The notes under the pieces are model-generated. The model saw nothing but the letters and a program-made list of their open reading frames with translations, was not told the DNA's origin and searched no databases. A program made the translations under genes and the position numbers. A stretch of DNA of 64,000 nucleotides. It comes from Candidatus Aenigmatarchaeota archaeon. Lineage in GTDB: Archaea; Aenigmatarchaeota; Aenigmatarchaeia; Aenigmatarchaeales; Aenigmatarchaeaceae. The DNA lies in NCBI GenBank assembly GCA_043814985.1, contig JBDRJK010000014.1, positions 45,108 to 109,107 of the forward strand, read 5' to 3'. How positions within the stretch are numbered: the stretch's first letter is position 1; each line of letters opens with the position of its first letter. Shown here one piece after another: positions 1 to 64,000 of the stretch.

Positions 1-1
1 T

Positions 2-655
2 TTTACAGACGACACATTCACCATAAACATTCCAAGGCTAAAAGAAATATGCGGTTTTATTAAAAAGAACAATATTCCATTTTTTTGTTTGGGAAGGGCG
101 AATCTGGTTAACAGAGAAATTCTTCAAATGCTTAAAGAATCCGGCTGTGCGGAAATAGGATTCGGTTTTGAATCAATGTCTCCAAAGATACTAAAATATT
201 TGAAAAAGAATACTGTTACAGTAGAACAAAACAGAAATGCTGTTAGACTTTGTAAAGAAGTTGGTTTGAACCTTCAGTCTTATTTCATGATAGGCAGCCC
301 CAATGAAACAAGAGAGGATATACAAAAGACAGTTGATTTTATTGACGAAGAAAAAATAATTCCAACAATTTTCGTTACAACTCCCTATCCTGGCACAGAA
401 CTTTGGGATTGGTGCGAAGAAAACGATTTGATTCCATCAGATATAAACTGGTCAAAGGCCCTTTTTGATTACAGAAGCCAACTTCATGCATCTAATGTCC
501 TTACTAAAGAGGAAGTAACAAAAATTTTCCTTGATTTATTGGGAAAATACACTAAAAAAAGAAGTGCACTTAAAACTTTAAGGAAAATAATCCTAAGACC
601 TGAAGTTTCCCTTGAAACTATAAAAGATTACATAAAAAATAAAGTGAATATATGA
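2..655 (+). CDS. B12-binding radical SAM protein, C-terminal part (5' end outside window)
   Basis: Frame open from nt 2 (FTDDTFT...); GFES and FMIGSPNET motifs of class B radical SAM C-terminal half. Confidence 0.85.
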   Translation, partial: FTDDTFTINIPRLKEICGFIKKNNIPFFCLGRANLVNREILQMLKESGCAEIGFGFESMSPKILKYLKKNTVTVEQNRNAVRLCKEVGLNLQSYFMIGSPNETREDIQKTVDFIDEEKIIPTIFVTTPYPGTELWDWCEENDLIPSDINWSKALFDYRSQLHASNVLTKEEVTKIFLDLLGKYTKKRSALKTLRKIILRPEVSLETIKDYIKNKVNI

Positions 656-1953
656 TCACTCTTGTCTATCCAAGAACGCCCCAAACAATGAAAAGTGGTG
701 GGAAATCCTGCCCTTTGGGCATTCAATACCTAGCTTCCTATCTGATAGACAATGGAATAAAAACCAACGTTATTGATTTCACATTTACAGATTGGAATGA
801 ATATGAAAACAAATTAAAAGAGCTGAACTCCGAATTCATTGGCTTTTCAATACAAACACCAATAGCAGAGGATGGATTAAGGGCTGTAGAGATTGCAAGA
901 AAGGTTTCTCCCAATTCTAAGATAATAGTTGGAGGAGCACATGCTACAGTTGCAACAAAAAGTTTGCTGGAAAATGAAAATATAGATTTTGTTGTGGTAG
1001 GAGAAGGGGAAAAGGCTCTCCTGAAAATAGTTTCTGGGCAAGCAAGTGGGAAAATAGTTCAGGGGGAGCACATTGAAAATCTGGATGAACTGCCTTTTCC
1101 AAAAAGAGAATTGATGAATTATGAAGAATATTTGAAAATAGGCCGTTCTATGGAACTAATGGTTTCAAGAGGATGTCCCTTTAACTGCATATTTTGCCAG
1201 CCAACACAGAGAAAACTATTTGGCAATAAGGTAAGGACAAGAAGCCCTGAGAATGTCATAGAAGAAATAAAATACATAATAGAAAAATATGGTAAAAACT
1301 TTATTTTTTTCTTTCTTGACGACACATTTACATGGAATGAGGAATGGCTTGAAAAATTCTGCAATATGGTAAAGCCTTTCAAAATAAGTTGGTCATGTTT
1401 GACTAGGGTAAACAGCGTGGATGAAAAGAAACTTAAAATGATGAAGGGGTCAGGCTGCATTTACATAGCCTATGGTATAGAATCTGGCTCCCAAAAAATT
1501 TTGAACTTCATGCGTAAAGGTATAACTGTAGAACAAATAAAGGAAGCATTTAAATTGACACATAAGACAGGGATTCTATGTTACGCATTCATTATAATAG
1601 GAACTCCTACGGAAACAAAAGAAGACCTTGAAATGACAGTTGATTTGATAAAGGAAATACATCCAGACGGTATACAAATAAGCATAATGACCCCCCTAAT
1701 AGGCACAGACTTGGATAATTATTGCTCTGAAAGGAAAATAGGAAATATAAAAAATCTTTCAGATTATCATTACTCTATGAACAATTACCCTATAAAGTTG
1801 GAAAACCTTACAAAAGAGGACATATCATTTTATAAGAAAAAAATATTTAATGTTTCAAAATCAAAAAAATATAAAAACTATCCCAAATATATCAAGATGG
1901 CTTTGTTTAATAGGAAAATGTTATTTTTATTTTTAAAGAAGGATAGAATATAA
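652..1953 (+). CDS. B12-binding domain radical SAM protein
   Basis: PLGIQYLASYL, GGAHAT, GEGE B12-binding motifs; SRGCPFNCIFC CxxxCxxC; DDTF; GIESGS. Confidence 0.92.
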   Translation: MITLVYPRTPQTMKSGGKSCPLGIQYLASYLIDNGIKTNVIDFTFTDWNEYENKLKELNSEFIGFSIQTPIAEDGLRAVEIARKVSPNSKIIVGGAHATVATKSLLENENIDFVVVGEGEKALLKIVSGQASGKIVQGEHIENLDELPFPKRELMNYEEYLKIGRSMELMVSRGCPFNCIFCQPTQRKLFGNKVRTRSPENVIEEIKYIIEKYGKNFIFFFLDDTFTWNEEWLEKFCNMVKPFKISWSCLTRVNSVDEKKLKMMKGSGCIYIAYGIESGSQKILNFMRKGITVEQIKEAFKLTHKTGILCYAFIIIGTPTETKEDLEMTVDLIKEIHPDGIQISIMTPLIGTDLDNYCSERKIGNIKNLSDYHYSMNNYPIKLENLTKEDISFYKKKIFNVSKSKKYKNYPKYIKMALFNRKMLFLFLKKDRI

Positions 1954-2005
1954 AAAAGTATATATATAGACTTAAAAGTGCTATTAATAGTTCAAGGCTA
2001 GTTAA

Positions 2006-2584
2006 ATGAATGTAAAAGAAAAAGCGAAAATATATTCGACTGATTACTACAAATCATTAAATAAACTGTTGAAAGAAAACGTCAAAGGTAATAAGATTTT
2101 TATAATGGGAACACATGCTGATAACGATGTCAAACAGTTTTTAGATAAAGATGTTTTGATTATAGATCCTTTCAATTCCTTTTTCAAAGAATACAAAGAG
2201 GAATTCGAAAAATTCAAAAATATAAAAATTAAGAAAATGCTTTGGGAAGATATTAATGTAAATAAGATATTTGATTGTGTAATATGTTGCGATTGTATAG
2301 AGCACTCCAAAAAACCTTACAAGATTCTGAACAAGATAACCAAATTATCAAACCGTATAATATTATCATGCCCCAATGGGTTTTGGTGGTTTAGAGACGC
2401 ACACAGATATGAGGACCATGGGCACGGTGCCCATATTTCACATTTCACTATAGGAGAGCTCAAAAAATTCTTTAAACAAAGGGGATATAAGGTTGAGATA
2501 AGAGGACTATTACATTATCCATGGCTAAGAGGAATTTTTTCTCTAGGTATATTTTTGAAGGCAGTAAAAAATGAAAAAACCTAA
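2006..2584 (+). CDS. Divergent class I SAM-dependent methyltransferase-like protein
   Basis: FDCVICCDCIEH, LSCPN, HISHFT motifs; glycine-rich motif I is poor. Confidence 0.6.
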   Translation: MNVKEKAKIYSTDYYKSLNKLLKENVKGNKIFIMGTHADNDVKQFLDKDVLIIDPFNSFFKEYKEEFEKFKNIKIKKMLWEDINVNKIFDCVICCDCIEHSKKPYKILNKITKLSNRIILSCPNGFWWFRDAHRYEDHGHGAHISHFTIGELKKFFKQRGYKVEIRGLLHYPWLRGIFSLGIFLKAVKNEKT

Positions 2585-3326
2585 AGTATCGTTGGTCGTT
2601 ACAAGCTACAATAGAAAGGACTTAATTAAGAAATGCTTAAACTCATTACTAAACTTAGACTACCCAAATAAAGAAATCCTGATAGTAGATTCAGGATCAA
2701 AAGACGGAACATTAGAAATGCTAAGAAAGGAATTCTCAAAAATAAGACTCCTAACTACGAAAAGTGATTCTTTGGTAGAGGCGCACAATCTAGGGATAAA
2801 GGAAACTAATGGGGATTATTTCATGAGGGTAGATGATGATCTTGAACTCGATAAAAATTTCGTGAAAGAACTGGTAAAACTGATGGAGAAAGATAAGAAT
2901 ATTGGGGTTTCTGGAGGAAAAATATATTATCCAAAAACAAACACAATTTGGTGTGTTGGTGGAAAGATAAACTTCCTAACTGGAATAGTTACGACTCTTG
3001 GAATAGGAGAAAAAGACAAGGGTCAATATGATTATACGAGAGAAGTTGATTATATCGGCTCTTTGATGTTCACAAGAAGAGAGATATTCGATAAGATAGG
3101 CGTTCTGGATAAGAGGTTTTCCCCACTTTGCTATGAAGACATAGATTTTTGTGTCAGGGCCAGGAAAGGGGGTTATAAAGTAGTTTACGTCCCAACTGCT
3201 GTTGCTTATCATTATAGAAAGAATAGAAAAATGAATATGATGAGAAGAATTAGAAATGTTTGGCTGATACAATATCATAAGTTAAAATTTTTAGGGAAAC
3301 ATTTTGGCGGTAAAAGTGTTGTTTAA
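2571..3326 (+). CDS. Glycosyltransferase family 2
   Basis: VSLVVTSYN, VDSGSKDGT, DDD, YEDIDFC. Confidence 0.92.
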   Translation: MKKPKVSLVVTSYNRKDLIKKCLNSLLNLDYPNKEILIVDSGSKDGTLEMLRKEFSKIRLLTTKSDSLVEAHNLGIKETNGDYFMRVDDDLELDKNFVKELVKLMEKDKNIGVSGGKIYYPKTNTIWCVGGKINFLTGIVTTLGIGEKDKGQYDYTREVDYIGSLMFTRREIFDKIGVLDKRFSPLCYEDIDFCVRARKGGYKVVYVPTAVAYHYRKNRKMNMMRRIRNVWLIQYHKLKFLGKHFGGKSVV

Positions 3327-4353
3327 CTGGCTAAGATACATTTATTGTAAAAACTCTGATAGACACCATGTTAGGTCTATAACTTTGGAAGTCACGACTA
3401 AATGTAACAATAGATGCTTAATGTGCGATATATGGAAATCCAAAGACAAAAATGACATGAAGCTTGAAGATATAGAGAAATTCTTTAAAAACTCAAAGTT
3501 AAGGGATGTCAGAAGTTTTGCCTTCATGGGTGGGGAGACATACCTTTACACCCACTTAGTTGAAGCAACTAGACTACTCAAAAAATATGTACCACATACA
3601 CGCCTTTTCACCTCTTCAAACTGTTATGCTACCGATATTGTTGTCAAAAAAGCAGTTGTGATGAATGAAATTATGCCATTATATTTCTGTGCATCATTAG
3701 ACGGTTTGGAAAAGACCCACAATCACATAAGAGGAGTAAAGGATTCCTACAAACATGTGATGAAAACAATCAAACTTCTAAAAGAAAACGGAATAGACCC
3801 CTTTGTGTCATTTACATTAGTCCCAGAAAATTACAAACAACTAGAAGAAGTTTATAAAAAGGTGAGAAAAATGGGCATTAAGAGCATGAGCTCAAGACCA
3901 GCTTCCTGTGGTGTCTATTTCGATAATTTAGACAAGAAATTTACCTTCACAGATAAACAGAAGGCAGAAATGCTCAAAGAGATGAAAAGAATAGATTATG
4001 GAGGTCATTTCCTGCTTTATGGGTCAGCGGAATTCCTCCAAGGAAGGAGAGTATTGCCTTGTGGCGCAGGCTACTTTTCTTGCTTCATAACCAAAAATTT
4101 CGATGTTTACCCTTGCACACATTGCCCCAAGGATTGGAATATGGGTAATCTAAGAAACTTTAATTTCAACCTAGAAAAACTTCTTGACTCTAAAAAAGCC
4201 AAAAAAATCAGAAGAAAGGTTGATGTATGTAATAGCTGTATTAACGATATGGAATTCTGCGCAACCTACTCTATGCAACAATTCAAAGTTGCCTCCTGGT
4301 TGTTGAGCAGAAAGCCTTTGTCATGGTTCTTTAAACAGCTATTTAAAAAATAA
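3304..4353 (+). CDS. Radical SAM protein with SPASM/twitch domain
   Basis: CNNRCLMC, MGGE, SLDG, C-terminal CGAG...VYPC...CNSC; start codon uncertain (TTG). Confidence 0.88.
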   Translation: MAVKVLFNWLRYIYCKNSDRHHVRSITLEVTTKCNNRCLMCDIWKSKDKNDMKLEDIEKFFKNSKLRDVRSFAFMGGETYLYTHLVEATRLLKKYVPHTRLFTSSNCYATDIVVKKAVVMNEIMPLYFCASLDGLEKTHNHIRGVKDSYKHVMKTIKLLKENGIDPFVSFTLVPENYKQLEEVYKKVRKMGIKSMSSRPASCGVYFDNLDKKFTFTDKQKAEMLKEMKRIDYGGHFLLYGSAEFLQGRRVLPCGAGYFSCFITKNFDVYPCTHCPKDWNMGNLRNFNFNLEKLLDSKKAKKIRRKVDVCNSCINDMEFCATYSMQQFKVASWLLSRKPLSWFFKQLFKK

Positions 4354-4401
4354 AAATCTGTTTTAGAAACATATTTAAAATTCGAACTTAAAGATGATTG
4401 T

Positions 4402-5811
4402 ATGAAAGTTTTACTCGCTAATCCTCCGGGTCCTTGGATAAGGTGTAGATGGGACATAGAACTGCCTGAGAAGAATGTAATAAAATACTTCCCATATCCT
4501 GTTAGACTGGCTTATGCTACAGGTGTGCTGAAAAAGCATGGCTATGATGCACTTATGATTGACTGCACAGCAGAAGAAATAAACAGAAGAGAGTTTATTA
4601 AAAGATTCAAAAAACTCAAGCCTAACATAATCATATGGGAGACCACAGCATCTTCTTTTGACTATGATTTGGAAACCATAAAGAAACTAAAGAAAATCAA
4701 TCCAAAGGTTCTGATAGGGGCCTCTGGTTACCATGCAACACCAACTTACAAGGAATGCCTTGAAGGCGGTTATGACTTTGTTATTGTGGGAGAATGCGAT
4801 TACAGCATTCTTGATTTTGTTAAGTGGTTTAACAAGGAAATCAAAAAATTCCCAAGGGGAGTTGCCATGAAAAGGCACAAGTTTGTTTCCAGACCTTTAA
4901 TAAAGAACATTAATGAATTGCCTTGGCCTGAGAGGGAATCCCTACCAATGAAGAAATATAATGACCCTAAGTTGCATGGTTTCAATCTAGTGATTATATC
5001 TAGCAGAGGCTGCCCGTGGGGTTGTAATTTCTGCACCTCTTCTGTCTACTATAGAAATACAAACTATAGGATGAGAGATCCGTTAAATGTTGTTGATGAG
5101 ATGGAGTATTTGTGGAACAAATACAAGCCTGACGAACTGTACTTTGACGATGACAACTTTGCAGTCAATAAGAAACATGTTAGGGATATATGCAATGATA
5201 TTTTAAAGAGAAAGTTAAAAATCAGTTGGAACTGTATGGTCGATGCGCTTATAGACTTCAAGTTAATGAAGCTGATGAAGAAGGCTGGTTGTACAGGAAT
5301 AACAATAGGTGCTGAGTCCGCAGATGATAAAGTCCTAAAACAGATGGAAGGCAAGCCAATAACAAGGGCTTACATAAAGAAATTCATCAGCTATTGCAGA
5401 AAGCTCAAGTTAAGGTCACATGTTTGTTGGGTACTTGGGATGAAGGGATCTTCAAAAGAAAGCGACATGGACACTATTAAATTTGCTATTGAATTAAACT
5501 CTGATACGCTGCAATTCGCCATTTGCGTGCCGTTTGTTGGCACAAGACTCTATAAGTGGTGCTCTGATAAGGGCTATCTTGCAGGCTCATGGAGAGACAT
5601 AAAAGGCAACAGCAGAGGCATTGTGAGCTATCCAAACTATTCCCATGAAGAAATTGAGGACATGCTGAAATACGCCTTCAAGATGTGGCACAGGAAGATG
5701 CTCTTCAAAAGGCCGGACATCATAATATTCCATTTTTACAACCTGTACAAATACCAGGGATTCGGGGAAGTAATTAAGGTTTCTTTAAAAAACTTAAAGG
5801 AAATATTTTAA
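4402..5811 (+). CDS. B12-binding radical SAM protein, HpnJ-like
   Basis: NPP...CRW...YFPYPVRLAY N-terminus, SRGCPWGCNFC, DDDNF, GAES. Confidence 0.88.
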   Translation: MKVLLANPPGPWIRCRWDIELPEKNVIKYFPYPVRLAYATGVLKKHGYDALMIDCTAEEINRREFIKRFKKLKPNIIIWETTASSFDYDLETIKKLKKINPKVLIGASGYHATPTYKECLEGGYDFVIVGECDYSILDFVKWFNKEIKKFPRGVAMKRHKFVSRPLIKNINELPWPERESLPMKKYNDPKLHGFNLVIISSRGCPWGCNFCTSSVYYRNTNYRMRDPLNVVDEMEYLWNKYKPDELYFDDDNFAVNKKHVRDICNDILKRKLKISWNCMVDALIDFKLMKLMKKAGCTGITIGAESADDKVLKQMEGKPITRAYIKKFISYCRKLKLRSHVCWVLGMKGSSKESDMDTIKFAIELNSDTLQFAICVPFVGTRLYKWCSDKGYLAGSWRDIKGNSRGIVSYPNYSHEEIEDMLKYAFKMWHRKMLFKRPDIIIFHFYNLYKYQGFGEVIKVSLKNLKEIF

Positions 5812-5827
5812 TTGGGTTGAGAGGCTT

Positions 5828-6469
5828 ATGCCAAAGGTTTCAGTAGTTTCAATAGCAAAGAGAGAAAGAGAACTGGACCAATTGAAGAAGGCTCTCAGAA
5901 AGCAGACATACAAGAACTTTGAGTTCGTCTTTTCTACAAAAAGGGGCATACCAAATGCCTGGAACGATGCTATAGGAAGGGCTAAAGGAGATATTATAAT
6001 CATTACTGAGTCAGACTGCCTTCCTCTCAACAACAAATGGCTTGAAGAAATGGTAAGGGCCATTAAGAAAACTGACAAGAAAACACTAATAAGGGGAGTA
6101 GAAATACAACCAACTCCCTGGTGCTGGTCTAACATAGGATGCCATGCTTCTGTTCTCAAGGACAATCCTCTTGATGAGTGTTATCCTGTTGGTGAGGACA
6201 CTGAACTGTTCGCAAGGCTCAAGAAGAAAGGCTACAAAAACATCGAGCTTCCAATAGCGCCTGTGATACACTTCAAGAAATACAAAGGCTTCTCAAGAAC
6301 AGTGAAGGACTACTATACCTATGGAATTCTGCTTTCTAAGATAAGAAGAAAGTACGGCTTTGTAGGTTTTGAAAAGAGCACAGACAAGTCATCTTTCTTG
6401 AAAAAAGAATTAACCATAATATTTTCTAGGATTTCATATATTATTGGAATAATCAGGGGCATGATATGA
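5828..6469 (+). CDS. Glycosyltransferase family 2
   Basis: KVSVV, NDAIGRAKGDII, ESDC, GEDTEL. Confidence 0.8.
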   Translation: MPKVSVVSIAKRERELDQLKKALRKQTYKNFEFVFSTKRGIPNAWNDAIGRAKGDIIIITESDCLPLNNKWLEEMVRAIKKTDKKTLIRGVEIQPTPWCWSNIGCHASVLKDNPLDECYPVGEDTELFARLKKKGYKNIELPIAPVIHFKKYKGFSRTVKDYYTYGILLSKIRRKYGFVGFEKSTDKSSFLKKELTIIFSRISYIIGIIRGMI

Positions 6470-6499
6470 TAGAAACTACATACTACAAGGGAAAAAATC

Positions 6500-7441
6500 A
6501 TGAATAGGGTAAAAATAAGTTTTCTAATTACGGCATTGAACGAGGAAAAGACAATAGGGAAGGTTCTTGATAATCTGGCAAGATTGAAAAAAGTTGAGCC
6601 TAACATAGAAGTTCTGGCTGCTATTGACGGGTCAACAGACAGGACAGAGGAAATAATGAAAAGATACAGATTTGTCAAGATTCTTATCCGCGGTCCTCGC
6701 AGGGGAAAGGACGTTTCAGTTCACAAGTTAACACAGGCTGCAAAGGGTGGAATATTAGTTATCCACGATTCAGATTGGATATTTAGGTGGAACAAGAAAT
6801 CAATCAAAAAAATGATAAAATTCTTCAAGGAAAATCCTGATGTAGGCGGTTATGTCCAAAGCTTCTTTAACAGGAGAGAGGATTATCTGAATGATCCAGC
6901 GCCATTTACTGTGAAGATTGGTTTTATAGGAGAGTCAGTAGCTTCTAACTTGATAAGAGGTTTTGCCAGAAAGCATCATGAGAAGTGTAAAAGATTGGAG
7001 GATTTGATTTTCACACCCCTGGTTTTTATCATGAGGGGTGGGATAATTTCAAAAAAGACAAGATTAAACAAGAAGGAAATAGGAGACGAAATGAAAAGAA
7101 CGCATGAAATAATGAAGAAAGGATACAGGATAGTTTACACAGATACTGAATTGCCGTATTTTGAAATTTTATACAAGAAAACAAGCTTCAATGATTTGGT
7201 AAGTCAAAGAACCAGGGGCTTCCTCCTTAACAGCTTCCAACCTAAAATCTACGGTTGGAATGTCACAAAATATTATTTTCTGATAGTTACACATTTCATA
7301 AAGAATTACTTTAAACTCAGCCCAATAGAAATGATAGGACTAGATGTTTGGATTTTATCGGCTATGATATCATATATAAAAGTTAAAACAGGATTAGTAA
7401 AAGATAAAAAACCCTGGTCATACAGAGTAAAAAGACGATGA
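6500..7441 (+). CDS. Glycosyltransferase family 2 with C-terminal membrane segment
   Basis: ITALNEE, IDGSTDRT, HDSD, QRTR. Confidence 0.85.
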   Translation: MNRVKISFLITALNEEKTIGKVLDNLARLKKVEPNIEVLAAIDGSTDRTEEIMKRYRFVKILIRGPRRGKDVSVHKLTQAAKGGILVIHDSDWIFRWNKKSIKKMIKFFKENPDVGGYVQSFFNRREDYLNDPAPFTVKIGFIGESVASNLIRGFARKHHEKCKRLEDLIFTPLVFIMRGGIISKKTRLNKKEIGDEMKRTHEIMKKGYRIVYTDTELPYFEILYKKTSFNDLVSQRTRGFLLNSFQPKIYGWNVTKYYFLIVTHFIKNYFKLSPIEMIGLDVWILSAMISYIKVKTGLVKDKKPWSYRVKRR

Positions 7442-8100
7442 TTACTAAAAAATTAAGTTCTATGTCTGATAAAATGAAAAGAAAAAAAACCGTAGAGAAA
7501 GAATTTGACGATTTATGGAAGGAAACAAAATCAGTTTCATTTCTGGGAGGAATAATTTTCTATATATCTGAGAGGGCAGCAATGAAGTCGATAGGCTTCA
7601 TCAGCAGAAAATCCAAGGTTGTAGATGTTGGTTGTGCTACAGGAAGAACCCTCCTTCTTTTTAGAAAATACGGCTTTTCAGACAGCATTGGAATAGACAT
7701 ATCAAAAGAGAGCCTGAAAATATGCAATTCAGAGGGTCTTGAGACAGGCAAGGATGTTTTTCTCATGGATGCCAAACGCATGAAATTCAAGAAAAGGTCC
7801 TTTGACTTGGTATTTGCAGAGGGACTTCTTGAGCACTTTGAAAACTTCCAGCCCTTTGTTGACGAGATGTGCAGGATAAGCAAGAAATATGTTATGGTAA
7901 TACAACCTAATGCGTTCTCTTACTGGCATCATATAGAAAATTTTTACTGGAAATTTTTCCCAAGGGACCATGTAGAGCAGCTGGCATATAGCTTGGATGA
8001 TTTCAACAAAGCCTTTATGAAGAACAACTTCAAACTTAAAAAGGTTAAAAACTTAATTTTAAATTCAGGTTGGTCAATACTTTACGAAAGAAAAAAGTGA
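7438..8100 (+). CDS. Class I SAM-dependent methyltransferase
   Basis: VDVGCATG motif I, GIDIS, FDLVFAEGLLEH; true start may be a downstream ATG. Confidence 0.9.
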   Translation: MITKKLSSMSDKMKRKKTVEKEFDDLWKETKSVSFLGGIIFYISERAAMKSIGFISRKSKVVDVGCATGRTLLLFRKYGFSDSIGIDISKESLKICNSEGLETGKDVFLMDAKRMKFKKRSFDLVFAEGLLEHFENFQPFVDEMCRISKKYVMVIQPNAFSYWHHIENFYWKFFPRDHVEQLAYSLDDFNKAFMKNNFKLKKVKNLILNSGWSILYERKK

Positions 8101-8104
8101 TTTA

Positions 8105-9598
8105 ATGCCAGAAGAACAATACAAAAAATACGAGTTTTTATTCATTCTATCCATTTTTATTATTGGATTTTTATTCATTTATCTAGCTTCCAATACACCG
8201 ATGCTGGGAGAAGACGAAGCCGGTTATGTAAGCTTAGCAAAGGAGTTCATGGGCTTAGAATATGAAAAAAGCATTTATGCAATTGCACCACTGGCTTCAC
8301 TTCTTTATGTTCCATTTTTCACTATTTTTGGTCCCTCATTAGGCCTTGCAAAGGCTATAATAGCCTTTTTCGGAATCTTAACAATAATTATGGTATATCT
8401 GTTTTGTAAAAAACTAAACCCAGCATCGTTTTATGGCATCAATATATGCGGTTTGGCATCAATAGCAATCCTTTTGACGATATTCTACTTCCCACATTTC
8501 ATGATGCTATCATATACAGAAATTCCGATAGCATTCTTTTCAATTCTTTTTGTCTATCTTTTACTGGACTTAAAGACGATTAAGGGTGCCGTCCTTGTAG
8601 GAATTATAATGGGTTTATCGTTTTATCTTAAATCTAGTTCTTTAATATTTCCAATTACAATATTTCTATTTTCTTTGATAAAATACATTCTGAAAAAAGA
8701 CAAAGAATTTTTCAAACTGTCTATAATATCAATTTTCATATTTAGTCTTTTAATGTTACCTTTCATTATAAGAAACATAATTCTATTCAACTATCCATTT
8801 GTAGAAGGTTTTAATATTTTCTTTGAAATGCCCAGAGTTATAGAACCAACTTGGGCTTCAGCCGAAGCAGCCAAACTTATATCAATTCCAGTAAACCTTT
8901 TCAACGTTTTCGGGTTTGTGCCCCTTTTCTTTTGTATTATTGGTATGATTTATTCATGGCAAACAAAAAATAAGAAAATAATCCCATCCATATTTCTATT
9001 TTTACTTTTTATTCTCGTTTTTTATTTTAGAAACATTCTTGGAATCGCCATCGGCGATCCTAGGTATCTTTCCATCATATTTCCACAAATAGCTGTATTA
9101 GGGGGCTTTTACATAAGCCAAGTTGCAAAAATGAAGAAATACATTTCATTACTGGTGGTTGTGTTTTTCATTTACGCCCTTTCAACTAGCATAACAGTTG
9201 CGCTTTCCACATCTCAATCTACAAGATACCCTGATAATTATATACAGGCATTGAGATGGGTAAAACAAAATACAAATGAAGATGATTTGATATTCACTGC
9301 TTATAGTGGTAGTCTAGCATACTATGGGGAAAGACAAAATGTCTGGGCAGTATCAATGGATGAGTTTCCGGATTTGATGCATTCTACCAATTCCACTCAA
9401 ATATACAAGACACTGAAAGAATATGGTATATCTTATATTTTGATATGGAGAGGTATTCTCTCGGATGACTGGATAATACCGGAAAGCAACATAATAGGTG
9501 TTTTCACCTACAACTTCGCTATCCAGGTTGATGGCGACAAAGAAAATTTCGAGATGGTTTACTCTAACCAGGATAACTTTATTTATAAATTACTGTAG
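8105..9598 (+). CDS. GT-C (ArnT/PMT-like) membrane glycosyltransferase
   Basis: DE motif after TM1 (GEDEAGY), many TM helices, DPRY, C-terminal soluble domain. Confidence 0.8.
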   Translation: MPEEQYKKYEFLFILSIFIIGFLFIYLASNTPMLGEDEAGYVSLAKEFMGLEYEKSIYAIAPLASLLYVPFFTIFGPSLGLAKAIIAFFGILTIIMVYLFCKKLNPASFYGINICGLASIAILLTIFYFPHFMMLSYTEIPIAFFSILFVYLLLDLKTIKGAVLVGIIMGLSFYLKSSSLIFPITIFLFSLIKYILKKDKEFFKLSIISIFIFSLLMLPFIIRNIILFNYPFVEGFNIFFEMPRVIEPTWASAEAAKLISIPVNLFNVFGFVPLFFCIIGMIYSWQTKNKKIIPSIFLFLLFILVFYFRNILGIAIGDPRYLSIIFPQIAVLGGFYISQVAKMKKYISLLVVVFFIYALSTSITVALSTSQSTRYPDNYIQALRWVKQNTNEDDLIFTAYSGSLAYYGERQNVWAVSMDEFPDLMHSTNSTQIYKTLKEYGISYILIWRGILSDDWIIPESNIIGVFTYNFAIQVDGDKENFEMVYSNQDNFIYKLL

Positions 9599-9622
9599 CT
9601 ATAAAAATTAAATGGTGATTGG

Positions 9623-9745
9623 TTGAAAGTAATTCTAATAAACCCCCAATATACCCAAGGCTATATTCACAGTACTGTGTCCAGTGGTAAGAAAATATTA
9701 TTTTCGGTTAGTATAAGGCATTATCTAAGTGAAAAATATGCCTAG
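9623..9745 (+). pseudogene. Orphaned 5' stub of the HpnJ-like radical SAM gene
   Basis: GGTGA SD at 9614-9618, TTG start, translates MKVILINPQYTQGYIHSTVSSG..., matching MVKILAVNPQFTPDYIHS...SLSG at 10591. Confidence 0.75.
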
Positions 9746-10613
9746 AGGAGTTTATTTGAGAAATGAAAAACATTTGAAACTGTTAGAAGTTGCAAGATCT
9801 GAAATAAAAGTTCCACCTTTCTTAGGCAAACATCATTCTGATGAAACTAAATTAAAGATTAGCCAAAGATTGAAAGGTAGTCAGGTTTGGAACAAAGGCA
9901 AAAAATTGCCATACGACGTTTGGAATAAGGGTATGACAAAAGAAACGAATAAGAAGTTAAAAATTATTGGTCAAAAGATATCAATTTCCAATAAAGGTAG
10001 AAAGGTTTGGAATAAAGGAAAGGAAAATAAAGAATTGAAACAAAGATGGCAGAATCCAGAATTTAGAAAAATTATGATAGAAATTTCGAAAGATATTATG
10101 AAGAAAAACTGGAATAATCCAGTATACATAGAAAAAATGGAGAAATTGAGAACTTTTTTCAAAAGAAAAAGAAATGTTCAAGAAATAGAGCGATTAAGGA
10201 ACATTTCAAATAATAGATTAGGAAGTAAAAATTCTGTTGAACAGAATAAGAAGATTAGTGAAGCACGTTTAAGACAGAAGATACCGCATAAGGATACTTA
10301 TCCTGAAATGTTAGTTCAAAAATGCCTAGCAGAAAGGAATATTAATTTCACTACTCATTATTCAATTCTTGGCCAACCAGATATTTTTATAAAACCGAAC
10401 ATTTGTGTGTTTATTGATGGTTGTTATTGGCATGGATGTCCAGTTCATTTTCCTGAAAAGATCAATACTAATGATATAAAGATATCTGAAGCTCTAAGAA
10501 AGCAGGGTTATACGGTTATAAGAATTTGGGAACATGAAATCAAAAATAATACTACTAAATGTATAAATAAAATTATGGAGTCAATCGAAAATGGTCAAGA
10601 TATTAGCCGTTAA
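9738..10613 (+). mobile_element. Free-standing NUMOD3 + Vsr-like putative homing endonuclease
   Basis: FLGKHHSDETKLKIS NUMOD3, repeated VWNKG, PDIF...FIDGCYWHGC...IRIWEHE Vsr-like domain; AT-richer than downstream gene; ATG 9738 preferred over GTG 9729. Confidence 0.85.
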
Positions 10614-11961
10614 TCCTCAATTTACGCCAGATTACATACACTCGGCTCGTTGGGATTCTCTGTCACTCAGTGGTAGCCACTGGTATCCTGTGTTTTTATC
10701 ATATATGGTGAGCTTGTTAGAAAAGCACAGCCATGAATGTAGGCTTGTTGATGCCGAGGCGGAGAACCTTAGCGACAGTCAAGTCCTGAGGATTGCCAAA
10801 GAGTTCAAGCCGGATTTTTCCGTGCTGTACATCTCAGAGAGGGGACTAGGCGCCAACATGAATCTGGCAAAATCTATAAAGAACAGCACAAAATCCAAAA
10901 TAATTTTCGTAGGACCTTGGTGTTCTCTGGTAAAGAAGGAGAAAGTCAACAAGAAGATTGTCGACTTTTTCATAGAAGGCGAGTTTGAGTTCGCGGTCTT
11001 GAAAATAGTTGAAGGAAAAGGCAAGAAAGGATGCATCAGGACAGAGAGACTGACCCCAGAACAGCTGAAGGATCTTGGCTGGGTGACGAAGATATATCAA
11101 AAGCATCTGAACATCAACAACTACAGGATAAGTTCTCTTGAGCATAGGTTTGTGGATTTGCTGACATCGAGGAAATGCTACTGGGGCAGGTGCTCGTTCT
11201 GTCTGTGGCCATCAACAATACTACAAAAGGGTGGCTATGTCGAAAGAGATATTGAAGATTCTTTGGATGAGATTGAATGGGCTTGGAACAATTTGAATAT
11301 AAAAGAAATATTCATTCAGGATGATACAATATCGCCAAAAAGGGCGAAAGAGCTTTCAGAAGGTCTGATAAAGAGATGCTTGAAAATAAGCTGGGCCTGC
11401 TATGCCAGAGGCGATTTGGCGTTCACTCAGAAAATAGTCAACATGATGGCAAAGAGCGGCTGCCGCGTCGTTCACATAGGTTTTGAGAGCGGAAACAATG
11501 AAATACTAAAGAGGATGAACAAGGGAACGACTGTCGAGAACCTGACTGAGGTCAGCAGGCGTTTCAGGAAGGTGGGCATAGATGTTCACGGCGATTTCAT
11601 GATTGGGAATATCGGGGAAACACGAGAGACCATTCAGCAGACAATGAACTTTATCAAGAAGCTCGACCTCTCAATAGTCCAGATAGCGCCGCCAAAACTG
11701 TATGGTAATTGCAAGATTTACGAGTGGTATGCCCATAACAACGAGGGAGCGTACATAGACAAGAGAGGATTGCCGAACCTTAAGGACATAACGTACGAGG
11801 AGATGGTTGCCTTGGTGAAGAAGGGACTCAGAGACTATTACATGAGCAAGGAGTTCATATCAAGGACGCTGACCCATCCCTCTCAATTAAAAAGAGTTAT
11901 CGGTTCTGCTATTCCGGCAATCAAGTTCATGTTCAGCGGAAGAAAAGAGGTACCTGTCTGA
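10591..11961 (+). CDS. B12-binding radical SAM protein, HpnJ-like
   Basis: SARW...HWYP N-terminus, CYWGRCSFCLWP, QDDT, GFESG. Confidence 0.88.
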   Translation: MVKILAVNPQFTPDYIHSARWDSLSLSGSHWYPVFLSYMVSLLEKHSHECRLVDAEAENLSDSQVLRIAKEFKPDFSVLYISERGLGANMNLAKSIKNSTKSKIIFVGPWCSLVKKEKVNKKIVDFFIEGEFEFAVLKIVEGKGKKGCIRTERLTPEQLKDLGWVTKIYQKHLNINNYRISSLEHRFVDLLTSRKCYWGRCSFCLWPSTILQKGGYVERDIEDSLDEIEWAWNNLNIKEIFIQDDTISPKRAKELSEGLIKRCLKISWACYARGDLAFTQKIVNMMAKSGCRVVHIGFESGNNEILKRMNKGTTVENLTEVSRRFRKVGIDVHGDFMIGNIGETRETIQQTMNFIKKLDLSIVQIAPPKLYGNCKIYEWYAHNNEGAYIDKRGLPNLKDITYEEMVALVKKGLRDYYMSKEFISRTLTHPSQLKRVIGSAIPAIKFMFSGRKEVPV

Positions 11962-11970
11962 GATGATTCA

Positions 11971-12918
11971 ATGAAACCCAGCATAACTGTTTTGGTAACA
12001 ATAAAAAACTCAGCCCGTACAATAAAGAAATGTGTTGACTCGCTTCTGAAACAGAACTACAATAACTACAAGGTTTATGTTGTCGATTCCTTTTCCAATG
12101 ACGGCAGCTATGAGATACTGAAAAGTTATGGAAAGAAAATAAAGTTCGAGCAGTTCAAAAGCACGCCACCTCAGGCTTACAATCATGCAATCAAGAAGAT
12201 AAATACAACATTCGTTGCATTCACTGACGGCGACTGTGTGGCTGATAGTAACTGGTTAAAGAATTTAATTTCAGGATTCAAGACAGAAGATATAGCAGCA
12301 GTTGCTGGTTTCTGCAAGACGCCTAGAAACGTTAACTTCCTACAGAAACTAGTTGGCATTGAGCTGGAGAACAGGTTCAAGAAGTTTCCCAAATACATAC
12401 CTCGTGCACCTACCATGAACATTTGTGTGAGAACCAAGATTCTAAAGAAACTTATGTTCAACAGCAAGCTTTTTGTTGGTTATGACACTGATTTGGGATA
12501 CAGAGTGATAAGTACAGGGAAGAAAATCCTTTACGAACCAAAAGCAGTGATATATCATTATCACAGGGCCACATGGAAAAAAATATTCAAGCAGCAAATG
12601 ACTTATGCAAGGTACCTACCCCTGATATATTCCAAGCACAAGAAAAGAGTTGGAGGTGATTACATATCCAAGCCAACCATGATGTACCACCTAGCTGTAT
12701 TTTATCTGGCTGCTTTATTTCTATTCTTGAGTATCTTCTCAATAACATCTCTAGATTTTTTCGGCATATTTGTTTTGATATTCCTACTGATATCCGTATT
12801 TGAGTTTCTGAGCTTCAAAACGAAGAAGGAATATTTCCCCTACTTCCTTATGATATTCTTTGTCAGAACGCTTGCATGGTCAATAGGACTAGTTCTTGGC
12901 ATACTTGGAAGAGATTAG
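11971..12918 (+). CDS. Glycosyltransferase family 2 with C-terminal TM helices
   Basis: VVDSFSNDGS, FTDGDC, YDTDL. Confidence 0.9.
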   Translation: MKPSITVLVTIKNSARTIKKCVDSLLKQNYNNYKVYVVDSFSNDGSYEILKSYGKKIKFEQFKSTPPQAYNHAIKKINTTFVAFTDGDCVADSNWLKNLISGFKTEDIAAVAGFCKTPRNVNFLQKLVGIELENRFKKFPKYIPRAPTMNICVRTKILKKLMFNSKLFVGYDTDLGYRVISTGKKILYEPKAVIYHYHRATWKKIFKQQMTYARYLPLIYSKHKKRVGGDYISKPTMMYHLAVFYLAALFLFLSIFSITSLDFFGIFVLIFLLISVFEFLSFKTKKEYFPYFLMIFFVRTLAWSIGLVLGILGRD

Positions 12919-13616
12919 AAAATTCTTCCCAATATTTCCTTCTTGTACTTCATGGCAAACTTGATGTAACCGTGAGCTAGTTTGGAGAAGTTGCCTTTCT
13001 TGCCGCACTGATAGCTGCACCAGACAGAGACAGTTGATATCTTCATCTCTCTCTCCTTGGCTATCTGCAGGATTTCAAGTTCTATACCGAAGCCCTCCAA
13101 GTCAATTCTGGGAAGTATGTACTTGACAGCCTCTCTGGAATAGCACCTGAAGCCTGACGCGACATCAGTGAAGAAGCCCCCAGAAGACAAAAGCACTACC
13201 ATGGTTGAGAATACATTGAAAAATATCCTTAATTTTGGATAGCCCCTCAGTTTCATGTACCTTGACCCTATGACAATGTCCGAATATTTCTTCTTGACCA
13301 TCAGCTCGACAACAGGTATGTCCTTGGGATCATGCTGGCCGTCAGCGTCAATAGTTACAAGCATATTACCCTTTTCCTTGAGAAAACGCTTGAAGCCTTG
13401 TATTGTCGCATATCCCTTGCCTCGGTTGTCGGGATAGCTAAGCATTATTACCCTCTTGTTATTACCATACTTCTCCATGACAATCTTATATGTATTGTCG
13501 CAGCTTCCATCATCAACCAGAATAATCCTGTCAACATATTTCAGTGTCTTGCCTATAATATCGTTTATTGTTTTGCTTTCGTTGTAGGCACAAATCAATG
13601 CATAGGTCCTCATCAA
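12915..13616 (-). CDS. GT2, dolichol-phosphate glycosyltransferase (DPM1-like)
   Basis: CAYNE, VDDGSCD, NRGKG, IDADGQH, GSR, DVASGFR. Confidence 0.88.
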   Translation of the reverse strand: MMRTYALICAYNESKTINDIIGKTLKYVDRIILVDDGSCDNTYKIVMEKYGNNKRVIMLSYPDNRGKGYATIQGFKRFLKEKGNMLVTIDADGQHDPKDIPVVELMVKKKYSDIVIGSRYMKLRGYPKLRIFFNVFSTMVVLLSSGGFFTDVASGFRCYSREAVKYILPRIDLEGFGIELEILQIAKEREMKISTVSVWCSYQCGKKGNFSKLAHGYIKFAMKYKKEILGRIF

Positions 13617-15667
13617 ACGACCTCGTATATCTTTACCTGCTCATTCCTGAACACTTGCTCGAAATGCTCTAGGCCCTGTCCCTCAAGCATGAACATCTTG
13701 GTGAAAACAGAATCTCTCAGGGTTGGCGGTATCAATACAATGTAAGAATAATGCGCTGGTAACCATGCTGTCATTTGTATTGTCTCATTTACAAACCTGG
13801 CATTTAGCTGTCCCTCAAGAGGCTTGAGCGCTGTTATCATAGAGTTCAATTCCTCTTCAGTGAATGTTATGGAAATAGCTTCTGTCCCGTTATAAGTTAT
13901 AATCTCCTTGAATAGGGCAATGTTTATTCCTTGGACAAGCATTGGTATTGGTGGCTGGGTATTGTACACTAATATCTGTGTCTGCTGTCCCATGTCGTAA
14001 TTTCTAAACATCAAGTTTCCGTTGTTATCAGTGGACCTGGAACTTTCACCAAGCTGTATGTACAAAGGACATGATTCATCTGACACGCCGTCACAGCCAG
14101 TACCGAAGTATTGCAGCCATCTGAATTTTCCAATCAAGTCATCAGATGCTATCCAATAGACTTTTGGAGAGGTGCCCTGGTATTTTCTTATCAATTCCAG
14201 TGACTCGTTCTCGTTGCTGGTAACCATTATCTTTCCCAAATCCGTTATCCTGTCGTTGATTGTGTACAGGCAAGTCAACGTACAGTGAGCACCGTCTGCA
14301 AAGTTTCTACGTTCTGCAAGACCGTTGATCATATGTCCCGGATCCCACCACGTGCCGACAATAGAATTTTCCGGAGTTTCAGTCTTTAGGAAATTCCAGG
14401 CAGCATCCCAGTTAGGGCTCATGTCAGGCCCAAGGCCTTTACCCATCTCCAAACCCATGTTTGCTATAATAAGAACTAGGAATATACTGCCACCGATGAA
14501 AAACGATTTAACGACTTTTTCATGGTTTTTAATCCTTTCCATTAACATGCCAAAACCATATCCTATCATAGAAATAAAAATCACGCTTGTGAACTCTGTA
14601 AATCTTATGCCCCTGACTGTCGTGTACAATCCTACAACAAACAGAGTCATAAGAAAAGCCAGGTTAAAGAATTTATTCTTTTTGTAACTGCTGTAAAAAC
14701 CAAATGATATTAACAAAATAAATACCAGAAATATCAGGGAGTCAATCAAGCCATCTCCCATTGAAAACCTTCCCATTGCCAAAATCCACCCACCCAATTC
14801 AAATATGCTGAAGGGTTGAAGTTCTGCAATGGAAATATTCACTATCCACGTTTCAGGGTTCTGTGAAAATACCATCAAAGACCTGAACGACTTTAGCGGC
14901 TCAACTCCTGTTAAAAATCCTATGACAATCAAGCCTATTAAGAGGGCAACCAGAACCTTGCTCAAGCCCTTAATTTCCTTGAAGATGTCAATATCGGTTT
15001 TTCCAAGATTTTTCAGAACCAGACTTAAAATAATGAAAATCACTGCAGCTATCACCATTATGGCATAGGTATAGGAAAACAGTGTCCATGTCAGCATGAA
15101 GCATGAGAATGATATCAATGCCAGGCAAATGCTGCTTATAGTCTTCCTTTTCAAGGCATAAACGCCAGCGAACATTGTAAGCAGGATGAAGAAGAGAACC
15201 AATTGGTCCGTATCATAGGAACTGCCGAATGTTCTGACCAAGACCTGAGGCGCAGAAGCTACTAGGATCGCGCTAAAAAGGCCTCCATATTCGTTTGACA
15301 ATTCTTTAACCAATAGAAATGCAGGAATTGCTATTATGGCACCATAAAAGGCAGATGCAAGGGCTGATGTTGTCAAAAGGCTCATGCCAAAATTCTGCAG
15401 CAGCCAATAGAGCATGGTGGTTATATAGAACATGAGAGGGGCTGTGTAATCGTAATCAACAATTTTCCCCACATAATATGAAATTTCGTCCCATACTGGC
15501 AGATGCCCCCAGTTTGCCATGTAATAGGTCTGCCTGTACATGAAAACAGGGTCGAATGACAATATCCTATCAGGGACTATGTTGAACGATCTTATGTAAA
15601 AACTGAAGGCAACTATGCCTAACAGCACGAATACATACCAGTATTTTTTCAAAATATTTACTTTCAT
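13613..15667 (-). CDS. aglB: STT3/AglB-family oligosaccharyltransferase
   Basis: FDP, DTD, SIAEL, WWDPG and DLIGK motifs; multi-TM N-terminal region. Confidence 0.88.
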   Translation of the reverse strand: MKVNILKKYWYVFVLLGIVAFSFYIRSFNIVPDRILSFDPVFMYRQTYYMANWGHLPVWDEISYYVGKIVDYDYTAPLMFYITTMLYWLLQNFGMSLLTTSALASAFYGAIIAIPAFLLVKELSNEYGGLFSAILVASAPQVLVRTFGSSYDTDQLVLFFILLTMFAGVYALKRKTISSICLALISFSCFMLTWTLFSYTYAIMVIAAVIFIILSLVLKNLGKTDIDIFKEIKGLSKVLVALLIGLIVIGFLTGVEPLKSFRSLMVFSQNPETWIVNISIAELQPFSIFELGGWILAMGRFSMGDGLIDSLIFLVFILLISFGFYSSYKKNKFFNLAFLMTLFVVGLYTTVRGIRFTEFTSVIFISMIGYGFGMLMERIKNHEKVVKSFFIGGSIFLVLIIANMGLEMGKGLGPDMSPNWDAAWNFLKTETPENSIVGTWWDPGHMINGLAERRNFADGAHCTLTCLYTINDRITDLGKIMVTSNENESLELIRKYQGTSPKVYWIASDDLIGKFRWLQYFGTGCDGVSDESCPLYIQLGESSRSTDNNGNLMFRNYDMGQQTQILVYNTQPPIPMLVQGINIALFKEIITYNGTEAISITFTEEELNSMITALKPLEGQLNARFVNETIQMTAWLPAHYSYIVLIPPTLRDSVFTKMFMLEGQGLEHFEQVFRNEQVKIYEVV

Positions 15668-15720
15668 AATTACTAAGAAAAATTAGAAAACAAAGTATAA
15701 AAAGGTTCAGTCTTACCGTT

Positions 15721-16890
15721 CTACAACATGCCCAACAAGACAAAACTGACAGCAAATAGCACAATATTCTGCAGCAGAATCAGCAAGGCGAACAGCTTGA
15801 CCCTTCCCAGCCCCTGCAAGTAGTTGGTGTATATCATGTTAAAACCGAAAACCAGCCCAAAAGAGACTAGAGCCTTGAATATTAGCAGGCTTGGCAGATA
15901 GCTTTCGAAGAATGAGGCAAAGAGCCAGTCCGAAAACAGAATAACAAACAATATTCCAATCAAGAATACAGGTGTGTAGAGCAGGAATCCCTTCTTCAGG
16001 ATATTTTTTGCATCCCCATGCCTCTTAAAGCCGTTGAGCTCTGATACTTTCGGGAACACCACAGAAGATATTGCTGTTGGAACTAGCAGTGTTGCAAAAT
16101 AAAAGAGGAAGGCGAATGAAAAGTAACCGATTGCCTCCGGGGAGAAGAAGAGATTCAAGACAGGGATGATGATTGTAAACAGATTGATGATTATCCATGT
16201 GAAATACACAGGCAAGCTGAACTTCATGAATATTTTTTTGACATCAAATTCCTCTGTTTTTTTAATCACCCCTTCTTTGAAAAAGAACTTCAAATTGAAT
16301 ATGTTTCCGATTAAAAACCCGAAACTCCAGCCTAGAACTGCATAGGAGATTCCAAAGGAGCTCAGCAAGACACTAAGAACAGCAGAGCTTGTTAGCGTCA
16401 GGAACTGGGACAAGGCAAAAAGTTTGAACTTATGGAAGCCAAGGACAATGTTCTGGAAAACAATAAAGAATGTCATGCCTGCCATCAGAACCCCTGGAAA
16501 CACCAGATAGTTGAGTGAGGCGTCCTTCAGGAATACTGAGGCTATTTGCTCGTTGAAAACTAGGATCAGGGCTATCAGGACTGAATAGCTGAAAATCCTT
16601 ATTTTCAAGAACCATTTGATCAGGTAGCCGGCTTTTTCTCTGCTTGTACTCTTGAATTCAGAGATATATTTTGTTAAAGTTGCGTAAGCGCCGAACTCTA
16701 TTAGAATAGGGAAGAACGTGAAAAGATAAGAGATGACCTTGAAGACGCCAAAATCTACAGCTCCCAGCTGGTTTGCAAGAAGCAGGTTACCAAAAAACAG
16801 GATTATGTTAGCGGAAAGGCTTGCTAAAAGTATTAAACCGCCGCTCCTTGCCAAGTCCCCTTTCAGAAGGGAAAGAATAGCCACTTTCAT
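15721..16890 (-). CDS. Oligosaccharide flippase (MOP/Wzx family)
   Basis: Multi-TM; LGAVDFG, IGYFSFA, VVFPKVS patterns; glycosylation context. Confidence 0.85.
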   Translation of the reverse strand: MKVAILSLLKGDLARSGGLILLASLSANIILFFGNLLLANQLGAVDFGVFKVISYLFTFFPILIEFGAYATLTKYISEFKSTSREKAGYLIKWFLKIRIFSYSVLIALILVFNEQIASVFLKDASLNYLVFPGVLMAGMTFFIVFQNIVLGFHKFKLFALSQFLTLTSSAVLSVLLSSFGISYAVLGWSFGFLIGNIFNLKFFFKEGVIKKTEEFDVKKIFMKFSLPVYFTWIIINLFTIIIPVLNLFFSPEAIGYFSFAFLFYFATLLVPTAISSVVFPKVSELNGFKRHGDAKNILKKGFLLYTPVFLIGILFVILFSDWLFASFFESYLPSLLIFKALVSFGLVFGFNMIYTNYLQGLGRVKLFALLILLQNIVLFAVSFVLLGML

Positions 16891-16995
16891 TTAATTAAAT
16901 AACCTCTTTTTAAAGATAAAAGTTACTTCCTAAAAACCTTGAAAATTATAGTAATGTTTATATGGTGGGCTATAATAATATTTTTAGGTGTTGTA

Positions 16996-19900
16996 TTGAA
17001 TAAAAAGGGTTTTATTAAGTTTAGTCTGCTTTCTATGGTATTTTTATCAATTATTGCAGTCATGGTCCTCTGGGTTCTACCAGCATTCGCTGATGTTGAT
17101 CCAGGAGAACTGCAGGGTTATGACTTTTGTGGTGGGTATCCTTGCCCTTCTTGGGTTAATTTGACAAGAGGAGACATGTTCTTTGCAGACGGAAATGATG
17201 TTTATATAATTGCCAACATCAGCTGTGCAAATCCCCCAGGAGAAAATATTTGTAATTCAAGCATGACTGTTGATGCCGATTTTTCCCAAATAGGAGGAAG
17301 CGATGTCCAGCCCGGTGTATTCAAGCAAAACGGAACAGATGCCAGCTGGGCTATTTTCGAGTTTAATGATACAGTAGACTTCACATCATTGTCAGTAGAA
17401 CAGATTCAACCTAATAACATTACCATGAACGCAACAATTTTTAACACTACTTCTGATTCATACGAAACATATGACTTGCCCAGTTTTTTTGCTCCAGTAT
17501 TGCTGGTTAACATGTCAACTTTCGGTTGCCCTTCAGAAGGTCAGCCGGGAGTCTTTTTCCCCGAGGTTCCGGGGTGGAATGCGTCAAATTCGTCTCCGGT
17601 ATTTAGTCCTATACAGGCAGTGGGATGTACGCAAAACGTTTCATTGTGCTCTTATATGGACACATACGGTCCTGGGACATGGAACGGCACGCACTGGTTG
17701 GTATGCGCACCCAACTTTGGAGGGTCAACAACAAACTTTACGGAGATAGCGGATGCAGGCAATTTCTCTGCCATACAAAACTTCACCATAGAAGTTCCGG
17801 GAAAAGCCAAAATCATTTTCCAGACAAATGTTAGTTTCGATTCCCAGCAAGAATCTCAGGCCATAATGGAATTCGCTATGAAAAGTGTTATGGGAGGAGG
17901 AAGAGTGGGAATCAATGACACGGAGTTCTGTGGAGACAGTTGCGGTCAGCCCGATAAACCTAACCTAAATCTGTCTGCAAGGTTAACAATCTACAATGTT
18001 TCCGGCCAGTTAGGAATAACAGGAAATCCACAAATAATAAGGATGGGCTACGACGGTTCGAATCCACAATCATGCCCACCGAGCATATGTTCTGACATTA
18101 TCTGGGACGGAGAGAATCTAACATTTACAGTTTCAAGCTTTTCCAGCTATCAGGCCACTGATGGTATAAACGTATCTCTTGTTTCGCCTGGAAACACCAA
18201 TTGGACGAACAACAGAACTATTAATTTTAATTACATGCCTGTTTGGAACGATTCTATGACAATGAGCAACTGCACACTTTTTGGAAACTTTACAGGCAGC
18301 TGGGAGGCAAATGAGACCAACAGCACTCCACTTTCAAATGGCGCTACAAATATCATTTCAAACACTGTGAACGATGATGTCGCATACTTGTGGAACGTGG
18401 AATGTTATGATAACACAGGATTGGGTGATACAGGAACAACTAATTATACTGTCATGGTGGATAGCATAGCTCCAACATGGTCTAATCAAAGCTACAATAC
18501 AACACCCAATTACTCGTCATCGACACCTTCCTACTTCAACATAAGCTGGTCAGATGCCAATGGAATATCAAAAGTCATTCTGGTTGGCAACTGGTCGGGC
18601 GGTCAAGAGTATGAGATGAACAACTTGGGCGGCGACGTTTACGGCTTCAATATCACTCTACCAGCTGGTATTTATTATTGGCTGTCTTATGCAAACGACT
18701 CTTCAAACTATACAAATACATCAAACGGTTGGGCATTCATAATAGGTCAGGCATCTAATCCTGTTAGTCTTTATTTCAATGGAACCCAGAACTTAAACAA
18801 GACATACACTTATCCAGAAGCTGTTAACGCTACTGGAACATCAACCGTGTTAACACCATCTCTGTACAGAGATGGTGCATCAGTAGGAACTGATGAGCAA
18901 GTATTGCTTGGGAATGGGACGTATGCTTACAAGATAAATGCAACCGGTAACGCTAACTATTCAGACAATGTAACCGGTCTGACCTATTACGCACTTGTGA
19001 ATATGGGAATGCCTTCAACAATTTTGGAATGGAATGAGAGCACGCCAGTTGATTTTGGATTCATAATAAATTTCACATCATACTCTTCAGATACAACTCT
19101 TGCAACAACATTTTACGCCAACTACTCTGGTGTTTTGGCTAACATATCTCCAGCAACTACTGGTCTTAACACAAACATAACCGATACATCTAATCTTGGT
19201 TTGGGTGTGTATCAAGTTGCTGCCAACACTACAGGCAATGCTAACTATTCAGACAACTCAACCTTGGAGACCATAGTGTTTACAGTTTCTGATATCTCTT
19301 CACCTACATGGTCTGTCAACCAGAGCTCCAACCCGACGAACTATTCTTCAACTCTCAGTACATTCAACGTGACATGGAACGACAATACAGATATTTCCGA
19401 CGTACTGATAACAATCAGGAATTCTACGGGCGTTTTAATCAACAACGCTTCCATGACCAATGACACCTTTAATGGTTCTATCTATAATTATTCTATAATA
19501 TTGCCAGCTGACACATACAACTGGACAGCATATGCCAACGATACTTCTGGAACTTGGAACGCAACAGACACTTGGATATTTACGATTAGCCAAGCCAATA
19601 ACCCAGTCAGCCTTTATTTCAACGGCACAGAGAACGCAAACAAAACATACACCTACCCAGCAGCAATCAACGCAACAGCAACATCTGGAGGAACTGTTTA
19701 TCTTTATAGGAACGGAACCCACATAGCCAATGGAACTTCTCCACAAGCAGAAAATATCCTATTGGGAAACAACACCTACCCGTACAAAGTCAATGCAACT
19801 GGAAATGCAAACTATACTAGCAATTCAACAGGCCTGACTTATTATGCTTCTGTCAACAAAGGGACATTGGTTCTGATGATTAATGCAACACCTTCAACCT

Positions 19901-20940
19901 CGGTCACATATCCTGCCGAGACAACAGTCACTGGAACAGAAAACAACATTAATGATACGAATGTCACATACAGGCTTTGGAGAGACGCTACCTTGGTCGA
20001 CAACACAACCCCTTACCAGGAAGTTACAACCCTAGGCGGAGGCACATACGTCTACAGGTTCAATACAACAGGCAATGGGAACTGGACTGCCGACCCAGTT
20101 GGCGTTACACTAACAATGACTGTCGCAGGAGCTGCCTTCACGCCTGGTGGCGGAAGCGGTACTGTACCAATTCCCACAAAAATGACAAGAACGCCCGGAA
20201 AAGTCAATATCACTGTTCCGTCCATATCAGCAGGCAGGACATTGAATATTACAATACAGAAAACAGAGGACATAGCATTCAGAAAGCTAAGCGTCACTAT
20301 GATCAACACTGCGAGCAAGATAGGGATAATCATAACCAAGCTGTCAAGAATGCCCTCAACCATATCTCATGATATAGAAGGAAAGGTTTACCATTACATC
20401 AATGTAGAAAAGGATAACATCACTGACGCGGACATCAACAGGACAATAATAAGGCTTGCTGTCAACAATACCTGGCTGTCTGACAACAACATCAACTCTT
20501 TGAATATCAGTCTCTACAGGTGGGAAGACACCAACTGGAACGAACTGCCGACCTACTATTCTTTTAATGATTCCTTTGAGTATTATTACGAGGCCATATC
20601 ACCCGGGTTTTCCGTGTTCGCGATTGGAGAATCGGGTAGCGCGCCTGAAATAGAGGAGACAGCATGCTCAGAGAGCTGGTCATGCACTGAATGGTCAGAA
20701 TGCTCTAATACAACACAAACAAGAACATGCACTGACTCCAATTCCTGCGGTACAACTGCCAGCAAGCCCACTGAAACACAGGAATGTGGAACAGTTGAGG
20801 CAGATATCACAGTCGAAGAATTGCCAACAGCAACAATTGTGGCAGTCGCGCTGCTAATCGTGATAGTTATTGCCGTACTTCTTTTCCTCAAGAGCAGGGG
20901 AAAAATCACTGTTGGATCTCCAAAAGAGGACTATTATTAG
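16996..20940 (+). CDS. Large surface glycoprotein with PGF-pre-PGF domain, TSP1-like motif and C-terminal TM anchor
   Basis: Signal peptide, dense N-x-S/T sequons, SPGFSVFAI, WSCTEWSEC, TM + basic tail; TTG 16996 follows AGGTG SD (ORF track start 16939). Confidence 0.85.
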   Translation: MNKKGFIKFSLLSMVFLSIIAVMVLWVLPAFADVDPGELQGYDFCGGYPCPSWVNLTRGDMFFADGNDVYIIANISCANPPGENICNSSMTVDADFSQIGGSDVQPGVFKQNGTDASWAIFEFNDTVDFTSLSVEQIQPNNITMNATIFNTTSDSYETYDLPSFFAPVLLVNMSTFGCPSEGQPGVFFPEVPGWNASNSSPVFSPIQAVGCTQNVSLCSYMDTYGPGTWNGTHWLVCAPNFGGSTTNFTEIADAGNFSAIQNFTIEVPGKAKIIFQTNVSFDSQQESQAIMEFAMKSVMGGGRVGINDTEFCGDSCGQPDKPNLNLSARLTIYNVSGQLGITGNPQIIRMGYDGSNPQSCPPSICSDIIWDGENLTFTVSSFSSYQATDGINVSLVSPGNTNWTNNRTINFNYMPVWNDSMTMSNCTLFGNFTGSWEANETNSTPLSNGATNIISNTVNDDVAYLWNVECYDNTGLGDTGTTNYTVMVDSIAPTWSNQSYNTTPNYSSSTPSYFNISWSDANGISKVILVGNWSGGQEYEMNNLGGDVYGFNITLPAGIYYWLSYANDSSNYTNTSNGWAFIIGQASNPVSLYFNGTQNLNKTYTYPEAVNATGTSTVLTPSLYRDGASVGTDEQVLLGNGTYAYKINATGNANYSDNVTGLTYYALVNMGMPSTILEWNESTPVDFGFIINFTSYSSDTTLATTFYANYSGVLANISPATTGLNTNITDTSNLGLGVYQVAANTTGNANYSDNSTLETIVFTVSDISSPTWSVNQSSNPTNYSSTLSTFNVTWNDNTDISDVLITIRNSTGVLINNASMTNDTFNGSIYNYSIILPADTYNWTAYANDTSGTWNATDTWIFTISQANNPVSLYFNGTENANKTYTYPAAINATATSGGTVYLYRNGTHIANGTSPQAENILLGNNTYPYKVNATGNANYTSNSTGLTYYASVNKGTLVLMINATPSTSVTYPAETTVTGTENNINDTNVTYRLWRDATLVDNTTPYQEVTTLGGGTYVYRFNTTGNGNWTADPVGVTLTMTVAGAAFTPGGGSGTVPIPTKMTRTPGKVNITVPSISAGRTLNITIQKTEDIAFRKLSVTMINTASKIGIIITKLSRMPSTISHDIEGKVYHYINVEKDNITDADINRTIIRLAVNNTWLSDNNINSLNISLYRWEDTNWNELPTYYSFNDSFEYYYEAISPGFSVFAIGESGSAPEIEETACSESWSCTEWSECSNTTQTRTCTDSNSCGTTASKPTETQECGTVEADITVEELPTATIVAVALLIVIVIAVLLFLKSRGKITVGSPKEDYY

Positions 20941-20986
20941 ACTTAAATTCTTTACATTTCAAATTATAAGATAAGTTTTTTAAAAC

Positions 20987-21328
20987 GTGTTTATTATGCC
21001 ACAAGATTGCGAAACAAAAATGGGACTGTTTTTTTACCGTTTGGACGACCACTCACCTCTAACAAAGGATGAGGTTGTTGACGTGAAAGGGAACACTATA
21101 TATGAATCTAAAACACTTCAGAAAATGATAAGCCAAATGAGAGAAAAAGTAGACATGATAAGAAAAAACAACGGATGCAGCAGAAAAAATATAAATTTAG
21201 GATTGGCGCCATGCTATGTCGCAGAAGAAAAATTGTTAAAATGCGCTAATCCGACAGCCTCCTTCGAAGTAATACCTGAATTAAATCCTGTTAATATGTC
21301 AGATTACAACTTCTTTGAATTGTGTTAG
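20987..21328 (+). CDS. Hypothetical protein
   Basis: 113-aa ORF filling an intergenic gap; no recognised motif. Confidence 0.5.
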   Translation: MFIMPQDCETKMGLFFYRLDDHSPLTKDEVVDVKGNTIYESKTLQKMISQMREKVDMIRKNNGCSRKNINLGLAPCYVAEEKLLKCANPTASFEVIPELNPVNMSDYNFFELC

Positions 21329-21342
21329 AAACAGAAAAAAAA

Positions 21343-21424
21343 TTAAGAAAAGTTCACTACGTCTCCATTCTCAGGAGCGATCGCGTCAAAGCCTCTACCT
21401 CTCAACTCAGTTGCAAACCTTTCA
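21343..21424 (-). pseudogene. Displaced duplicate 3' end of the beta-CASP RNase gene
   Basis: ERFATELRGRGFDAIAPENGDVVNFS* vs ERFATELRGRGFDTIAPKNGDVVNI* at 28435-28513; 60/73 nt identical by manual alignment. Confidence 0.9.
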
Positions 21425-21437
21425 AAAAAAGTTCTGC

Positions 21438-21482
21438 AGGAAAAACCAGCGTTTTTCATTATTTCTTGCTGTTTTTGTAATA
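21438..21482 (+). repeat. 45-bp near-perfect direct repeat of 21583-21628
   Basis: AGGAAAAACCAGCG-TTTTTCATTATTTCTTGCTGTTTTTGTAATA vs AGGAAAAACCAGCGGTTTTTCATTATTACTTGCGGTTTTTGTAATA; 1 indel, 2 substitutions. Confidence 0.9.
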
Positions 21483-21565
21483 AGATATAATACAAAAATA
21501 TATAAGGCACCTTTATCAAATAATCCTTATAAATTTTGGTGTAGTGTTTGCGTGAAGGTGTGAAA

Positions 21566-24500
21566 ATGAAAAAAGGTCGTGAAGGAAAAACCAGCGGTTT
21601 TTCATTATTACTTGCGGTTTTTGTAATATTCTTACTTTCCTTTAACGTATTGACTTTTGCGGAACCAGAAGAAAATCCATGCGAATTGAAGTTCTGCCTA
21701 GTTGATGCTTTTGGCACGGAGGATAATGAGAGTATTGTTGTTTGTGCCGGCACATCAGAAGAAGTTAACTGGTTTAACATATGGTATAATGGAACAATGC
21801 TAAACACCACAAACGGTGGCATAATAAGCGCCCGATACTATGATTACAGCCTTGGCGCTACAAACGGAACTGACTACAACAACGAGCCAATGAGCAATTT
21901 GTCTGATCCGTCATGCGTGTTGCTTGTTTTGAATGGGACCGATGCGCCGTTTACCAATCAGACCATGCAAATCAATGCCACGGTTGGCAACAAGACAGAC
22001 TATGCTGTTGCGGCCTATTCAGAATGCGGTCTTTCAGGATGTAACGGCACCATGTTCACGATAAATTATGTTTCTCTGCAGGCTAATGACGCCTCAGGTG
22101 CGGCAGGTCTGCCGAACACAGCATTCATGGTCTTTGACAACAGCACCAAGTCGTTTTTGTTGGAAGGGCCTGCTCTCTCAGATACAGACGGCTATTGGGC
22201 CGAGCATTGTATGGGCGTTGTGACTGGAGGCGATTGTGTCAACCTGACACCGTTGATAGAGCCTAACATGTGCTTTTACCACGGGATAAGTTTTCCTCTT
22301 AACGATACAGACTCTCTATGCACTATAAACCAGACAACTACAATCATTGCCCTGGACTTTATATCCTCGAACAAGTCCGAGCAAAACGTTACGCCAGGCA
22401 CACCGCTTTCGCTAAACCTTGGCACACCCGCGTCCATGGCCATGGTAATGGTTTCTCTATGGTCCCCAAATTCATTCCAGCAAGAGAACATACCAAACCA
22501 GCTAAACGTCCATGACAATGCGACTGACGAGCTTTTGTTTATTGTCACGGGCCAGGACAAGACAATGCCCGCCTTCCTGGAGCCATTCAAACACTATAAA
22601 ATAAAGTTTAACTATGGCGGGAGAAACTATAGTTTCCCATTCATGACGCCTGTTTCAGGCATGACAGGAGCTCAAATATTCCTGGCAAACAACACCACGC
22701 ACACAGATTCCGACTACAGAACGATTGTCGGAAAGGTGGTAAACCAGACATCCGACTCTTCAGGCAACAAGTATCCTGTGCCGAATGCCACTGTCTATGC
22801 CCAGTTCTTCAAGGGCCCGAGCGGCGCGTTCGGAATACAGTTCTTCAACTCTTCCGTGACCGACGAGAACGGCATGTTCTCCATGAGGATTCCGAAATCG
22901 CTGCCCCCGAGCGAGCATTCGCAAGGCGACATGTACTTCCCGCAATACCAGTTCTTCATAGTCAGCGACAAGACAAGCGATGGCGTGCCTGTCTACTACC
23001 CCACGATAGACAACAACAATAACAGAGGGTATTTTGCAATAGGCGACACTGTCGTGCTCCCGCCACTGACTCTCAAGGCCGGTGGGCTTGTCGATGCCAG
23101 ACTTACGCTCAACAGCGCAAGAATGATCATAAGCGAGCTCAGCAAGTTCTCCTCCACGGGGACAGGCATCCAAAGGGACGATGTCACAGGGAAATTCTCG
23201 ATGACGTCAATGTTCGAGAATGTGAACCCGCCATCAAGCATGAACATGTCATTCCTTTCCCCTGTCGGAAACAATATGGTCATTGACTTTTTCGGCAAGA
23301 ACACGACAATGGGGGATCCGATGTCCGGCTCGATAATGAGGGCATGCTTCAACATTTCCGCGAACGTCACGCAGGGCATCATATCTTCAATAAGGTGCAA
23401 TCTCACAGAGCCTGGTTATCTGAACCTTACTGTTTACACGTGCAATGACATATTCGACTATAATATTTCTGACGAGTCCAAATGCTCAAACCTGCAGAAC
23501 ACGATGAACAGGAACAAGGCAGGCTCCTTTGACTTCTGGTTCGAGACAAGCGGCATTATCCGCAACAGCAACGGCCAAGTTGTTGTCTTGATAAATCCCG
23601 AAGGCGTGCTGCTTGAGAACCTTGTCGGTTTCGGGAGCCAGTCACCGACGCTTAGCGTGCCGCTGCCAGCGGGAAACTACACGCTAGAACTAACCTCATC
23701 ATTCGATTTCAGCCAGTACCTTAGTGTTTACAACAAGACAAACATCTCAATAGCGCCAGGAGCAACTGTTGTTATGAACCTTGCTAGGGCTGAGAACTGG
23801 AACATACAGCCGATGTTCAATCCGTCCATGGCGCTTTCAGACAACAACAATATCAACGTTTCTATAATGACAAAGCAGGGCACGATGCTAAACGGTACGA
23901 GAGTCGCCTTGACAGCCAGAATACTTTTCCTAAACAAAACTGTGGCAAATGCAACAACAATAACATTCAGCTACGACTCTAACAGGAATACGTTCTACAA
24001 CCTTACTTTTAGGCCGGCCTCCTTTAACCTCGATGCAGGCAAGTACATAATGCTTCTCAATGCAAGCAACTTCAGCGGAAACACCCTTTACACTTCCACC
24101 AATACCATGCAGTTCAATGCGTACGATTTCCAGGTCGGTATGGACCTGGGCGGCTTCACCTTCGGCACGAACCAGACCGTGAACGGAAAGATATTCGTCT
24201 TCAACACGAGCACCAATCCGCCGACAGGAATCAACTCAACCAGCATAGGCGCCGACAAGAACGTGACAGTCAAGATGTACGACTCTACTGGCACAGAGGT
24301 TTCTGTTGCCTATAGCGCATCCAACATAACAGACGGCCAGGGATACGTGAACTTGACAATGCCTACTACTTTAGGATTCTACCAGGTAGTGACTTCTGTG
24401 ACAGCCGACAACTGCTTCTCGGAAGGCTGCACAAACGGCACTGTAGGAGTGTCTGACAACTGGGTCCAGATAAGCAACATAAATATCAAGACCACGACAG

Positions 24501-26926
24501 ACAGGCAGAGATACCAGCCATCGGACAATGTCGCTTTGACCATTCAGGTTTCCAACTCAACTACAGGTGCGGCAATCAGCGGCGCGTCGGTCGAGGTTGT
24601 GGCTGACAGCAGCGACACGCCTGCAATAGGAACGACGGGCTCCGACGGCAAGGCCACTATAACGCTTAACTCTTCCACGCACTCTGGGAGCACTTCGTGG
24701 TCATACGGATGGCACAACCTCAGGATAAAAATATCCAAGAACATCGGAAGCAATGTTGTCAAGCTGGAGACGTGGTTCGGCTTTGACGTCAGGGGAACAG
24801 ACCTGTTTGTCAGGCCAGAAAGGCCCTCGTACCAGACTACTGACAACGTGACAATACTTATGTACGGTCCTTTGGAAAGTTTCACAATACCACCGTCAGG
24901 CGTCAAGGTGGACGGCACAACGCTTTCGCAAGGATCGCTTGACAACTGCGACCCGACGCCGAATGTGACATTCTGCATAAACGACGCCTGGAGCAGCGGC
25001 TCAAAGGAGGTAAAGATCGGGAACTGGTCTGTCGGGCACCACAATGTCGAGATAACGTCCTCCACAGGCGGCGGCCAGCAGAAATTCTATGTAGGCTTTG
25101 ATGTGAACTCATTCAACATCATGACGTCGACAGACAAGTTCAGCTACGACCTCAATGAGAACATAACGCTGAGCGTCAAGGCAACAGCAATAAACGGCAC
25201 CGCATTATCAGGACAGAACTTTACTGCCACTCTTTACAAGGCACAGCCGCCAAACGACATACTTGTCGCCGGGGCAAACGGCACCACGAACTCCACGGGG
25301 CAGGCCACTGTCACATTGAACGCAACAAAGCCCGGCTTCAACTATATAATGATAAACATGGGAGGGCAGAAACAGTTCATGGGCGTGCAGGTTTCAACAC
25401 TCAAGGTAACTCTTCTATCAGGTGAGCCTGGGCCGAGTGCATCTATAGTAGATAACTATGACGTCTCGCCTGGCAGCACTGTTATAATCTATGTCAATGC
25501 CACGAGAGGTGGCGCCAGCGTGCCTGACGGGACAGCGGTTTCAGCAAAGCTCTGGTCATTTGGAAACTACATCGAGATACCGTTCAACACCACTACCAAC
25601 GGAAACGCGACAATTTCCTTGGATATACCGGCGTTCTCGCCGCTTCAAAAGTACGGATTAGAAATTAGGCTAACGTCTCCAGACGGCGAGCAAGGATTTG
25701 CGCCGCCAGCGACAGTCACAGTTACGGGCGGGGCAGCGCTCCAACTGAGCGCCATATCAGACAGGTCTTTCAACAGCCCCTACAAGTCAGGAGACAATGC
25801 GACCCTGACGGCAAAGCTGACTTACACGAACGGCACCGGAGTGAGCGGCTATATTGTAACCTTTGAAGTCGGATCAGATGGAACAACCCCGCGCGTTGTC
25901 GGAACAGCCACTACCGGAAGCGACGGCACTGCAAGAAAGACCATGACAATAACGAGCAACTATACTGACGGCCCTTACTTTTTGCATGCATACATTACAA
26001 ACAGCAGCGATGTACAGTCCTACTCAGGCTTCATTGTGAGCAGTCTCAGGGTAGTTGCAAGCGCAAACAGCAACACATATTCTCCGGGAGATAATGTGAT
26101 GCTGAATATATCTGTTTACAACAGGACATCCGGATTGCGAATAAACGCGACAAGCGGATTCCTTTTCATCTTCAACAAGGATAAGGGAGAGATACAGCAG
26201 TATGTCGACACCTCTGGACAGGCGCAGCCGTACCGGGTGAACATCTCGATACCCAACGAAATTAGTGCCATAGGCACTTATCCGATTGCTGTCGACATGT
26301 TCGTTAACCAGTCACACGGCTTCGGATTCGTGATGGTCAACGTCAAAAACGCCTCGCAAAGCCTGAACATGACAATGCCCGATTCAATAGATGCGGGAAC
26401 ATACTTCCTTGTCAACATAAGCTCGAGCCTCAACGGCACGGTCACTCTGAGGGCCTTCTCGCCAGCGGCATCAAGTCTGGTTTACGAAAACACAAGCATA
26501 GCCCTGAGCTCAGGATCCCTGCCAAACGCCACGATAAACATGTCAATAACAGACCCGGGCGTGTACGTGTTTAATGCGTTTGTCAGCGGCATAGGCATGA
26601 CAACGCAAGTTGTCACAGTGTCCCCGCCAACAAGCGGGACTGTACCCGCGATATGGACAGGCTCTGCCTTGGCAACAAACGCGACAACGTTCGATGCAAC
26701 GAGCAGCGTCTACATACTTTGCAACATACCGAATGCAATAGCATCGGTTCTTACTTTAGATGAGAACACGACAATAACCATGCAGGTGCCCCTGTCCTTA
26801 ACAACAGGAAGCAATTACTATAGCATACTGAACAGCACGGCGCTCGTCAGCGGGAGAAAGTATTTTGTGCGCCTCGATACTAACACGTCCACGGGAGTCT
26901 ACAACACGATGTTTACGGTGAACTGA
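21566..26926 (+). CDS. Very large secreted beta-sandwich glycoprotein (S-layer/adhesin-like)
   Basis: Signal peptide, many sequons, repeated TDRxxYxPxDNV and TTGSDGxA Ig-like motifs, no C-terminal TM; ATG 21566 after AGGTG SD. Confidence 0.8.
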   Translation: MKKGREGKTSGFSLLLAVFVIFLLSFNVLTFAEPEENPCELKFCLVDAFGTEDNESIVVCAGTSEEVNWFNIWYNGTMLNTTNGGIISARYYDYSLGATNGTDYNNEPMSNLSDPSCVLLVLNGTDAPFTNQTMQINATVGNKTDYAVAAYSECGLSGCNGTMFTINYVSLQANDASGAAGLPNTAFMVFDNSTKSFLLEGPALSDTDGYWAEHCMGVVTGGDCVNLTPLIEPNMCFYHGISFPLNDTDSLCTINQTTTIIALDFISSNKSEQNVTPGTPLSLNLGTPASMAMVMVSLWSPNSFQQENIPNQLNVHDNATDELLFIVTGQDKTMPAFLEPFKHYKIKFNYGGRNYSFPFMTPVSGMTGAQIFLANNTTHTDSDYRTIVGKVVNQTSDSSGNKYPVPNATVYAQFFKGPSGAFGIQFFNSSVTDENGMFSMRIPKSLPPSEHSQGDMYFPQYQFFIVSDKTSDGVPVYYPTIDNNNNRGYFAIGDTVVLPPLTLKAGGLVDARLTLNSARMIISELSKFSSTGTGIQRDDVTGKFSMTSMFENVNPPSSMNMSFLSPVGNNMVIDFFGKNTTMGDPMSGSIMRACFNISANVTQGIISSIRCNLTEPGYLNLTVYTCNDIFDYNISDESKCSNLQNTMNRNKAGSFDFWFETSGIIRNSNGQVVVLINPEGVLLENLVGFGSQSPTLSVPLPAGNYTLELTSSFDFSQYLSVYNKTNISIAPGATVVMNLARAENWNIQPMFNPSMALSDNNNINVSIMTKQGTMLNGTRVALTARILFLNKTVANATTITFSYDSNRNTFYNLTFRPASFNLDAGKYIMLLNASNFSGNTLYTSTNTMQFNAYDFQVGMDLGGFTFGTNQTVNGKIFVFNTSTNPPTGINSTSIGADKNVTVKMYDSTGTEVSVAYSASNITDGQGYVNLTMPTTLGFYQVVTSVTADNCFSEGCTNGTVGVSDNWVQISNINIKTTTDRQRYQPSDNVALTIQVSNSTTGAAISGASVEVVADSSDTPAIGTTGSDGKATITLNSSTHSGSTSWSYGWHNLRIKISKNIGSNVVKLETWFGFDVRGTDLFVRPERPSYQTTDNVTILMYGPLESFTIPPSGVKVDGTTLSQGSLDNCDPTPNVTFCINDAWSSGSKEVKIGNWSVGHHNVEITSSTGGGQQKFYVGFDVNSFNIMTSTDKFSYDLNENITLSVKATAINGTALSGQNFTATLYKAQPPNDILVAGANGTTNSTGQATVTLNATKPGFNYIMINMGGQKQFMGVQVSTLKVTLLSGEPGPSASIVDNYDVSPGSTVIIYVNATRGGASVPDGTAVSAKLWSFGNYIEIPFNTTTNGNATISLDIPAFSPLQKYGLEIRLTSPDGEQGFAPPATVTVTGGAALQLSAISDRSFNSPYKSGDNATLTAKLTYTNGTGVSGYIVTFEVGSDGTTPRVVGTATTGSDGTARKTMTITSNYTDGPYFLHAYITNSSDVQSYSGFIVSSLRVVASANSNTYSPGDNVMLNISVYNRTSGLRINATSGFLFIFNKDKGEIQQYVDTSGQAQPYRVNISIPNEISAIGTYPIAVDMFVNQSHGFGFVMVNVKNASQSLNMTMPDSIDAGTYFLVNISSSLNGTVTLRAFSPAASSLVYENTSIALSSGSLPNATINMSITDPGVYVFNAFVSGIGMTTQVVTVSPPTSGTVPAIWTGSALATNATTFDATSSVYILCNIPNAIASVLTLDENTTITMQVPLSLTTGSNYYSILNSTALVSGRKYFVRLDTNTSTGVYNTMFTVN

Positions 26927-26928
26927 AA

Positions 26929-28416
26929 ATGAAAGCAGCGATATTATTACTTGCGTTTTTGGTTGCGATGGCCTGCCCTGCGCTCGCGACAGGCTCAATA
27001 TCAATATCGAGCGTAAGCATGCCTTCCAGCGTGACTACGGGGGACACCTTTACAATTACAATGTCTGTCACAGGCTCTGAGGTCAGCGATGTAAGCGGTT
27101 CGTTGACTTTGCCGACAGGACTTAGCTGCACACCGTCTGGTTCGCAGTCCATATCAATGTCAGGCGGTTCTGGAAGCACAAGCTGGTCGTGCACTGCGTC
27201 GGTTGCAGGAGACTATACAAACCAGATAACTGCGAGCGTGGCTGCATTGGATTCCGGGACAGGCCAGCCGCTTTCTGACAGCTCACAGACAGGCCTGCAG
27301 GTGATGACGCCTGCATCTCTAACGTCATCATCATCAATAGCGTCTTCAAGCATAGTCGCGGGCGGTTCGACTACACTCACGGTAGGCGTGAACAACGCGG
27401 GCGGAACGACCACGACATATAACATATCCATGTCTTGCACAGGGCTTTCATGCTCACCTTCATCTGTCTCGAGCAATAGCATAGATGGGAACACCATAGC
27501 TTACCACACGTTTACCATAACCTCGACAAGTGCTGGCGCCTTTACAGCGACTGCTACCATAAGCGGGAACGGCCAGACACTAACAACATCCAAATCATTA
27601 ACAGTAAGCTCTTCCGATTCCCAGCTTCCTGGAGGCGGAGGCTCTCCCGGAGGTGGCGGTGCATCTACCAGAACTTTTACAATGAGGTACAAAAAGGGAA
27701 ACTGTAACATAACCGTGCCATCAATGGTTGCCAACAGCATAATGAACTTTACAATAGCAAAGACAGAGGACATAGCATTCAGGCAGATCAACGTTTCTGT
27801 TGCAAGGACTGCCAACAACACAAAAATAATTATCAACAGGATTATGGCATTGCCGGACTCAGTAGGCCACGACATACAAGGCAAGGTTTATCATTACATA
27901 CAGATAGACAATATTAACATAACCGATGGCGACTTAAGCAGGGTTTACATAAAATTCGCTTTAAACAGATTATGGTTTGATGAAAACGGCATAGGAATGC
28001 AAAACATCAGCCTCTACAGGTGGGAAGGTGATGGATGGAACGAATTGCCCACAACATACATGAGCGAAGACGCTTCCGAAGTTATTTATCAAGCAGAGTC
28101 GCCGGGCTTCTCGATTTTTGCAATAGGGTCTGGCGGTGCAGAAACAATAACCGAAGAAGGGCAGGCAGGCTGTACAGAGAGCTGGTCGTGCACTGAGTGG
28201 TCCGAGTGCGCAGACAACCTTCAGACAAGAGGGTGCACAGACTTCGGCGCCTGCGGCACATACGCAAGCAAACCGTTCGAGTCACAAGAGTGCCAGGTTG
28301 TTGCAGAGACACAGTTCCCGATGGTTGAGGTCTCTATAGTAGTTCTTGTAGCAATAATCCTGATAATCGGTTTTCTCGCAGCAAAAGGGAAAATAAATCT
28401 TAATAAAAACAAGTGA
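26929..28416 (+). CDS. PGF-pre-PGF domain surface protein with TSP1-like motif and TM anchor
   Basis: Signal peptide, Ser/Thr-rich Ig-like domains, SPGFSIFAI, WSCTEWSEC, TM. Confidence 0.85.
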   Translation: MKAAILLLAFLVAMACPALATGSISISSVSMPSSVTTGDTFTITMSVTGSEVSDVSGSLTLPTGLSCTPSGSQSISMSGGSGSTSWSCTASVAGDYTNQITASVAALDSGTGQPLSDSSQTGLQVMTPASLTSSSSIASSSIVAGGSTTLTVGVNNAGGTTTTYNISMSCTGLSCSPSSVSSNSIDGNTIAYHTFTITSTSAGAFTATATISGNGQTLTTSKSLTVSSSDSQLPGGGGSPGGGGASTRTFTMRYKKGNCNITVPSMVANSIMNFTIAKTEDIAFRQINVSVARTANNTKIIINRIMALPDSVGHDIQGKVYHYIQIDNINITDGDLSRVYIKFALNRLWFDENGIGMQNISLYRWEGDGWNELPTTYMSEDASEVIYQAESPGFSIFAIGSGGAETITEEGQAGCTESWSCTEWSECADNLQTRGCTDFGACGTYASKPFESQECQVVAETQFPMVEVSIVVLVAIILIIGFLAAKGKINLNKNK

Positions 28417-28434
28417 ATTTTTCTTAGTTTAGAA

Positions 28435-29676
28435 TCAGATATTGACAACATCCCCGTTCTTGGGAGCTATTGTGTCAAAGCCCCTACCTCTCAGCTCAGT
28501 TGCAAACCTTTCACAGTAGTCTCCGTGCAGGCACATGACCTTCTCCGGGTTTATATTGTTGACAAACTTGAACAGGTCGGCCCTTCCCACATGAGCTGAA
28601 AAGTCCATCCTTTGTATGTTCATCTTTATCTTCAAATCAAAACCTTCTGTGACAAACCTTCCCGTGTCAACAAGGTATCTTCCGGCTGTCTTCGGTATAA
28701 GGAAGCCAGTGAATATTATGGAGCTTTCAGGACTGTTGTACAATGACTTGACATAGCCTACAGAAGGCCCTCCTTCCAGGAGCCCTGATGTCGTTATAAT
28801 CGCGCAGGGCTTCTTTGTTATGGCCCTCCTCTGCTCTGCAGATTCTATTGTCCTGACATTCTTGAAAGCCTTTCTCAAAGCCTTGGCATCTCTAATAAAT
28901 TCTGGATAGCTCAGTGATATTTCAGTTGCTTTTCTTGCCATGCCATCCAGATAAACAGGAAAATCATGCTTGAAGGAATCAACAACCATCAGAACTTCTG
29001 CTGCTCTTCCAATGGCAAATGATGGAATGATAGCAACCCCCTCGTTGGCGATTGTTCCCTCAATGGCTTCGAAAAAATCCTTTTCCACCTCCTTTCTAGG
29101 TGGATGGTCCCTGTTGGAGTAGGTGCTTTCCATTATAAGCAGGTCAACATCCTTGACATCTATCTTGGCGCCCTTGAGCAATCTTGTATCATTTGTGTTG
29201 AAGTCGGAAGTGTAAAGGATTCTCTTGCCTCCCATTTCCAATAAGCAGCAGAAGCTTCCTGGTATGTGCCCGGCATTGTAGAATTCCATTGAATAGTCAT
29301 TGGTCTCAAACCTCTGGCCATATGTTATCCTGGTTTCATTCTTTTTCATCTTTGCAACGCCCACTTTGGTGAAAGGCAATTTCTTGTTCTCATATCTGGC
29401 TATTTTCATACTGTCTCTCAGGAGAAGATGTGTAAGTTCAAAGGTAGTGATTGTTGACAGCACATTAGGCTTCATCTTCCCGAACAGCTTGGGAGCAGAA
29501 CCAATATGGTCCAGGTGGCCATGATTTAATACAAGCGTATCAACTTTACTTGGGCTCAATGGAGACTCACCAGTTTCAACCTTGACCCCATAGTCAAAAA
29601 GTATGCTTTTCTTCCCTTCAATAAGGACAGCATTCTTGCCGACTTCCCTGAAGCCTCCTAGGCATCTTATCTTCAT
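28435..29676 (-). CDS. MBL-fold beta-CASP ribonuclease (aCPSF2-like, no KH domains)
   Basis: LGGFREVG, HGHLDH, AGHIPGS, MESTY, FAIGR, FSAH, LHGD. Confidence 0.9.
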   Translation of the reverse strand: MKIRCLGGFREVGKNAVLIEGKKSILFDYGVKVETGESPLSPSKVDTLVLNHGHLDHIGSAPKLFGKMKPNVLSTITTFELTHLLLRDSMKIARYENKKLPFTKVGVAKMKKNETRITYGQRFETNDYSMEFYNAGHIPGSFCCLLEMGGKRILYTSDFNTNDTRLLKGAKIDVKDVDLLIMESTYSNRDHPPRKEVEKDFFEAIEGTIANEGVAIIPSFAIGRAAEVLMVVDSFKHDFPVYLDGMARKATEISLSYPEFIRDAKALRKAFKNVRTIESAEQRRAITKKPCAIITTSGLLEGGPSVGYVKSLYNSPESSIIFTGFLIPKTAGRYLVDTGRFVTEGFDLKIKMNIQRMDFSAHVGRADLFKFVNNINPEKVMCLHGDYCERFATELRGRGFDTIAPKNGDVVNI

Positions 29677-29725
29677 AGTATTCCTAATTCTTTTCGTACT
29701 TTATTAAGGTTATTAAAGAATAGTG

Positions 29726-30247
29726 CTACTTGCCTTTCTTTTTTCTATATTTATATTCAGCTAACCTGCATAGTTGATGAGCGGGATTATTCTCGCTTTT
29801 TATTTCCTTGTATTTAATGTTATAGCTCCTTCTTATGTCTTGAACATCTTTTATTTTTTTCTCCAATATTTCTAATTCAGCTTCTGTAAGTCCATTATTT
29901 TCTTTGTTCAGGGACTTTGCAACATTCTTGGACCTTCCCATTAAATCAACTAATTGTCTGCAGTCAGAAGATATAGAAACACGATTGTCTCCGTTTCCAT
30001 ATTTTTTGCAATAAATTTTATTGCAATAATGAGGTATAGTTATTATAGCATCAAAGTTCGCCGTTGCCTCGGCCATAAAAGTAGTGTGCGGAGAAACAGT
30101 TTTTACATCATAAATCTCCTGGATTTTAACCCTGTCGTTATCCTCTACAAGAATGCCTAATGACACTTTACTATCATTTAGCAAATGCCCGTCAACATAA
30201 AGACTGAAAGGATACTCGTATGAGGGATAATGTAAAATCGAGTTCAT
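29726..30247 (-). CDS. RNase HI-like fold protein
   Basis: LYVDG, AEATA, SDCRQLV, NPAHQL mirror the RNase HI D-E-D-D motifs, last Asp replaced by His. Confidence 0.6.
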   Translation of the reverse strand: MNSILHYPSYEYPFSLYVDGHLLNDSKVSLGILVEDNDRVKIQEIYDVKTVSPHTTFMAEATANFDAIITIPHYCNKIYCKKYGNGDNRVSISSDCRQLVDLMGRSKNVAKSLNKENNGLTEAELEILEKKIKDVQDIRRSYNIKYKEIKSENNPAHQLCRLAEYKYRKKKGK

Positions 30248-30398
30248 AATCTAAATGAAAGAACAAGCTTTAAATCCTCATCCCAAAAAACAACCTTTGT
30301 TCCAAAGGAACGAAAGTATTAAATTTGTATTTGAACAATTTTATTAAACTGTTTCTTGTAACAGATAAGTTAATATTTTTCTCCGCTTCATTAGTTTT

Positions 30399-31175
30399 AT
30401 GGAAAAGGCAGAAATCGGGTTTATTGGTGGCACTGGTCTTTACGATTCTTCAATGCTAAAGGACTCGTCCAAGATTGAAATAGATACAGACTATGGGAAA
30501 ACTTCTGATGCATTTAATATCGGAACAATGAATGGAAAGAAGATTGCATTTCTTGCAAGGCACGGTCAAGGCCACAGAATACCTCCTCACGAGCTGAACT
30601 TCAAGGCCAACATTAATGGCTTTGAGAAACTGGGAGCAAAAAGAATTGTCGCATGTTGCGCTGTTGGCTCTCTGAAGGAAGAGTACAAGCCAGGAGACAT
30701 TGTGATACCTGACCAGTTCATTGACTGGAAAAAGACAATGGCAACATTTTACAACACGGGAAATGTTAAGCATGTTTCTTTGGCTGATCCGTTCTGTTCA
30801 GAGATAAGAGAGGCGCTGATAATAACCTGCAAGGACTTGGGAATAAGATTTCATGATAGGGGAACCTATCTCTGTGTTGAGGGTCCGAGGTTCTCGACAA
30901 GGGCTGAGAGCAGGATGTTCAGGAAATTCGCAGAGATAATTGGGATGACTGGTATACCAGAAGCAATTTTGGCAAGGGAAAGGGAAATCTGTCTTGGTAT
31001 ATTGGCAACAGTAAGTGATTATGATGTGTGGGCAGACAAGCCTGTTACATTCGAAGAGATTAAGAAAACAATGAAAGAAAACAACGAAAAGGTAAAGCAA
31101 ATAATAAAGGAAGTTGTGAAAAACATTCCTGATGAGAGAAACTGTGTTTGTAAGGATGCTTTGAAATCCGCTTAG
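30399..31175 (+). CDS. mtnP: S-methyl-5'-thioadenosine phosphorylase
   Basis: IGGTG, RHG, AVGSL, PDQFID, EGPRFSTRAES, GMT, SDYD. Confidence 0.92.
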   Translation: MEKAEIGFIGGTGLYDSSMLKDSSKIEIDTDYGKTSDAFNIGTMNGKKIAFLARHGQGHRIPPHELNFKANINGFEKLGAKRIVACCAVGSLKEEYKPGDIVIPDQFIDWKKTMATFYNTGNVKHVSLADPFCSEIREALIITCKDLGIRFHDRGTYLCVEGPRFSTRAESRMFRKFAEIIGMTGIPEAILAREREICLGILATVSDYDVWADKPVTFEEIKKTMKENNEKVKQIIKEVVKNIPDERNCVCKDALKSA

Positions 31176-31222
31176 GGCAACTGTTATATAAACAATTATA
31201 TTAAAATTAAAATAGTGATTTT

Positions 31223-32251
31223 ATGAAAGCCTACAAGAATTTAGAAGAACGTGTAAATCTTGTCAAGCGTAATACTGTTGAAGTTCTCACTGACGAAGAA
31301 TTGGTTGAGCTGTTAAAAACCAAAAAGCAACCAACAGTATATCACGGACGGGCAATTACTGGTCCTTTGCATATTGGACATTTGATTCCTTTGGGTAAGC
31401 TTTTTGATTTTAATAGAGCAGACATAAAAGTTAAAATTTTGTTGGCTGACATTCATGCAGCTCTTGATGATTTAAAGTCAAAATGGGAGGACCTTGACAA
31501 AAGAGCCGAATATACTCGTAAATGCATTGAGTTGTCATTTGACTGGCCAAAGAAACTTAATTTCGTAAAAGGTTCTGACTTCCAGCTTGAAAAGAACTAT
31601 GTTATGGATATTTGGAAGATTGCTACAATTGCTACAGTTGTCAGAACCACAAGGGCTGCATCAGAGGTCACTAGGATGAAGAACCCTAAGACAAGCGAGT
31701 TGGTCTATCCAATAATGCAGGCTTTGGATGAGCAATATCTTGATGCTGACATACAGCTTGGGGGAACTGATCAGAGACATATAATGGCTTTTGCTAGGGA
31801 ATACCTGCCTAAGATAGGATATAAAAAGAGGGTTGAGATTATGACTCCCTTATCTGCTTCATTACTTGGTTCTGGGACCAAGATGAGTTCGTCCATACCT
31901 GCCAGTGTCATAAAAGTCTATGATTCTGAGGAGTCAATAAAAAAGAAAATAAACAAGTCATACTGTCCTGCCAAGATAGTTGAGAACAATCCTATAATCC
32001 AGATAGCTTCAATGCTGATAATTCCTATAGATGGAAAGTTATCCATAAAGAGGGACAAGAAGTTCGGTGGTGATATTGACATCACATCTTCAGAACAACT
32101 TGAAAAACTTTTTGTTAATGGAGAACTTCATCCAGCTGATTTGAAAAATGCAGTTACAACATATCTGATAAACAAATTCAAACCAGTAAGGAATTATTTT
32201 GAAAAAAATACTGATATCTTGAAAGATTTGGGAAATGAATTCTTGCCTTAG
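31223..32251 (+). CDS. tyrS: Tyrosine--tRNA ligase (archaeal type)
   Basis: HIGH, YPIMQALD, GGTDQ, KMSSS, LHPADLK. Confidence 0.93.
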   Translation: MKAYKNLEERVNLVKRNTVEVLTDEELVELLKTKKQPTVYHGRAITGPLHIGHLIPLGKLFDFNRADIKVKILLADIHAALDDLKSKWEDLDKRAEYTRKCIELSFDWPKKLNFVKGSDFQLEKNYVMDIWKIATIATVVRTTRAASEVTRMKNPKTSELVYPIMQALDEQYLDADIQLGGTDQRHIMAFAREYLPKIGYKKRVEIMTPLSASLLGSGTKMSSSIPASVIKVYDSEESIKKKINKSYCPAKIVENNPIIQIASMLIIPIDGKLSIKRDKKFGGDIDITSSEQLEKLFVNGELHPADLKNAVTTYLINKFKPVRNYFEKNTDILKDLGNEFLP

Positions 32252-32275
32252 AAGTTACAAGATGATTGTAAACAA

Positions 32276-33241
32276 TTATATCTCAATAATACGTTCTTTT
32301 ATTGCCTGACCGAAATGCGTTGCAACTGGTTCTGAAACATAAGCCTTAACCGAGTCTCCAGGCTTTATTTTGGTTACTGGTATTGAGCCATCAGGAGAAA
32401 CGATTCTTACAGTTTCTGCGTTCTGTGAGCATATGGTGCCTGTCTTATCTCCGTATTGTGCTTTTATGAATATCATTGGCCTCATCTCCTTTTTCAGAAC
32501 CGCCGCATAGGCCTTTCTAGTCTTGCCCTCATAGTTTACAGCTAAGACATCTTCGCAGATTTGGTCCATGGACTTTAAGTCGTCCAGATATTTTGGGGAG
32601 AAGCCATTACCTGAAAATACCTGCGTATACATTCTAGCAGCTCCAGCATTCACCCTCCAATCCCTTTTGTTGACAAAGGGGTTTTCATCAGTCTCAGCAT
32701 CAGGCAAGAACATAAAATCAGTTTTGAAACCAACCAATAATCCTTCCCTCTTCTCAAAAGATGCGATTGTGTCCACACAAACCCTCTTACCTATGTCCGC
32801 TCTTTTGGTTTCAACAACCTCAGCGTTAACCAAGTTAAGTTTAGGAGGGGATTGATAATAAGAACAGAAATCTTCTATCTTTTCTGGGTCGCTCACAACA
32901 AAACCGTCAACGCCCATTTCAAGAGCATTTGCGAGGGCCTTTGAGCCTTCTATATCATTGGTCTTGACTAAAACCTTTGTATTGCTTTTCTGTGTTAGGG
33001 CAATCAGATTTTCAGTTGGTATGGCCTCCCAATCCGTGAAGTTAGCAATTAGATAATTCACACCTTTCAATTTTCTTCCAACAGCCTCTATATCCTCCTG
33101 AGAACTTATTTTAACTTCCTTGTAACCTTTTGGTAAAGTTGGCAGGTTTCCTTTGCTCTGTCCTAGTATTCCAGTGGCATTATATTTTATTACATCATCT
33201 TCCAAGTCTTCTTTTCTACAATCAACCCATATTTCTTTCAT
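32276..33241 (-). CDS. aroB': 3-dehydroquinate synthase II (archaeal AroB')
   Basis: DWEAIPTENLIA, RVCVDT, WRVNAGA, QNAETVR, THFG. Confidence 0.9.
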   Translation of the reverse strand: MKEIWVDCRKEDLEDDVIKYNATGILGQSKGNLPTLPKGYKEVKISSQEDIEAVGRKLKGVNYLIANFTDWEAIPTENLIALTQKSNTKVLVKTNDIEGSKALANALEMGVDGFVVSDPEKIEDFCSYYQSPPKLNLVNAEVVETKRADIGKRVCVDTIASFEKREGLLVGFKTDFMFLPDAETDENPFVNKRDWRVNAGAARMYTQVFSGNGFSPKYLDDLKSMDQICEDVLAVNYEGKTRKAYAAVLKKEMRPMIFIKAQYGDKTGTICSQNAETVRIVSPDGSIPVTKIKPGDSVKAYVSEPVATHFGQAIKERIIEI

Positions 33242-33273
33242 ACAACCACTGAATGAAATTTTAAGAAAAATAA

Positions 33274-34122
33274 TTATCTCATATATTTTACTAGGGCCTT
33301 TTCAACAGTCAATCCCTCATGAACAATCCCACACATTGTTCTTACCATGGCAGTTGGATTTTCATGTTGGAATGTATTCCTTCCTATTGAGAGACCAGCA
33401 CCACCGGCCTGTATTGAACCGTAGACAATATCCAAAAATTCTTTTTCTGAATCTGTTTTTGGACCGCCTGCTATCACAACTGGAACAGGACAACCTTCAG
33501 TAACTTCTCTGAATGAATCTACAGAACCAGTATAGTTGGTTTTAATTATGTTCGCACCCAATTCAGCCCCAAGACGTGCAGCATGGCTGACAGCTTCAAC
33601 AATAAATTGATAATCTTTCTTACCTTTTAATTCATATCTCTTATCTAAATCTTCCTTTAATTTTAGCCCCCTTGGATACATCATTGCAAGTAAAGGCATT
33701 TCCCATTCATTACATATTTTTGATGTTTCACCAAGATATTTTAATTGCTGTGCCTCAGTCTCAGAGCCCATATTCACATGAACAGAAACAGCATCAGCCC
33801 CATATTTTATGGCTTCTTCCACAGTTGCTACTGGCACTTTATTATCTGGATCTGGCCCCCATTTAGTACTTGCTGACATATGCATTATAAGCCCGATATC
33901 TTTTCCAGAGCCTTCAGAACCTCTGTAGCCAGCTTCTATAATACCTTTATGTGTTATTACAGCATTCGCCCCTCCCATTGCAGCTGCATCAATTGCTTGT
34001 GACATATTCTTGAGACCTTTTATAGGTCCTTCTGACACTCCATGATCCATAGGAACTATTACAGTCTTTCCGCTCTTCCTATCAAATATCCTGTCCATTC
34101 TGATTTGTTTTCCAATACCCAT
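33274..34122 (-). CDS. aroA': 2-amino-3,7-dideoxy-D-threo-hept-6-ulosonate synthase (AroA', DhnA-type aldolase)
   Basis: PMDHG, MYPRG, IIKTNY, AGGPK, GRNTFQ; adjacent to aroB'; ATG 34122 preferred. Confidence 0.85.
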
Positions 34123-34192
34123 AAGATTACCTATCAAACAATTGAACAGAAAGCTTTAAATCCCTTTTTTTCCAATTAATTTTGTTGGTTAA

Positions 34193-34246
34193 ATGAGAAG
34201 CAGACTCTACTTCAAGTATACACAGTATTTCTTTACATTTATGTAG
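34193..34246 (+). CDS. Putative leader peptide MRSRLYFKYTQYFFTFM
   Basis: Read directly; 3 Tyr + 4 Phe in 17 aa; stop 46 nt before the aspartate kinase ATG. Confidence 0.7.
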   Translation: MRSRLYFKYTQYFFTFM

Positions 34247-34248
34247 AG

Positions 34249-34289
34249 TCAACACTTTTCTTCTCAACTCTTCTGAAAAAAGGTGTTGA
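34249..34289 (+). promoter_or_regulatory. Hairpin sequestering the aspartate kinase Shine-Dalgarno
   Basis: TCAACACTTTTCTTC (34249-34263) pairs with GAAAAAAGGTGTTGA (34275-34289), 14/15 pairs incl. one G-U; contains AGGTG 34281-34285. Confidence 0.7.
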
Positions 34290-34292
34290 ATA

Positions 34293-35588
34293 ATGACAAT
34301 AGTTCATAAATTCGGTGGCGGCATAATAAGAGACGGAAGCGGTCTTGCAGACATAGAAATGGTTACTAGAAGCTATGATGTTCCGCAACTAATTGTTGTT
34401 TCTGCCCTGAAAGGTGTTACAAATGAATTAAGAGAATATTTGGAAAGAGACGAACCCAACATTGCCAGAAGCACTATAGTAAATTATGCCCTTACTGGAA
34501 GAGACTGGATTAAAGGCAATAATGAACGCGATTCATTTCTCAGAAAATTAAAAGATTTACAAGAAGAATTGCTAGACCCAGAGTTAAAAGTTGATGAAGT
34601 CCTATCTTTCGGAGAAAGGCTCTCCACAGAATTTTGTTATCATGCCCTAAAATCTAGGGGAATAGATGTAGGTAAAGTCAATTATGATAGATACCATCCT
34701 CTCGATTTCTCAATCATCTGTTCTGAACATAAAGAGGATGCTGATCCAATACTTGAAAAAACAAAAAACAATTTTGGCTTAGTAAAAGAAAAGATGGAAG
34801 AGCATGATGTAGTTGTTTTGCCAGGCTTTATTGGGGTAACTGAACTAGGTGAATTGAGAACATTGGGTAGGGGCGGTTCGGATACCACTGCTCTAGCTTC
34901 TGCTTATGCATTAGATGTAAATGAAGTTAATCTATGGAAAGATACAAAGGGAGTAAGAACAGCTGACCCGGGAATAGTTAAAAATACTAGATTAATACCT
35001 CACATTTCATATTCGGAAGCAAACAATATGACCAAGTCTGGGGCAAAGATAGTGCAGCACAAATCATCCAAACTTGCTGAAGAAACCGGAATCAAAATGA
35101 GAATACCTTATATTAAGGATTCAAGTATTTTCACTGTTATTAATGGTGAAAGGAGAGCAGAAGAGCCTCTGGTAAAGTATGTTGGAGGGACCGACAGTGC
35201 AAAAATGATATCATGTAGTTTTGACGAATTTCTTGAAATAAGAGAAGAATGCCAAAAGCAAAACCAACAGGACGATTTTTTTATACTTCATGGAAACTAC
35301 AACAATTTAAGAGTCTTGATTTTGAATAATAAAAATAATATCCACAAAGGCAAAAAAGTTGGTGTGGCTACTTTGGTTGGTGACAGATTAAAAGAAACAA
35401 AGGGTGTATTAGAAAGAGCTTCTCACCAATTGAGGGAACAGAAAATAAATATTATTGACTATGGTAGTGGTGGTGAGGAAGAATTGTACATGTCTTTTAT
35501 ATTGAAAGATACTCTTACAAAACCCTCAATAAGAGCATTACACAAGAAATTCATAGAGGAAGACACATTCTGGAAGAACAGAAATTAA
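34293..35588 (+). CDS. lysC: Aspartate kinase
   Basis: HKFGG, VVSA, SFGERLS, PGFIG, TLGRGGSDTTA, TADP; ACT-like C-terminus. Confidence 0.9.
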   Translation: MTIVHKFGGGIIRDGSGLADIEMVTRSYDVPQLIVVSALKGVTNELREYLERDEPNIARSTIVNYALTGRDWIKGNNERDSFLRKLKDLQEELLDPELKVDEVLSFGERLSTEFCYHALKSRGIDVGKVNYDRYHPLDFSIICSEHKEDADPILEKTKNNFGLVKEKMEEHDVVVLPGFIGVTELGELRTLGRGGSDTTALASAYALDVNEVNLWKDTKGVRTADPGIVKNTRLIPHISYSEANNMTKSGAKIVQHKSSKLAEETGIKMRIPYIKDSSIFTVINGERRAEEPLVKYVGGTDSAKMISCSFDEFLEIREECQKQNQQDDFFILHGNYNNLRVLILNNKNNIHKGKKVGVATLVGDRLKETKGVLERASHQLREQKINIIDYGSGGEEELYMSFILKDTLTKPSIRALHKKFIEEDTFWKNRN

Positions 35589-35624
35589 TCAAGCTTAAAT
35601 AATTTACTTTTCATAAAAGCTTAT

Positions 35625-35696
35625 ATGTTGGGCACACTTGAAAAACTTTCAATCAAGATTTCTCTATCTTCATCTGGCTCATGCTGTTCAGAATAA
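35625..35696 (+). CDS. Putative leader peptide MLGTLEKLSIKISLSSSGSCCSE
   Basis: Read directly; 7 Ser, 2 Cys, 2 Gly in 23 aa; stop 42 nt before serA-like ATG; TTAAAT box at 35595-35600. Confidence 0.7.
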   Translation: MLGTLEKLSIKISLSSSGSCCSE

Positions 35697-35738
35697 TTCC
35701 ATTGGAATAATTCTTCTTTAAATTATGAGGGGATAAAA

Positions 35739-36635
35739 ATGACAAAAATATATGTTGCTGGCGGGCTGGATGGAAACAGGATAGCAGAATCCTGTGGTGT
35801 AGACCTGGCACCAAAAATCGAGGACGCCGAGATACTGGTTACAAGGAGCAAAACAAAAGTCAACAAGGAGCTAGTAGACAAAATGCCATACTTGAAGTAC
35901 GTAATAACCGCCACTCACGGCATTGACAATCTCGATACTGAATACTTAACAAGAAAAGGAATAGAATTTCACCCTGTTCCTGCCCAATCCTATGATGTCG
36001 CGCAGGGTGTTATAGGTTATATTTTAGCTCATGCCACAAACCTTGTAGAAGGAGACAGGTCAATGAAACGCGGTGAGTGGAAAAAGAAAGAATTCTTTGG
36101 TCACAGAATAAATGAGAAGACCTTGGGAATAATCGGTTGTGGGAAGATAGGTAGAAATATTAAGAAAATGGCTTCTGCTCTAGGTATGGATGTTGTTACT
36201 TTTGATGCGTGTGTTGAGACTGAGGAATCAGTGTCTTTTGAAGAACTCTTAAGAAAGTCAGACTATGTGACTGTCAATGTTCCTCGAACCAAAGACACTA
36301 TAAATTTGATAGGAAAGGAAGAGATTGAAATAATGAAAGAGGGGGCCTACATAATAAACACAGCAAGGGGTGGAATAGTTGATGAGAAAGCCCTTCTTGA
36401 GGCAATAGATAGTGAGAAACTGTCTGGTGCTGCCTTGGATGTTTTTAAAAATAACTCTGAAAATAATCTACCATTTGGAGACAACAGTTCTGGAAGGCTA
36501 ATAGCTCATGAAAAGGTAATAGCTACGCCGCATAGCATTGGTCAAAGCCAAGAGGCTGTTGACGACAAGCATGAAGGAGTAATAAGAATCATTAAGAATT
36601 ATATAAGTAATAATAACAAAATAGAAAGTGAGTAA
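35739..36635 (+). CDS. serA: D-3-phosphoglycerate dehydrogenase-like 2-hydroxyacid dehydrogenase without ACT domain
   Basis: VTRSKTKV, GIIGCGKIG, INTARG, ALDVF, TPH; overlaps serS frame; DVFxxEP region is divergent. Confidence 0.7.
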   Translation: MTKIYVAGGLDGNRIAESCGVDLAPKIEDAEILVTRSKTKVNKELVDKMPYLKYVITATHGIDNLDTEYLTRKGIEFHPVPAQSYDVAQGVIGYILAHATNLVEGDRSMKRGEWKKKEFFGHRINEKTLGIIGCGKIGRNIKKMASALGMDVVTFDACVETEESVSFEELLRKSDYVTVNVPRTKDTINLIGKEEIEIMKEGAYIINTARGGIVDEKALLEAIDSEKLSGAALDVFKNNSENNLPFGDNSSGRLIAHEKVIATPHSIGQSQEAVDDKHEGVIRIIKNYISNNNKIESE

Positions 36636-37926
36636 AATGCTTGATATAAAAGTTATAAGGGAGAATCCGACCATTGTAGAAACTGACTTGGATAAAAGGG
36701 GAGACAATGAAAGGAAGAAAATCCTGAAGAAACTTGTTGAAGACGATAAGAAATACAGGGAACTTCTCCAAGAGGTGGAAGACTTAAAACACAAGAGAAA
36801 CGTTCTTTCCAAGGAAATAGCTTTATTGAAAAAGGACAACAAGGATGCTGCTTCAAAACTAAAGGAAGCTGCAGAAATTCCAGAAAAAATTAAGAAACTG
36901 GAAGAAGAAATTTCAAAATTAAAAGAAAATATTGATTTGGCCTTATACAGGATACCCAACCTTCTCCATGAGTCTGTTCCTGTTGGCAAGGACGAGTCCG
37001 AGAATGTTGAGATAAGGAGATGGGGGAAACCTCCTAAATTTGATTTCGAGCCAAAAAGCCATTTTGAAATATTGAATGACCTTGGGATGATAGATGCTGA
37101 GGCAGCTGCAAGGGTTTCAGGCAGCCTGTTCTTCTTTTACAAGGGTCCAATTGTTTTGTTAGACCTTGCATTGCAAAGATTTGCTCTGGATATCATGGCC
37201 AAAGAGGGATTCCAGATTATTTATCCACCATTCATGGTCAATAAGAAAGTCTACGAAGGAATGATAGGAGACCCTACTGACTTTGCTGAAGCGAGCTACA
37301 AGATAGAAGGAGAAGAGCTGTATCTGATACCAACAGCAGAATATCCACTTGGGGGAATGTACATAGACCAAACCATCAATCAAAAAGACCTGCCCTTGAA
37401 GTTATGCGGTGTAAGCTCCTGTTTCAGAAAAGAGGTTGGCACGCACGGCAAGTTCTCTAAGGGCTTGTACAGGATGCACCAGTTCAACAAGGTTGAGATG
37501 ATTGTGATGTGTTTGCCTGAAGAGTCTTGGGACTTCCATGAAAAAATGCAGAAAATTTGCGAAAGTGTCTACCAACAATTGGGTTTGCATTACAGGGTCG
37601 TTAATGTTTGCACTGGCGACATAGGAACCAAGGCATCCAAGAAGTATGATACAGAGATATGGATGGCTGATGGAAATTTCAGAGAGGTCGGTTCCAATTC
37701 AAATGTTCTGGATTATCAGGCAAGAAACTTGAACACAAAATACAGAGAAAAAGAGGGTCAAGCCCCAAAGGGATTTGTACACATTCTTAACAATACAGTT
37801 CTAGCAACCTCAAGAACAATGCTTGCTATTCTAGAGCAATACCAACAAAAGGACGGAACAGTACTAATACCAAAAGTTCTGCTGCCCTACATGGGTGGAA
37901 TCAAAAAACTTGAAAAGCTCAAGTAA
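36628..37926 (+). CDS. serS: Serine--tRNA ligase
   Basis: MLDIK coiled-coil arm, IPTAE, FRKE, RMHQFNKVE, HILNNT; start may be ATG 36637. Confidence 0.95.
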   Translation: MSKMLDIKVIRENPTIVETDLDKRGDNERKKILKKLVEDDKKYRELLQEVEDLKHKRNVLSKEIALLKKDNKDAASKLKEAAEIPEKIKKLEEEISKLKENIDLALYRIPNLLHESVPVGKDESENVEIRRWGKPPKFDFEPKSHFEILNDLGMIDAEAAARVSGSLFFFYKGPIVLLDLALQRFALDIMAKEGFQIIYPPFMVNKKVYEGMIGDPTDFAEASYKIEGEELYLIPTAEYPLGGMYIDQTINQKDLPLKLCGVSSCFRKEVGTHGKFSKGLYRMHQFNKVEMIVMCLPEESWDFHEKMQKICESVYQQLGLHYRVVNVCTGDIGTKASKKYDTEIWMADGNFREVGSNSNVLDYQARNLNTKYREKEGQAPKGFVHILNNTVLATSRTMLAILEQYQQKDGTVLIPKVLLPYMGGIKKLEKLK

Positions 37927-37928
37927 GA

Positions 37929-38201
37929 CTACCATCTGTCTCTAGGGTTTCTGGGTATTATGATCCATGCTATCAGGTATGCCAACAGACCACTTCCGTA
38001 TGCCAATCCGAAAATAATCCAGAGTATTCTGACTATGGTCGGGTCAACGTTGAAATAGTCTGCCAAACCACCGCAGACACCGCCGAGTATCTTGTTCTTT
38101 CCAGATCTATACAGTCTTTTTATTTCAGCTCTTCTGCTAGTTGTTCTACTAGTCCTTCTGCTGGCTGTTCTCCTGCTTTTCACTTCGCGCTTTTTTGCCA
38201 T
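37929..38201 (-). CDS. PspC domain protein with Arg/Ser-rich N-terminus
   Basis: KRLYRS...GGVCGGLADYFNVDPTIVR...YLIAWIIIP. Confidence 0.88.
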   Translation of the reverse strand: MAKKREVKSRRTASRRTSRTTSRRAEIKRLYRSGKNKILGGVCGGLADYFNVDPTIVRILWIIFGLAYGSGLLAYLIAWIIIPRNPRDRW

Positions 38202-38237
38202 AGAAATAGTATATAGAAACAGGGATTTAAAATACAA

Positions 38238-38642
38238 CTACATTTTATTATTTTCTATATTTTTAAGAAAATCCATGATTTCAGTCATGACAGATGTTGT
38301 GAAATAATTACAAACAGAAGTTGCAGGAACCCACTTCAATTCCTTTAAACCACCGCCAGCCCTTTCAATTCCCTTGCCAGTACATTCAAAATATACTATA
38401 ACAGCATTGATACTGGACTCAGGCATTATTCTAGCAGCAATAATTCTCTTTACATCAATATCCAAACCAGTCTCCCTTTTAGCAATTTCTTTAATCTCCC
38501 TTTCGAAATCCAAGCTTTCCAGCTTTCCTCCTGGGAAGACCCATGTCAAGTGCTCGACAAACTTGTCCTTCTCCTTTCTATTTCCAATCAACACATTTCC
38601 ATTCTTATGAATTATTGCCAAGCCAACAACCATAAACTCCAT
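38238..38642 (-). CDS. NUDIX hydrolase
   Basis: WVFPGG...AKRETGL Nudix-like box. Confidence 0.8.
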   Translation of the reverse strand: MEFMVVGLAIIHKNGNVLIGNRKEKDKFVEHLTWVFPGGKLESLDFEREIKEIAKRETGLDIDVKRIIAARIMPESSINAVIVYFECTGKGIERAGGGLKELKWVPATSVCNYFTTSVMTEIMDFLKNIENNKM

Positions 38643-38704
38643 GAATAAAGTTCAATTATGAAAATATTTAAATATTAGTCTATATTATATGATAAACGAT
38701 TTTC

Positions 38705-39823
38705 ATGGAACTAAACATATGGGACTTGCCAATAAACAAGTTTTATGTTAAGTTGAATAAGGATTTTGTAGAAGAGGCTTTGAGTAAAATAAAATCTAAA
38801 TATGGCAGTTACAAAAAATTTTATAATAAATACAACATAGTAGAAAGCACCTTTTTTGGTTGGCGTAGAAACTGCCTTTACCCCTTACCAATTGTTATTA
38901 AACTTTGTAAACTGCTGGGCATACCCTTGGATTATATGCAAAAAAGCGTAACAGAATTAAAAAGCAAGCCATACCCTTCCAAGGGTGGAGATATAAGTTC
39001 TCCCATATTTCCAAATTTTCCCTTGAAACTATCCTTAGAACTTGTTAGACTAATAGCCCACATGTTGGGCGATGGTTGCATAACTCTCAATAAAAAGGGG
39101 CATTACAATTTTCAATATTACAATAAAAGTGAACATCTCAGAGAAATGTTTAAAGCCGACTCAAGAAAAGTTTTTGGAAATTTGTATATACATGAAGCTG
39201 TCAACAAAGGAACGCCATACATATTTTTACCTGCACCCGTTGCTATAATATTTCTCCATTTAGTGAAGGATTTTCACAGCAAGAAAAGTAGAGTGCCCAA
39301 ATTCATAAAAACATCCTCTTCCAAAGTAAAGAGAGAGTTCATTAAGTCTATCTTTGACGATGAAGGCTCTGTCAAATTTAGGAAGAATGAAAGAAATATA
39401 GAATTTGCACTGTCAAACAAGCCATTTGTAAATGATGTAAAAATATTATTGAATGAATTTGGAATAAAGACTTCTAAGATTTCAGAAAGAACTGATAAAA
39501 AAGGATATTACAAGGCTTATTTTTACATAAGAAACTACCATAACATTTCTAAGTTTTATAAATCCATAGGATTTTATCATCCGAAAAAACAGAAAAAACT
39601 AGAGGAAATTATTAAGTTTCCGGGAAGAAAGAGCTATGCTCGCGGTGAGACGAAGAAACTCATTATAAACTTGTTAGAAGAAAGACCTTTTAGTACCTTT
39701 GAACTTTCCAAGAAACTTGAAAGAAGTATAGTTAATGTAGATATTTTTGCCAGAAGACTTAAGAACGATGGAAAGATAGAGCGTTTTAAGACTGGTAAAC
39801 AACTATTATGGAGAGTGAAATAA
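38705..39823 (+). mobile_element. Free-standing LAGLIDADG homing endonuclease with HTH domains
   Basis: LIAHMLGDG and FIKSIFDDEG motifs; N- and C-terminal HTH-like segments; no intein splicing residues seen. Confidence 0.85.
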
Positions 39824-42094
39824 ATGGTTATAATAATTATTTGTGAAAAACCTGATGCGGCAATGAGGATGTCTAGAGCATTGGCAGAGAAGGACCTGAA
39901 GAAGAAGACGAGCAAGTACGGCGTTGACTACTACGAATTCATGAGGAACGGCAAGAAGCACATTGTTGTTGCAGCTGTTGGCCACCTCTTCAACCTAAAA
40001 CAAAACGGCAAGGGTTGGGACTATCCTGTTTTTGACGCTGACTGGGTGCCTTCTTTCAAGGCCATCAAAACATCAGCCTTCTCGGAGAAATACTTCAGGA
40101 CAATAGAGCAAATAGCAAATGAAAACAAGAACAGCAAACTAATCAGTGCGGCTGACTATGACAACGAAGGGTCTGTGATAGCCGCAAACATAATCAAGTT
40201 TATTTTCAATCAGGACGACGCCAAGCGTATGAAGTTCTCCACCCTAACCAAGCCTGACCTGATAAAGTCCTACGATGAGATGATGCCACATTTAGATACA
40301 GGAAATATCGAGTCGGGAGTTGCAAGGCACTATCTTGATTATTTCTACGGAGTATCAACAACAAGAGCATTGACACTTGCTGTCAAGAAGAACTCAAAAA
40401 GATTCTCAATAGTTTCAACTGGCAGAGTCCAGGGACCTGTGCTGACAATGCTTGCCAACAAGGAGCTTGAGATAAACAGGTTCAAGCCAAAGCCCTACTG
40501 GCAATTACAAATGATTTTGCTAATTAATGGAAACGAGGTTATTGCCCTTTATGAAAAGGAGAAGATGTGGGACGAGAAAGAGGCTACAAAAATATTCAAG
40601 GCGGTAAAGGGAAAGGCAGCTGTTGTCGATGATGTCAACAAGAGAGAATACAAGCAAGCACCACCAAAGCCTTTCAACATAACCTCCTTGCAAACAGAAG
40701 CTTACAGACTGTTCGGCTATTCACCGCAAATGACCTTGGGAATAGCGCAGAAGCTCTACACAAGCGCTTTCATTTCTTATCCGAGAACATCATCAGAGAA
40801 GTTGCTGCCTCAGATTGGTTATAAGGAAATCTTGAAGGCCTTGTCAAACATCAAGAAGTACAAGAAATTGTGCGATGAACTTTTGAAGGAAAAGGATTTG
40901 ACGCCAACCGAGGGCAAGAGAACAGATCCAGCCCACGAGGCAATACACCCGACAGTCGAGCCGCCCAAGTCAGTAGCAAGACTGAGGGCATCGTCCCAAA
41001 GGATTTACGATTTGATATGCAGGAGATACCTTACCTGCTTTGGCAAGCCTGCGACAAGGGAGAGCATGAAAGTCACTATCAAAGTTAATGGTAATAAATT
41101 CATAACAACTGGAAGAAGGACACTTGAAAAAGGCTGGATGCAGTACTACGGACCTTATGCGAAGTTCGACGAGATTGTTCTGCCTGACTTGAAGAAAGGC
41201 GACAAGCTGAAGATTAAAACATTAGATATGTTGAGCAAGGAGACATCACCACCCCCAAGGTTTTCCCAGGCAGCCATGATCAAGGAAATGGAAAAAAGAG
41301 GCTTGGGAACAAGGGCTACCAGGGCAGCCATCATGCAGACTTTGTACAACAGGAGCTATGTCATGGGTAAGAGCATTAAGGTCACTACACTGGGATTAAA
41401 GGTTGCAATGAACCTGAAGAAGTATGTTCCTGATTTTGTTGACGAGAAGCTCACAAGAAGGTTTGAGAAGGACCTGGAAAAAATAATGCAGGAAAAAGTG
41501 AAGAAGGAGAAGATACTGAGCAAGGCCAAGAAGGTTGTTACAAAGATATGCGACGAGTTCAGGAAGAACGAGGACGAGATTGGTAAGGGACTTGGCGAAG
41601 CCATTATAGAGACGCAGAACAAAAAGGCAACACTTGGTCCATGCCCCAACTGTGACGGGACCTTGAAGATAATGTTCAGCCCGTTTTCCAAGAAAATGTT
41701 TGTGGGATGCACCAGCTATTCAAGGTGCAAGAAGTGCGGCTTCACTAAAAAGGCCTGCAAGTGCAAGTGTCCCATTTGCAAAGGTCAGAAAGGGAAATGT
41801 AAATGTAGCTGGAAGGAGAAAGTATGGATGCCATCATGCCAGACAGGCTTCCCGTTGCCGCATAATGCTTCCTTCACGAGTCTGGAGAAGCTCTGCGACA
41901 AGTGCAACACGCCAATTATCAGGGTCATGAGAAAGGGCAAGAGGCCCTTCAAGATGTGTCTTGATCCCAATTGTGTAACAAAGGCTGATTGGGGCAAGAA
42001 AAAAGAGAAGAAAGGCAAGACAACTAAGGCAGTGAAGAAAGCAATCAAGAAGACTGTTAAGAAAAAGGCTTCTAAGAATCCCAAAAAGAAGTGA
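39824..42094 (+). CDS. topA: Type IA DNA topoisomerase
   Basis: CEKP, AVGHL, DYDNEG, GRVQ, ISYPRT, AHEAIHPT, LGTRATR, C-terminal Zn ribbons. Confidence 0.95.
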   Translation: MVIIIICEKPDAAMRMSRALAEKDLKKKTSKYGVDYYEFMRNGKKHIVVAAVGHLFNLKQNGKGWDYPVFDADWVPSFKAIKTSAFSEKYFRTIEQIANENKNSKLISAADYDNEGSVIAANIIKFIFNQDDAKRMKFSTLTKPDLIKSYDEMMPHLDTGNIESGVARHYLDYFYGVSTTRALTLAVKKNSKRFSIVSTGRVQGPVLTMLANKELEINRFKPKPYWQLQMILLINGNEVIALYEKEKMWDEKEATKIFKAVKGKAAVVDDVNKREYKQAPPKPFNITSLQTEAYRLFGYSPQMTLGIAQKLYTSAFISYPRTSSEKLLPQIGYKEILKALSNIKKYKKLCDELLKEKDLTPTEGKRTDPAHEAIHPTVEPPKSVARLRASSQRIYDLICRRYLTCFGKPATRESMKVTIKVNGNKFITTGRRTLEKGWMQYYGPYAKFDEIVLPDLKKGDKLKIKTLDMLSKETSPPPRFSQAAMIKEMEKRGLGTRATRAAIMQTLYNRSYVMGKSIKVTTLGLKVAMNLKKYVPDFVDEKLTRRFEKDLEKIMQEKVKKEKILSKAKKVVTKICDEFRKNEDEIGKGLGEAIIETQNKKATLGPCPNCDGTLKIMFSPFSKKMFVGCTSYSRCKKCGFTKKACKCKCPICKGQKGKCKCSWKEKVWMPSCQTGFPLPHNASFTSLEKLCDKCNTPIIRVMRKGKRPFKMCLDPNCVTKADWGKKKEKKGKTTKAVKKAIKKTVKKKASKNPKKK

Positions 42095-42133
42095 GCTTAA
42101 ATCGTTTTTTGTTCTTAGTAATTAGGGGGTATT

Positions 42134-42910
42134 ATGAGAAGATACATGACAAAAGAAGATGTTGTTGAAAAAACAAATGAAAATGTAGACTTATTTTTCT
42201 TTGATCTTAATAATTCAACTGTCAAAAGAAATAGAGTTAGAAACTTTCATTCCTTCAAGGAGTTTTTCAAAAATACTACAAGACCTCCTATCTACAAAAA
42301 TTTGAAGATGGGAAAGATATACTTTTCAGAAAATTTGAAGGACTGGAGAAGTGATGATAAGATTGGCAGTTTCATGCCAGCGGCATGCCATGTTTTTCTT
42401 TTTGATGTGACAAAAGAAGATTTCTACGAGGCAGGAACAGATTATTGTAAGAATAATGAGATTCCTTACATCAAGAGATTTCAAAATAATGTTAGAAATC
42501 TCAACATAGAGACCATCTTGATAACTAGACATGTCTTTCCAGAGCCATATGTGAAGTATTTTGAATTTGGTGACAAGGTTTCAAATTATACTAAATTTGA
42601 CAGCAAAGGCAGGTTCAAGCGCTTCGATATTCCCATCAGGACTGGGGAAGACAAGCTAAAGGCTGCAAAGCTAAAAGTCAGGGAAAAGAACCTGACGCTT
42701 GATAGATGTGCTGCTATGGTTGACGGAATCAATGACATTCCATTGGTTGAGGCGTTGACTGAGGAAGGTGGTTTAACTTTGGCAAGCCCGCTTGCAAAAC
42801 CAGAACTGGCAAAAAAAGTAGACTATCATATAAAGAGTTTTGAAGATCTTGGTGTTCTGGCAAGGATGCTGGAAAAAGAAATGCCACAATTTAAACCTTT
42901 GAGTATCTAG
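42134..42910 (+). CDS. HAD-superfamily-like protein
   Basis: FFFDLNNS motif I-like, VDGINDIPL motif IV-like. Confidence 0.55.
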   Translation: MRRYMTKEDVVEKTNENVDLFFFDLNNSTVKRNRVRNFHSFKEFFKNTTRPPIYKNLKMGKIYFSENLKDWRSDDKIGSFMPAACHVFLFDVTKEDFYEAGTDYCKNNEIPYIKRFQNNVRNLNIETILITRHVFPEPYVKYFEFGDKVSNYTKFDSKGRFKRFDIPIRTGEDKLKAAKLKVREKNLTLDRCAAMVDGINDIPLVEALTEEGGLTLASPLAKPELAKKVDYHIKSFEDLGVLARMLEKEMPQFKPLSI

Positions 42911-43179
42911 CCACTTCCTAATCCAATCACAAAGCTGTACACACCTTTTATAATAAGAATCACCCACAGCCATGGAAGGCTGAAATTGAATACCAGCATC
43001 AGGCCTGCTATCATGTCAATGACACCCAATACAAGGAACATCTTTGAAGAAATGCCCCCTAAAGCAGAGGTCAATCCCTTGAACAATAAGATTATCCCCA
43101 GATAAAACCCTAGGAAATTGGGAAACAGTAAGCTTATGCCTGCAAGTATGTCTATCAGGCCAACAATAGCTAAGAGCAT
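42907..43179 (-). CDS. Small membrane protein with internal two-fold repeat
   Basis: GLIDILAG...KGLTS / GVIDMIAG...KGVYS. Confidence 0.7.
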   Translation of the reverse strand: MLLAIVGLIDILAGISLLFPNFLGFYLGIILLFKGLTSALGGISSKMFLVLGVIDMIAGLMLVFNFSLPWLWVILIIKGVYSFVIGLGSG

Positions 43180-43241
43180 AATAACAATTCTAACATAGAA
43201 TTTAAATCCTTTTATAATTCATAATAGAATGAAGTGATAAC

Positions 43242-44084
43242 ATGGATTTTGCATGTCTAGAATTGAGGAATCCCACAACGAACGCTCCTGGAGTTAATTC
43301 TTCAACACCTGATTTATTGAAGAGCTGGGAGGATGCTGGAATAGGAGCAGTTGTAACAAAACCCATTGGAATGGTAGCAAGGACTGGCAATCCTAATCCG
43401 ACTCTGATAAATCCCTATCCTGGAGTCTACATTAATTGCATGGGCCTTCCAGGGCCAGGTTACAAGTATTTTCTAAATGAATTAAGTGAATATAATTTTG
43501 AAGTACCTGTTATAATTCAGATACACGGCAAAGACGAGAAAGAATTCAACCATCTGATAAGCTATGCGCATGATTACGGGGATGGTTTCGAGGTGAATGT
43601 TTCCTGTCCCCATGCAAAGTTAGGAGGTTTTCACATAGGCTTTGACTCATATGTCTTGAGAAGGGTTTTGAAGGAGTCAAGGAAAGCAACTGACAAGCCA
43701 ATTGGTGTCAAACTTCCCTATTATTCTTCTGACGACAGGAAGCTGGAGAAGGTTGTCAGAGTTATAGAAGAGACTGGTATGGATTGGATAACAGAGATTA
43801 ACACACTTAGGGCAATGGACTATGATCCAATAGTTGGAAAACCTCGATTATCGAATACATTTGGTGGGCAGTCTGGAAAATCAATTCATTTCTGCGCTTT
43901 GGCTCAGGTCAAAAAAACAAGAGAGCTTACATATTTGCCTATAGCTGGTAGTGGTGGTGTTGAGAATTCCTATGATGCTAAGAGATTCTTTGGTGTGGGT
44001 GCGAATGTCGTCCAGCTTGGTACTGGTTTGGAAATCTATAAGAATGTGGAAGAGTTTGTTAAAGCAGTATTAAAAGATTTGTAA
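43242..44084 (+). CDS. pyrD: Dihydroorotate dehydrogenase (family 1)
   Basis: VTK, GNPNP, NCMGL, EVNVSCPH, INT, GGQSG, GSGG. Confidence 0.9.
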   Translation: MDFACLELRNPTTNAPGVNSSTPDLLKSWEDAGIGAVVTKPIGMVARTGNPNPTLINPYPGVYINCMGLPGPGYKYFLNELSEYNFEVPVIIQIHGKDEKEFNHLISYAHDYGDGFEVNVSCPHAKLGGFHIGFDSYVLRRVLKESRKATDKPIGVKLPYYSSDDRKLEKVVRVIEETGMDWITEINTLRAMDYDPIVGKPRLSNTFGGQSGKSIHFCALAQVKKTRELTYLPIAGSGGVENSYDAKRFFGVGANVVQLGTGLEIYKNVEEFVKAVLKDL

Positions 44085-44142
44085 ATCATTCGTAATGCCA
44101 GTTACGTATAAATATTTTCTTTGTTTAATAAGAAATGATAAA

Positions 44143-44910
44143 ATGGGATTCTCCAGTCTAAACCATGGAATTATTCCAGCGCTTGATGTGAACACCCTTG
44201 AAGAGGCCACAAGAATTATTATTGAAGTGGATGATGTAAAGGGTATTGTAGGCTATAAAGCAGGAAAAATATTACAGACCAATTATATTCTAAAAGATGT
44301 TCTTGATGCGACTAGCAGGGCTACAAATAAACCAGTAATACTGGACCCACAGAAAGAGGGAAATGATGTAGAATTTACAGAACCAAACTTTATAGCCAAT
44401 TACGCCAATGCAGGGGTAAAGACAATGATAATGTTTCCATTTTCTAGTCCTAGAGTACAAGCAACATGTGTCAAAGCATGCCGTAATAATAACGTATTGC
44501 CTATCGGAGGTTTTAGGTTAACACAAAAAGGGTTTGATGAAACAAATGAAGTGGAGATGGGAGACATTGATCCCGTTTTTGAAGGTATGAAATTCAGAGG
44601 TTATATTTCTAGTGATGCAGAGAAAAGGGCTTTACAAGTTTATGCTTTAATGGGTGTAGAACATTACATAGGGCCTGGAAACAAAATAGATGAGTTAACA
44701 AATATGAAAAATATGCTTAAAGATTATGGAGCCAATCCGAGCTTCTTAATGCCTGGGATAGGAAGGCAAGGAGGAGATATTTATTCTGCTTTCAAGGCTG
44801 TTGAAGATTGTCCTGGAGCATACGGCATAGTAGGCTCTGGTATACACAAAGCCAAAGATAAAGTCGAAGCAGCAGAAAAACTCTGTGAAGAAGCCTTGAA
44901 GTTCGAGTGA
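44143..44910 (+). CDS. pyrF: Orotidine 5'-phosphate decarboxylase (divergent)
   Basis: PALD, YKAG, DPQKEGND, MPGIGRQGG, IVGS; between pyrD and pyrE. Confidence 0.8.
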   Translation: MGFSSLNHGIIPALDVNTLEEATRIIIEVDDVKGIVGYKAGKILQTNYILKDVLDATSRATNKPVILDPQKEGNDVEFTEPNFIANYANAGVKTMIMFPFSSPRVQATCVKACRNNNVLPIGGFRLTQKGFDETNEVEMGDIDPVFEGMKFRGYISSDAEKRALQVYALMGVEHYIGPGNKIDELTNMKNMLKDYGANPSFLMPGIGRQGGDIYSAFKAVEDCPGAYGIVGSGIHKAKDKVEAAEKLCEEALKFE

Positions 44911-44916
44911 TTTTAT

Positions 44917-45603
44917 ATGGAATTAACCAAATCTAAAATGAAACTGCTTGAGGCGGCAATACCATCTGGAACACTAAAGTTTGGTGAGTTCAAGTTGAAA
45001 TCTGGTAGAATATCCCCTTACTTCTGGAATGCTGCTGCGATGAGTGATGGAAATTCTTGCTCTCTTGAAGGCATAGCTTACGCGACAAAATTAACCGAGA
45101 TAGGAACTGATAAGTTTGATGTGGTGTTTGGTCCCGCGTACAAAGCCATACCAATTTCTGTCTCAACAGCAATCTCCCTGAAAAGAGACTATGATATAAA
45201 TAAGATGTTTGCATACGACAGGAAACTACCCAAGGACCATGGTGACCCTATGGACAGGCTAATCAATGGCAGGCTTGATACAGGTGACAGGATAATGATT
45301 CTTGATGATGTTATAACAACCGGGAAGACAAAGAAAGATGAAATTAAACTGTTGGATGATCTTAACAAGGAACTGGAAGTTGTTGGAATTTTAATTGGTT
45401 TGAACAGGAAGGAAACAGACAAGGAAGGCAACGATCCTGTTAAGGTTTTGCAAGATGAGGTAGGCGTTCCAGTTTATAGTATTTTGAATTCTGTGGACAT
45501 ATTTGAATTGTTGCACAACAAAGAAATTCTAGGTAATGTTTGGGTAGACGATGAGAAATATAATCAATTTCAAGAATACAAAGCAAAATACGGCGTAAAC
45601 TAA
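44917..45603 (+). CDS. pyrE: Orotate phosphoribosyltransferase
   Basis: FKLKSGRISPYF, FGPAYK, RK..KDHG, DDVITTG. Confidence 0.93.
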   Translation: MELTKSKMKLLEAAIPSGTLKFGEFKLKSGRISPYFWNAAAMSDGNSCSLEGIAYATKLTEIGTDKFDVVFGPAYKAIPISVSTAISLKRDYDINKMFAYDRKLPKDHGDPMDRLINGRLDTGDRIMILDDVITTGKTKKDEIKLLDDLNKELEVVGILIGLNRKETDKEGNDPVKVLQDEVGVPVYSILNSVDIFELLHNKEILGNVWVDDEKYNQFQEYKAKYGVN

Positions 45604-45669
45604 TTTAAGAAACACTTTCTTTATTTAAGATTTTCAGTCTAAACTGATATCTTTAAATAGTTTTTATGT

Positions 45670-46026
45670 ATGTATATACTAACTATGAAAATAGAGATAC
45701 ACAAAAAAGACGAGAAGACAGCGATCCTGATAAGCTTTGACACGGTCAGGGAAAAGTTCGAATCGCCTTCAGAACGAAACAGATTCTACTGGGAGTTACA
45801 TGGAAGGAAGCAGGTTGTAATAAAGAAATCTAAAAGGTACAAATATCATAGAGAAGGACTTCTAGAGGAAATACCTAATATCAAGGTCTCTGACTCTGTT
45901 TTCATAATTGCTATGGAGCACATGAAGAGGATGATGAATTTTTTTGACGAGTGGGATGACAAGGTTGAACTGAAGACATTCCCAGTATTGCTTGATAAAG
46001 AAGAGATGAGAGAGGTTGAAGAATGA
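45670..46026 (+). CDS. Hypothetical protein, possibly Cas2/VapD-like ferredoxin fold
   Basis: ISFD...RNRFY..L...SVFII pattern; overlaps next gene. Confidence 0.55.
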   Translation: MYILTMKIEIHKKDEKTAILISFDTVREKFESPSERNRFYWELHGRKQVVIKKSKRYKYHREGLLEEIPNIKVSDSVFIIAMEHMKRMMNFFDEWDDKVELKTFPVLLDKEEMREVEE

Positions 46027-46457
46027 AAGTTGTGAGAGCTGGAGCCGGCATAATTGTTTTAAAGGATGGAAAAGTCCTATTGGGAAAGAGGAACGATGAT
46101 CCTGAAAAGGCTGATACGGAATTGCACACTGAAGGCATGTGGACCTGCCCAGGAGGCAAGATAGACTTTGGTGAAAAGGCAATTGATGCAGCCAAGAGAG
46201 AACTCATGGAGGAGACAGGAATAAGGGGAAATGACCTGAAGGTAGTGGCTGTCACAGACCACATTGTCCCTGACGCGCATTTTGTCACATTAGGTTTCCT
46301 ATGCAAGGAATTCGAAGGCGAACCAAAAGTGATGGAGCCTGAAGAGATAACAGAATGGAGATGGTTCCCCATAAACAAACTACCAGAACCCATCAATTAT
46401 GCGAGCTTAAAGGTAATAGATAATTATTTGAAAGGTAAAATCTATAATGGTGATTAA
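46023..46457 (+). CDS. NUDIX hydrolase
   Basis: GGKIDFGEKAIDAAKRELMEETG Nudix box. Confidence 0.93.
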   Translation: MKVVRAGAGIIVLKDGKVLLGKRNDDPEKADTELHTEGMWTCPGGKIDFGEKAIDAAKRELMEETGIRGNDLKVVAVTDHIVPDAHFVTLGFLCKEFEGEPKVMEPEEITEWRWFPINKLPEPINYASLKVIDNYLKGKIYNGD

Positions 46458-48722
46458 ATGGCTGACGAAGTAAAATTAAAGGTTGGAGAATTAACAGGAA
46501 GGGAAGACTTCGGTAGAGGCATTGCAAGACTTGACGGCAACATGATGAAAAAGATAGGGGCAAAGGAAGGCGACATTCTTGAGATCGAGGGCAAGAGGAA
46601 GACAGGCGTTGTTGCAATCAGGAGCTATCCAGCAGACGTAGGGATGAACATATTAAGGGTCGATGGTCTGGTAAGAAAGAACTGCGATGCTTCAATAGGA
46701 GAATCTGTAAAAGTTAGAAAGTCAAATGCCAAGGAAGCAAAGAAAGTCACATTGGCACCTGCACAGAAAGGATTCATGCTTCACATCTCACCAAACCTGC
46801 TAAGGCAGAACCTGTTCATGAGGCCCATGTCAAAGGGAGACATAATAACCACGTCACCTGTTTTCAAGACCAAGACAAGGAACAGCGACATGTTCTCACA
46901 ACTCTTAGGAATAAACATAGAGGAAGTCTTCATGCCAATGGGAACTGAGATGAAACTGGTTGTTGTAAGTACCAGTCCAAACGAGATAACCCAGATAACT
47001 GACATGACCGAGGTCGAGTTAAAGCCAGAGGCTGTCGAGGTCGAGGAGACAAAGCTCCCTTCTGTCACATACGAGGACATAGGAGGCTTGGGGGAGATAG
47101 TTCCCAAGATAAGGGAAATGATTGAAGTTCCATTGAGAAGGCCTGAAGTGTTTGAGAGGTTGGGAATCGAGCCGCCCAAGGGAGTTCTGTTGCACGGACC
47201 GCCTGGTACCGGAAAAACTCTGATAGCAAAGGCAGTTGCCAATGAATCAGGTGCGCATTTCGTATCATTGGCAGGACCCGAGATATTCTCGAAATGGTAC
47301 GGCCAGACAGAGCAGAACCTGAGAAAGGTCTTTGACGATGCTGAGAAGAATGCTCCTGCAATTATTTTTATTGACGAGATTGATGCAATTGCTCCTAAGA
47401 GAGAGCAGGTAACAGGAGAGGTTGAGAGGAGAACTGTTTCACAATTGCTAACATTGATGGATGGTTTGAAATCAAGGGGAAAAGTAGTTGTTATAGCTGC
47501 AACCAACCGTGTCAATGCATTGGATCCTGCCTTGAGAAGGTCAGGAAGGTTTGACAGGGAGATAGAGGTTCCTGTTCCAGACAAGAAGGGAAGAAAGGAG
47601 ATACTGCAGATACACAGTCGTTACATGCCAATGGAAAAGGATGTTGACCTTGATAAACTGGCAGAAGTTACCTATGGTTATGTAGGTGCAGACATTGCTG
47701 GTTTGGCTAGGGAGGCTGCAATGCATGCCTTGAGAAGGGTCATACCTACCATTTCTTCTTTGAAGGAGGACGAGCCAATACCAAAGGAGATTCTGGAAAA
47801 ACTAAAAATCAAGAAAGAGGACTTTGATTATGCTTTGAGAATGGTTCAGCCATCCGCAATGAGGGAAGTCATGATTGAGATTCCGAAAGTCAAGTGGGAG
47901 GAGGTCGGCGGCTTGGATGATGTCAAGCAAGCTTTGAAGGAGGCTGTGCAGTTGCCTTTGGAGAATCCTCAGTGTTTCAAGACATTGGGAATAAAGCCTC
48001 CAAGAGGAGTCCTTCTATATGGTCCACCTGGGTGCGGCAAGACTTATGTTGTGAAAGCACTGGCAAACGAGGCTGGAGTTAATTTTGTTTCAGTCAAGGG
48101 GCCTGAACTTTTGTCAAAATGGGTAGGGGAGTCAGAGCAGCATGTCAGGGACGTATTCAGGAGGGCAAAGCAGGTTGCGCCGTCAATAGTTCTGTTTGAT
48201 GAGATAGATTCCCTAGCTCCCAGAAGAGGGACAAGTAGTGGTTCAAAAGTCATGGAGCAGGTCGTATCACAATTATTAACGGAAATGTCTGGAATAGAAG
48301 ACATGGAAGGGGTTTCTGTTATAGCAACGACCAACAGGCCGGACATTATGGATCCTGCATTATTGAGGCCTGGAAGATTTGACAGGTTAATCTATGTCCC
48401 AGCTCCTGACGAGAAGACAAGACTGGAGATATTCAAGATACACACCAAGAACATGCCTTTGAAAGGTGTCAAGCTGGATAAGATGGCCAAGCTGACAGAG
48501 GGATACTCTGGTGCAGACATCGAGGCATTGGCAAGGGAGGCAGCCATGTTCGCTCTAAGGGAGAGCCAGAAGGCAAAGGAAGTAACAATGAAGCACTTTG
48601 AAGAGGCATTGAAGAAGATAAAGCCTTCAATAACAGATGAGATTTTCAAGCAGTATCAGAAGGCTGTTGATAACCTCAGGAAAACAGAGATAAAGGGAGA
48701 CAACGCAAGGTACATTGGGTGA
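46458..48722 (+). CDS. cdc48: CDC48/VCP AAA+ ATPase
   Basis: N-domain plus two AAA modules (GPPGTGKT, GPPGCGKT, DEID, GRFDR). Confidence 0.96.
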   Translation: MADEVKLKVGELTGREDFGRGIARLDGNMMKKIGAKEGDILEIEGKRKTGVVAIRSYPADVGMNILRVDGLVRKNCDASIGESVKVRKSNAKEAKKVTLAPAQKGFMLHISPNLLRQNLFMRPMSKGDIITTSPVFKTKTRNSDMFSQLLGINIEEVFMPMGTEMKLVVVSTSPNEITQITDMTEVELKPEAVEVEETKLPSVTYEDIGGLGEIVPKIREMIEVPLRRPEVFERLGIEPPKGVLLHGPPGTGKTLIAKAVANESGAHFVSLAGPEIFSKWYGQTEQNLRKVFDDAEKNAPAIIFIDEIDAIAPKREQVTGEVERRTVSQLLTLMDGLKSRGKVVVIAATNRVNALDPALRRSGRFDREIEVPVPDKKGRKEILQIHSRYMPMEKDVDLDKLAEVTYGYVGADIAGLAREAAMHALRRVIPTISSLKEDEPIPKEILEKLKIKKEDFDYALRMVQPSAMREVMIEIPKVKWEEVGGLDDVKQALKEAVQLPLENPQCFKTLGIKPPRGVLLYGPPGCGKTYVVKALANEAGVNFVSVKGPELLSKWVGESEQHVRDVFRRAKQVAPSIVLFDEIDSLAPRRGTSSGSKVMEQVVSQLLTEMSGIEDMEGVSVIATTNRPDIMDPALLRPGRFDRLIYVPAPDEKTRLEIFKIHTKNMPLKGVKLDKMAKLTEGYSGADIEALAREAAMFALRESQKAKEVTMKHFEEALKKIKPSITDEIFKQYQKAVDNLRKTEIKGDNARYIG

Positions 48723-48726
48723 TTTA

Positions 48727-49065
48727 ATGGAGAAAAAGAAGAGAGTTGATGTAAAAATAGACCACGGCGATCAGGCGTTCTTTACAGACAATGTCACGGT
48801 CCTGCACAGTCCGAGCAAGTTCATAATAGACTTTTCCCAGACAGTGCCGAGGATTGACAACATCGACGGCAAGATGAGGCAGACCTTCACGATAAAGCAC
48901 AACACAGTGCTTCTTGACCCGCCTTTTGCAAAGTCTTTGTTGGACGTATTAAAAAAGAACGTCAAGACCTTTGAGAAGAAGTTCGGGGACATAAAGCTCG
49001 CCAAGAAAATACCTACAGAGAAAAAGCCTATAGAAGCTGAGAGCACTACAAGATATATTGGTTAG
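48727..49065 (+). CDS. DUF3467-like protein
   Basis: FFTDNV.V.HS..KFIIDF.Q...P..AK.L...L..NV..FEKKFG.I pattern; GGGTGA SD overlaps cdc48 stop. Confidence 0.75.
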   Translation: MEKKKRVDVKIDHGDQAFFTDNVTVLHSPSKFIIDFSQTVPRIDNIDGKMRQTFTIKHNTVLLDPPFAKSLLDVLKKNVKTFEKKFGDIKLAKKIPTEKKPIEAESTTRYIG

Positions 49066-49280
49066 ACCCTTTTTCTGGCCAGTTCAATATCTTCCCTTTT
49101 AACAGTCTTTCTTCCAGCATGCTTTGCGAACTTTACCGCATCTTTGGCTATCTCGAAGGTAAAGTCCTTGACCACATCTGCCAAGGCTCTGGCAGCTGGT
49201 TCTGAGACCCTTTCTGCTCCTGCCTGCCTTAGAATATCAGCCATGGGGGCAGATGCTATAATTGACCTCTTTCTGGGCAT
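49062..49280 (-). CDS. Archaeal histone (HMf family)
   Basis: AGAERVS...AKHAGRKTVKREDI histone-fold signature. Confidence 0.93.
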   Translation of the reverse strand: MPRKRSIIASAPMADILRQAGAERVSEPAARALADVVKDFTFEIAKDAVKFAKHAGRKTVKREDIELARKRV

Positions 49281-49370
49281 ACATGATTAATGAGTAGAGA
49301 AATATTTATAAGTATGCATATAATTAATAAATTTAAATAGCTTTTCACTAAACAATTAAATGCTGATGAT

Positions 49371-51731
49371 ATGGTCAAGGGATTAATCAAGTACGTGTGT
49401 ATCTTCTTGGTATTGCTATCCATACAGGGAGTTGTGTTTGCTCAAAATACTATATTTAATGAACCTTTCTCTGATTCTACTATAAACGGAACTATAGTTT
49501 TTAATGCAACTACTGATTATGATTGTGAAAATGCCACGTTCTTTTATTCTGATAATCCTATAAATCCTTGGCAGGAAATAGGAAGCAACACAACCAATGG
49601 AATAGAATTTACTTTAATTTTTAATACAAATAGTTTGTCAGACGGAATTTACAATTTTACAGTCAATTCTACTAATTCAACTCATGAAACCTTTGATACA
49701 AGTACAAACGTAGCTATTGATAATCCACCAAAATGGTTTAATGAAACTACTTCTCTTACTTCAGGTTTAGAGTATTCTCCAAATCAAAATTATCAATTCA
49801 ATATAACTTGGACTGATGGTTCTTTAGACCAAGTCTTTTTCGAGTCCAATTATACTTTAAATGCTAGTGAAGCTGGGACCATGACAAATTATACAAATCC
49901 CACTATTACCAATTCTTCCGGAGTATTTTCAATAGTTCTAAGTGATATACCAGCACAATCTTTTCTTTACAGATGGATTGGTAATGATTCTTCATCTAGT
50001 GAAAATTCCACAGAAGAATCAACTTATATAATTAGTGAAAACTCTTCAATACCAATTATTTTAACTCTTGATGGAGCTGAAGAAGATAAATCTTATAATT
50101 TAAATCAAAATGCTACATTTGAAGCAAGTCTTAATATTCCCAATAAAAATATTTATTTAAATTCCAGCTCCCCTTGTTGGACAAATTTAACCAGTGCAAC
50201 TTCTCTTGCTTCTAATACAACTAATTTGACATGTTCTGGTTTTTATAGCCTCACTGCCTATTGGAATGGTGATGAGAACTATACATCATCTGAAGTAACC
50301 TATTATTTTGACACAATAGCACCGCAGTATAGTAATATGTTTCCTTCACTCCAATCAGGAGAATATGCATCAAACAAGACATATTGGTTTAATATAACTT
50401 GGACAGCAGCAACCATAGAAGATGTTCAGTTTGGATTTAAAGATAATTCATCAGAATTTTCATTGTATAATTCATCAGATATTCAGAGCTCTTCAGGAAT
50501 TTATTCAGTTAATATAACAGATTTGCTCGTAGGAGATTACACTTATTTTTGGTGTGCAAATAGAAGCAGCACAGAGAACATAACAAGCTGCACTAATAAC
50601 ACAATGTTCAATGTGACTAAGAAAGCTGGTAGTCTTCTTATGTTTTTTGATAATAATCCAATAACCGATGGCGCATCAACAACTGTCACATGTTCAAAAT
50701 TAAATGGAGATAGTTCATCTATCATAACTTTATACAAAGATAGCGTTTCCGTTGATACTAATACAATTTCTGTAGTTAAAACTTATTCTGGTACGTTAAC
50801 AGAAGGGACATACAGCTTTACATGTACAATGAATGAAAGTCAAAACTATACATTATACACTTACCCACCGACAAATTTAGTTGTAGATCCAGCAACATTT
50901 ATTATAGAAGGAGGTCAAGCCGGTACAGATAACACACCAGCTTCTACTTCTGGTGCATTCACAATCACACCTTCAGAATCAAAAATAACAGTTGGGGTTG
51001 GCTCAAGCAAGGAAATGACATTTGTTTTGAAGAATACCCGTACTCTCGATGATGTTTTAAATATAGTAATTACTGTTTCAGGCATATCACCAGACTGGTA
51101 CTCTTTGGACAAAGAAACAATAGCTAAATTAAGGCATGGCGGCGGTTCTGAAACTATTAAAATGATCTTGAACATTCCAGAGAATGCTAGTAAGGCAACA
51201 TACAGCATGAGAGTAAAGGCTAGTGGAGAAGATATAGATGGAAGCAGTTCAATGGTACAAACTTCTCCAGTCCAATTGGTTGTAGGCGAGCCGTCAGAAG
51301 AAGTGGTTGAAGCTGTTTTAGCAACTCAGGAGGCTGCTCCTGAAAACGAGACAGAAGAAGGCGCTCCAACAGGCTTCTTGCCATTCAGTTCAGAATACGT
51401 TCCGTACATGGTTCTTTTGGTGGGAGCAATAGTTTCAATAATGGTTTTCCTTAAGAGGGATGACATAACTGCTGGCCTTATGGGCATTAGCGGTGTCAAG
51501 GCCCCTAAAAGACAAACACGTAAAAAGGTAGAGAAGAAAGCTAAAAAACCTTCTTTCAGAGATTTTGACTGGAAGCTTTCCGTTGGTCTCAAAAAGGAAA
51601 AGAAGCCAAAGACCCTTGAGATACCATCTGCAGAAAGAGAAGAGGTGCTTGAAAGGGAGATCAGCAAAGACATAAAGGAACTGAAGAACATCATGGAAGC
51701 TGAAAAGAGAATAAAGAAGCGCAAGAAATAA
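49371..51731 (+). CDS. Membrane-anchored surface glycoprotein with basic cytoplasmic tail
   Basis: Signal peptide, many sequons, Ig-like repeats, PTGF + TM, Lys-rich tail. Confidence 0.82.
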   Translation: MVKGLIKYVCIFLVLLSIQGVVFAQNTIFNEPFSDSTINGTIVFNATTDYDCENATFFYSDNPINPWQEIGSNTTNGIEFTLIFNTNSLSDGIYNFTVNSTNSTHETFDTSTNVAIDNPPKWFNETTSLTSGLEYSPNQNYQFNITWTDGSLDQVFFESNYTLNASEAGTMTNYTNPTITNSSGVFSIVLSDIPAQSFLYRWIGNDSSSSENSTEESTYIISENSSIPIILTLDGAEEDKSYNLNQNATFEASLNIPNKNIYLNSSSPCWTNLTSATSLASNTTNLTCSGFYSLTAYWNGDENYTSSEVTYYFDTIAPQYSNMFPSLQSGEYASNKTYWFNITWTAATIEDVQFGFKDNSSEFSLYNSSDIQSSSGIYSVNITDLLVGDYTYFWCANRSSTENITSCTNNTMFNVTKKAGSLLMFFDNNPITDGASTTVTCSKLNGDSSSIITLYKDSVSVDTNTISVVKTYSGTLTEGTYSFTCTMNESQNYTLYTYPPTNLVVDPATFIIEGGQAGTDNTPASTSGAFTITPSESKITVGVGSSKEMTFVLKNTRTLDDVLNIVITVSGISPDWYSLDKETIAKLRHGGGSETIKMILNIPENASKATYSMRVKASGEDIDGSSSMVQTSPVQLVVGEPSEEVVEAVLATQEAAPENETEEGAPTGFLPFSSEYVPYMVLLVGAIVSIMVFLKRDDITAGLMGISGVKAPKRQTRKKVEKKAKKPSFRDFDWKLSVGLKKEKKPKTLEIPSAEREEVLEREISKDIKELKNIMEAEKRIKKRKK

Positions 51732-51763
51732 AACAATTAAAATCTTGGATTCTAAATATATTC

Positions 51764-51931
51764 ATGAAGAAAGCCATTATTCTGTGCTTGGTAGTATTCA
51801 TTATATTAGTGGCAACATTGGACCTGCCACCGAGCATAACAGGTTTTGCAGTAAAGGTTACATCAACAGTGGTGACAATAGTCAAGCAAATACTGAAGTC
51901 AGTTCTTTTAGCTATTGCAAACATGTTGTGA
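51764..51931 (+). CDS. 55-aa small membrane protein (not in ORF track)
   Basis: MKKAIILCLVVFIILVATLDLPPSITGFAVKV...ANML; hydrophobic segment followed by ITGFAV. Confidence 0.6.
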   Translation: MKKAIILCLVVFIILVATLDLPPSITGFAVKVTSTVVTIVKQILKSVLLAIANML

Positions 51932-52805
51932 TAACAGGTTTTTCATCTACAATTACTGTGTGTTCTGACTGCGCAACAGGCTTCCCAGAAACTTCTTTCA
52001 ACGGGTCGTAACCATACAAGGCATTGGAATTAGTCAATTCTCTCAAGGCAAGTTCAACCTTCAGAGGTGAGAACTTTTTCTGTATCCATCTCTTGGCAAA
52101 AGGCAGTCTCTCGAACTCGGTTCTTGCAAGCTCTAGAATTTTCCTCGCTTCCAACATTCTCATTGGTCTGTCAACAATCCACCTGAATATCATGGGCTTC
52201 CCAGAATCCTTCACAACCCCGTTGCCAGCAGTGCAGAATGGTTCGACACCATACACCTCTCCCTCTCTCAGCTGGTATTTAGAATCGTTCTTGATATTGG
52301 GTATGATTGTTCCAGCATGGATGTCGTACCTGTCTATGCTGTGGCCTGTCAGGTTCCTTATTGCCTTGAAGCCGAACTCACTGCAGACATTCTCGACTGC
52401 CTCTCCAATATCTCCTATGGTCGTCCCGGGCTTGAACATTAACATGGCTTTCTCAAGCATCTTCTCAGAACATATTATCAAATCATCCTTGCCGGCAACC
52501 CTTACTGTTCTTGCAGTATCACCGATGTAACCGTCAATATGAACGCCCACGTCGATTTTTACATAGTCCTCCTCGTTGATGACAGTCTTGTCATTCATTT
52601 GTGGATGCCAGTGAGCTGCAATGTCATTGATGGAAATGTTAACGGGGAATGCAGGCTTGCCTCCAAGCTCCTCTATCTTCTTGTCAATCTTTTCTGCAAT
52701 CTCAACAGTAAGGACATCCTTCTTCACAAGGCCACAACCGAAATCCAGGACATGGGCTGCTATTTTCCCTGCTTTAATGTAGTTATCTAAAATTTCTTTT
52801 TCCAT
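51912..52805 (-). CDS. map: Methionine aminopeptidase type II
   Basis: AFPVNIS, KIDVGVHIDGYIGDTA, NLTGH, EPF, QSEHT. Confidence 0.93.
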   Translation of the reverse strand: MEKEILDNYIKAGKIAAHVLDFGCGLVKKDVLTVEIAEKIDKKIEELGGKPAFPVNISINDIAAHWHPQMNDKTVINEEDYVKIDVGVHIDGYIGDTARTVRVAGKDDLIICSEKMLEKAMLMFKPGTTIGDIGEAVENVCSEFGFKAIRNLTGHSIDRYDIHAGTIIPNIKNDSKYQLREGEVYGVEPFCTAGNGVVKDSGKPMIFRWIVDRPMRMLEARKILELARTEFERLPFAKRWIQKKFSPLKVELALRELTNSNALYGYDPLKEVSGKPVAQSEHTVIVDEKPVITTCLQ

Positions 52806-52809
52806 AATA

Positions 52810-53544
52810 TCATTCCTTTGTGGCCTCAACACCAAGACTTTCAAGAGCCATTCCATTGTATTGTTCCTTGCTTATACTCTTGTTTTCTTTTATTATTTTC
52901 GTGTTGAAACCAGCTTCCTTGATTTTCTTAATGTAATCATCCCTCATAAGAGCTCCTGCAACACAGCTTGTGAGAAGGTCAATGTCATTCTTCTGCTCTT
53001 CCTTCAACGCTTCAAGCAGGACTATGTCAGACACGAACAATTTGCCACCTTTTCTGAGAACCCTAAAAGCCTCTTTGAAAACTTTGGACTTGTCTGGGGA
53101 GAGGTTTATTACGCAGTTGCTTATTATCACGTCAACTGAGCTATCATCTATTGGAAGATTCTCTATCTCCCCCAACCTGAACTCAACGTTTTTGAATCCA
53201 TACTTTTCAGCATTTCTGCGAGACATCTCTATCATTTTCTCTGTCATGTCAATCCCTATTATCCTCCCGCTGCTACCAACCTTTTTTGCAGCTATGAAAC
53301 AGTCAAGGCCAGCACCGCTACCCAAGTCAAGGACTATATCGCCTTTCTTTATTTCTCCTAAGGCTGTAGGATTGCCGCATCCAAGACCCATGTTGGCCTC
53401 GGGTGCAACTCCTATATCATTATCAGAATAGCCAATAGATTTTGATATGTCTTCGCTGCGCGTTTTACAGCTACAGCAAGATCCATTTTCTGCTATTTCA
53501 CCGTATTTTTCTTTAACAAACTTTTTTACTTGATTTTCTTCCAT
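52810..53544 (-). CDS. arsM: Arsenite methyltransferase
   Basis: CC, GLGCGNP, DLGSGAG, ISNCVINL, CVAGA. Confidence 0.88.
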   Translation of the reverse strand: MEENQVKKFVKEKYGEIAENGSCCSCKTRSEDISKSIGYSDNDIGVAPEANMGLGCGNPTALGEIKKGDIVLDLGSGAGLDCFIAAKKVGSSGRIIGIDMTEKMIEMSRRNAEKYGFKNVEFRLGEIENLPIDDSSVDVIISNCVINLSPDKSKVFKEAFRVLRKGGKLFVSDIVLLEALKEEQKNDIDLLTSCVAGALMRDDYIKKIKEAGFNTKIIKENKSISKEQYNGMALESLGVEATKE

Positions 53545-53870
53545 TGTAATCTATCTCCTATCTCAACCTTCAAATCAAAGGGAGTCTCCAAGATGTACTT
53601 GCATGGTTTCTGAGGTTTATACGTCTTCCATGTCTTTGGGTCATCAGTTATTGGTATGCCGTTCTTTATGTCGACTACCTTCTTTCCCTTGTCAATGAAA
53701 ATCATTTTTATGGGGTACTTGACAGCGAACATCCACAGCGACCACCTGGCCTCAAACTCCATTGGGAAAAGCATGTTCTTCCTCCTTGAAAAGCTCAGAC
53801 CCGTCATTCTTTTCATAAAATTGTCCGCGACTTCCGCCTCTATTGTCTGTCCGTTTACCTTGATTATCAT
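53526..53870 (-). CDS. DUF192 family protein
   Basis: EVAD...GL...MLF...WM....PI..IFID...YILE. Confidence 0.82.
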   Translation of the reverse strand: MIIKVNGQTIEAEVADNFMKRMTGLSFSRRKNMLFPMEFEARWSLWMFAVKYPIKMIFIDKGKKVVDIKNGIPITDDPKTWKTYKPQKPCKYILETPFDLKVEIGDRLQWKKIK

Positions 53871-53905
53871 TTTATCATCAAATATTTTAATTGTTAGAAG
53901 TAGGA

Positions 53906-54139
53906 TTATTTTCTCTTCTTTCTAGACCTTACCTTTGTCTTCTTTTTCACAATCCTTCCAATGTTCCTTTCCAAATCTTTCCCTTCCTTTTCCAACATCC
54001 TCTCTACTTTTGCAAACTTCCTTTCAATTTTCTTCAGCTTGTTTATCTCATAAGCAAGATAAAGTATTAACACAACTACAAATCCAGAGAATACAATAAG
54101 CAAATCAACAATCGACACATAAACTCCAAATATGTACAT
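53906..54139 (-). CDS. Small single-TM protein with basic C-terminus
   Basis: TM + coiled coil + KKKTKVRSRKKRK; GGAGG SD before ATG 54139. Confidence 0.65.
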   Translation of the reverse strand: MYIFGVYVSIVDLLIVFSGFVVVLILYLAYEINKLKKIERKFAKVERMLEKEGKDLERNIGRIVKKKTKVRSRKKRK

Positions 54140-54140
54140 A

Positions 54141-54668
54141 TCAACCCCTCCAAACAAGATATAAACTAAATATTAAAATTATTATATAAATAATTATTAC
54201 AACATCAACAATTTCTCCCCCACCGCTGATGAACAGGTAATTTGCCTTGTGAAGAGTCAAGCCAGGGGATGTCAATCTCATGAACAGGGTGTATACCCCC
54301 TCTTCCGCGTTTATGGGAACCTCAAAATTAATGTTTTTTACAACACTCTTTTCAGGCCCCATGAAGTCTATGGTATCCTTGTACAGGGTCTGAACCGTTT
54401 GTCCCGTGTTTTCATTAAGCACAATCTCGCTAGGTATTTTAGTGTAGATTATGTCCCCGAATATCGGAACTCCGCCAGGGCTTAATATCTCCAGTTCAAT
54501 CTCAGCCTCGCTTATCCTGCCAAAACTCTCTATTTCAATTCTTATGGTTCCTATCTCTCCAGCTAGGTATGTGCTTCTGTCTGTGTAGATTTCCATTGTA
54601 GGTTCCTGCGCAAATACTGTTGCTGAAAAAACCAATATCAGAGCTAGTGCTAAAAAATGAAATCTCAT
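54141..54668 (-). CDS. Exported Ig-like protein with C-terminal TM
   Basis: Signal peptide, TDRSTY.AGE, C-terminal hydrophobic helix. Confidence 0.7.
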   Translation of the reverse strand: MRFHFLALALILVFSATVFAQEPTMEIYTDRSTYLAGEIGTIRIEIESFGRISEAEIELEILSPGGVPIFGDIIYTKIPSEIVLNENTGQTVQTLYKDTIDFMGPEKSVVKNINFEVPINAEEGVYTLFMRLTSPGLTLHKANYLFISGGGEIVDVVIIIYIIILIFSLYLVWRG

Positions 54669-54710
54669 AATACAATAATGCAGACCCCATTTTAAATTTT
54701 TAACATGTTC

Positions 54711-55832
54711 TTAAAACAGCAGATAAAACAAAGAAGCAAAGCCAGCCAGGATAAGACCCCTAGACAAGAAGACCAGCAGTATTATCAGCGAGAAGAAGAT
54801 TAGTTTTCCTATCTGCAATGCAATCTCCCTGAAAACTATAAACTCCACTATGCTCTTTTTGTTGGCCTTGTCATAGACCATTGCATTGTACGGTATGTCC
54901 TTGAAGCTGCTTATTATTCCGGATATGGAGTTTACCAAAATTATCTGCGGGCCTGTTGATGCAATGGATTTGAAAAACCATGTTACAGAATGGGCAACAG
55001 AACCTATCTTTAGTATGCTTCCCCTTTTGAATCTGTCGCACATCCTACCAACAATAAAAACAGTTATCAATGACAGGAAAGTTGCGATTGATGTTATTAT
55101 TCCTAGCGAGAGGTACGTGCCGACTATTAGGAAAATGAATATTGGCCAGATGACACCACTACCTCCCAGCTCAGCGCCGCTTCCCATGAATACTATGAAG
55201 TTCTTGGGGGAAGACGCTTTGAAGACCCTTTTCAAGGATACATCATGCCTTATTTTAACATCCTTCGAGTAGAACAGGGGTATCAGAGAGATGATGAGCA
55301 GGGAAGAGACAAAAAGGAAAAGGTAATAGAAACTAACAAATGATATTATCAATGCGCCGACCAATGGGCCGACCACATTCAATGTGGAGGTTATTAATCT
55401 GAGAATGCTGAATTCCTCACCCCTCAGTTTTTTATTGCTGAACCTGGCAAAATCGGTGTGAAAGGATATCCAGAAAAGAGAGTTCTGAACTGCTGCCACT
55501 AAAGCCAGCAATGCCAATGGCCAATTATATGACTGTATTGTATAAAGGAGTACGAAATAAAAAATCAGAAATGGTATGCTCAATGCAATTGAATGCTTCA
55601 GTCCTGCTTTCAGGGAGAACTTGGCTGCAAAGAACGAGAACACTGCATGAAAGACGCAGAATGTCATAAAGAACAGCAGCACCTCAACCAAAGTGTAGCC
55701 AATGTTCAAAAGATAAATCGGTACGAATATGCTTATCAAGGACATAGCAAATGTCCTTATGGCAACTGATAGATACAATTCTGAAAGTTCCCTGTTGAGA
55801 AAGTAATGAATCTGTTTGGTTAGACTAAACAT
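54711..55832 (-). CDS. MFS transporter
   Basis: Multi-TM; GRMCDRFKR motif A-like. Confidence 0.85.
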   Translation of the reverse strand: MFSLTKQIHYFLNRELSELYLSVAIRTFAMSLISIFVPIYLLNIGYTLVEVLLFFMTFCVFHAVFSFFAAKFSLKAGLKHSIALSIPFLIFYFVLLYTIQSYNWPLALLALVAAVQNSLFWISFHTDFARFSNKKLRGEEFSILRLITSTLNVVGPLVGALIISFVSFYYLFLFVSSLLIISLIPLFYSKDVKIRHDVSLKRVFKASSPKNFIVFMGSGAELGGSGVIWPIFIFLIVGTYLSLGIITSIATFLSLITVFIVGRMCDRFKRGSILKIGSVAHSVTWFFKSIASTGPQIILVNSISGIISSFKDIPYNAMVYDKANKKSIVEFIVFREIALQIGKLIFFSLIILLVFLSRGLILAGFASLFYLLF

Positions 55833-55838
55833 AAATTT

Positions 55839-58235
55839 TCACTTTTTAATAAAGCTTTTCAGGCTCTGCCCTAATAAATCTTCTTCTGTCACATTTAAAA
55901 CTGTTAATACTCTCAAGGCAGCTGGAATAATCTGCCGGCCTATGTAGTAATTATTATCTATGTCATTTAGTTTTACATGCTCGATTGGCTTTGCCCTGTC
56001 AGAAATAGAACCCTTGCCCTTGGTTATTACAAACATTATTATCATGCCTGCATAGACATCCTCCCCACTCTCCCTCATCCTCTTGGCGGCTGACACATGC
56101 GGACTCTTCAACTTGTAATCATCAATGTTCTTCACAAGCTGCTCATAGATTATCAAGTCCTTTAATGGAATCTTACCCTTCTTCAGATTGCTGATAACTT
56201 TCTGGACATGCCTTATTGACCCCTTTACGTCCTCTTTCATTAGAATCAGTTTCAAAACCTCTTCCTGTGTATCCTTTGCAACATTGCTCCAGTCCCTCCT
56301 GACTTTTTCCAATCCTCTAACAGTCAGCACACCTTTTTTGTCAATCAAAGCATATCTCTTCTTGGCAGTCCCAGGACCAACACCTCTTGGTATGAATATT
56401 CCCCTCATGTATATTCCCTGCAGATCAAGTTCCAGTATACCTGGTAGCAGCTTGTTAACTCTTTTCAAGAATGTTTTAACCTTTGAATTAAGATTGCCAC
56501 TTGTTTTAACAAATAGAGAGTCAGTGTCACCATAGACAACAGTGAACTTCTCCTTAACAGCTTCATCAATCACCTTTTTGATGTAGAACCTTCCGAATGT
56601 AGCTGCTGCCTCCGCACACTGCCTGCAGTACCACTTGCTTCCTGGAAATCCAAAGTAGCCGTAGGTTGCATTGGCTATGGTCTTGACAGCGAATTGCTCG
56701 TTATTGAGGATGTTGTATTCATTTGTATACTTCTTCATTTTTCCTTTAAGTTCAACCCTCTTTTCAATCAAGTCCTGAATTATTTTTGATACAAAACCCT
56801 TCTTCTTTTTGCAGAACCAGTAGTCTGTTCCAGGAACTTCATAACCTTTCTTCCTGCAGCACTTGCAGTTTAATGTTTCTGGGGAAATGTTGAAGCTGGC
56901 TATTATGGAAGGATATAGAGACTTGAAATCCAACACGGCGATGTTCTCATGCAGACCGCCAATAGGTTCCTTCACAAACCCTCCTACGTAAGATCGCATC
57001 TCTCTCCTTCTTTGTATTTCATCCCACTTGGGCTGGCTTGGTATGATGTGATTTAATTGGAAAGCCCTCTTGGAAAGATGCCACTCAACCAACTGAGAGT
57101 ACATCATCCTTGAAACATCAAACAGTGATTGGCCTGCCATTCTGGTTATGCTGTATATCTGAGGCAGTATGTAATAGCCAAGTTTCAGAGTCAATTCAGA
57201 ATCTTTGAGACAATATTCTGCCAACTTTGCCAGATGCTTTTTGGTCTTCCATGACTCCAGAATCTCTTGGTACTCGATCTCGATTTTCTTGTCACCTAGA
57301 AGTTCAGAAGAAACAGCATCAAGAGACAATACTTCTGTCTGCAATTGAGAAGCTAGAACATTGTTGATGAAAACAAACAAGTCAACATGAACCCTCCCTT
57401 TCAGCCTTGCTGTTGATGTCCTAGCCCTTCTAGAGAACTTCATTTTTGAGAAGTCTCTTGACAGCTTCAAGTCAACCTTTAATTCATCAGCCCTTTTCTG
57501 GATAAACTGCATGTCAAACATGTCACTGTTGTAACCTAGAATAATGTCAGGATCATAGTCTTGGACAGTATCCACAAAATTCTCTAACAGCTCTTTCTCG
57601 TTCCTAACCACTTTAACATGCTTTGGATACTTGCTTTTCTGGTATGTAATGACTTTTTTGAACTTGTCTCCCTTGAAGGATATCATTACTATTTTCTCTC
57701 CTACACACTCTATGTCAAATGCCAGCAGCTTCAATTTTGGTATCTTCCCGTTGGTGACAGGCTTTATTTTCCTAATCTTCAGGATATTGTCAGCTTGGTA
57801 TTTACCCTTTGTAGGCTTATCCTCGACTTCCACAAAGCCCATGCCGCTTATCTGCTTGTCAATAAGATACCTCCTGTAGAAGTTTATGGTGTATTCCCTC
57901 TCACCTTCTGTGAAGCCCTTCCTTTTCCAGAGCTTCACTACGTCCCTTACCTTTGTTACGTCAGTTGACAGGAAGCAAAAAACCTTGACGAATTTCCTCT
58001 TTTGCCCATCAATAAGCCTTTCTACAAGCTCTGCTCCCCTGATTTTAACGCTTCTTATGTTTTCAACCATCTTCTTCACTTCCCTTTCTTTGCCTTTTAT
58101 GGGAAGAATGTAGAAATATGGGTAAAAATCATAGTCCAAACAAACCACAGTCTTTCCCCTGTCCTTACAGAATAGTCTTATGACTGAACGGCCGTCCTCG
58201 TCAAAGTAATCCACGTCCAAAAGACAGAGTTTCAT
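55839..58235 (-). CDS. polB: Family B DNA polymerase
   Basis: FDIE, YNSDMFD, YCLKD exonuclease motifs; DFKSLYPS, KTIANATYGY, YGDTDS polymerase motifs; no intein. Confidence 0.96.
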   Translation of the reverse strand: MKLCLLDVDYFDEDGRSVIRLFCKDRGKTVVCLDYDFYPYFYILPIKGKEREVKKMVENIRSVKIRGAELVERLIDGQKRKFVKVFCFLSTDVTKVRDVVKLWKRKGFTEGEREYTINFYRRYLIDKQISGMGFVEVEDKPTKGKYQADNILKIRKIKPVTNGKIPKLKLLAFDIECVGEKIVMISFKGDKFKKVITYQKSKYPKHVKVVRNEKELLENFVDTVQDYDPDIILGYNSDMFDMQFIQKRADELKVDLKLSRDFSKMKFSRRARTSTARLKGRVHVDLFVFINNVLASQLQTEVLSLDAVSSELLGDKKIEIEYQEILESWKTKKHLAKLAEYCLKDSELTLKLGYYILPQIYSITRMAGQSLFDVSRMMYSQLVEWHLSKRAFQLNHIIPSQPKWDEIQRRREMRSYVGGFVKEPIGGLHENIAVLDFKSLYPSIIASFNISPETLNCKCCRKKGYEVPGTDYWFCKKKKGFVSKIIQDLIEKRVELKGKMKKYTNEYNILNNEQFAVKTIANATYGYFGFPGSKWYCRQCAEAAATFGRFYIKKVIDEAVKEKFTVVYGDTDSLFVKTSGNLNSKVKTFLKRVNKLLPGILELDLQGIYMRGIFIPRGVGPGTAKKRYALIDKKGVLTVRGLEKVRRDWSNVAKDTQEEVLKLILMKEDVKGSIRHVQKVISNLKKGKIPLKDLIIYEQLVKNIDDYKLKSPHVSAAKRMRESGEDVYAGMIIMFVITKGKGSISDRAKPIEHVKLNDIDNNYYIGRQIIPAALRVLTVLNVTEEDLLGQSLKSFIKK

Positions 58236-58312
58236 ATTATGAGTTAGGCTTTAGAATTAAAAAATCAAGGCACCAGTTATATTTTTATATAGGAAATTCA
58301 AATCTTATTCAT

Positions 58313-58795
58313 ATGGTTAATATAAAGAAATTTTTGATAATTCCAGTGCTTATTGTTGCATATGTATTCTTTATCACGATCTTTTCCACAGTGAATTTCA
58401 GTTCAGTACCAGTCGGAGGTTCTGGAGGTGGTGGAGAAGCCATAGGTCTTGGGGAATCTTTGAGTGTAAGCGTTACACGAGCCTATTTTTTCGGTCTAGT
58501 AAGACTACCAACATATTCAAGCGCTTTCGGATACATAGGTTTGTACCATGACCTGTTCTTTTACTTCATTATTTTGCTAACAGTAATCTTTATTATCCAA
58601 GAAATTAAATATAAAAAAAAGAGGAGAGGTGCAAAAATGGCTAAAAAAGAAAACCCTATAAACCCAATGAGAATTGTCATGCCAGTTGTATGGGGATTCG
58701 TCTTTGCTTTAGTGGCATACATACTTTCTGGTGACGCTTCGAGCATAGTGATAGGTTTATTAGTCGTGTATCTAGAATATAAACTAGGAAAATAA
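58313..58795 (+). CDS. Membrane protein, possibly two fused genes
   Basis: Four hydrophobic segments; in-frame ATG at 58637 with GAGGTG SD. Confidence 0.6.
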   Translation: MVNIKKFLIIPVLIVAYVFFITIFSTVNFSSVPVGGSGGGGEAIGLGESLSVSVTRAYFFGLVRLPTYSSAFGYIGLYHDLFFYFIILLTVIFIIQEIKYKKKRRGAKMAKKENPINPMRIVMPVVWGFVFALVAYILSGDASSIVIGLLVVYLEYKLGK

Positions 58796-58805
58796 GGTGT
58801 AAAAA

Positions 58806-59348
58806 ATGAATGACAAATATGTATTTGGATTGGTTGTTATAGCAACAACTATTTTTGCAACAATGTCTATAGTAAGCGATGTACTAGTAGGTTCCAGCGG
58901 AGCTCATTCAGCGTCATTGACATACAATACAGAGGTTTGTATTGATGTAAATGGTAAGCGAATAGGATGTTCTCCTAACCTGGTCACAAACGTGGGAAAA
59001 GAGTTCTTGGAAGGTTGCCTAGGTCAAGGAGGATGCGGAACACCAACAGCATTCACAACCTTAGCACTGGCAAACTGTACTAATGGTGTGGCTGTAGGAG
59101 ATACAACCTTGTGTAATGGCCAAGTTTGGTCAACATGTGGTCTAGGACAACAAGCAGGAACTTATGTGAACTTTGGAATTGGTCAATGGAATGTCACATA
59201 CACATGGACTTCTAGCTGTGACAATGCAATAGTAAATGCAACAGGTATGTACAACAGTACTCACTTGTTTGCAGAAAACATATTCACATCGGTAACACTG
59301 CAGACAAATGACCAAATAAACGTGACTTGGGGCATTTGGGTAACTTAG
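58806..59348 (+). CDS. Exported Cys-containing protein, phage-fibre-like patterns
   Basis: N-terminal TM, NLVTNVG, VTLQTNDQINVTW; AGGTG SD. Confidence 0.65.
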   Translation: MNDKYVFGLVVIATTIFATMSIVSDVLVGSSGAHSASLTYNTEVCIDVNGKRIGCSPNLVTNVGKEFLEGCLGQGGCGTPTAFTTLALANCTNGVAVGDTTLCNGQVWSTCGLGQQAGTYVNFGIGQWNVTYTWTSSCDNAIVNATGMYNSTHLFAENIFTSVTLQTNDQINVTWGIWVT

Positions 59349-59409
59349 TACAAGAAACTATAGAATTTTGTTTTGTTGTAGTTTTTTGTATATTTTTCTT
59401 TATTTTTCT

Positions 59410-62214
59410 TTATTGCCAGAACTTCTTGTTTTTTATGAAGGTCCTTTCTGCATCTAGAATATACTTGTAGAGGTCCTCCTCTTTGTTTCTTGGTTTTGAA
59501 AGGATCCTGAAGGCTGTCTGGGGACCTATACCTCTTCCAGCCATTACAATGCATGCTAATTTACCGTAGACAATGCACAGGTCAGCAGACTTCTTGATGA
59601 AATGTAATTTCTCCCTTTCTTCACCAGTCAACTCCCCACCTTTCAGCCATTTCTTGACAATCTTCTGGGTCTCTATCTTGTAGGGCTTCACAATGGCAAT
59701 CAACTTTGACTGGCACTTCCTGCATCTAGGCTCCTTCTCTATTTTCTTGACATAGTTGGTCATGGAATACTTGCCGCAGTTTATGCAAATCAGCTTGACC
59801 TTAGAGTCTAGAAGCCTCTTCTTGAACAGCTTATAGATTTCTCCTTCAGGTCTGTTAGGCTTTACAACATCTTGCAATTCGTAAGTGAAGCCCATCTTGC
59901 CCAATGGGGACAGACCGTCACCATGAGCCAGTTTTATCTTCTTTTCCTGTATGCCTTTGATAATTTCTTCAGTCTTTTCAAAATCAAGCTTTTGGGTGAA
60001 CAGTTCTGCTAGGGTCTCGTGGAATATCGGAGTTTTCCAGTAAACATCAATAAGCTTGTCAAGGTTGATGGTTGCGAAGTTGGCATCCCTGCTTATGGCC
60101 CCGAACCTCTTGGCGACATGTATGAACCTGAACTTGAACAGAGAGGACCTTGACAGAGCTTTCTCCAATATTATCTTGATTTCCTCTGGCTTGTAATCAA
60201 ATAGAACCTTTTTGATTTCATCAATCCTGCAGCCCCTTATTATTATCCTGTAAGGATCGCACCTGCTTGTTATGAACTTCCCGTGAGTGGCAGAGAGGAT
60301 GGTTGTCACGAACCTTGATAATGTCTCATTGACTTTTGTACCGAACATACAATGCATGACAACGTATTCCTTGAAGCTTTCAAAGTATATATCCTTTGGA
60401 GAGGGAATGTGATACTTCTTAATATGGCTCTTGATTATCTTTATCATCTTGATTGCTGTCTGCTCAGTGATCGGATACTTCTTCTTTAGCTCATTGACTA
60501 TCTCCTTGTCTTTCTTTTTCTTCAGAAGCTTGGCTATATCATATCTAAGCTCTCCCACCTCTTGGGAGATGCTATATGGTACAGGTATCAGCTCTCCTTT
60601 CCATGCTGGAATTGCCGAAGCAATGTCGTTTATAGAGTCAACGAAAACCTTGTTCTTTTCAACAGAGAGTATCCTCCATGGTCTGCCTCTCACAATAAAG
60701 GTCGAGCCTGGGCTTCCGTGCGATGCAATAAATTCCTCGTCCAAGCTGCCGACGCTGGTGTTGGTTGCAGTGTCAATTACTCTGTAACTCCTCTGGTCCG
60801 GAATAACTGAAAGGTTCTCAAAATAATACTTGAATGCCCTTCTCCTTCTCTTGACCTTACCATCAATGTAAACAAGCCTCATTTGGTTGGTCAAGAAGTT
60901 GACAAGGTTCATGAACTCATCCTCTTTCATGTTCCTGTAGGGATATGCTTTCTTGAAAGTGCTGTAAATATCCTTTGCGTCCATTTCAAAGTTCTCTATT
61001 AGCAAGCCGATTATTTGATGAGTCAGAACATCCAGAGAATTGCTGTGCAGAGTCAATGGTTCCAGTTCTCCATTCAATGCCTTTCTTGCTATCACAGCTG
61101 ACTCGAAAAGGTCGTCACCTTCGCTGGCAATTATTATGCCTTCTGATATCCTTCCAATACCATGGCCAGACCTTCCCACCCTTTGAGTTATTTTTGAAAC
61201 CTGTCTTGGAGACATGTATTGGATTATCAGGTCAATGGAGCCAATGTCAATGCCTAATTCCAAGCTTGACGTTGTAATCAAACTCTTTAACTTCTCTGCC
61301 TTGAAATCCTTTTCAGCATTGATCCTTACATCCTTGCTCAATGAAGAATGGTGTATTTCATGCGGGAACTTTTCATCCAGCATCCTTAATCTCGAAGAAA
61401 GTACTTCAGCTGCCTCCCTTGTGTTGGTGAAAATAAGGGCAGATTTATGTTTTGATATTTCTTCGTATATCCTCCTTAATCTTGAGACAACAGACTCTCC
61501 TATGAATATATTCTCAGCTATTTTCCTGTCCTCCTTTGTGGGATAAGGGCTCTCGACTGTTATCCTCAAATCCCTTGGGTTAACTGTTTTCAAGACCTCG
61601 TACTTCTCACCTGCAAATATGAAGTCTGCAGCAAGCTTTGGCGAACCAACAGTTGCTGACAAGGCTATTATCTGCGGCTTGCCGCAATACCTTTTTAGCC
61701 TTTCCAATGATAGAGTTAGTTGAACGCCTCTCTTGCTTGTAACTAATTCATGAACCTCGTCAATGACAATGTATTTTATTTTTTTAAGAAGTTCCCTTAA
61801 CCTTTTCCCTGAAAGCATTGCGTTTATCTGCTCGGGTGTTGATATCATGATGGTTGGAGGATGCTCTACCTGCAATTTTCTCTGGTATTGTGTCGTGTCT
61901 CCATGCCTAACAGAAATATCAATGTCAAGCTTATTGCACCACCATACCAGCCTGTCCATCATGTCCCTGTTAAGAGACTTCATCGGACTCAGATACAACA
62001 AGGCTATTGGCTCATGCTGCTTTTCCGCGAGCTTGCTGAACAAGCCCAACATAACAGACTCAGTCTTGCCAGAACCGGTCTCAGCTATCACTAGAACGTT
62101 TTTTCCTTCCAGAACCTTTGGAATGGCCAATTCTTGAACAAGAGTGGGTTTTTCAAACCGAGATATAGCTAGGTCTTTTACAGTACTATATAATATATCA
62201 AATGCACTTGCCAT
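59410..62214 (-). CDS. lhr: Lhr-family ATP-dependent helicase
   Basis: ETGSGKT, DEVH, SAT, ELGIDIG, QRVGRSGH, C-terminal CxxC...CxxC. Confidence 0.93.
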   Translation of the reverse strand: MASAFDILYSTVKDLAISRFEKPTLVQELAIPKVLEGKNVLVIAETGSGKTESVMLGLFSKLAEKQHEPIALLYLSPMKSLNRDMMDRLVWWCNKLDIDISVRHGDTTQYQRKLQVEHPPTIMISTPEQINAMLSGKRLRELLKKIKYIVIDEVHELVTSKRGVQLTLSLERLKRYCGKPQIIALSATVGSPKLAADFIFAGEKYEVLKTVNPRDLRITVESPYPTKEDRKIAENIFIGESVVSRLRRIYEEISKHKSALIFTNTREAAEVLSSRLRMLDEKFPHEIHHSSLSKDVRINAEKDFKAEKLKSLITTSSLELGIDIGSIDLIIQYMSPRQVSKITQRVGRSGHGIGRISEGIIIASEGDDLFESAVIARKALNGELEPLTLHSNSLDVLTHQIIGLLIENFEMDAKDIYSTFKKAYPYRNMKEDEFMNLVNFLTNQMRLVYIDGKVKRRRRAFKYYFENLSVIPDQRSYRVIDTATNTSVGSLDEEFIASHGSPGSTFIVRGRPWRILSVEKNKVFVDSINDIASAIPAWKGELIPVPYSISQEVGELRYDIAKLLKKKKDKEIVNELKKKYPITEQTAIKMIKIIKSHIKKYHIPSPKDIYFESFKEYVVMHCMFGTKVNETLSRFVTTILSATHGKFITSRCDPYRIIIRGCRIDEIKKVLFDYKPEEIKIILEKALSRSSLFKFRFIHVAKRFGAISRDANFATINLDKLIDVYWKTPIFHETLAELFTQKLDFEKTEEIIKGIQEKKIKLAHGDGLSPLGKMGFTYELQDVVKPNRPEGEIYKLFKKRLLDSKVKLICINCGKYSMTNYVKKIEKEPRCRKCQSKLIAIVKPYKIETQKIVKKWLKGGELTGEEREKLHFIKKSADLCIVYGKLACIVMAGRGIGPQTAFRILSKPRNKEEDLYKYILDAERTFIKNKKFWQ

Positions 62215-62304
62215 TTCCCTAGCCTTCTTTGACTTCTGATAATAGAATCCTTTCCAAACTATTTAAAAATAGAAGATTAGAAAAATGTTAAAAAATTAAA
62301 AATC

Positions 62305-62520
62305 CTAATATCTCATCTTTACATACGAAGATGCCATGAATCCCATACCGAGACCTGCTAAGGCTCCTAAATCCCATCTTCCGTAAATTGCACCACTAAC
62401 AAGTCCTAGGAAGAAAAAGCCAACAAAAACCGTGCCTGCTAGATCCTTTACATGTTTTTCACTTCTTGATGGTCTTCTTGCACTTCTTCTCGAACTTCGT
62501 GTGTTTCTTCTTTTCGCCAT
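62305..62520 (-). CDS. Small two-TM protein with Arg/Ser-rich N-terminus
   Basis: MAKRRNTRSSRRSARRPSRS followed by Gly-rich TM pair. Confidence 0.75.
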   Translation of the reverse strand: MAKRRNTRSSRRSARRPSRSEKHVKDLAGTVFVGFFFLGLVSGAIYGRWDLGALAGLGMGFMASSYVKMRY

Positions 62521-62570
62521 AATATATTATATCATCTGTCTTAAAGATATAGTTTCTAATCTTGAGAAAA

Positions 62571-63800
62571 TTATTTCGGCCTTATAATAGCCGTTGAAAA
62601 ACTATCCTCGGAGAAATATTTTTTAGCAACTTGGTGGACTTCCTCTTCAGTAACTTTCTTCAGCTTTTTCATATTTTCCCTTTCTCTATTCACATTACCC
62701 AAGACTATCTCGTTTCTGACAAATCTTAGGGGTCCCCTCAAGGGGTTATCATACTCTGCCTTTCTCAGACCGATTATCATGTTTTTAGCCTTTTTCAATT
62801 CCCTTCTTGAGACCCTTTGGTTTCTGAGCTTCCTGAACTCATTTTTTATTATCTTCAGGGACTCTTTACCCTTGTTTTTCTGAGTGCCTGTCTTCACATA
62901 GAAGAAGCCGTAATCCTTTCCGATTATGTTTTTTGAATGAACAAAGTATACGAGACCCCTCTTAAGCCTAAGCTGGTTAAACAGCCTGGAAGAATCCCCG
63001 CAAGTTAGCAGCGTTGAAATAATGCGCAACGCATGCATATCTTCGCTTTCCACTGTTGCTGTCTTAACGCCTGTCTGTATATAAACCTGCTTCATGTCCA
63101 CCTTTTTTTCAACAGTCCTTTTCCTGAAAGGTTTCATATCCCCTTTTGGAATATTCCCATTTCTGTGACTCCCGTTTTGGAGTCTCTCTATTTTGTCTTT
63201 CATCTTGTTATATGAGTTTAATTTAAAGTTGCCAAATATTCCTACTACCAAATTATTGGGAGAAAAATAAGTCTTATGCGCCTTAATAGCGTCACCTAAT
63301 GTTATTCTTTTCAATGCCCTTATTTTATCTTGGATTGATGTCCTCAGCGGTCCTTTCTTGTATAAACCTCTAAGGAAAAAACTCGAGATGTATTTACAGG
63401 GATCGTCCAAATGGCCCTTATATTCTGTGAGTATAATGTTTTTTTCAGTTCTAAATGCCTTGGAATTAAATTGCGGCTCTAAACATATTTCACTCATAAT
63501 ATCAGAAAATTTTTCAAAGCTAGTCTTCTGCGTATAGCCGTAAACACTTACTGACTCATAGCCGGTCCTTCCATTCTGATAGCTTCCTAGTGAATCCAAT
63601 ATTTCCGCGACTCTGATAAAATTGTATTTTTTTATGTTGGCAGACAATATTGCATGTTCAAGAAGATGTGCCAGACCCTTCTTTTTTCTTGGCTCGTTCA
63701 CATATCCTAGCTTGGAAGCTATTATTATTCTTGCAGTATAGTCCTTTTGCCTTTTCAATGACAAAATGGCTGCGCCATTGCTAAGAACTTCTCTTTTCAT
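62571..63800 (-). CDS. M16 family zinc peptidase
   Basis: GLAHLLEH inverted zincin motif, SSRLFNQLRLKRGLVY. Confidence 0.9.
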   Translation of the reverse strand: MKREVLSNGAAILSLKRQKDYTARIIIASKLGYVNEPRKKKGLAHLLEHAILSANIKKYNFIRVAEILDSLGSYQNGRTGYESVSVYGYTQKTSFEKFSDIMSEICLEPQFNSKAFRTEKNIILTEYKGHLDDPCKYISSFFLRGLYKKGPLRTSIQDKIRALKRITLGDAIKAHKTYFSPNNLVVGIFGNFKLNSYNKMKDKIERLQNGSHRNGNIPKGDMKPFRKRTVEKKVDMKQVYIQTGVKTATVESEDMHALRIISTLLTCGDSSRLFNQLRLKRGLVYFVHSKNIIGKDYGFFYVKTGTQKNKGKESLKIIKNEFRKLRNQRVSRRELKKAKNMIIGLRKAEYDNPLRGPLRFVRNEIVLGNVNRERENMKKLKKVTEEEVHQVAKKYFSEDSFSTAIIRPK

Positions 63801-63846
63801 ATACTAAATTATAATCTCAGGATTAATATTCTTGGCTTTCTAAAGA

Positions 63847-63999
63847 CTAGACCGTTTTGACCAGTTGTCTCTTTGAAACACTTATGTCCACTTTCATAAC
63901 GGTCTTTCTTTTGGAGGCTTTTGCTATCTGTACAGCACCTCTTAGGACGTCCATGGCAAACTTCTCTGTTATTCTTCTCATTTCCTTTTTTGAAATGTC
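63847..63999 (-). CDS. Histone-fold protein, C-terminal part (5' end outside window)
   Basis: Translates DISKKEMRRITEKFAMDVLRGAVQIAKASKRKTVMKVDISVSKRQLVKTV*; RKTV...DI signature. Confidence 0.75.
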   Translation of the reverse strand, partial: DISKKEMRRITEKFAMDVLRGAVQIAKASKRKTVMKVDISVSKRQLVKTV

Positions 64000-64000
64000 A

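Follow-up and report, generated by a model that had tools for sequence, protein, structure and literature searches.

Gene organisation of the locus

The window (the whole stretch of 64,000 nt that was analysed) carries, on its reverse strand, the genes for 3-dehydroquinate synthase II (aroB′) and 2-amino-3,7-dideoxy-D-threo-hept-6-ulosonate (ADH) synthase (aroA′). Divergently oriented from aroA′ are an aspartate kinase-like gene (AK), a D-isomer 2-hydroxyacid dehydrogenase gene and a seryl-tRNA synthetase gene (SerRS), the last overlapping the dehydrogenase gene by 8 nt. The positions of these genes and of the features described below are collected in Table 1. The ATG of aroA′ at 34122 is the presumed start, as the model alignment begins at residue 6–8, and the dehydrogenase, which is most like phosphoglycerate dehydrogenase (PGDH), has no ACT domain.

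Two consecutive intergenic regions, IGR1 (155 nt, before AK) and IGR2 (150 nt, before the dehydrogenase gene), each hold a short upstream ORF, uORF1 and uORF2, with a gap of 46 and 42 nt, respectively, between its stop codon and the ATG of the main gene (34293 and 35739). A preliminary description of this DNA had reported such ORFs in regions of about 150–170 nt, ending 42–46 nt before the gene and followed by a pyrimidine tract, and all of this was confirmed; the tracts are ttttcttctcaactcttctg at 34256–34275 and ttcttcttt at 35711–35719. The codon clusters of the two ORFs read YFKYTQYFFTF (uORF1) and SLSSSGSCCS (uORF2).

Table 1. Genes, promoter-like elements, short ORFs and predicted RNA structures at the locus.
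Feature	Position	Strand	Evidence and remarks
3-Dehydroquinate synthase II (aroB′)	32276..33241	-	Pfam PF01959, 5.6e-71; NCBIfam matches under curated cut-offs
ADH synthase (aroA′)	33274..34122	-	TIGR01949, 332.9 bits (cut-off 299.45)
BRE/TATA-like AAGCTTTAAAT	34151..34161	.	Sequence; palindromic TTTAAA core at 34155-34160
uORF1 MRSRLYFKYTQYFFTFM	34193..34246	+	Direct reading and ORF listing; ATG 34193, TAG 34244-34246; 17 codons; F4, Y3
Hairpin 3 nt after uORF1 stop	34249..34289	+	MFE; 5′ arm 34249-34259 with 34278-34289, G34282 bulged
Aspartate kinase-like gene (AK)	34293..35588	+	AA_kinase PF00696, 1e-33, and weak ACT; TIGR00657, 200 bits, just below cut-off 208.7
BRE/TATA-like AAGCTTAAATAA (promoter a)	35591..35602	+	PWM score 2.8; identical in G002
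BRE/TATA-like AAGCTTATATGT (promoter b)	35617..35628	+	PWM score 6.8; overlaps uORF2 start; identical in G002
uORF2 MLGTLEKLSIKISLSSSGSCCSE	35625..35696	+	Direct reading and ORF listing; ATG 35625, TAA 35694-35696; 23 codons; S7, C2, G2
Long-range helix P1 (predicted)	35672..35734	+	MFE; AUCU/CUCAUG 35672-35683 with UAUGAG/GGAU 35724-35734
Hairpin P2 over uORF2 stop codon	35690..35714	+	MFE; 11 positions, one mismatch; then TTCTTCTTT at 35711-35719
D-isomer 2-hydroxyacid dehydrogenase	35739..36635	+	PF02826, 2.4e-52; best match phosphoglycerate dehydrogenase, TIGR01327, 228.8 bits, below cut-off 454
Seryl-tRNA synthetase (SerRS)	36628..37926	+	TIGR00414, 487.5 bits (cut-off 301.65)

Promoter-like elements

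The TTTAAA core in IGR1 lies 38 nt from the ATG of uORF1 and likewise 38 nt from that of aroA′. This promoter-like element has a PWM score of 7.7, with a predicted start at about 34184–34185. IGR2 contains two BRE/TATA-like elements. In promoter a, TTAAAT begins 30 nt 5′ of the uORF2 ATG, which is the geometry of a leaderless transcript, and the same cassette is present in a relative (G013), where an ATG follows exactly 30 nt from the start of the TATA. The higher-scoring promoter b, if used, is predicted to start transcripts at about 35650, inside uORF2, and to leave out its AUG.

Across the genome, TATA hexamers peak 27–30 nt 5′ of ATGs, with a minor peak at 38. The predicted TATA geometry at 30 nt (uORF2) and 38 nt (uORF1) would fit an mRNA 5′ end at each uORF, and neither uORF is separated by a TATA from the SD-bearing main gene that follows it. 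Only five of the 366 intergenic regions of at least 60 nt combine a TATA 27–42 nt before a uORF, no later TATA and a main gene with an SD, and the adjacent IGR1 and IGR2 are two of these. Two further candidate leaders, MGWDSLQFI before the TrpRS–PheRS-alpha operon and MTGGREIQF before a class-I synthetase gene, were rejected because a closer TATA stands between the ORF and the gene.

Composition of the short ORFs

The presence of a uORF is by itself ordinary in this genome: an ATG uORF of at least 10 codons occurs in 172 of the 461 intergenic regions of at least 40 nt, and in 5000 dinucleotide shuffles per IGR an ATG ORF of at least 12 codons arose in 29.5% (IGR1) and 48% (IGR2). As to composition, at least seven Ser codons, the number in uORF2, were reached in 0.42% of local shuffles, and at least nine Ser plus Cys in 0.12%. 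For uORF1, at least seven F/Y/W were reached in 2.5%, and its aromatic content ranks third among 451 uORFs genome-wide, the first rank being held by a likely chance ORF. Clustered codons for a putative regulating amino acid are found in both ORFs. The preliminary description had stated that each uORF is enriched in the end products of the pathway of its gene. Against shuffled intergenic sequence this is correct for Ser in uORF2, while uORF1 shows no enrichment in Thr/Lys/Met/Ile (at least five in 16.8% of shuffles) and is rich in aromatic residues instead.

An aromatic-rich uORF1 fits its position because AK adjoins the archaeal ADH-synthase/DHQ-synthase-II genes. This genome (91% complete) showed no EPSP synthase, chorismate synthase, DHQase I or shikimate dehydrogenase, and the link between uORF1 and Phe/Tyr synthesis is therefore incomplete. 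As a matched leader, uORF1 is plausible only if its 'end product' is taken to be the aromatic amino acids, not Thr/Lys/Met. On the serine side, no phosphoserine aminotransferase was recognised in the genome; the single Aminotran_5 hit is, judging from its N-terminus, presumably cysteine-desulfurase-like, and neither this gene nor SHMT has a Ser-rich uORF in its upstream region.

MFFYFFMPYIL, before a TrmB-like/DUF5661/asd cluster, is the uORF richest in aromatic residues genome-wide; it was considered as a third instance and rejected. It lies 5′ of its gene's own TATA and is absent in another genome (G119), from which it follows that strongly aromatic uORFs do arise by chance.

Conservation of uORF2 and its leader

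Each query was searched against 41 genomes (40 relatives and this genome, G000). The dehydrogenase has an orthologue only in the sister species G002 (76% identical), all other matches being 39% or less; a metagenome scan with the same protein gave matches of 35% or less only, at four loci, none with a similar uORF. In G002, uORF2 reads MLSLSEKISSIISLSSSGSCCSE and has the same length, 10 Ser and a TGA stop; six residues are changed, three of them to Ser. Two related strains (X4 and X5, read among the contigs of four DNA runs) also have a uORF2 of 23 codons, with five and six Ser, respectively. Among all of these the stop codon differs at one and the same place (TAA, TGA, TAG). The expectation that composition is kept in orthologous loci was borne out for uORF2, which is Ser-rich in three further lineages; uORF1 has no orthologue. 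Taken alone, retention of the uORF2 frame is weak evidence, as simulations produced it by chance at frequencies of 0.196 (G002) and 0.32 (X4). The upstream regions of SerRS in relatives showed no Ser-rich intergenic uORF in 30 loci; an apparent case (L041) was another frame of a coding gene.

The block from 35658 to 35738, spanning the 3′ half of uORF2 up to the SD, is identical at 76 of 81 positions (94%) between G000 and G002, compared with 60.5% (dehydrogenase) and 70% (SerRS) identity at third codon positions. The conserved, variable and conserved parts of IGR2 in succession fit a reading as TATA, spacer and transcript equally well. In X4, divergence of uORF2 (9/72) exceeds that of the AK gene (26/617), and five residues are changed against two synonymous changes; two Ser codons are gone (S13C and S15F).

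These substitutions bear on a possible role of the uORF products as small proteins acting in trans, such as a Cys/Ser-rich peptide. Although uORF2 keeps its frame and length, residue changes in X4 and G002 are about as frequent as without constraint, and products of 17–23 residues have no fold to speak of, which makes such a function most improbable.

A different explanation takes the ORFs as chance products of AT-rich promoter regions and the intergenic conservation as no more than promoter and terminator signals (tandem AAGCTT+TATA boxes, SD), with no special regulation. In its favour, uORFs are common, another strongly aromatic one is a chance product, the AAGCTT+TATA motif followed by TTTACTTTTCAT recurs at other loci in the family, and the leader thermodynamics are unremarkable. 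This explanation is nevertheless rather improbable: the conserved 81-nt block lies past both TATA-like boxes and extends far beyond the needs of an SD, leaders of 90–114 nt are rare in a genome where most ATGs stand 27–30 nt from a TATA, and the composition of the two ORFs departs from chance at p = 0.004 and p = 0.025.

Leaders of aspartate kinase genes in other archaea

AK was unmatched in 39 of 40 relatives (G012 alone, 33%), leaving uORF1 without an orthologue, and ADH synthase was found in none of the relatives searched. The best AK match in 371 genomes is 41% identical; a scan of a genome collection gave matches of 35% or less only, at four loci, none with a similar uORF. In strain X4, as read from the alignment rows shown, there are no differences from the window in 34234–34289 and six in 34290–34322.

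A more distant genome (G112) carries an AK homologue at the head of an AK–asd–ADH synthase–DHQS II–DHQase I operon (AK–asd–aroA′–aroB′–aroD). The operon is preceded by a 22-codon uORF, MTIVHRTQAITWQYFYSFSYGQ, 40 nt after a TATA, whose QYFYSF can be aligned with the QYFFTF of uORF1 (p = 0.037 for order-preserving similarity, from 20000 shuffles that kept the composition). This leader folds better than its shuffles (z −2.24); the aromatic count of its uORF does not differ significantly from local shuffles (p = 0.12). The DHQS-II loci of two other genomes (G087 and G119) have neither AK nor an aromatic uORF.

A different set of AK leaders was found in a family of the same archaeal class (f36). 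All five complete AK loci have a TATA-proximal uORF of 15–17 codons with (M)TKKTK, followed by the helix GCUGGGG...CCUCCCCAGC, which holds an anti-SD (CCUCC), and then by the SD and AK. Here the codon cluster is Thr/Lys/Met, the end products of the AK pathway, with K+T enrichment at p 0.001–0.0975 per locus. The general leader logic gains support from these Thr/Lys/Met-rich, apparently leaderless uORFs. Neither the four AK loci of another family (f40) nor AKs of the DAP-operon type showed a conserved uORF.

Predicted RNA structures

In the MFE fold of IGR1, the hairpin after the uORF1 stop encloses the AK SD (GGTG, 34282–34285); its perfect stem of 7 bp is of ordinary length. In IGR2, helix P1 would join codons 16–20 of uORF2 to a 3′ strand that includes the SD GAGGGGAT (35727–35734). 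A single P1 base differs in G002 (35731 G>A, making a U-A pair of a U-G), and the MFE fold of G002 relies on a different partner, UAUCUUC. Under the changes TAA>TGA (G002) and TAA>TAG (X4), P2 either keeps a G-U pair or has its mismatch moved by one, and the stop is kept.

The SD-occluding pairings of the preliminary description are present in these predicted folds, and they are ordinary. Opening the RBS would cost 7.7 kcal/mol for AK and 5.2 kcal/mol for the dehydrogenase gene (ranks 47 and 124 among 214 SD-bearing genes), and the whole-leader folds were no stabler than shuffles (z 0.08, 0.92 and −1.25). For the proposed translational release of the SD, modelled ribosome footprints yielded a gain of about 2 kcal/mol in IGR1, and in IGR2 the gain was at most 1 kcal/mol. 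In IGR1, a footprint on F13–F16 or the stop lowered the SD opening cost from 7.2 to 5.2–5.3 kcal/mol, and an early stall brought it up to 12.5. In IGR2, for both G000 and G002, a footprint on the Ser run gave only −1 kcal/mol, and one on S19–S22 or the stop added 1 to 2.5 kcal/mol. The modelling lends weak support to SD release by a stalled ribosome in IGR1 and none in IGR2.

The pyrimidine tracts behind both uORFs suggest transcriptional attenuation as another possibility, also raised in the preliminary description. Here the position of the uORF ribosome would determine if RNA polymerase halts in the U/C-rich tract that follows the stop-codon hairpin, be it intrinsically at the oligo-U or by way of aCPSF1/FttA. 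G002 carries TTTTTCTTCTTT after P2, and the window contains a beta-CASP/RMMBL nuclease gene (28435–29676). Even so, this is very unlikely. A consensus scan with a bacterial-type rule gave no terminator-like site in 34000–35900, G000 has no T5 run, and the folds contain a single hairpin and a single long-range helix and offer no mutually exclusive antiterminator/terminator pair. The hairpin would also behave with the wrong sign for a starvation response: because the stop codon lies within a hairpin arm, a terminating ribosome would prevent the hairpin and a ribosome stalled upstream would allow it. No Rfam family matched the window at gathering score, hits at E up to 10 being at chance level and to unrelated families; for the T-box riboswitch there was no hit at either setting.

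A weightier alternative, still on the unlikely side, is that the structured leaders (P1/P2 and the IGR1 hairpin) act as RNA and are opened by a protein (e.g., the synthetase itself), another RNA or temperature, the ORFs being by-products. Ser codons (UCN) are what a pyrimidine-rich anti-SD would yield in one of the three frames, and Phe/Tyr codons what T-rich sequence would yield. The 3′ half of uORF2 is conserved at the nucleotide level, with 12 of 12 third positions unchanged, and this conservation falls together with the 5′ strand of P1; the variable 5′ half is neutral-like (60% identity). Both Ser codons altered in X4 are outside P1 and none inside is changed; the 34234–34289 part of IGR1 is kept in X4 independently of the uORF; and the stronger promoter-like site (b) predicts a start past the uORF2 AUG. 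Left unexplained by an RNA-only function are the ATG at the exact leaderless distance from promoter a (also in the G013 cassette), the kept frame and length of uORF2 with three different stops, the three Ser codons added in the variable half in G002, and the amino-acid match in two adjacent leaders as well as in the f36 and G112 leaders. It also has no Rfam match, and no ligand or partner can be named.

A proposed model of leader-peptide control

The idea of a functional, amino-acid-matched leader survives for uORF2. For leader-peptide control at both uORFs overall, a rough probability of 0.45 seems appropriate; taken separately, the chances are about even for uORF2 and somewhat poorer for uORF1.

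Under leader-peptide control, each IGR would be the 5′ leader of an mRNA starting at the uORF or a few bases before it. uORF2 would be leaderless, with the TATA 30 nt before its AUG; a leader of about 8 nt would precede uORF1. The main genes, without promoters of their own, would rely on an SD inside a helix formed with the uORF 3′ end (IGR2) or with the sequence just past the uORF stop (IGR1), and ribosomes on the uORF would remodel this helix. When matching charged tRNA is scarce, a ribosome may linger on the codon cluster near the uORF end, holding the helix open for initiation at the main gene. The Phe/Tyr cluster (YFFTF) would act on the AK as supplier of aspartate semialdehyde to the archaeal ADH-synthase/DHQ-synthase-II route, and the Ser/Cys cluster on the pair of PGDH-like dehydrogenase and SerRS. 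The mode would be translational attenuation, as for the leaderless polycysteine short ORFs of mycobacteria.

A broader and more doubtful proposal is that small-genome archaea of the DPANN type possess a set of leaderless, ribosome-read leader peptides, one per amino-acid class: Ser/Cys for the PGDH-like gene and SerRS, Phe/Tyr(/Trp) for the AK of the ADH-synthase/DHQ-synthase-II route, and Thr/Lys/Met for a second AK subfamily. If so, charged-tRNA levels would directly gate translation of pathway-entry enzymes and of a synthetase, and leader-peptide sensing would be combined with archaeal promoters, leaderless starts and reinitiation led by an SD. Should the two leaders of the window work as modelled, AK would be under aromatic rather than aspartate-family control, in agreement with the archaeal aspartate-semialdehyde route to dehydroquinate, and amino acids would be sensed by organisms presumed to obtain them from a host. 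The leaders would then be concrete short elements of about 110 nt, suited to reporters in model archaea.

Comparison with known systems

In bacteria, the sensing of amino acids by ribosomes that read leader peptides is a textbook mechanism. In pheL (pheA), pheM (pheST), thrL, hisL and trpL, a short ORF rich in cognate codons precedes a biosynthetic or synthetase operon, and pheM–pheST is a precedent for a synthetase under such a leader. The window leaders resemble these in having an amino-acid-rich short ORF before biosynthetic and synthetase genes. The enterobacterial leaders control transcription by switching between hairpins 1:2, 2:3 and 3:4, with an intrinsic terminator rich in GC, whereas alternative hairpins, an intrinsic terminator and an Rfam leader family were not found in the window leaders. 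In translational attenuation of the ermC/cat type, a paused leader-ORF ribosome opens a hairpin hiding the SD of the next gene; that pause is drug- and peptide-dependent, unlike the tRNA-charging response proposed here.

The AK leaders of f36 share the order TATA, uORF, anti-SD helix, SD and AK, with a cluster matching the pathway products. They differ from the window in that their AK is of another subfamily (25–32% identical) and their leaders are GC-richer, with no similarity in leader sequence; they are unpublished candidates from sequence. A full-text search of the literature outside subscription journals, judged from result lists and the openings of abstracts, returned no paper on leader-peptide amino-acid sensing in archaea.

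The closest worked example is the Cys 'ribulon' of mycobacteria, with polycysteine leaderless short ORFs placed at the extreme 5′ end of polycistronic mRNAs. Control is translational: by stalling, the ribosome prevents an RNA duplex from sequestering the downstream RBS. This system is bacterial, uses Cys only and was demonstrated by mutation and proteomics (Canestrari et al., bioRxiv 10.1101/834739). The leaders described here differ in belonging to an archaeon, in their TATA-box promoters, in their residues (Ser/Cys and Phe/Tyr) and in being candidates from sequence. They resemble the mycobacterial system in the proposed placing of a short ORF at the mRNA 5′ end, in a codon run matching the downstream genes and in their occurrence at several loci.

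Gene Order and Genomic Context

The genome (808 kb, 39.8% GC, 91% complete) shows archaeal gene content, with a family-B DNA polymerase, STT3, Cdc48, EF-1 beta, eRF1, GatD and DHQ synthase II. The short ATG reading frames uORF1 and uORF2, in the intergenic regions IGR1 and IGR2, lie exactly where the preliminary description had placed them.

Features of the region carrying the two uORFs (window positions)
Feature	Position	Strand	Remarks
TyrRS	31223–32251	+	
DHQ synthase II (aroB′)	32276–33241	−	
ADH synthase (aroA′)	33274–34122	−	
uORF1	34193–34246	+	MRSRLYFKYTQYFFTFM; 46 nt 5′ of AK
Aspartate kinase-like gene (AK)	34293–35588	+	
uORF2	35625–35696	+	MLGTLEKLSIKISLSSSGSCCSE; 42 nt 5′ of dehydrogenase
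D-2-hydroxyacid dehydrogenase	35739–36635	+	298 aa; top family match phosphoglycerate dehydrogenase, under that family's cut-off
SerRS	36628–37926	+	8-nt overlap with dehydrogenase

Elsewhere in the window (38705–42094), a LAGLIDADG-domain gene (372 aa) ends at 39823 and a topoisomerase ORF (Toprim + Topoisom_bac) starts at 39824. Another LAGLIDADG gene is found at C15:25607–26227, and three consecutive, same-strand class-II tRNA-synt_2 synthetase genes (452, 448 and 435 aa) occupy C21:54718–59256.

Conservation of uORF2 and Its Leader

Among 40 relatives, an orthologue of the dehydrogenase was found only in the sister species of the same genus (G002; 76% identity), where the uORF2 leader, dehydrogenase and SerRS come immediately after TyrRS (L004). 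The aroB′-aroA′-AK genes therefore lie between TyrRS and the leader without a G002 counterpart. None of the 40 relatives yielded ADH synthase. This, together with the restriction of the block (32276–35588, including uORF1) to one of the two species, points to gain by transfer or to loss in the relatives.

The G002 version of uORF2 (MLSLSEKISSIISLSSSGSCCSE) has 23 codons, 10 of them Ser, and the stop TGA. Two related strains, on contigs of the DNA sequencing runs X4 and X5, differ by T4V, L8I, I12F, S13C and S15F, two synonymous changes and a TAG stop (X4), or by T4V, S13C and one synonymous change (X5), and no indels were seen. Start, frame, length and stop position are therefore the same in all four lineages, and the number of Ser ranges from 5 to 10. 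Such retention is only modest evidence, because its simulated chance expectation is 0.196 for G002 and 0.32 for X4. Conservation of the nucleotide sequence is the stronger evidence on IGR2: the block 35658–35738 (3′ half of uORF2, hairpin, pyrimidine tract and SD) is identical at 76 of 81 positions between the two species, while identity at third codon positions is 60.5% in the dehydrogenase and 70% in SerRS, and the uORF2 5′ half reaches 60%. Judged from these alignments, the IGR2 leader is under nucleotide-level selection, and we put at roughly 85% the probability that it has a regulatory function, of whatever kind.

Promoters and Leader Architecture

Across the genome, a TATA hexamer peak is seen 27–30 nt 5′ of ATGs, so most genes are leaderless; the remaining genes show an SD motif peak at −9 to −13. 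The uORF2 ATG is 30 nt from a TTAAAT (35595). In IGR1, the uORF1 ATG (plus strand) and the ADH synthase ATG (minus strand) each lie at a distance of exactly 38 nt from a single palindromic TTTAAA (34155–34160), which is preceded by AAGC and may be a bidirectional promoter. AK (GGTG, 34282–34285) and the dehydrogenase (GAGGGGAT, 35727–35734) carry SDs, and no TATA was found at a usable distance before either gene; their mRNAs are therefore predicted to begin further upstream, with leaders of some 90–114 nt. The order of TATA, uORF and SD-bearing gene without an intervening TATA occurs in 5 of 366 intergenic regions of at least 60 nt, and both adjacent IGRs are among those five.

IGR2 carries a second AAGC plus TATA-like element (35617–35628) that overlaps the start of uORF2. 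A simple PWM, derived from 82 leaderless promoters, gave this element a score of 6.8 and the upstream IGR2 TATA one of 2.8, and the predicted transcript start near 35650 would exclude the uORF2 AUG. The odds that uORF2 is a translated sensor are about even.

The cassette TTAAATAATTTACTT(TTCAT)... (window 35591–35628) is also present elsewhere, at loci in three further genera of the family (L069, about 1501–1535, minus strand; L070; L071). The copy in genome G013 ends in TATATG, the ATG again being 30 nt from the TATA start, and only TTT TAA follows (a two-codon ORF).

Composition of the uORFs and Metabolic Context

The presence of a uORF as such is not beyond chance. With a crude, ORF-based set of 870 genes, ATG uORFs of at least 10 codons were found in 172 of 461 intergenic regions of at least 40 nt, and ORFs of at least 12 codons arose in 29.5% (IGR1) and 48% (IGR2) of dinucleotide shuffles (5000 trials). 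The amino-acid composition of both uORFs is unusual: at least seven Ser were reached in 0.42% of IGR2 shuffles, at least nine Ser + Cys in 0.12%, and at least seven Phe/Tyr/Trp in 2.5% of IGR1 shuffles, this last residue class having been picked after the peptide was seen. The earlier proposal that uORF1 is rich in the products of its pathway fails for the aspartate family, as there is no enrichment in Thr/Lys/Met/Ile (at least five such residues in 16.8% of IGR1 shuffles), and stands only on the assumption that the products concerned are aromatic. There is a basis for this aromatic re-reading, because AK diverges from aroA′/aroB′ and its homologue in genome G112, of the same class, heads an aromatic-route operon. 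ADH synthase and DHQ synthase II are archaeal enzymes that condense aspartate semialdehyde into dehydroquinate.

Both asd and SHMT are present. Searches of this 91%-complete genome did not recover EPSP synthase, chorismate synthase, DHQase I or the shikimate dehydrogenase N-domain. On the basis of its N-terminal sequence, we take the sole Aminotran_5 gene to be cysteine-desulfurase-like. This leaves the 'end product' logic of both pathways incomplete. With AK, asd, ADH synthase and DHQ synthase II present, the route would appear to end at dehydroquinate or to feed some other product; the link between uORF2 and SerRS does not depend on this logic.

Of all uORFs in the genome, MFFYFFMPYIL is the most aromatic; it precedes a TrmB-like/DUF5661/asd cluster (C1:74579–75450; L066 5250–5450, minus strand). 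It was rejected as a leader and regarded as a chance product, being upstream of the gene's own TATA and having no counterpart in genome G119, where the TrmB/small ORF/asd cluster is again present, adjoining DHQ synthase II, without the uORF. At C1:56671–59236, a TrpRS-like gene adjoins PheRS alpha, their ORFs overlapping. A uORF of 9 codons, MGWDSLQFI, is located 73 nt upstream, with a promoter-like site (AAGCTTAAAAATA) between it and the gene.

Comparative Evidence for uORF1

No orthologous uORF1 locus was found among the 40 relatives or 371 genomes of the phylum. AK was matched in one of the 40 relatives (33%), the best match among the 371 genomes being 41%, and DHQ synthase II occurs in 4 of the 371. 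The X4 contig stops within uORF1, at 34202; among the differences listed for 34234–34322, none falls in 34234–34289 (last three codons, stop, hairpin and SD) and six fall in 34290–34322.

The G112 homologue is the first gene of an AK-asd-ADH synthase-DHQ synthase II-DHQase I operon (L056 1040–1290; L086; L121 6700–11300), preceded by a TATA and, 40 nt on, the uORF MTIVHRTQAITWQYFYSFSYGQ. Its QYFYSF aligns with QYFFTF of uORF1 (p = 0.037, composition-preserving shuffles); compared with local shuffles, the number of aromatic residues in this uORF falls short of significance (p = 0.12). The G112 leader fold is more stable than shuffles (z −2.24). A further small ORF, which has a strong SD, overlaps the GTG start of AK. 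That uORF1 is a translated sensor is possible, though somewhat doubtful.

Aspartate Kinase Leaders in a Related Family

In another family of the same class (f36), another AK subfamily has five complete loci, and each of them carries a TATA-proximal uORF of 15–17 codons with (M)TKKTK (genomes G272, G273, G277, G279, G280; L057, L058, L061, L062, L064; in locus coordinates, the AK ATG is at 1501 and the leaders span about 1330–1500). This subfamily occurs in 6 of 91 genomes of its order, one locus being left out as cut by a contig end. The uORFs (MMCPSVARMKKTKRF, MSMPTVMMTKKTKLML, MRTSSMHKTKKTMGY, MEFPAMMTEKAKRTYC or MTVPCSIMTKKTKLFML) start about 25–30 nt after the TATA, and are followed by an invariant GGUC, a conserved GCUGGGG...CCUCCCCAGC helix with an anti-SD, and then the SD and AK start. 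K + T enrichment gave p = 0.001–0.0975 per locus, and the leaders have no Rfam match. They follow a canonical-looking Thr/Lys/Met logic for aspartate kinase, a clearer case than that of the window, and make it more likely a priori that leaders of this type serve in these archaea.

Folding and Mechanism

The SD-occluding pairings proposed earlier are recovered in that both SDs fall inside predicted helices, but they are not distinctive, the RBS opening energies ranking 47 and 124 of 214. In IGR1, 34249–34259 is predicted to pair with 34278–34289, in a hairpin beginning 3 nt past the uORF1 stop, with a stem of ordinary length. In IGR2, a predicted long-range helix P1 (35672–35683 with 35724–35734) encloses hairpin P2 (35690–35714) over the stop codon; the G002 MFE structure uses a neighbouring partner in place of the P1 partner. 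Neither leader fold was more stable than shuffles. Thermodynamically, the two leaders do not stand out.

In a footprint model of IGR1, a ribosome on F13–F16 or the stop cuts the SD opening cost from 7.2 to 5.2–5.3 kcal/mol, and an early stall raises it to 12.5 kcal/mol. For IGR2, a ribosome on the Ser run changes it by −1 kcal/mol and one at the stop by +2.5, with similar values in G002. No intrinsic-terminator-like site was found in the leaders. We take ribosome-dependent remodelling of the SD-containing helix (translational attenuation) as the most likely mechanism, although the case is at its weakest on the mechanism itself, most of all for IGR2.

Comparison with Known Systems

The preliminary description had proposed leader-peptide attenuation at both uORFs; its observation is partly confirmed and its interpretation partly supported, and it is unlikely that both leaders work as proposed. 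In a literature search judged on listings and the openings of abstracts, no archaeal leader-peptide sensor was found. Classical enterobacterial attenuators employ a terminator/antiterminator switch, which was not encountered in the leaders of the window. The closest worked system is that of the polycysteine leaderless short ORFs of mycobacteria (10.1101/834739).

Follow-up and report, generated by a model that had tools for sequence, protein, structure and literature searches.

The region 34193-34292, directly upstream of an aspartate-kinase-like gene, may be a ribosome-gated, cis-acting translational leader of the kinase mRNA that is tuned by aromatic codons, a tentative reading to which we give somewhat less than an even chance. 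The region lies in a window of 64,000 nucleotides (the whole stretch of DNA analysed) and joins a Phe- and Tyr-rich mini-ORF to a hairpin that buries the Shine-Dalgarno (SD) sequence of the kinase (Table 1). In the proposed mechanism, the closed hairpin would block free ribosomes from the kinase start, while a mini-ORF ribosome positioned at the final codon or at the stop would cover the 5' arm of the hairpin, which would then open. The run of Phe/Tyr codons would let charged tRNA-Phe and tRNA-Tyr govern when that ribosome arrives and how long it stays, and kinase output would thereby be tied to the aromatic branch fed by the neighbouring aroA'/aroB'.

In bacteria, leader ORFs through which the ribosome reads out the supply of amino acids are textbook material, and the kinase leader looks like a form of ribosome-sensed gene control so far undescribed in archaea. 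Full-text literature searching found no description of an archaeal ribosome-read amino-acid leader ORF; the portions of the archaeal ribosome-profiling literature drawn on here merely remark on small ORFs in 5' untranslated regions as possible sensors of this kind.

Table 1. Features in and around the putative leader of the aspartate kinase mRNA (window coordinates).
Feature	Position	Strand	Details
aroB' (3-dehydroquinate synthase II family)	32276-33241	-	PF01959 at 5.6e-71
aroA' (2-amino-3,7-dideoxy-D-threo-hept-6-ulosonate synthase)	33274-34122	-	TIGR01949 333 bits versus 299 cut-off
Best plus-strand promoter match	34147-34162	+	CAGAAAGCTTTAAATC, A-rich BRE-like stretch and TATA; score 7.5
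Palindromic TATA core	34155-34160	.	TTTAAA; 38 nt to mini-ORF ATG 34193, 38 nt to aroA' ATG 34122
Predicted 5' leader of the kinase mRNA	34184-34292	+	about 109 nt; from the promoter model
Open -1 frame relative to the mini-ORF	34186-34293	+	35 codons; open from 34180; TAA 34291-34293 overlaps kinase ATG (TAATG)
17-codon mini-ORF	34193-34246	+	MRSRLYFKYTQYFFTFM and TAG; ATG 34193, TAG 34244-34246
Competing fold, 5' arms	34194-34210	+	TGAGAAG 34194-34200, GACTCTAC 34203-34210; within mini-ORF codons 1-6
Competing fold, 3' arms	34243-34266	+	GTAGAGTC 34243-34250, CTTCTCA 34260-34266
SD-sequestering hairpin	34249-34289	+	11 bp + 3 bp; -13.6 kcal/mol
SD of the kinase	34282-34285	+	GGTG; starts 11 nt before ATG; within genome-wide SD peak -13 to -9
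Aspartate-kinase-like gene	34293-35588	+	431 aa; PF00696 at 1e-33

Using a promoter position weight matrix trained on this genome's own leaderless genes, we placed the best plus-strand match at the 99.9th percentile among all genome positions, with a predicted transcription start site (TSS) at 34184/34185. A weaker alternative TSS is predicted at 34193-5, and no plus-strand match scoring above 3.3 occurs between 34200 and 34292. The promoter model therefore predicts a transcript start upstream of 34193, as the preliminary description of this DNA needed, and a TSS at about 34184 would make the mini-ORF the first cistron of the leader. The predicted 5' end precedes the mini-ORF AUG by 8-9 nt (GUUGGUUAA-AUG), and 24 called genes of this genome have a leader of this same short kind, with the TSS 9-10 nt upstream of the ATG. 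Being palindromic and equidistant from the ATGs of the mini-ORF and aroA', the TATA core is likely to be bidirectional; minus-strand matches predict a TSS at 34131/2 (score 5.2, 99.35th percentile).

Searching 33900-34500 with Rfam covariance models (cmscan, E up to 10) gave six weak matches that all fell well short of their gathering scores. The highest-scoring one was to a fungal snoRNA model (22.5 versus 40 bits), and no known riboswitch or curated Rfam leader family (for example, the lysine riboswitch) matched the kinase leader. A scan for bacterial sigma-70 promoters and terminators, uninformative for an archaeon, returned no terminator-like site in the same interval; what follows the 3' helix is GAAUAAUG instead of a U-run.

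The hairpin that the preliminary description had drawn as burying the SD (34249-34263/34275-34289) is present and belongs to the top 1% of this genome. It consists of 11 bp (34249-34259/34279-34289, one G-U) and 3 bp (34261-34263/34275-34277), and starts 3 nt past the mini-ORF stop. The GGTG, 7 nt before ATG 34293, is fully paired within it, and the SD has an unpaired probability of 0.03 in the free leader. Computed over -48 to +3, the fold of the kinase start ranks 9th among 832 genes and 3rd among the 185 that carry an SD. The 125-nt fold overall is unremarkable against shuffles (z = -1.1).

Elsewhere in the genome, four of the five SD-bearing windows with strong SD hairpins (seven windows were examined) are operon junctions at which the upstream cistron overlaps or abuts the downstream start, so unlocking of an SD by an upstream ribosome appears to be a pattern of this genome. 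In the folding model, a ribosome terminating on the mini-ORF would overlap the SD-hiding hairpin, as in translational coupling. Coupling through an RBS hairpin that the upstream cistron opens (the subject of review PMC12548453) likewise has a buried SD and an upstream frame ending within the ribosome's reach; the present case differs in that the upstream cistron is a biased ORF of 17 codons, not a protein gene, and in that stop and start are 47 nt apart, without overlap. It is conceivable, if rather unlikely, that the hairpin truly brakes translation and that the mini-ORF does no more than unlock it as a generic upstream cistron, with its Phe/Tyr codons incidental and no amino acid sensed. The rank of the hairpin and its likeness to SD hairpins at ordinary operon junctions both speak for such a brake, and further points on each side arise below.

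Both helices of the competing structure proposed in the preliminary description are there, with TGAGAAG/CTTCTCA paired at 7/7 positions and GACTCTAC/GTAGAGTC at 8/8; their 3' arms share 34249-50 and 34261-63 with the 5' arm of the hairpin. The competing fold is the minimum free energy (MFE) structure of the isolated segment 34193-34270 (-16.6 kcal/mol), and the MFE structure of the nascent transcript up to 34282 is closely similar (the 8-bp helix and a register-shifted 7-bp helix). That stalling would let this structure free the SD was not supported. With both competing helices enforced, the leader reached -19.1 kcal/mol against an MFE of -23.1 kcal/mol, which puts the competing structure 4 kcal/mol above the sequestered fold, and the barrier between the folds was about 11 kcal/mol (findpath). 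Furthermore, the 5' arms of the competing fold fall within mini-ORF codons 1-6, so any translating ribosome would remove it.

Footprint-masked folding, an equilibrium model only and a check that the preliminary description had suggested, left the SD paired with a ribosome at every Phe/Tyr codon (unpaired probability 0.00-0.08). Only an A site at Met17 or at the stop freed the SD, and then in part, with accessibility rising from 0.03 to 0.24-0.26. For the stop, the masked stretch extends to 34256 and the unpaired probability of the SD is 0.26; when the A site holds the last Phe codon (34238), the footprint reaches only about 34250, and the anti-SD arm (34249-34263) lies past the stop. As no Phe/Tyr stall frees the SD, the geometry fits neither trp-type nor mycobacterial Cys-type logic. 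Equilibrium folding would give less kinase on early stalling, whereas pathway logic and the bacterial cases would give the opposite, and we regard the two signs of the response as about equally probable. Opening by a terminating ribosome only, as modelled here, is also what a brake that senses no amino acid would show.

Eleven of the last 12 mini-ORF residues are Y, F, K, T or M, as had been noted before, the exception being Q. The preliminary description had taken this as a multivalent sensor of Thr, Lys, Met and aromatic amino acids, of which only the aromatic part stood. Phe and Tyr make up 7/16 codons (binomial P = 4e-4 against the genome's 840 small intergenic ORFs), and at least seven such codons arose in about 3e-4 of 20,000 sequences obtained by mono- or dinucleotide shuffling of these 48 nt; this excess is beyond what local base composition explains. 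The multivalent reading fails because Thr, Lys and Met occur at background frequency (together 4/16, P = 0.19).

By Phe/Tyr content the mini-ORF ranks 6th among the 840 small intergenic ORFs and 2nd among the 407 of 14-25 codons, and eight of the 840 small ORFs of this genome (G000) contain at least six aromatic residues per 10-residue window. Five other small ORFs in the genome are equally or more Phe/Tyr-rich and none of them precedes an evidently aromatic-related gene; chance examples therefore exist. The unrelated genes behind these ORFs favour incidental Phe/Tyr codons in front of a plain brake, against which stands the size of the excess given local composition (P about 3e-4).

The kinase itself scored 200 bits with TIGR00657, just below the 208.7 cut-off, and its match to ACT_9 is weak (23 bits, under the 27-bit cut-off). 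Its divergently transcribed neighbour is aroA'; for aroB', every NCBIfam equivalog score fell under its cut-off. The link to AroA'/AroB' drawn in the preliminary description gained from the adjacency of aroA' and from the operon in genome G127 described below, but the pathway map assumed with it is not evident in this genome. In the 91%-complete assembly we found neither dihydrodipicolinate synthase (DHDPS) nor the shikimate steps past dehydroquinate (aroD, aroE, a SKI-type shikimate kinase, EPSP synthase and chorismate synthase); prephenate dehydratase is present. In this organism, the route may thus not lead to Phe and Tyr, and the failure to find the downstream shikimate genes also favours a brake without amino-acid sensing. 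No leader ORF stands ahead of this genome's asd and prephenate dehydratase genes.

Across 371 genomes of the phylum, the kinase is combined with aroA'/aroB' at two loci, both of which have a predicted first-cistron ORF with at least six aromatic residues per 10-residue window. The leader ORF in G127, MTIVHRTQAITWQYFYSFSYGQ, is rich in Trp, Tyr and Phe, has its TSS predicted 10-11 nt upstream of the ATG, and precedes an AK-asd-aroA'-aroB'-aroD-aroE-aroK operon. G127 is an independent parallel, a second and unrelated kinase-aro locus with an aromatic-rich first cistron. None of the 15 other kinase loci examined exceeded four aromatic residues per 10-residue window, a count that excludes L002 (kinase start unplaceable), L015 (same place as L031) and L004 (match 31% identical over just 94 residues). 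The occurrence of such a cistron at this second locus, and at none of those 15, argues against a brake with incidental codons. Footprint-masked folding of the G127 leader, in a run with one SD coordinate misplaced, gave no clear switch. Two sets of further candidates were rejected: small ORFs of the 'MDDFISDFFK' type that precede three other kinases encode the C terminus of the gene upstream, and a 20-codon ORF upstream of aroB' in G102 has just two aromatic residues.

We consider it improbable that the mini-ORF and the hairpin are both chance products of AT-rich intergenic DNA, with the kinase controlled elsewhere or not at all. The z-score of the whole-leader fold (-1.1) would suit this explanation, the residue set and helices were chosen after the fact by scanning 64 kb, and a few extremes are expected among 840 small intergenic ORFs. 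However, a top-1% hairpin, a top-1% Phe/Tyr ORF, a well-spaced strong promoter and an aro-linked gene are unlikely to occur jointly, and G127 provides a parallel.

In family f38 of the same phylum, a second type of kinase leader occurs in 5/5 genomes, with a leaderless 15-17-codon ORF and a consensus fold that includes an anti-SD:SD helix; ribosome-read leaders before the kinase are therefore plausible in this lineage. Footprint-masked folding of the f38 leaders was mixed, with the SD opening up at Lys/Thr codons in L023, L016 and L020, and no opening at these codons in L017 and L021. The leader studied here shares with the f38 type the same enzyme, a first-cistron ORF of 15-17 codons placed by a TATA box, and the anti-SD:SD helix. 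There is no sequence similarity between them, and the core codons are Lys/Thr in f38 but Phe/Tyr here. In addition, f38 leaders have four segments (A:B, B:C, C:D) that give a coherent stall-to-ON model, whereas the present leader has three, the middle two being merged.

If this leader and those of G127 and f38 work as read, the entry enzyme of the aspartate family in DPANN archaea with genomes of 0.8 Mb would be regulated by ribosomes that sense charged tRNA. The sensed amino acid would be matched to the branch that the kinase serves, and the kinase's loss of clear ACT regulatory domains would gain a testable reason. The case is not proven, and the main value of the locus is as one among few concrete archaeal loci for testing the idea.

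The enterobacterial transcription attenuators pheL-pheA and trpL place a leader-peptide codon run and alternative RNA helices before a biosynthetic gene. The kinase leader is like them in its aromatic codon run within a short leader ORF and in its alternative helices ahead of the kinase; unlike them, it has no intrinsic terminator, its second helix hides the SD, and its helices are not arranged for a stall to favour the open form. Archaeal RNA polymerase is not known to terminate at hairpins as the bacterial enzyme does. In mycobacteria, polycysteine leaderless short ORFs form a Cys 'ribulon' (Canestrari et al., bioRxiv 10.1101/834739). As far as the portion of that preprint used here describes it, the ribulon shares with the kinase leader a short ORF as 5'-end first cistron (predicted in our case), codons enriched for an amino acid with a tie to the downstream genes (a putative tie in our case), and the SD of the next gene in an RNA duplex, with control (proposed in our case) of translation and not of termination. 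In mycobacteria it is the Cys codons that pair with the SD region, and a stalled ribosome thus frees the SD directly (10.1101/834739), whereas here the anti-SD arm lies past the stop; the host here is moreover archaeal, and the ORF, with its predicted 8-9-nt leader, is not strictly leaderless. The same portion of the preprint describes ermC/cat-type translational attenuation, in which antibiotics are sensed via nascent-peptide arrest (10.1101/834739). There too a leader ORF adjoins an SD-sequestering hairpin that a suitably parked ribosome opens; the ermC/cat stall site is inside or right before the hairpin arm, whereas in the kinase leader only the final codon and stop are near enough.

A hungry-codon frameshift would give the mini-ORF a different role, though this seems a long shot. 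Scarce tRNA-Phe would cause a -1 slip at U-UUC-UUU (34228-34234), with peptidyl-tRNA-Phe on UUC (34229) moving onto UUU; the TAG would be bypassed, and the ribosome would cross the SD hairpin in the -1 frame, stop at the TAA overlapping the kinase AUG and hand over, turning the kinase ON. The -1 frame is open through to the TAATG, U-UUC-UUU is the sole mini-ORF site with perfect P-site tRNA re-pairing in that frame, and the outcome has the expected starvation-to-ON logic. The +1 frame in G127 similarly runs past the stop of the leader ORF and closes 4 nt short of the ATG that follows, but the direction of the shift differs. An open frame of this kind is, however, ordinary (6.3% of shuffles; 25/238 genes with gene-free upstream DNA), and the -1 frame here holds two Tyr and two Phe codons soon past the shift site. 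If true, such a switch would be an archaeal amino-acid sensor that works via programmed frame change, not alternative hairpins.

Protein regulators are common for archaeal amino-acid genes, and perfect inverted repeats of 7 and 8 bp, together with the one of 11 bp, follow closely after the shared TATA, but it is very improbable that these repeats are DNA operators for a transcription factor at the shared aroA'/kinase promoter and not RNA helices: no regulator gene is adjacent among the annotated neighbours, half-sites 32 and 59 nt apart are atypically spaced, and the 11-bp helix covers exactly the SD and includes a G-U pair, a mismatch at the DNA level.

The kinase was not found in three genomes of the same genus, and its best match among the 371 phylum genomes is 39% identical. 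A genome-contig scan gave only four Chloroflexi loci (29-32% identity, without aroA'/aroB' nearby), and no orthologous kinase loci were found in metagenome contigs (queries alignment A1 and P0005) or viral contigs. Related proteins P0002-P0005 are 70-45% identical to the kinase. A contig from X4 that matches P0002 has 14 differences in 34202-34354, none of them listed in 34233-34289 (Fisher P = 0.001); the eight unlisted differences fall within 31 nt of the piece's ends and are unplaceable. The kinase of this relative is a mosaic of near-identical and diverged parts, so identity in 34233-34289 may reflect recombination and we do not count it as evidence of selection. Contigs from X2, X3 and X5 are identical to this stretch across the parts that they cover.

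The 17-codon mini-ORF 5' of the aspartate-kinase-like gene reads MRSRLYFKYTQYFFTFM, and Phe and Tyr account for 7 of the 16 codons after its ATG. Against a Phe+Tyr background of 9.8% in the 840 small intergenic ATG-ORFs of the source genome, this corresponds to a binomial P of 4e-4; the mini-ORF ranks 6th of 840, and 2nd of 407 among those of 14–25 codons. AT-richness, a caveat raised in the preliminary description, does not explain the bias, since only ~3 in 10,000 mono- or dinucleotide shuffles of the mini-ORF's own 48 nt reached at least seven Phe and Tyr codons. That description had proposed a multivalent Tyr/Phe/Thr/Lys/Met sensor; its Thr, Lys and Met counts (2, 1 and 1; together P = 0.19) do not exceed background, and the codon bias is aromatic, not multivalent.

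Two promoter–start geometries were seen across the source genome. The larger class, 188 genes with a TATA hexamer 27–31 nt 5' of the ATG, supplied our promoter model; its profile (A-rich BRE at -35 to -32, TTTTAAA at -30 to -24, AAA at -11 to -9 and T at -1) is the signature of leaderless mRNAs. The smaller class comprises 24 genes with predicted starts 9–10 nt 5' of the ATG and leaders beginning with a mini-Shine-Dalgarno (SD), GGUG or AGUGA. Scanning the intergenic region gave CAGAAAGCTTTAAATC as the best plus-strand match (99.9th percentile; predicted start 34184/5) and a weaker T-rich match (predicted start 34193–5), with no useful match nearer the kinase. The best predicted start lies upstream of the mini-ORF, so that the kinase mRNA is predicted to carry a ~109-nt leader. 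We infer that the mini-ORF is its first cistron, in a geometry found at real genes of this genome. The palindromic TTTAAA at 34155–34160 also predicts a minus-strand start at 34131/2 for aroA' and lies exactly 38 nt from both the aroA' and mini-ORF ATGs, suggesting that one bidirectional TATA box may serve both transcripts.

The mini-ORF, the SD hairpin and the competing helices were all recovered where the preliminary description had placed them. In the hairpin (-13.6 kcal/mol), 34249–59 pairs with 34279–89 (11 bp, one G-U) and 34261–63 with 34275–77, burying the SD GGTG (34282–85), 7 nt 5' of the kinase ATG. The -48 to +3 fold ranks 9th of 832 genes and 3rd of 185 SD-bearing genes; the structure of the whole leader is not unusual (z = -1.1). 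The competing helices, 34194–200/34260–66 and 34203–10/34243–50, are perfect 7- and 8-mers, and their fold is the minimum-free-energy structure of 34193–34270 in isolation (-16.6 kcal/mol). In the full leader, however, it is 4 kcal/mol weaker than the sequestered state (-19.1 versus -23.1), with a findpath barrier of ~11 kcal/mol. Ribosome-free nascent RNA to 34282 forms the 8-bp helix with a register-shifted 7-bp helix (-17.6 kcal/mol), and the SD hairpin and 8-bp helix are compatible in one fold (-21.8). A translating ribosome abolishes the 5' arms of the competing fold because these are mini-ORF codons 1–6.

The proposed switch, in which the competing fold frees the SD, did not hold up in ribosome-constrained folding. 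When a 28-nt footprint was masked at each A-site position and the RNA refolded at equilibrium, the SD unpaired probability was 0.03 without a ribosome and 0.00–0.08 at every Phe/Tyr codon, and rose to 0.24–0.26 only with the A site at Met17 or the stop, when the ribosome's footprint extends over the 5' arm of the hairpin. In this equilibrium model, early stalls would lower kinase output, a response running in reverse to classical attenuation. The original sensor proposal is partly supported: the aromatic bias, the predicted first-cistron position and the SD hairpin stand, and its multivalency and switch geometry do not.

We tentatively read the region as a translational leader gated by the ribosome, with Phe/Tyr codons tuning a response that may run in either direction. 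The main rival, simple coupling or else a brake that senses no amino acid, we consider rather unlikely. Seven windows with other strong SD hairpins were inspected in the genome; five bear an SD, and four of these five lie at operon junctions, the upstream gene either overlapping the start or abutting it, as translational coupling would lead one to expect. This pattern fits a coupling role for the kinase hairpin; on the side of sensing stands the aromatic bias of the mini-ORF. The most stable SD hairpins of the genome were at gene starts C19:65143, C15:39074, C19:110144 and C8:19094 (positions indexed on the coding strand), with junction spacings of -8 to +1 nt. A low-probability reading is frameshifting at U-UUC-UUU, the only position in the mini-ORF at which tRNA-Phe could pair again after a -1 slip; this would give starvation-to-ON logic. 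No stop interrupts the -1 frame across the leader before a TAA overlapping the kinase ATG, and such openness is not unusual (6.3% of shuffles; 25 of 238 genes). A trp/phe-type transcription attenuator was rejected, as a bacterial-type scan of 33900–34500 found no terminator-like site.

The nearest described system is that of the mycobacterial polycysteine leaderless short ORFs, in which stalled ribosomes block the duplex hiding the next gene's SD (10.1101/834739). Both arrangements have a first-cistron ORF (predicted here), a codon bias and an SD duplex; the key geometry is not common to them, because here the sensing codons lie outside the anti-SD arm. The leader has no Rfam match. Our literature search, with most subscription journals outside it, found no description of amino-acid-sensing leader ORFs in archaea; Haloferax and Methanosarcina ribosome-profiling papers go no further than calling 5'-UTR small ORFs reminiscent of such leaders.

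Across 371 genomes of the phylum, the kinase occurs in 17 (E <= 1e-20) and aroB' in 5, and the two are combined only in the source genome and one other, G127. The G127 operon demonstrates that, in this lineage, kinases of this type are committed to the aromatic route. The ~300-nt intergenic region of the G127 locus has strong promoter matches (predicted starts 3527 and 3537/8), giving a ~190-nt leader (fold z = -2.3) whose 22-codon ORF reads MTIVHRTQAITWQYFYSFSYGQ, with six aromatic residues, Trp included, in nine positions (P 0.01 in shuffles). In the source genome, 8 of the 840 small ORFs reach six aromatic residues in ten, and every upstream ATG-ORF of 15 other kinase loci has at most four per 10-residue window (L002, whose kinase start is unplaceable, L015, the same place as the G127 locus, and L004, with 31% identity over 94 residues, were left out). 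An aromatic-rich upstream ORF accompanies 2 of 2 aro-linked kinases versus 0 of 15 others, a suggestive pattern in a small sample of related genomes. The first G127 ORF begins MTIVH, like the window's own kinase, and a second small ORF overlaps the GTG start of the G127 kinase by 40 nt.

A second leader type, conserved over ~150 nt, precedes the kinase in family f38, where five genomes encode the enzyme and all have this leader. A TATA box lies 29 nt 5' of the ATG of a 15–17-codon ORF predicted to be leaderless, and the predicted start falls within 1 nt of that ATG in 5 of 5. These ORFs (MMCPSVARMKKTKRF, MSMPTVMMTKKTKLML, MRTSSMHKTKKTMGY, MEFPAMMTEKAKRTYC and MTVPCSIMTKKTKLFML) have a Lys/Thr core (TKKTK and variants). 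In the RNAalifold consensus (32 pairs, nine changed on both sides) the 5' part of the ORF pairs with a GGUC...CUGGGG segment and CCUCCCCAG with the SD; in every single-sequence fold CUGGGG pairs with CCCCAG instead. In this four-segment layout, with its CUGGGG/CCCCAG and CCUCCCC:SD helices, ribosome stalling on the Lys/Thr codons would release the SD, predicting induction by Lys/Thr starvation. Because the core is also kept at the nucleotide level, amino-acid sensing is a candidate reading here as well; these leaders make ribosome-read kinase leaders plausible in the phylum.

Features of the kinase locus and of comparison loci (window positions unless a locus or contig is named)
Feature	Position	Strand	Remark
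tyrS		+	Part of the kinase locus, listed ahead of aroB'
aroB'	32276-33241	-	
aroA' / ADH synthase	33274-34122	-	TIGR01949, 333 bits (cut-off 299)
aroA'-kinase intergenic region			170 nt
Mini-ORF	34193-34246		ATG 34193, TAG 34244-46
Aspartate-kinase-like gene	34293-35588	+	PF00696, 1e-33; TIGR00657, 200 bits (cut-off 208.7)
2-hydroxyacid dehydrogenase gene, then serS			Listed after the kinase
Prephenate dehydratase, two copies	C4:1204-1893, C8:2481-3167		L035, L036
G127 operon	L031:3490-9712 (G127:C3)		AK-asd-aroA'-aroB'-aroD-aroE-aroK
G127 leader ORF	L031:3548-3616		22 codons
G127 second small ORF	L031:3694-3768		
f38 leaders	L016, L017, L020, L021, L023, each 1325-1515		5' of aspartate kinase
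f14 11-codon ORFs	L010:1202-1237, L011:1268-1303		5' of aspartate kinase
Partial dehydroquinate synthase II frame	G001:C2:9530-9895		L030

The source genome (808 kb, 21 contigs, 91% complete, ~39% G+C) encodes asd (TIGR00978, 334 bits against a cut-off of 301), homoserine dehydrogenase and a stand-alone prephenate dehydratase that lacks any ACT domain, in two near-duplicate copies that both adjoin a DNA methylase gene. The kinase's own ACT match is sub-threshold, and its closest named relative is from an Aenigmatarchaeota MAG. Family searches, which gave matches in 7–14 control genomes each, did not find type I dehydroquinase, shikimate dehydrogenase, SKI-type shikimate kinase, EPSP synthase, chorismate synthase or DHDPS; at 91% completeness these are not found rather than absent. 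The pathway map assumed in the preliminary description is therefore not demonstrated for the organism, as DHDPS and the middle shikimate enzymes were not found. Kinase, asd, aroA', aroB' and prephenate dehydratase together form a patchy aromatic pathway.

A contig from a second study is identical to the window over 34059–34363, and one from a third study is ~91% identical over 34202–34354, its listed differences (none in 34233–34289, six in 34290–34322) matching the N-terminus (MKIVN...) of a related strain's kinase, P0002. This protein is 70% identical to the window's kinase overall, nearly identical in the C-terminal half and strongly diverged in the N-terminal half (residues ~13–200), a pattern suggestive of an intragenic recombination mosaic. 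As the identical 34233–34289 stretch may likewise reflect recombination, we draw no conclusion from it.

In a genome of the same genus, all that was found of dehydroquinate synthase II is a 188-codon frame matching its C-terminal third, perhaps the relic of an aroB' since lost; tblastn at 1e-5 detected no synteny between this genome and the window. Two f14 genomes have a common 11-codon ORF (MLFWELPALKN or MLFWGLPAPKN) ~200–250 nt 5' of aspartate kinase, a candidate only, either a leader or part of another gene.

Follow-up and report, generated by a model that had tools for sequence, protein, structure and literature searches.

A putative leaderless leader-peptide attenuator with a serine run ahead of a SerA-like gene in an Aenigmatarchaeota genome

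The window analysed here is a stretch of 64,000 nucleotides from a Candidatus Aenigmatarchaeota archaeon, whose genome (G000; 808 kb, 91% complete) carries archaeal genes. The gene order at the locus is tyrS, two reverse-strand genes of the aromatic pathway (for DHQ synthase II and ADH synthase), an aspartate kinase gene, a gap of 150 nt, a SerA-like dehydrogenase gene, and serS (Table 1). In a genome of the same genus (G002), tyrS is followed by the leader, the dehydrogenase gene, and then serS, and a tyrS match lies near serS in 22 of 30 serS loci of relatives. From these arrangements, the leader and the dehydrogenase gene look as if they had been inserted between tyrS and serS. Further along the window, a free-standing gene with a LAGLIDADG domain (38705-39823) stands directly 5' of a gene of 756 aa, which we take to resemble topoisomerase I.

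Table 1. Positions of the genes and sequence elements discussed, numbered from the first nucleotide of the window (SD, Shine-Dalgarno sequence).
Feature	Position	Strand	Remarks
Candidate leader MRSRLYFKYTQYFFTFM (followed by a stop)	34193..34246	+	3 Tyr, 4 Phe; 38 nt past TATA at 34155
TATA box P1 CTTAAATA	35594..35601	+	Leaderless promoter; uORF ATG 31 nt downstream
14/16 palindrome with second TATA-like box P2 (35620)	35612..35627	.	Spans the predicted start; identical in G002
Leader uORF MLGTLEKLSIKISLSSSGSCCSE (followed by a stop)	35625..35696	+	23 codons
Anti-SD 1 TATCTTCAT	35665..35673	+	Inside the Ser run; predicted to pair with the SD when the ribosome is on early codons
Stem over the stop codon	35690..35714	+	3' arm competes with the SD hairpin for 35712-35714 (anti-anti-SD)
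Local SD-sequestering hairpin, TCTTCTT (35712-35718) with GAGGGGA (35727-35733)	35712..35733	+	7 bp; SD at 35727-35733
ACT-less SerA-like D-2-hydroxyacid dehydrogenase	35739..36635	+	Nearest proteins from Bathyarchaeia
serS	36637..37926	+	Starts 1 nt past the dehydrogenase stop; TIGR00414 over cut-off; own SD-like GTGAG

A preliminary description of this DNA had singled out the short upstream open reading frame (uORF) ahead of the dehydrogenase gene, and both the uORF and all other strings that it gave were confirmed in place. It had also noted that TTAAAT at 35595-35600 is spaced for a leaderless start near the ATG at 35625. This spacing is the same in both genomes (the TATA box of G002 is TTTAAATA), and it fits the leaderless peak of the genome: across 412 upstream regions of G000, the starts of YTTAWAW peak 29-31 nt before the ATG, with 17, 30, and 12 of 243 matches. 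The promoter matrix gives P1 a score of 10.1 in G000 and 12.0 in G002, the quartiles of the training set being 9.7, 11.4, and 12.6. The leaderless start itself thus held up; what had been overlooked is the second TATA-like box in the palindrome across the start codon, a candidate operator or rival promoter (P2). None of 94 leaderless promoters has a second TATA-like site at the position of P2.

Serine accounts for 7 of the 23 codons in G000 and 10 of 23 in G002 (called genes, 6.6%). The Ser fraction of the uORF ranks fourth among 369 intergenic short ORFs and its Ser/Gly/Cys window third, with a p value of 2.7e-5 that becomes about 0.2 after correction for 369 x 18 tests; composition alone does not exceed chance and is not decisive. 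Seven short ORFs combine leaderless spacing with a long gene downstream, and the leader uORF is the only one of these that is rich in Ser. The top match of the composition scan lies on another contig (G000:C7) and is a Ser-rich ORF of 41 codons, 37 nt past a TATA-like site and 145-271 nt upstream of a gene with no assigned role (7590-8090, minus strand).

A full-length DNA match to the leader was found in 2 of the 371 genomes of the phylum, G000 and G002, and it is on these two full sequences that its conservation rests; among 41 genomes, an orthologue-level match to the dehydrogenase (about 75-76%) was likewise found in G002 only. The leader peptide of G002 is MLSLSEKISSIISLSSSGSCCSE, followed by a stop. 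Its N-terminal half varies between the genomes and its C-terminal Ser run does not: 36 of 36 nucleotides are identical from the promoter to codon 2, 15 of 27 in codons 3-11, 36 of 36 in codons 12-23, and 40 of 45 from the stop to the dehydrogenase start. The four-fold sites of three neighbouring genes, in contrast, have diverged (50/92, 81/132, and 31/55 identical, or 54-61%), and against the pooled synonymous difference of 282 in 770 codons the identity in codons 12-23 has a p value of about 0.004. By this comparison, the Ser run is constrained at the nucleotide level. Conservation combined with composition and spacing exceeds chance.

The preliminary description had named an untranslated or non-conserved uORF, together with an enzyme unrelated to serine metabolism, as what would count against it. 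In G002, 12 substitutions in codons 3-11 have left frame and length unchanged, with no indel and a change of stop from TAA to TGA. The 6 amino-acid differences are without exception non-synonymous, and three add Ser; the uORF thus carries no protein-coding signature. A contig of 206 nt from run X5 spans 35592-35797 without a gap and with 9 differences, at a depth of 2-2.5 and known by its difference counts alone; two short coding contigs compared in the same run differ at 15 of 126 and 16 of 151 positions. Searches with the peptide end SSGSCCSE plus stop gave 6 metagenome matches, none of them near relatives of the four neighbour genes, and these were judged to be chance matches.

Were the gene under ordinary repressor control, the palindrome across the start would be the operator, and the uORF and hairpins would be neutral or would serve mRNA stability. 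The perfect retention of the palindrome in the two genomes and its rarity among leaderless promoters speak for such an arrangement, which would, however, leave the 36/36 identity of the Ser run and the SD-compatible changes described below unexplained; moreover, only two other sites in the genome come within 2 mismatches of the palindrome, neither shown at a serine gene. As a full account of the locus we hold repressor control to be very unlikely, although an operator is compatible with an attenuator and the two could coexist.

To describe the RNA, we modelled the folding of the predicted transcript with a ribosome footprint placed on each codon in turn, varying the 3' edge of the footprint around that of Haloferax ribosomes as given in the available part of PMC7261190. 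The same source reports that serine hydroxamate caused ribosome pauses at Met instead of Ser in Haloferax. The 3' end of the 16S rRNA, GGATCACCTCC, was located in the genome. The preliminary description had proposed a hairpin over the stop at 35691-35713, and this is present as described, with a single mismatch in each genome that is a different one in each. It had further proposed that TATCTTCAT in the Ser run pairs with ATGAGGGGATA (35725-35735), which comprises the SD. This pairing does appear in folds with the ribosome on codons 2-9, and the change in the SD between G000 and G002 (G-U to A-U) keeps it. As the main closing helix, however, it is surpassed by the stronger local SD hairpin, which had been overlooked. 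The local hairpin competes with the stop-codon stem, with which it shares three bases, and in the predicted folds it gives a closed state with the ribosome at the stop.

The predicted cost of opening the initiation region (-13 to +3, 37 °C, footprint edge +12) in G000 is 4.5-5.9 kcal/mol with the ribosome on codons 2-10, 3.3-3.9 kcal/mol at Ser13-Gly18, and 5.5-6.5 kcal/mol from Ser19 to the stop; the corresponding values for G002 are 5.6-7.1 (codons 2-9), 3.5-5.3, and 6.8-7.6 kcal/mol. In both genomes, the step between the stalled and the closed states is thus predicted to be small, about 2.5-3.5 kcal/mol, with the SD more open in the stall, and it holds at both temperatures and all four footprint edges tried. 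This agrees with the polarity first proposed, in which a stall on Ser codons exposes the SD. The sites where a ribosome would normally dwell, initiation and termination, are both closed in the model, and a Ser stall is open. The open state is reached at all four edges for Ser13, Ser15-17, and Gly18, interrupted in G002 by bumps of one codon, at two edges for Ser19, at one for Cys20, and at none for Cys21, Ser22, or the stop. Given this open window, the leader is likely to be a sensor of Ser, perhaps also of Gly, rather than the Ser/Gly/Cys leader of the preliminary description; serine is the likely signal, and cysteine would be sensed at most marginally.

Without a ribosome, the RNA is predicted to open at a cost of 3.8 and 4.25 kcal/mol, almost as readily as in the stalled state. 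In sets of 150 synonymous recodings, 16 and 9 attain the step of the native sequence between stop and stall, and 61 and 21 attain the early step; the native codons thus appear to outperform their synonymous alternatives weakly. The folding energy of the region as a whole is unremarkable (z -1.17).

These folds also bear on the possibility that transcription is driven by P2, with its TATA at 35620 and a start near 35650. Such a transcript would lack the AUG and act as a structured 5' UTR or as an RNA bound by a protein such as SerRS, the Ser codons being a by-product of a pyrimidine-rich anti-SD. P2 and P1 score alike (10.6 and 10.1), the variable stretch of codons 3-11 occupies the place expected for a promoter spacer and retains GAAAAA and TCAA, and the conserved block contains no synonymous change. 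On the other hand, the distance from P1 to the ATG is exactly 31 nt in both genomes, and the variable stretch has gained Ser codons without acquiring an indel or a stop. A transcript from P2 is predicted to fold with its SD closed (4.8 and 6.7 kcal/mol), so that an opener would be needed. Against a structured RNA, no Rfam family matches the leader at gathering score (best 18.8 bits, with riboswitches, T-box, and serC leader included), nor was anything relevant found by Rfam in the window stretch or in six loci, and leaders matched to their genes occur at other loci of the genome and of the genus. We consider transcription from P2 unlikely.

Quite unlikely, in our estimate, is control of transcription by the leader, in which the U-rich tract at 35710-35718 would be an archaeal terminator (poly-U, aCPSF1/FttA), exposed with the ribosome at the stop and acting on serS too. 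Termination of this kind is described for archaea in the available part of PMC8116511, and the tract is present in both genomes, U making up 10 of 12 nt in G002. A C interrupts it, however; full-length folds leave little of it unpaired in any state (0.10-0.24 with the ribosome anywhere from codon 12 to the stop), and the changes between the genomes keep the pairing of the SD. A classical terminator of the trpL type was not found at the leader either, there being no G+C-rich hairpin.

The dehydrogenase has 298 residues and no ACT domain. Its best family among 22 is TIGR01327, with 228.8 bits, under the cut-off of 454 for a model that includes ACT domains. After G002, the best of 980 matches are 55-63% identical, and those that bear a taxon name are mostly from Bathyarchaeia, which suggests that the gene was transferred from that group. 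By sequence and by fold, the best solved relative is the phosphoglycerate dehydrogenase (PGDH) of P. horikoshii (1wwk), and the nearest folds to a structure model of a Bathyarchaeia protein (P0009; low-confidence region 112-132, rmsd 11-13) are PGDHs. With this ACT-less type III PGDH the dehydrogenase shares length, the two-domain fold, and the RSxTKV, WxK, RGG, and TPH motifs; it differs in its substrate loop (ATHG for RAGxG), in lacking the invariant Glu, and in an identity of only ~37% for the Bathyarchaeia model. We take this Glu to occupy the usual catalytic position of the enzyme family.

The genomic setting of the enzyme's relatives points to serine metabolism. In 24 of 35 loci, a class V aminotransferase gene of the SerC type lies directly upstream of the dehydrogenase relative, and genes for cysteine synthase and for members of the D-cysteine-desulfhydrase family are often nearby. 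The aminotransferase of a Bathyarchaeia locus is 37% identical to that of a serB-aminotransferase-serA operon. In all five Bathyarchaeia genomes tested, one of them complete, the dehydrogenase relative is the only PGDH-family match; at one locus (L045), a second, more canonical PGDH-like gene stands beside it. G000 itself holds a ThrH phosphoserine phosphatase and GlyA, both over cut-off, plus a cysteine synthase homologue. A serC-type gene was not found in G000, which is 91% complete. Neither of two aminotransferase queries had a match, and the one Pfam class V match, which scores very high on the model, is read as a probable cysteine desulfurase. With its PGDH relatives and the SerC-type neighbours in Bathyarchaeia, the enzyme is likely linked to serine metabolism. 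Elsewhere in G000 (C21:88897-91290), a tRNA-Cys gene lies directly upstream of the cysteine synthase homologue and a cysS-like gene.

One proposal of the preliminary description did not stand. It had suggested that the leader might replace the feedback control lost with the ACT domain, but ACT-less relatives of 295-313 aa are the norm without a leader. Because this length is common among relatives that lack such a leader, no causal link to ACT loss can be drawn, and the replacement is a rationale rather than a finding. A Ser-run ORF at leaderless spacing was seen at none of 32 other loci inspected. Nor was a Ser leader found before canonical serA or serC-serA in the best 30 loci of 121 matching genomes, or in 20 upstream extensions of canonical serA loci. 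The thrH, cysK, and glyA genes of G000 showed no leader of any kind. Single-protein scans of genome contigs returned distant relatives only.

The Bathyarchaeia loci have leaders of another kind. At 23 of them (L046-L066, L076, and L077), a promoter and 5' leader are kept 150 nt upstream of the dehydrogenase gene; these leaders share a GGGA..TTCCC hairpin, 14 have a short ORF whose peptide is not conserved, and those tested have no Rfam match. Homology of the G000/G002 leader to them was rejected, as it falls outside the 12 best genome matches of three profiles built from the 23 loci, for which short look-alikes exist. Upstream of serS, by about 90 nt, five loci (L011, L012, L013, L015, and L019) of nine searched have a uORF of 6-7 codons reading M-P/T-Y-Q-S-x, with synonymous variation, an SD-like site, and no consistent fold switch.

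Leaders whose codons match the gene that follows recur in the phylum. The Tyr/Phe candidate of the window precedes the aspartate kinase gene (34293-35588), next to the genes for DHQ synthase II and ADH synthase, which use aspartate semialdehyde. Within 34155-34292, an 11-bp hairpin is predicted to cover the kinase SD, and the fold is predicted to open at Tyr12-Phe14 and also at the stop; a contig of run X4 spans 34202-34354 without a gap, differing at 14 positions. Among 17 aspK loci, all five of family f36 have Met/Thr/Lys leaders 28-30 nt from a TATA box, two have aromatic leaders, one (L125) is ambiguous, and nine have none. The aromatic pair comprises the window locus and G112, where the leader has Trp, Tyr, and Phe and a DHQ synthase II gene lies 2.7 kb downstream of aspK, so that both are tied to DHQ synthase II genes. 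The five f36 leaders (L123, L124, L127, L128, and L130; ~1353-1503) have a consensus structure of 26 pairs, 8 of them changed on both sides, which includes a helix on the SD and in which alternative helices are kept by covariation, and single folds show no consistent switch.

The 30 best leuA-family loci, drawn from 41 matching genomes, yielded three Leu-run leaders, one of them before leuA in the same-genus genome G001, and one Ile-rich leader, which precedes a cimA-like gene that matches citramalate synthase best among the families. They lie at L192:1341-1400 and, on the minus strand upstream of the gene, at L199, L203, and L219, and in 2 of the 4 folds the Leu run is predicted to pair with the initiation region. 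A consistent switch was not seen in the folds of several of the parallel leaders. Five amino-acid classes (Ser, Leu, Ile, Met/Thr/Lys, and aromatic) each match their gene, in matches that were picked by eye, among kin that are not independent, and with no shuffled leader-gene control. It seems somewhat more probable than its converse that small-genome archaea of the phylum run a set of leaderless translational attenuators of these five classes, with new ones arising on horizontally acquired biosynthesis genes, and that the Ser leader arose after a Bathyarchaeia-type serA had been inserted between tyrS and serS.

Leader-peptide attenuation is textbook knowledge for bacteria. The enterobacterial attenuators trpL, hisL, thrL, leuL, and pheL have codons rich in the end product and alternative helices chosen by the ribosome, and include multivalent leaders for branched pathways, to which the Met/Thr/Lys leaders may be compared. 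The present leader differs from them in its leaderless start, in having no terminator hairpin with a U run, and in an output that appears translational. Among archaea, a Met-Trp minigene was reportedly proposed by Xie and Reeve in 2005 for trpY of Methanothermobacter thermautotrophicus; there too, an ORF sensed by the ribosome would precede an amino-acid gene, though with two codons rather than 23 and in the context of another amino acid and lineage. The closest likeness is to the mycobacterial polycysteine attenuator Ms5788A, in which, according to the available part of the report (10.1101/834739), a leaderless short ORF heads the operon, its C-terminal run of sensed codons pairs with the downstream SD, and stalling frees the SD. 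There the pairing is one very stable duplex, whereas the archaeal leader, with Ser in place of Cys, would be a weak switch of several helices, among them a second hairpin acting locally on the SD; no relation in sequence between the two is to be expected. At the level of titles and abstracts, with few subscription papers covered, we found no description in print of leader-peptide attenuation in archaea or of a serine leader-peptide attenuator, and the word "attenuation" is absent from the available text of a review of archaeal transcription-translation coupling.

From the sequence, spacing, conservation in two genomes, and predicted folds, observed or computed as above, we infer that the leader is a leaderless leader-peptide translational attenuator sensing charged tRNA-Ser, a reading to which we give a probability of roughly two in three. 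Transcription from P1 would start at or beside the uORF AUG, on which ribosomes would load in leaderless fashion. With serine plentiful, ribosomes would spend most of their time in two positions: on the initiation codon, with anti-SD 1 masking the SD, and on the stop codon, where melting of the stem would let the local SD hairpin form; in both positions the serA-like gene would be poorly translated. With serine short, a stall at Ser13 or Ser15-17 would cover anti-SD 1 and leave the stop-codon stem intact and the SD hairpin weak, and translation would rise. With its own SD-like site, serS would perhaps be affected only through coupling.

If this reading is correct, serine synthesis and seryl-tRNA synthetase would be placed under a serine gauge read by the ribosome, in an element of under 150 nt. 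Reduced archaea would then tune their few remaining amino-acid pathways via the ribosome, using leaderless initiation. The codon content of a leader may also name the pathway of an ambiguous enzyme, as for an aspartate kinase of the aromatic or the aspartate-family pathway, for LeuA versus CimA, and for the odd SerA described here.
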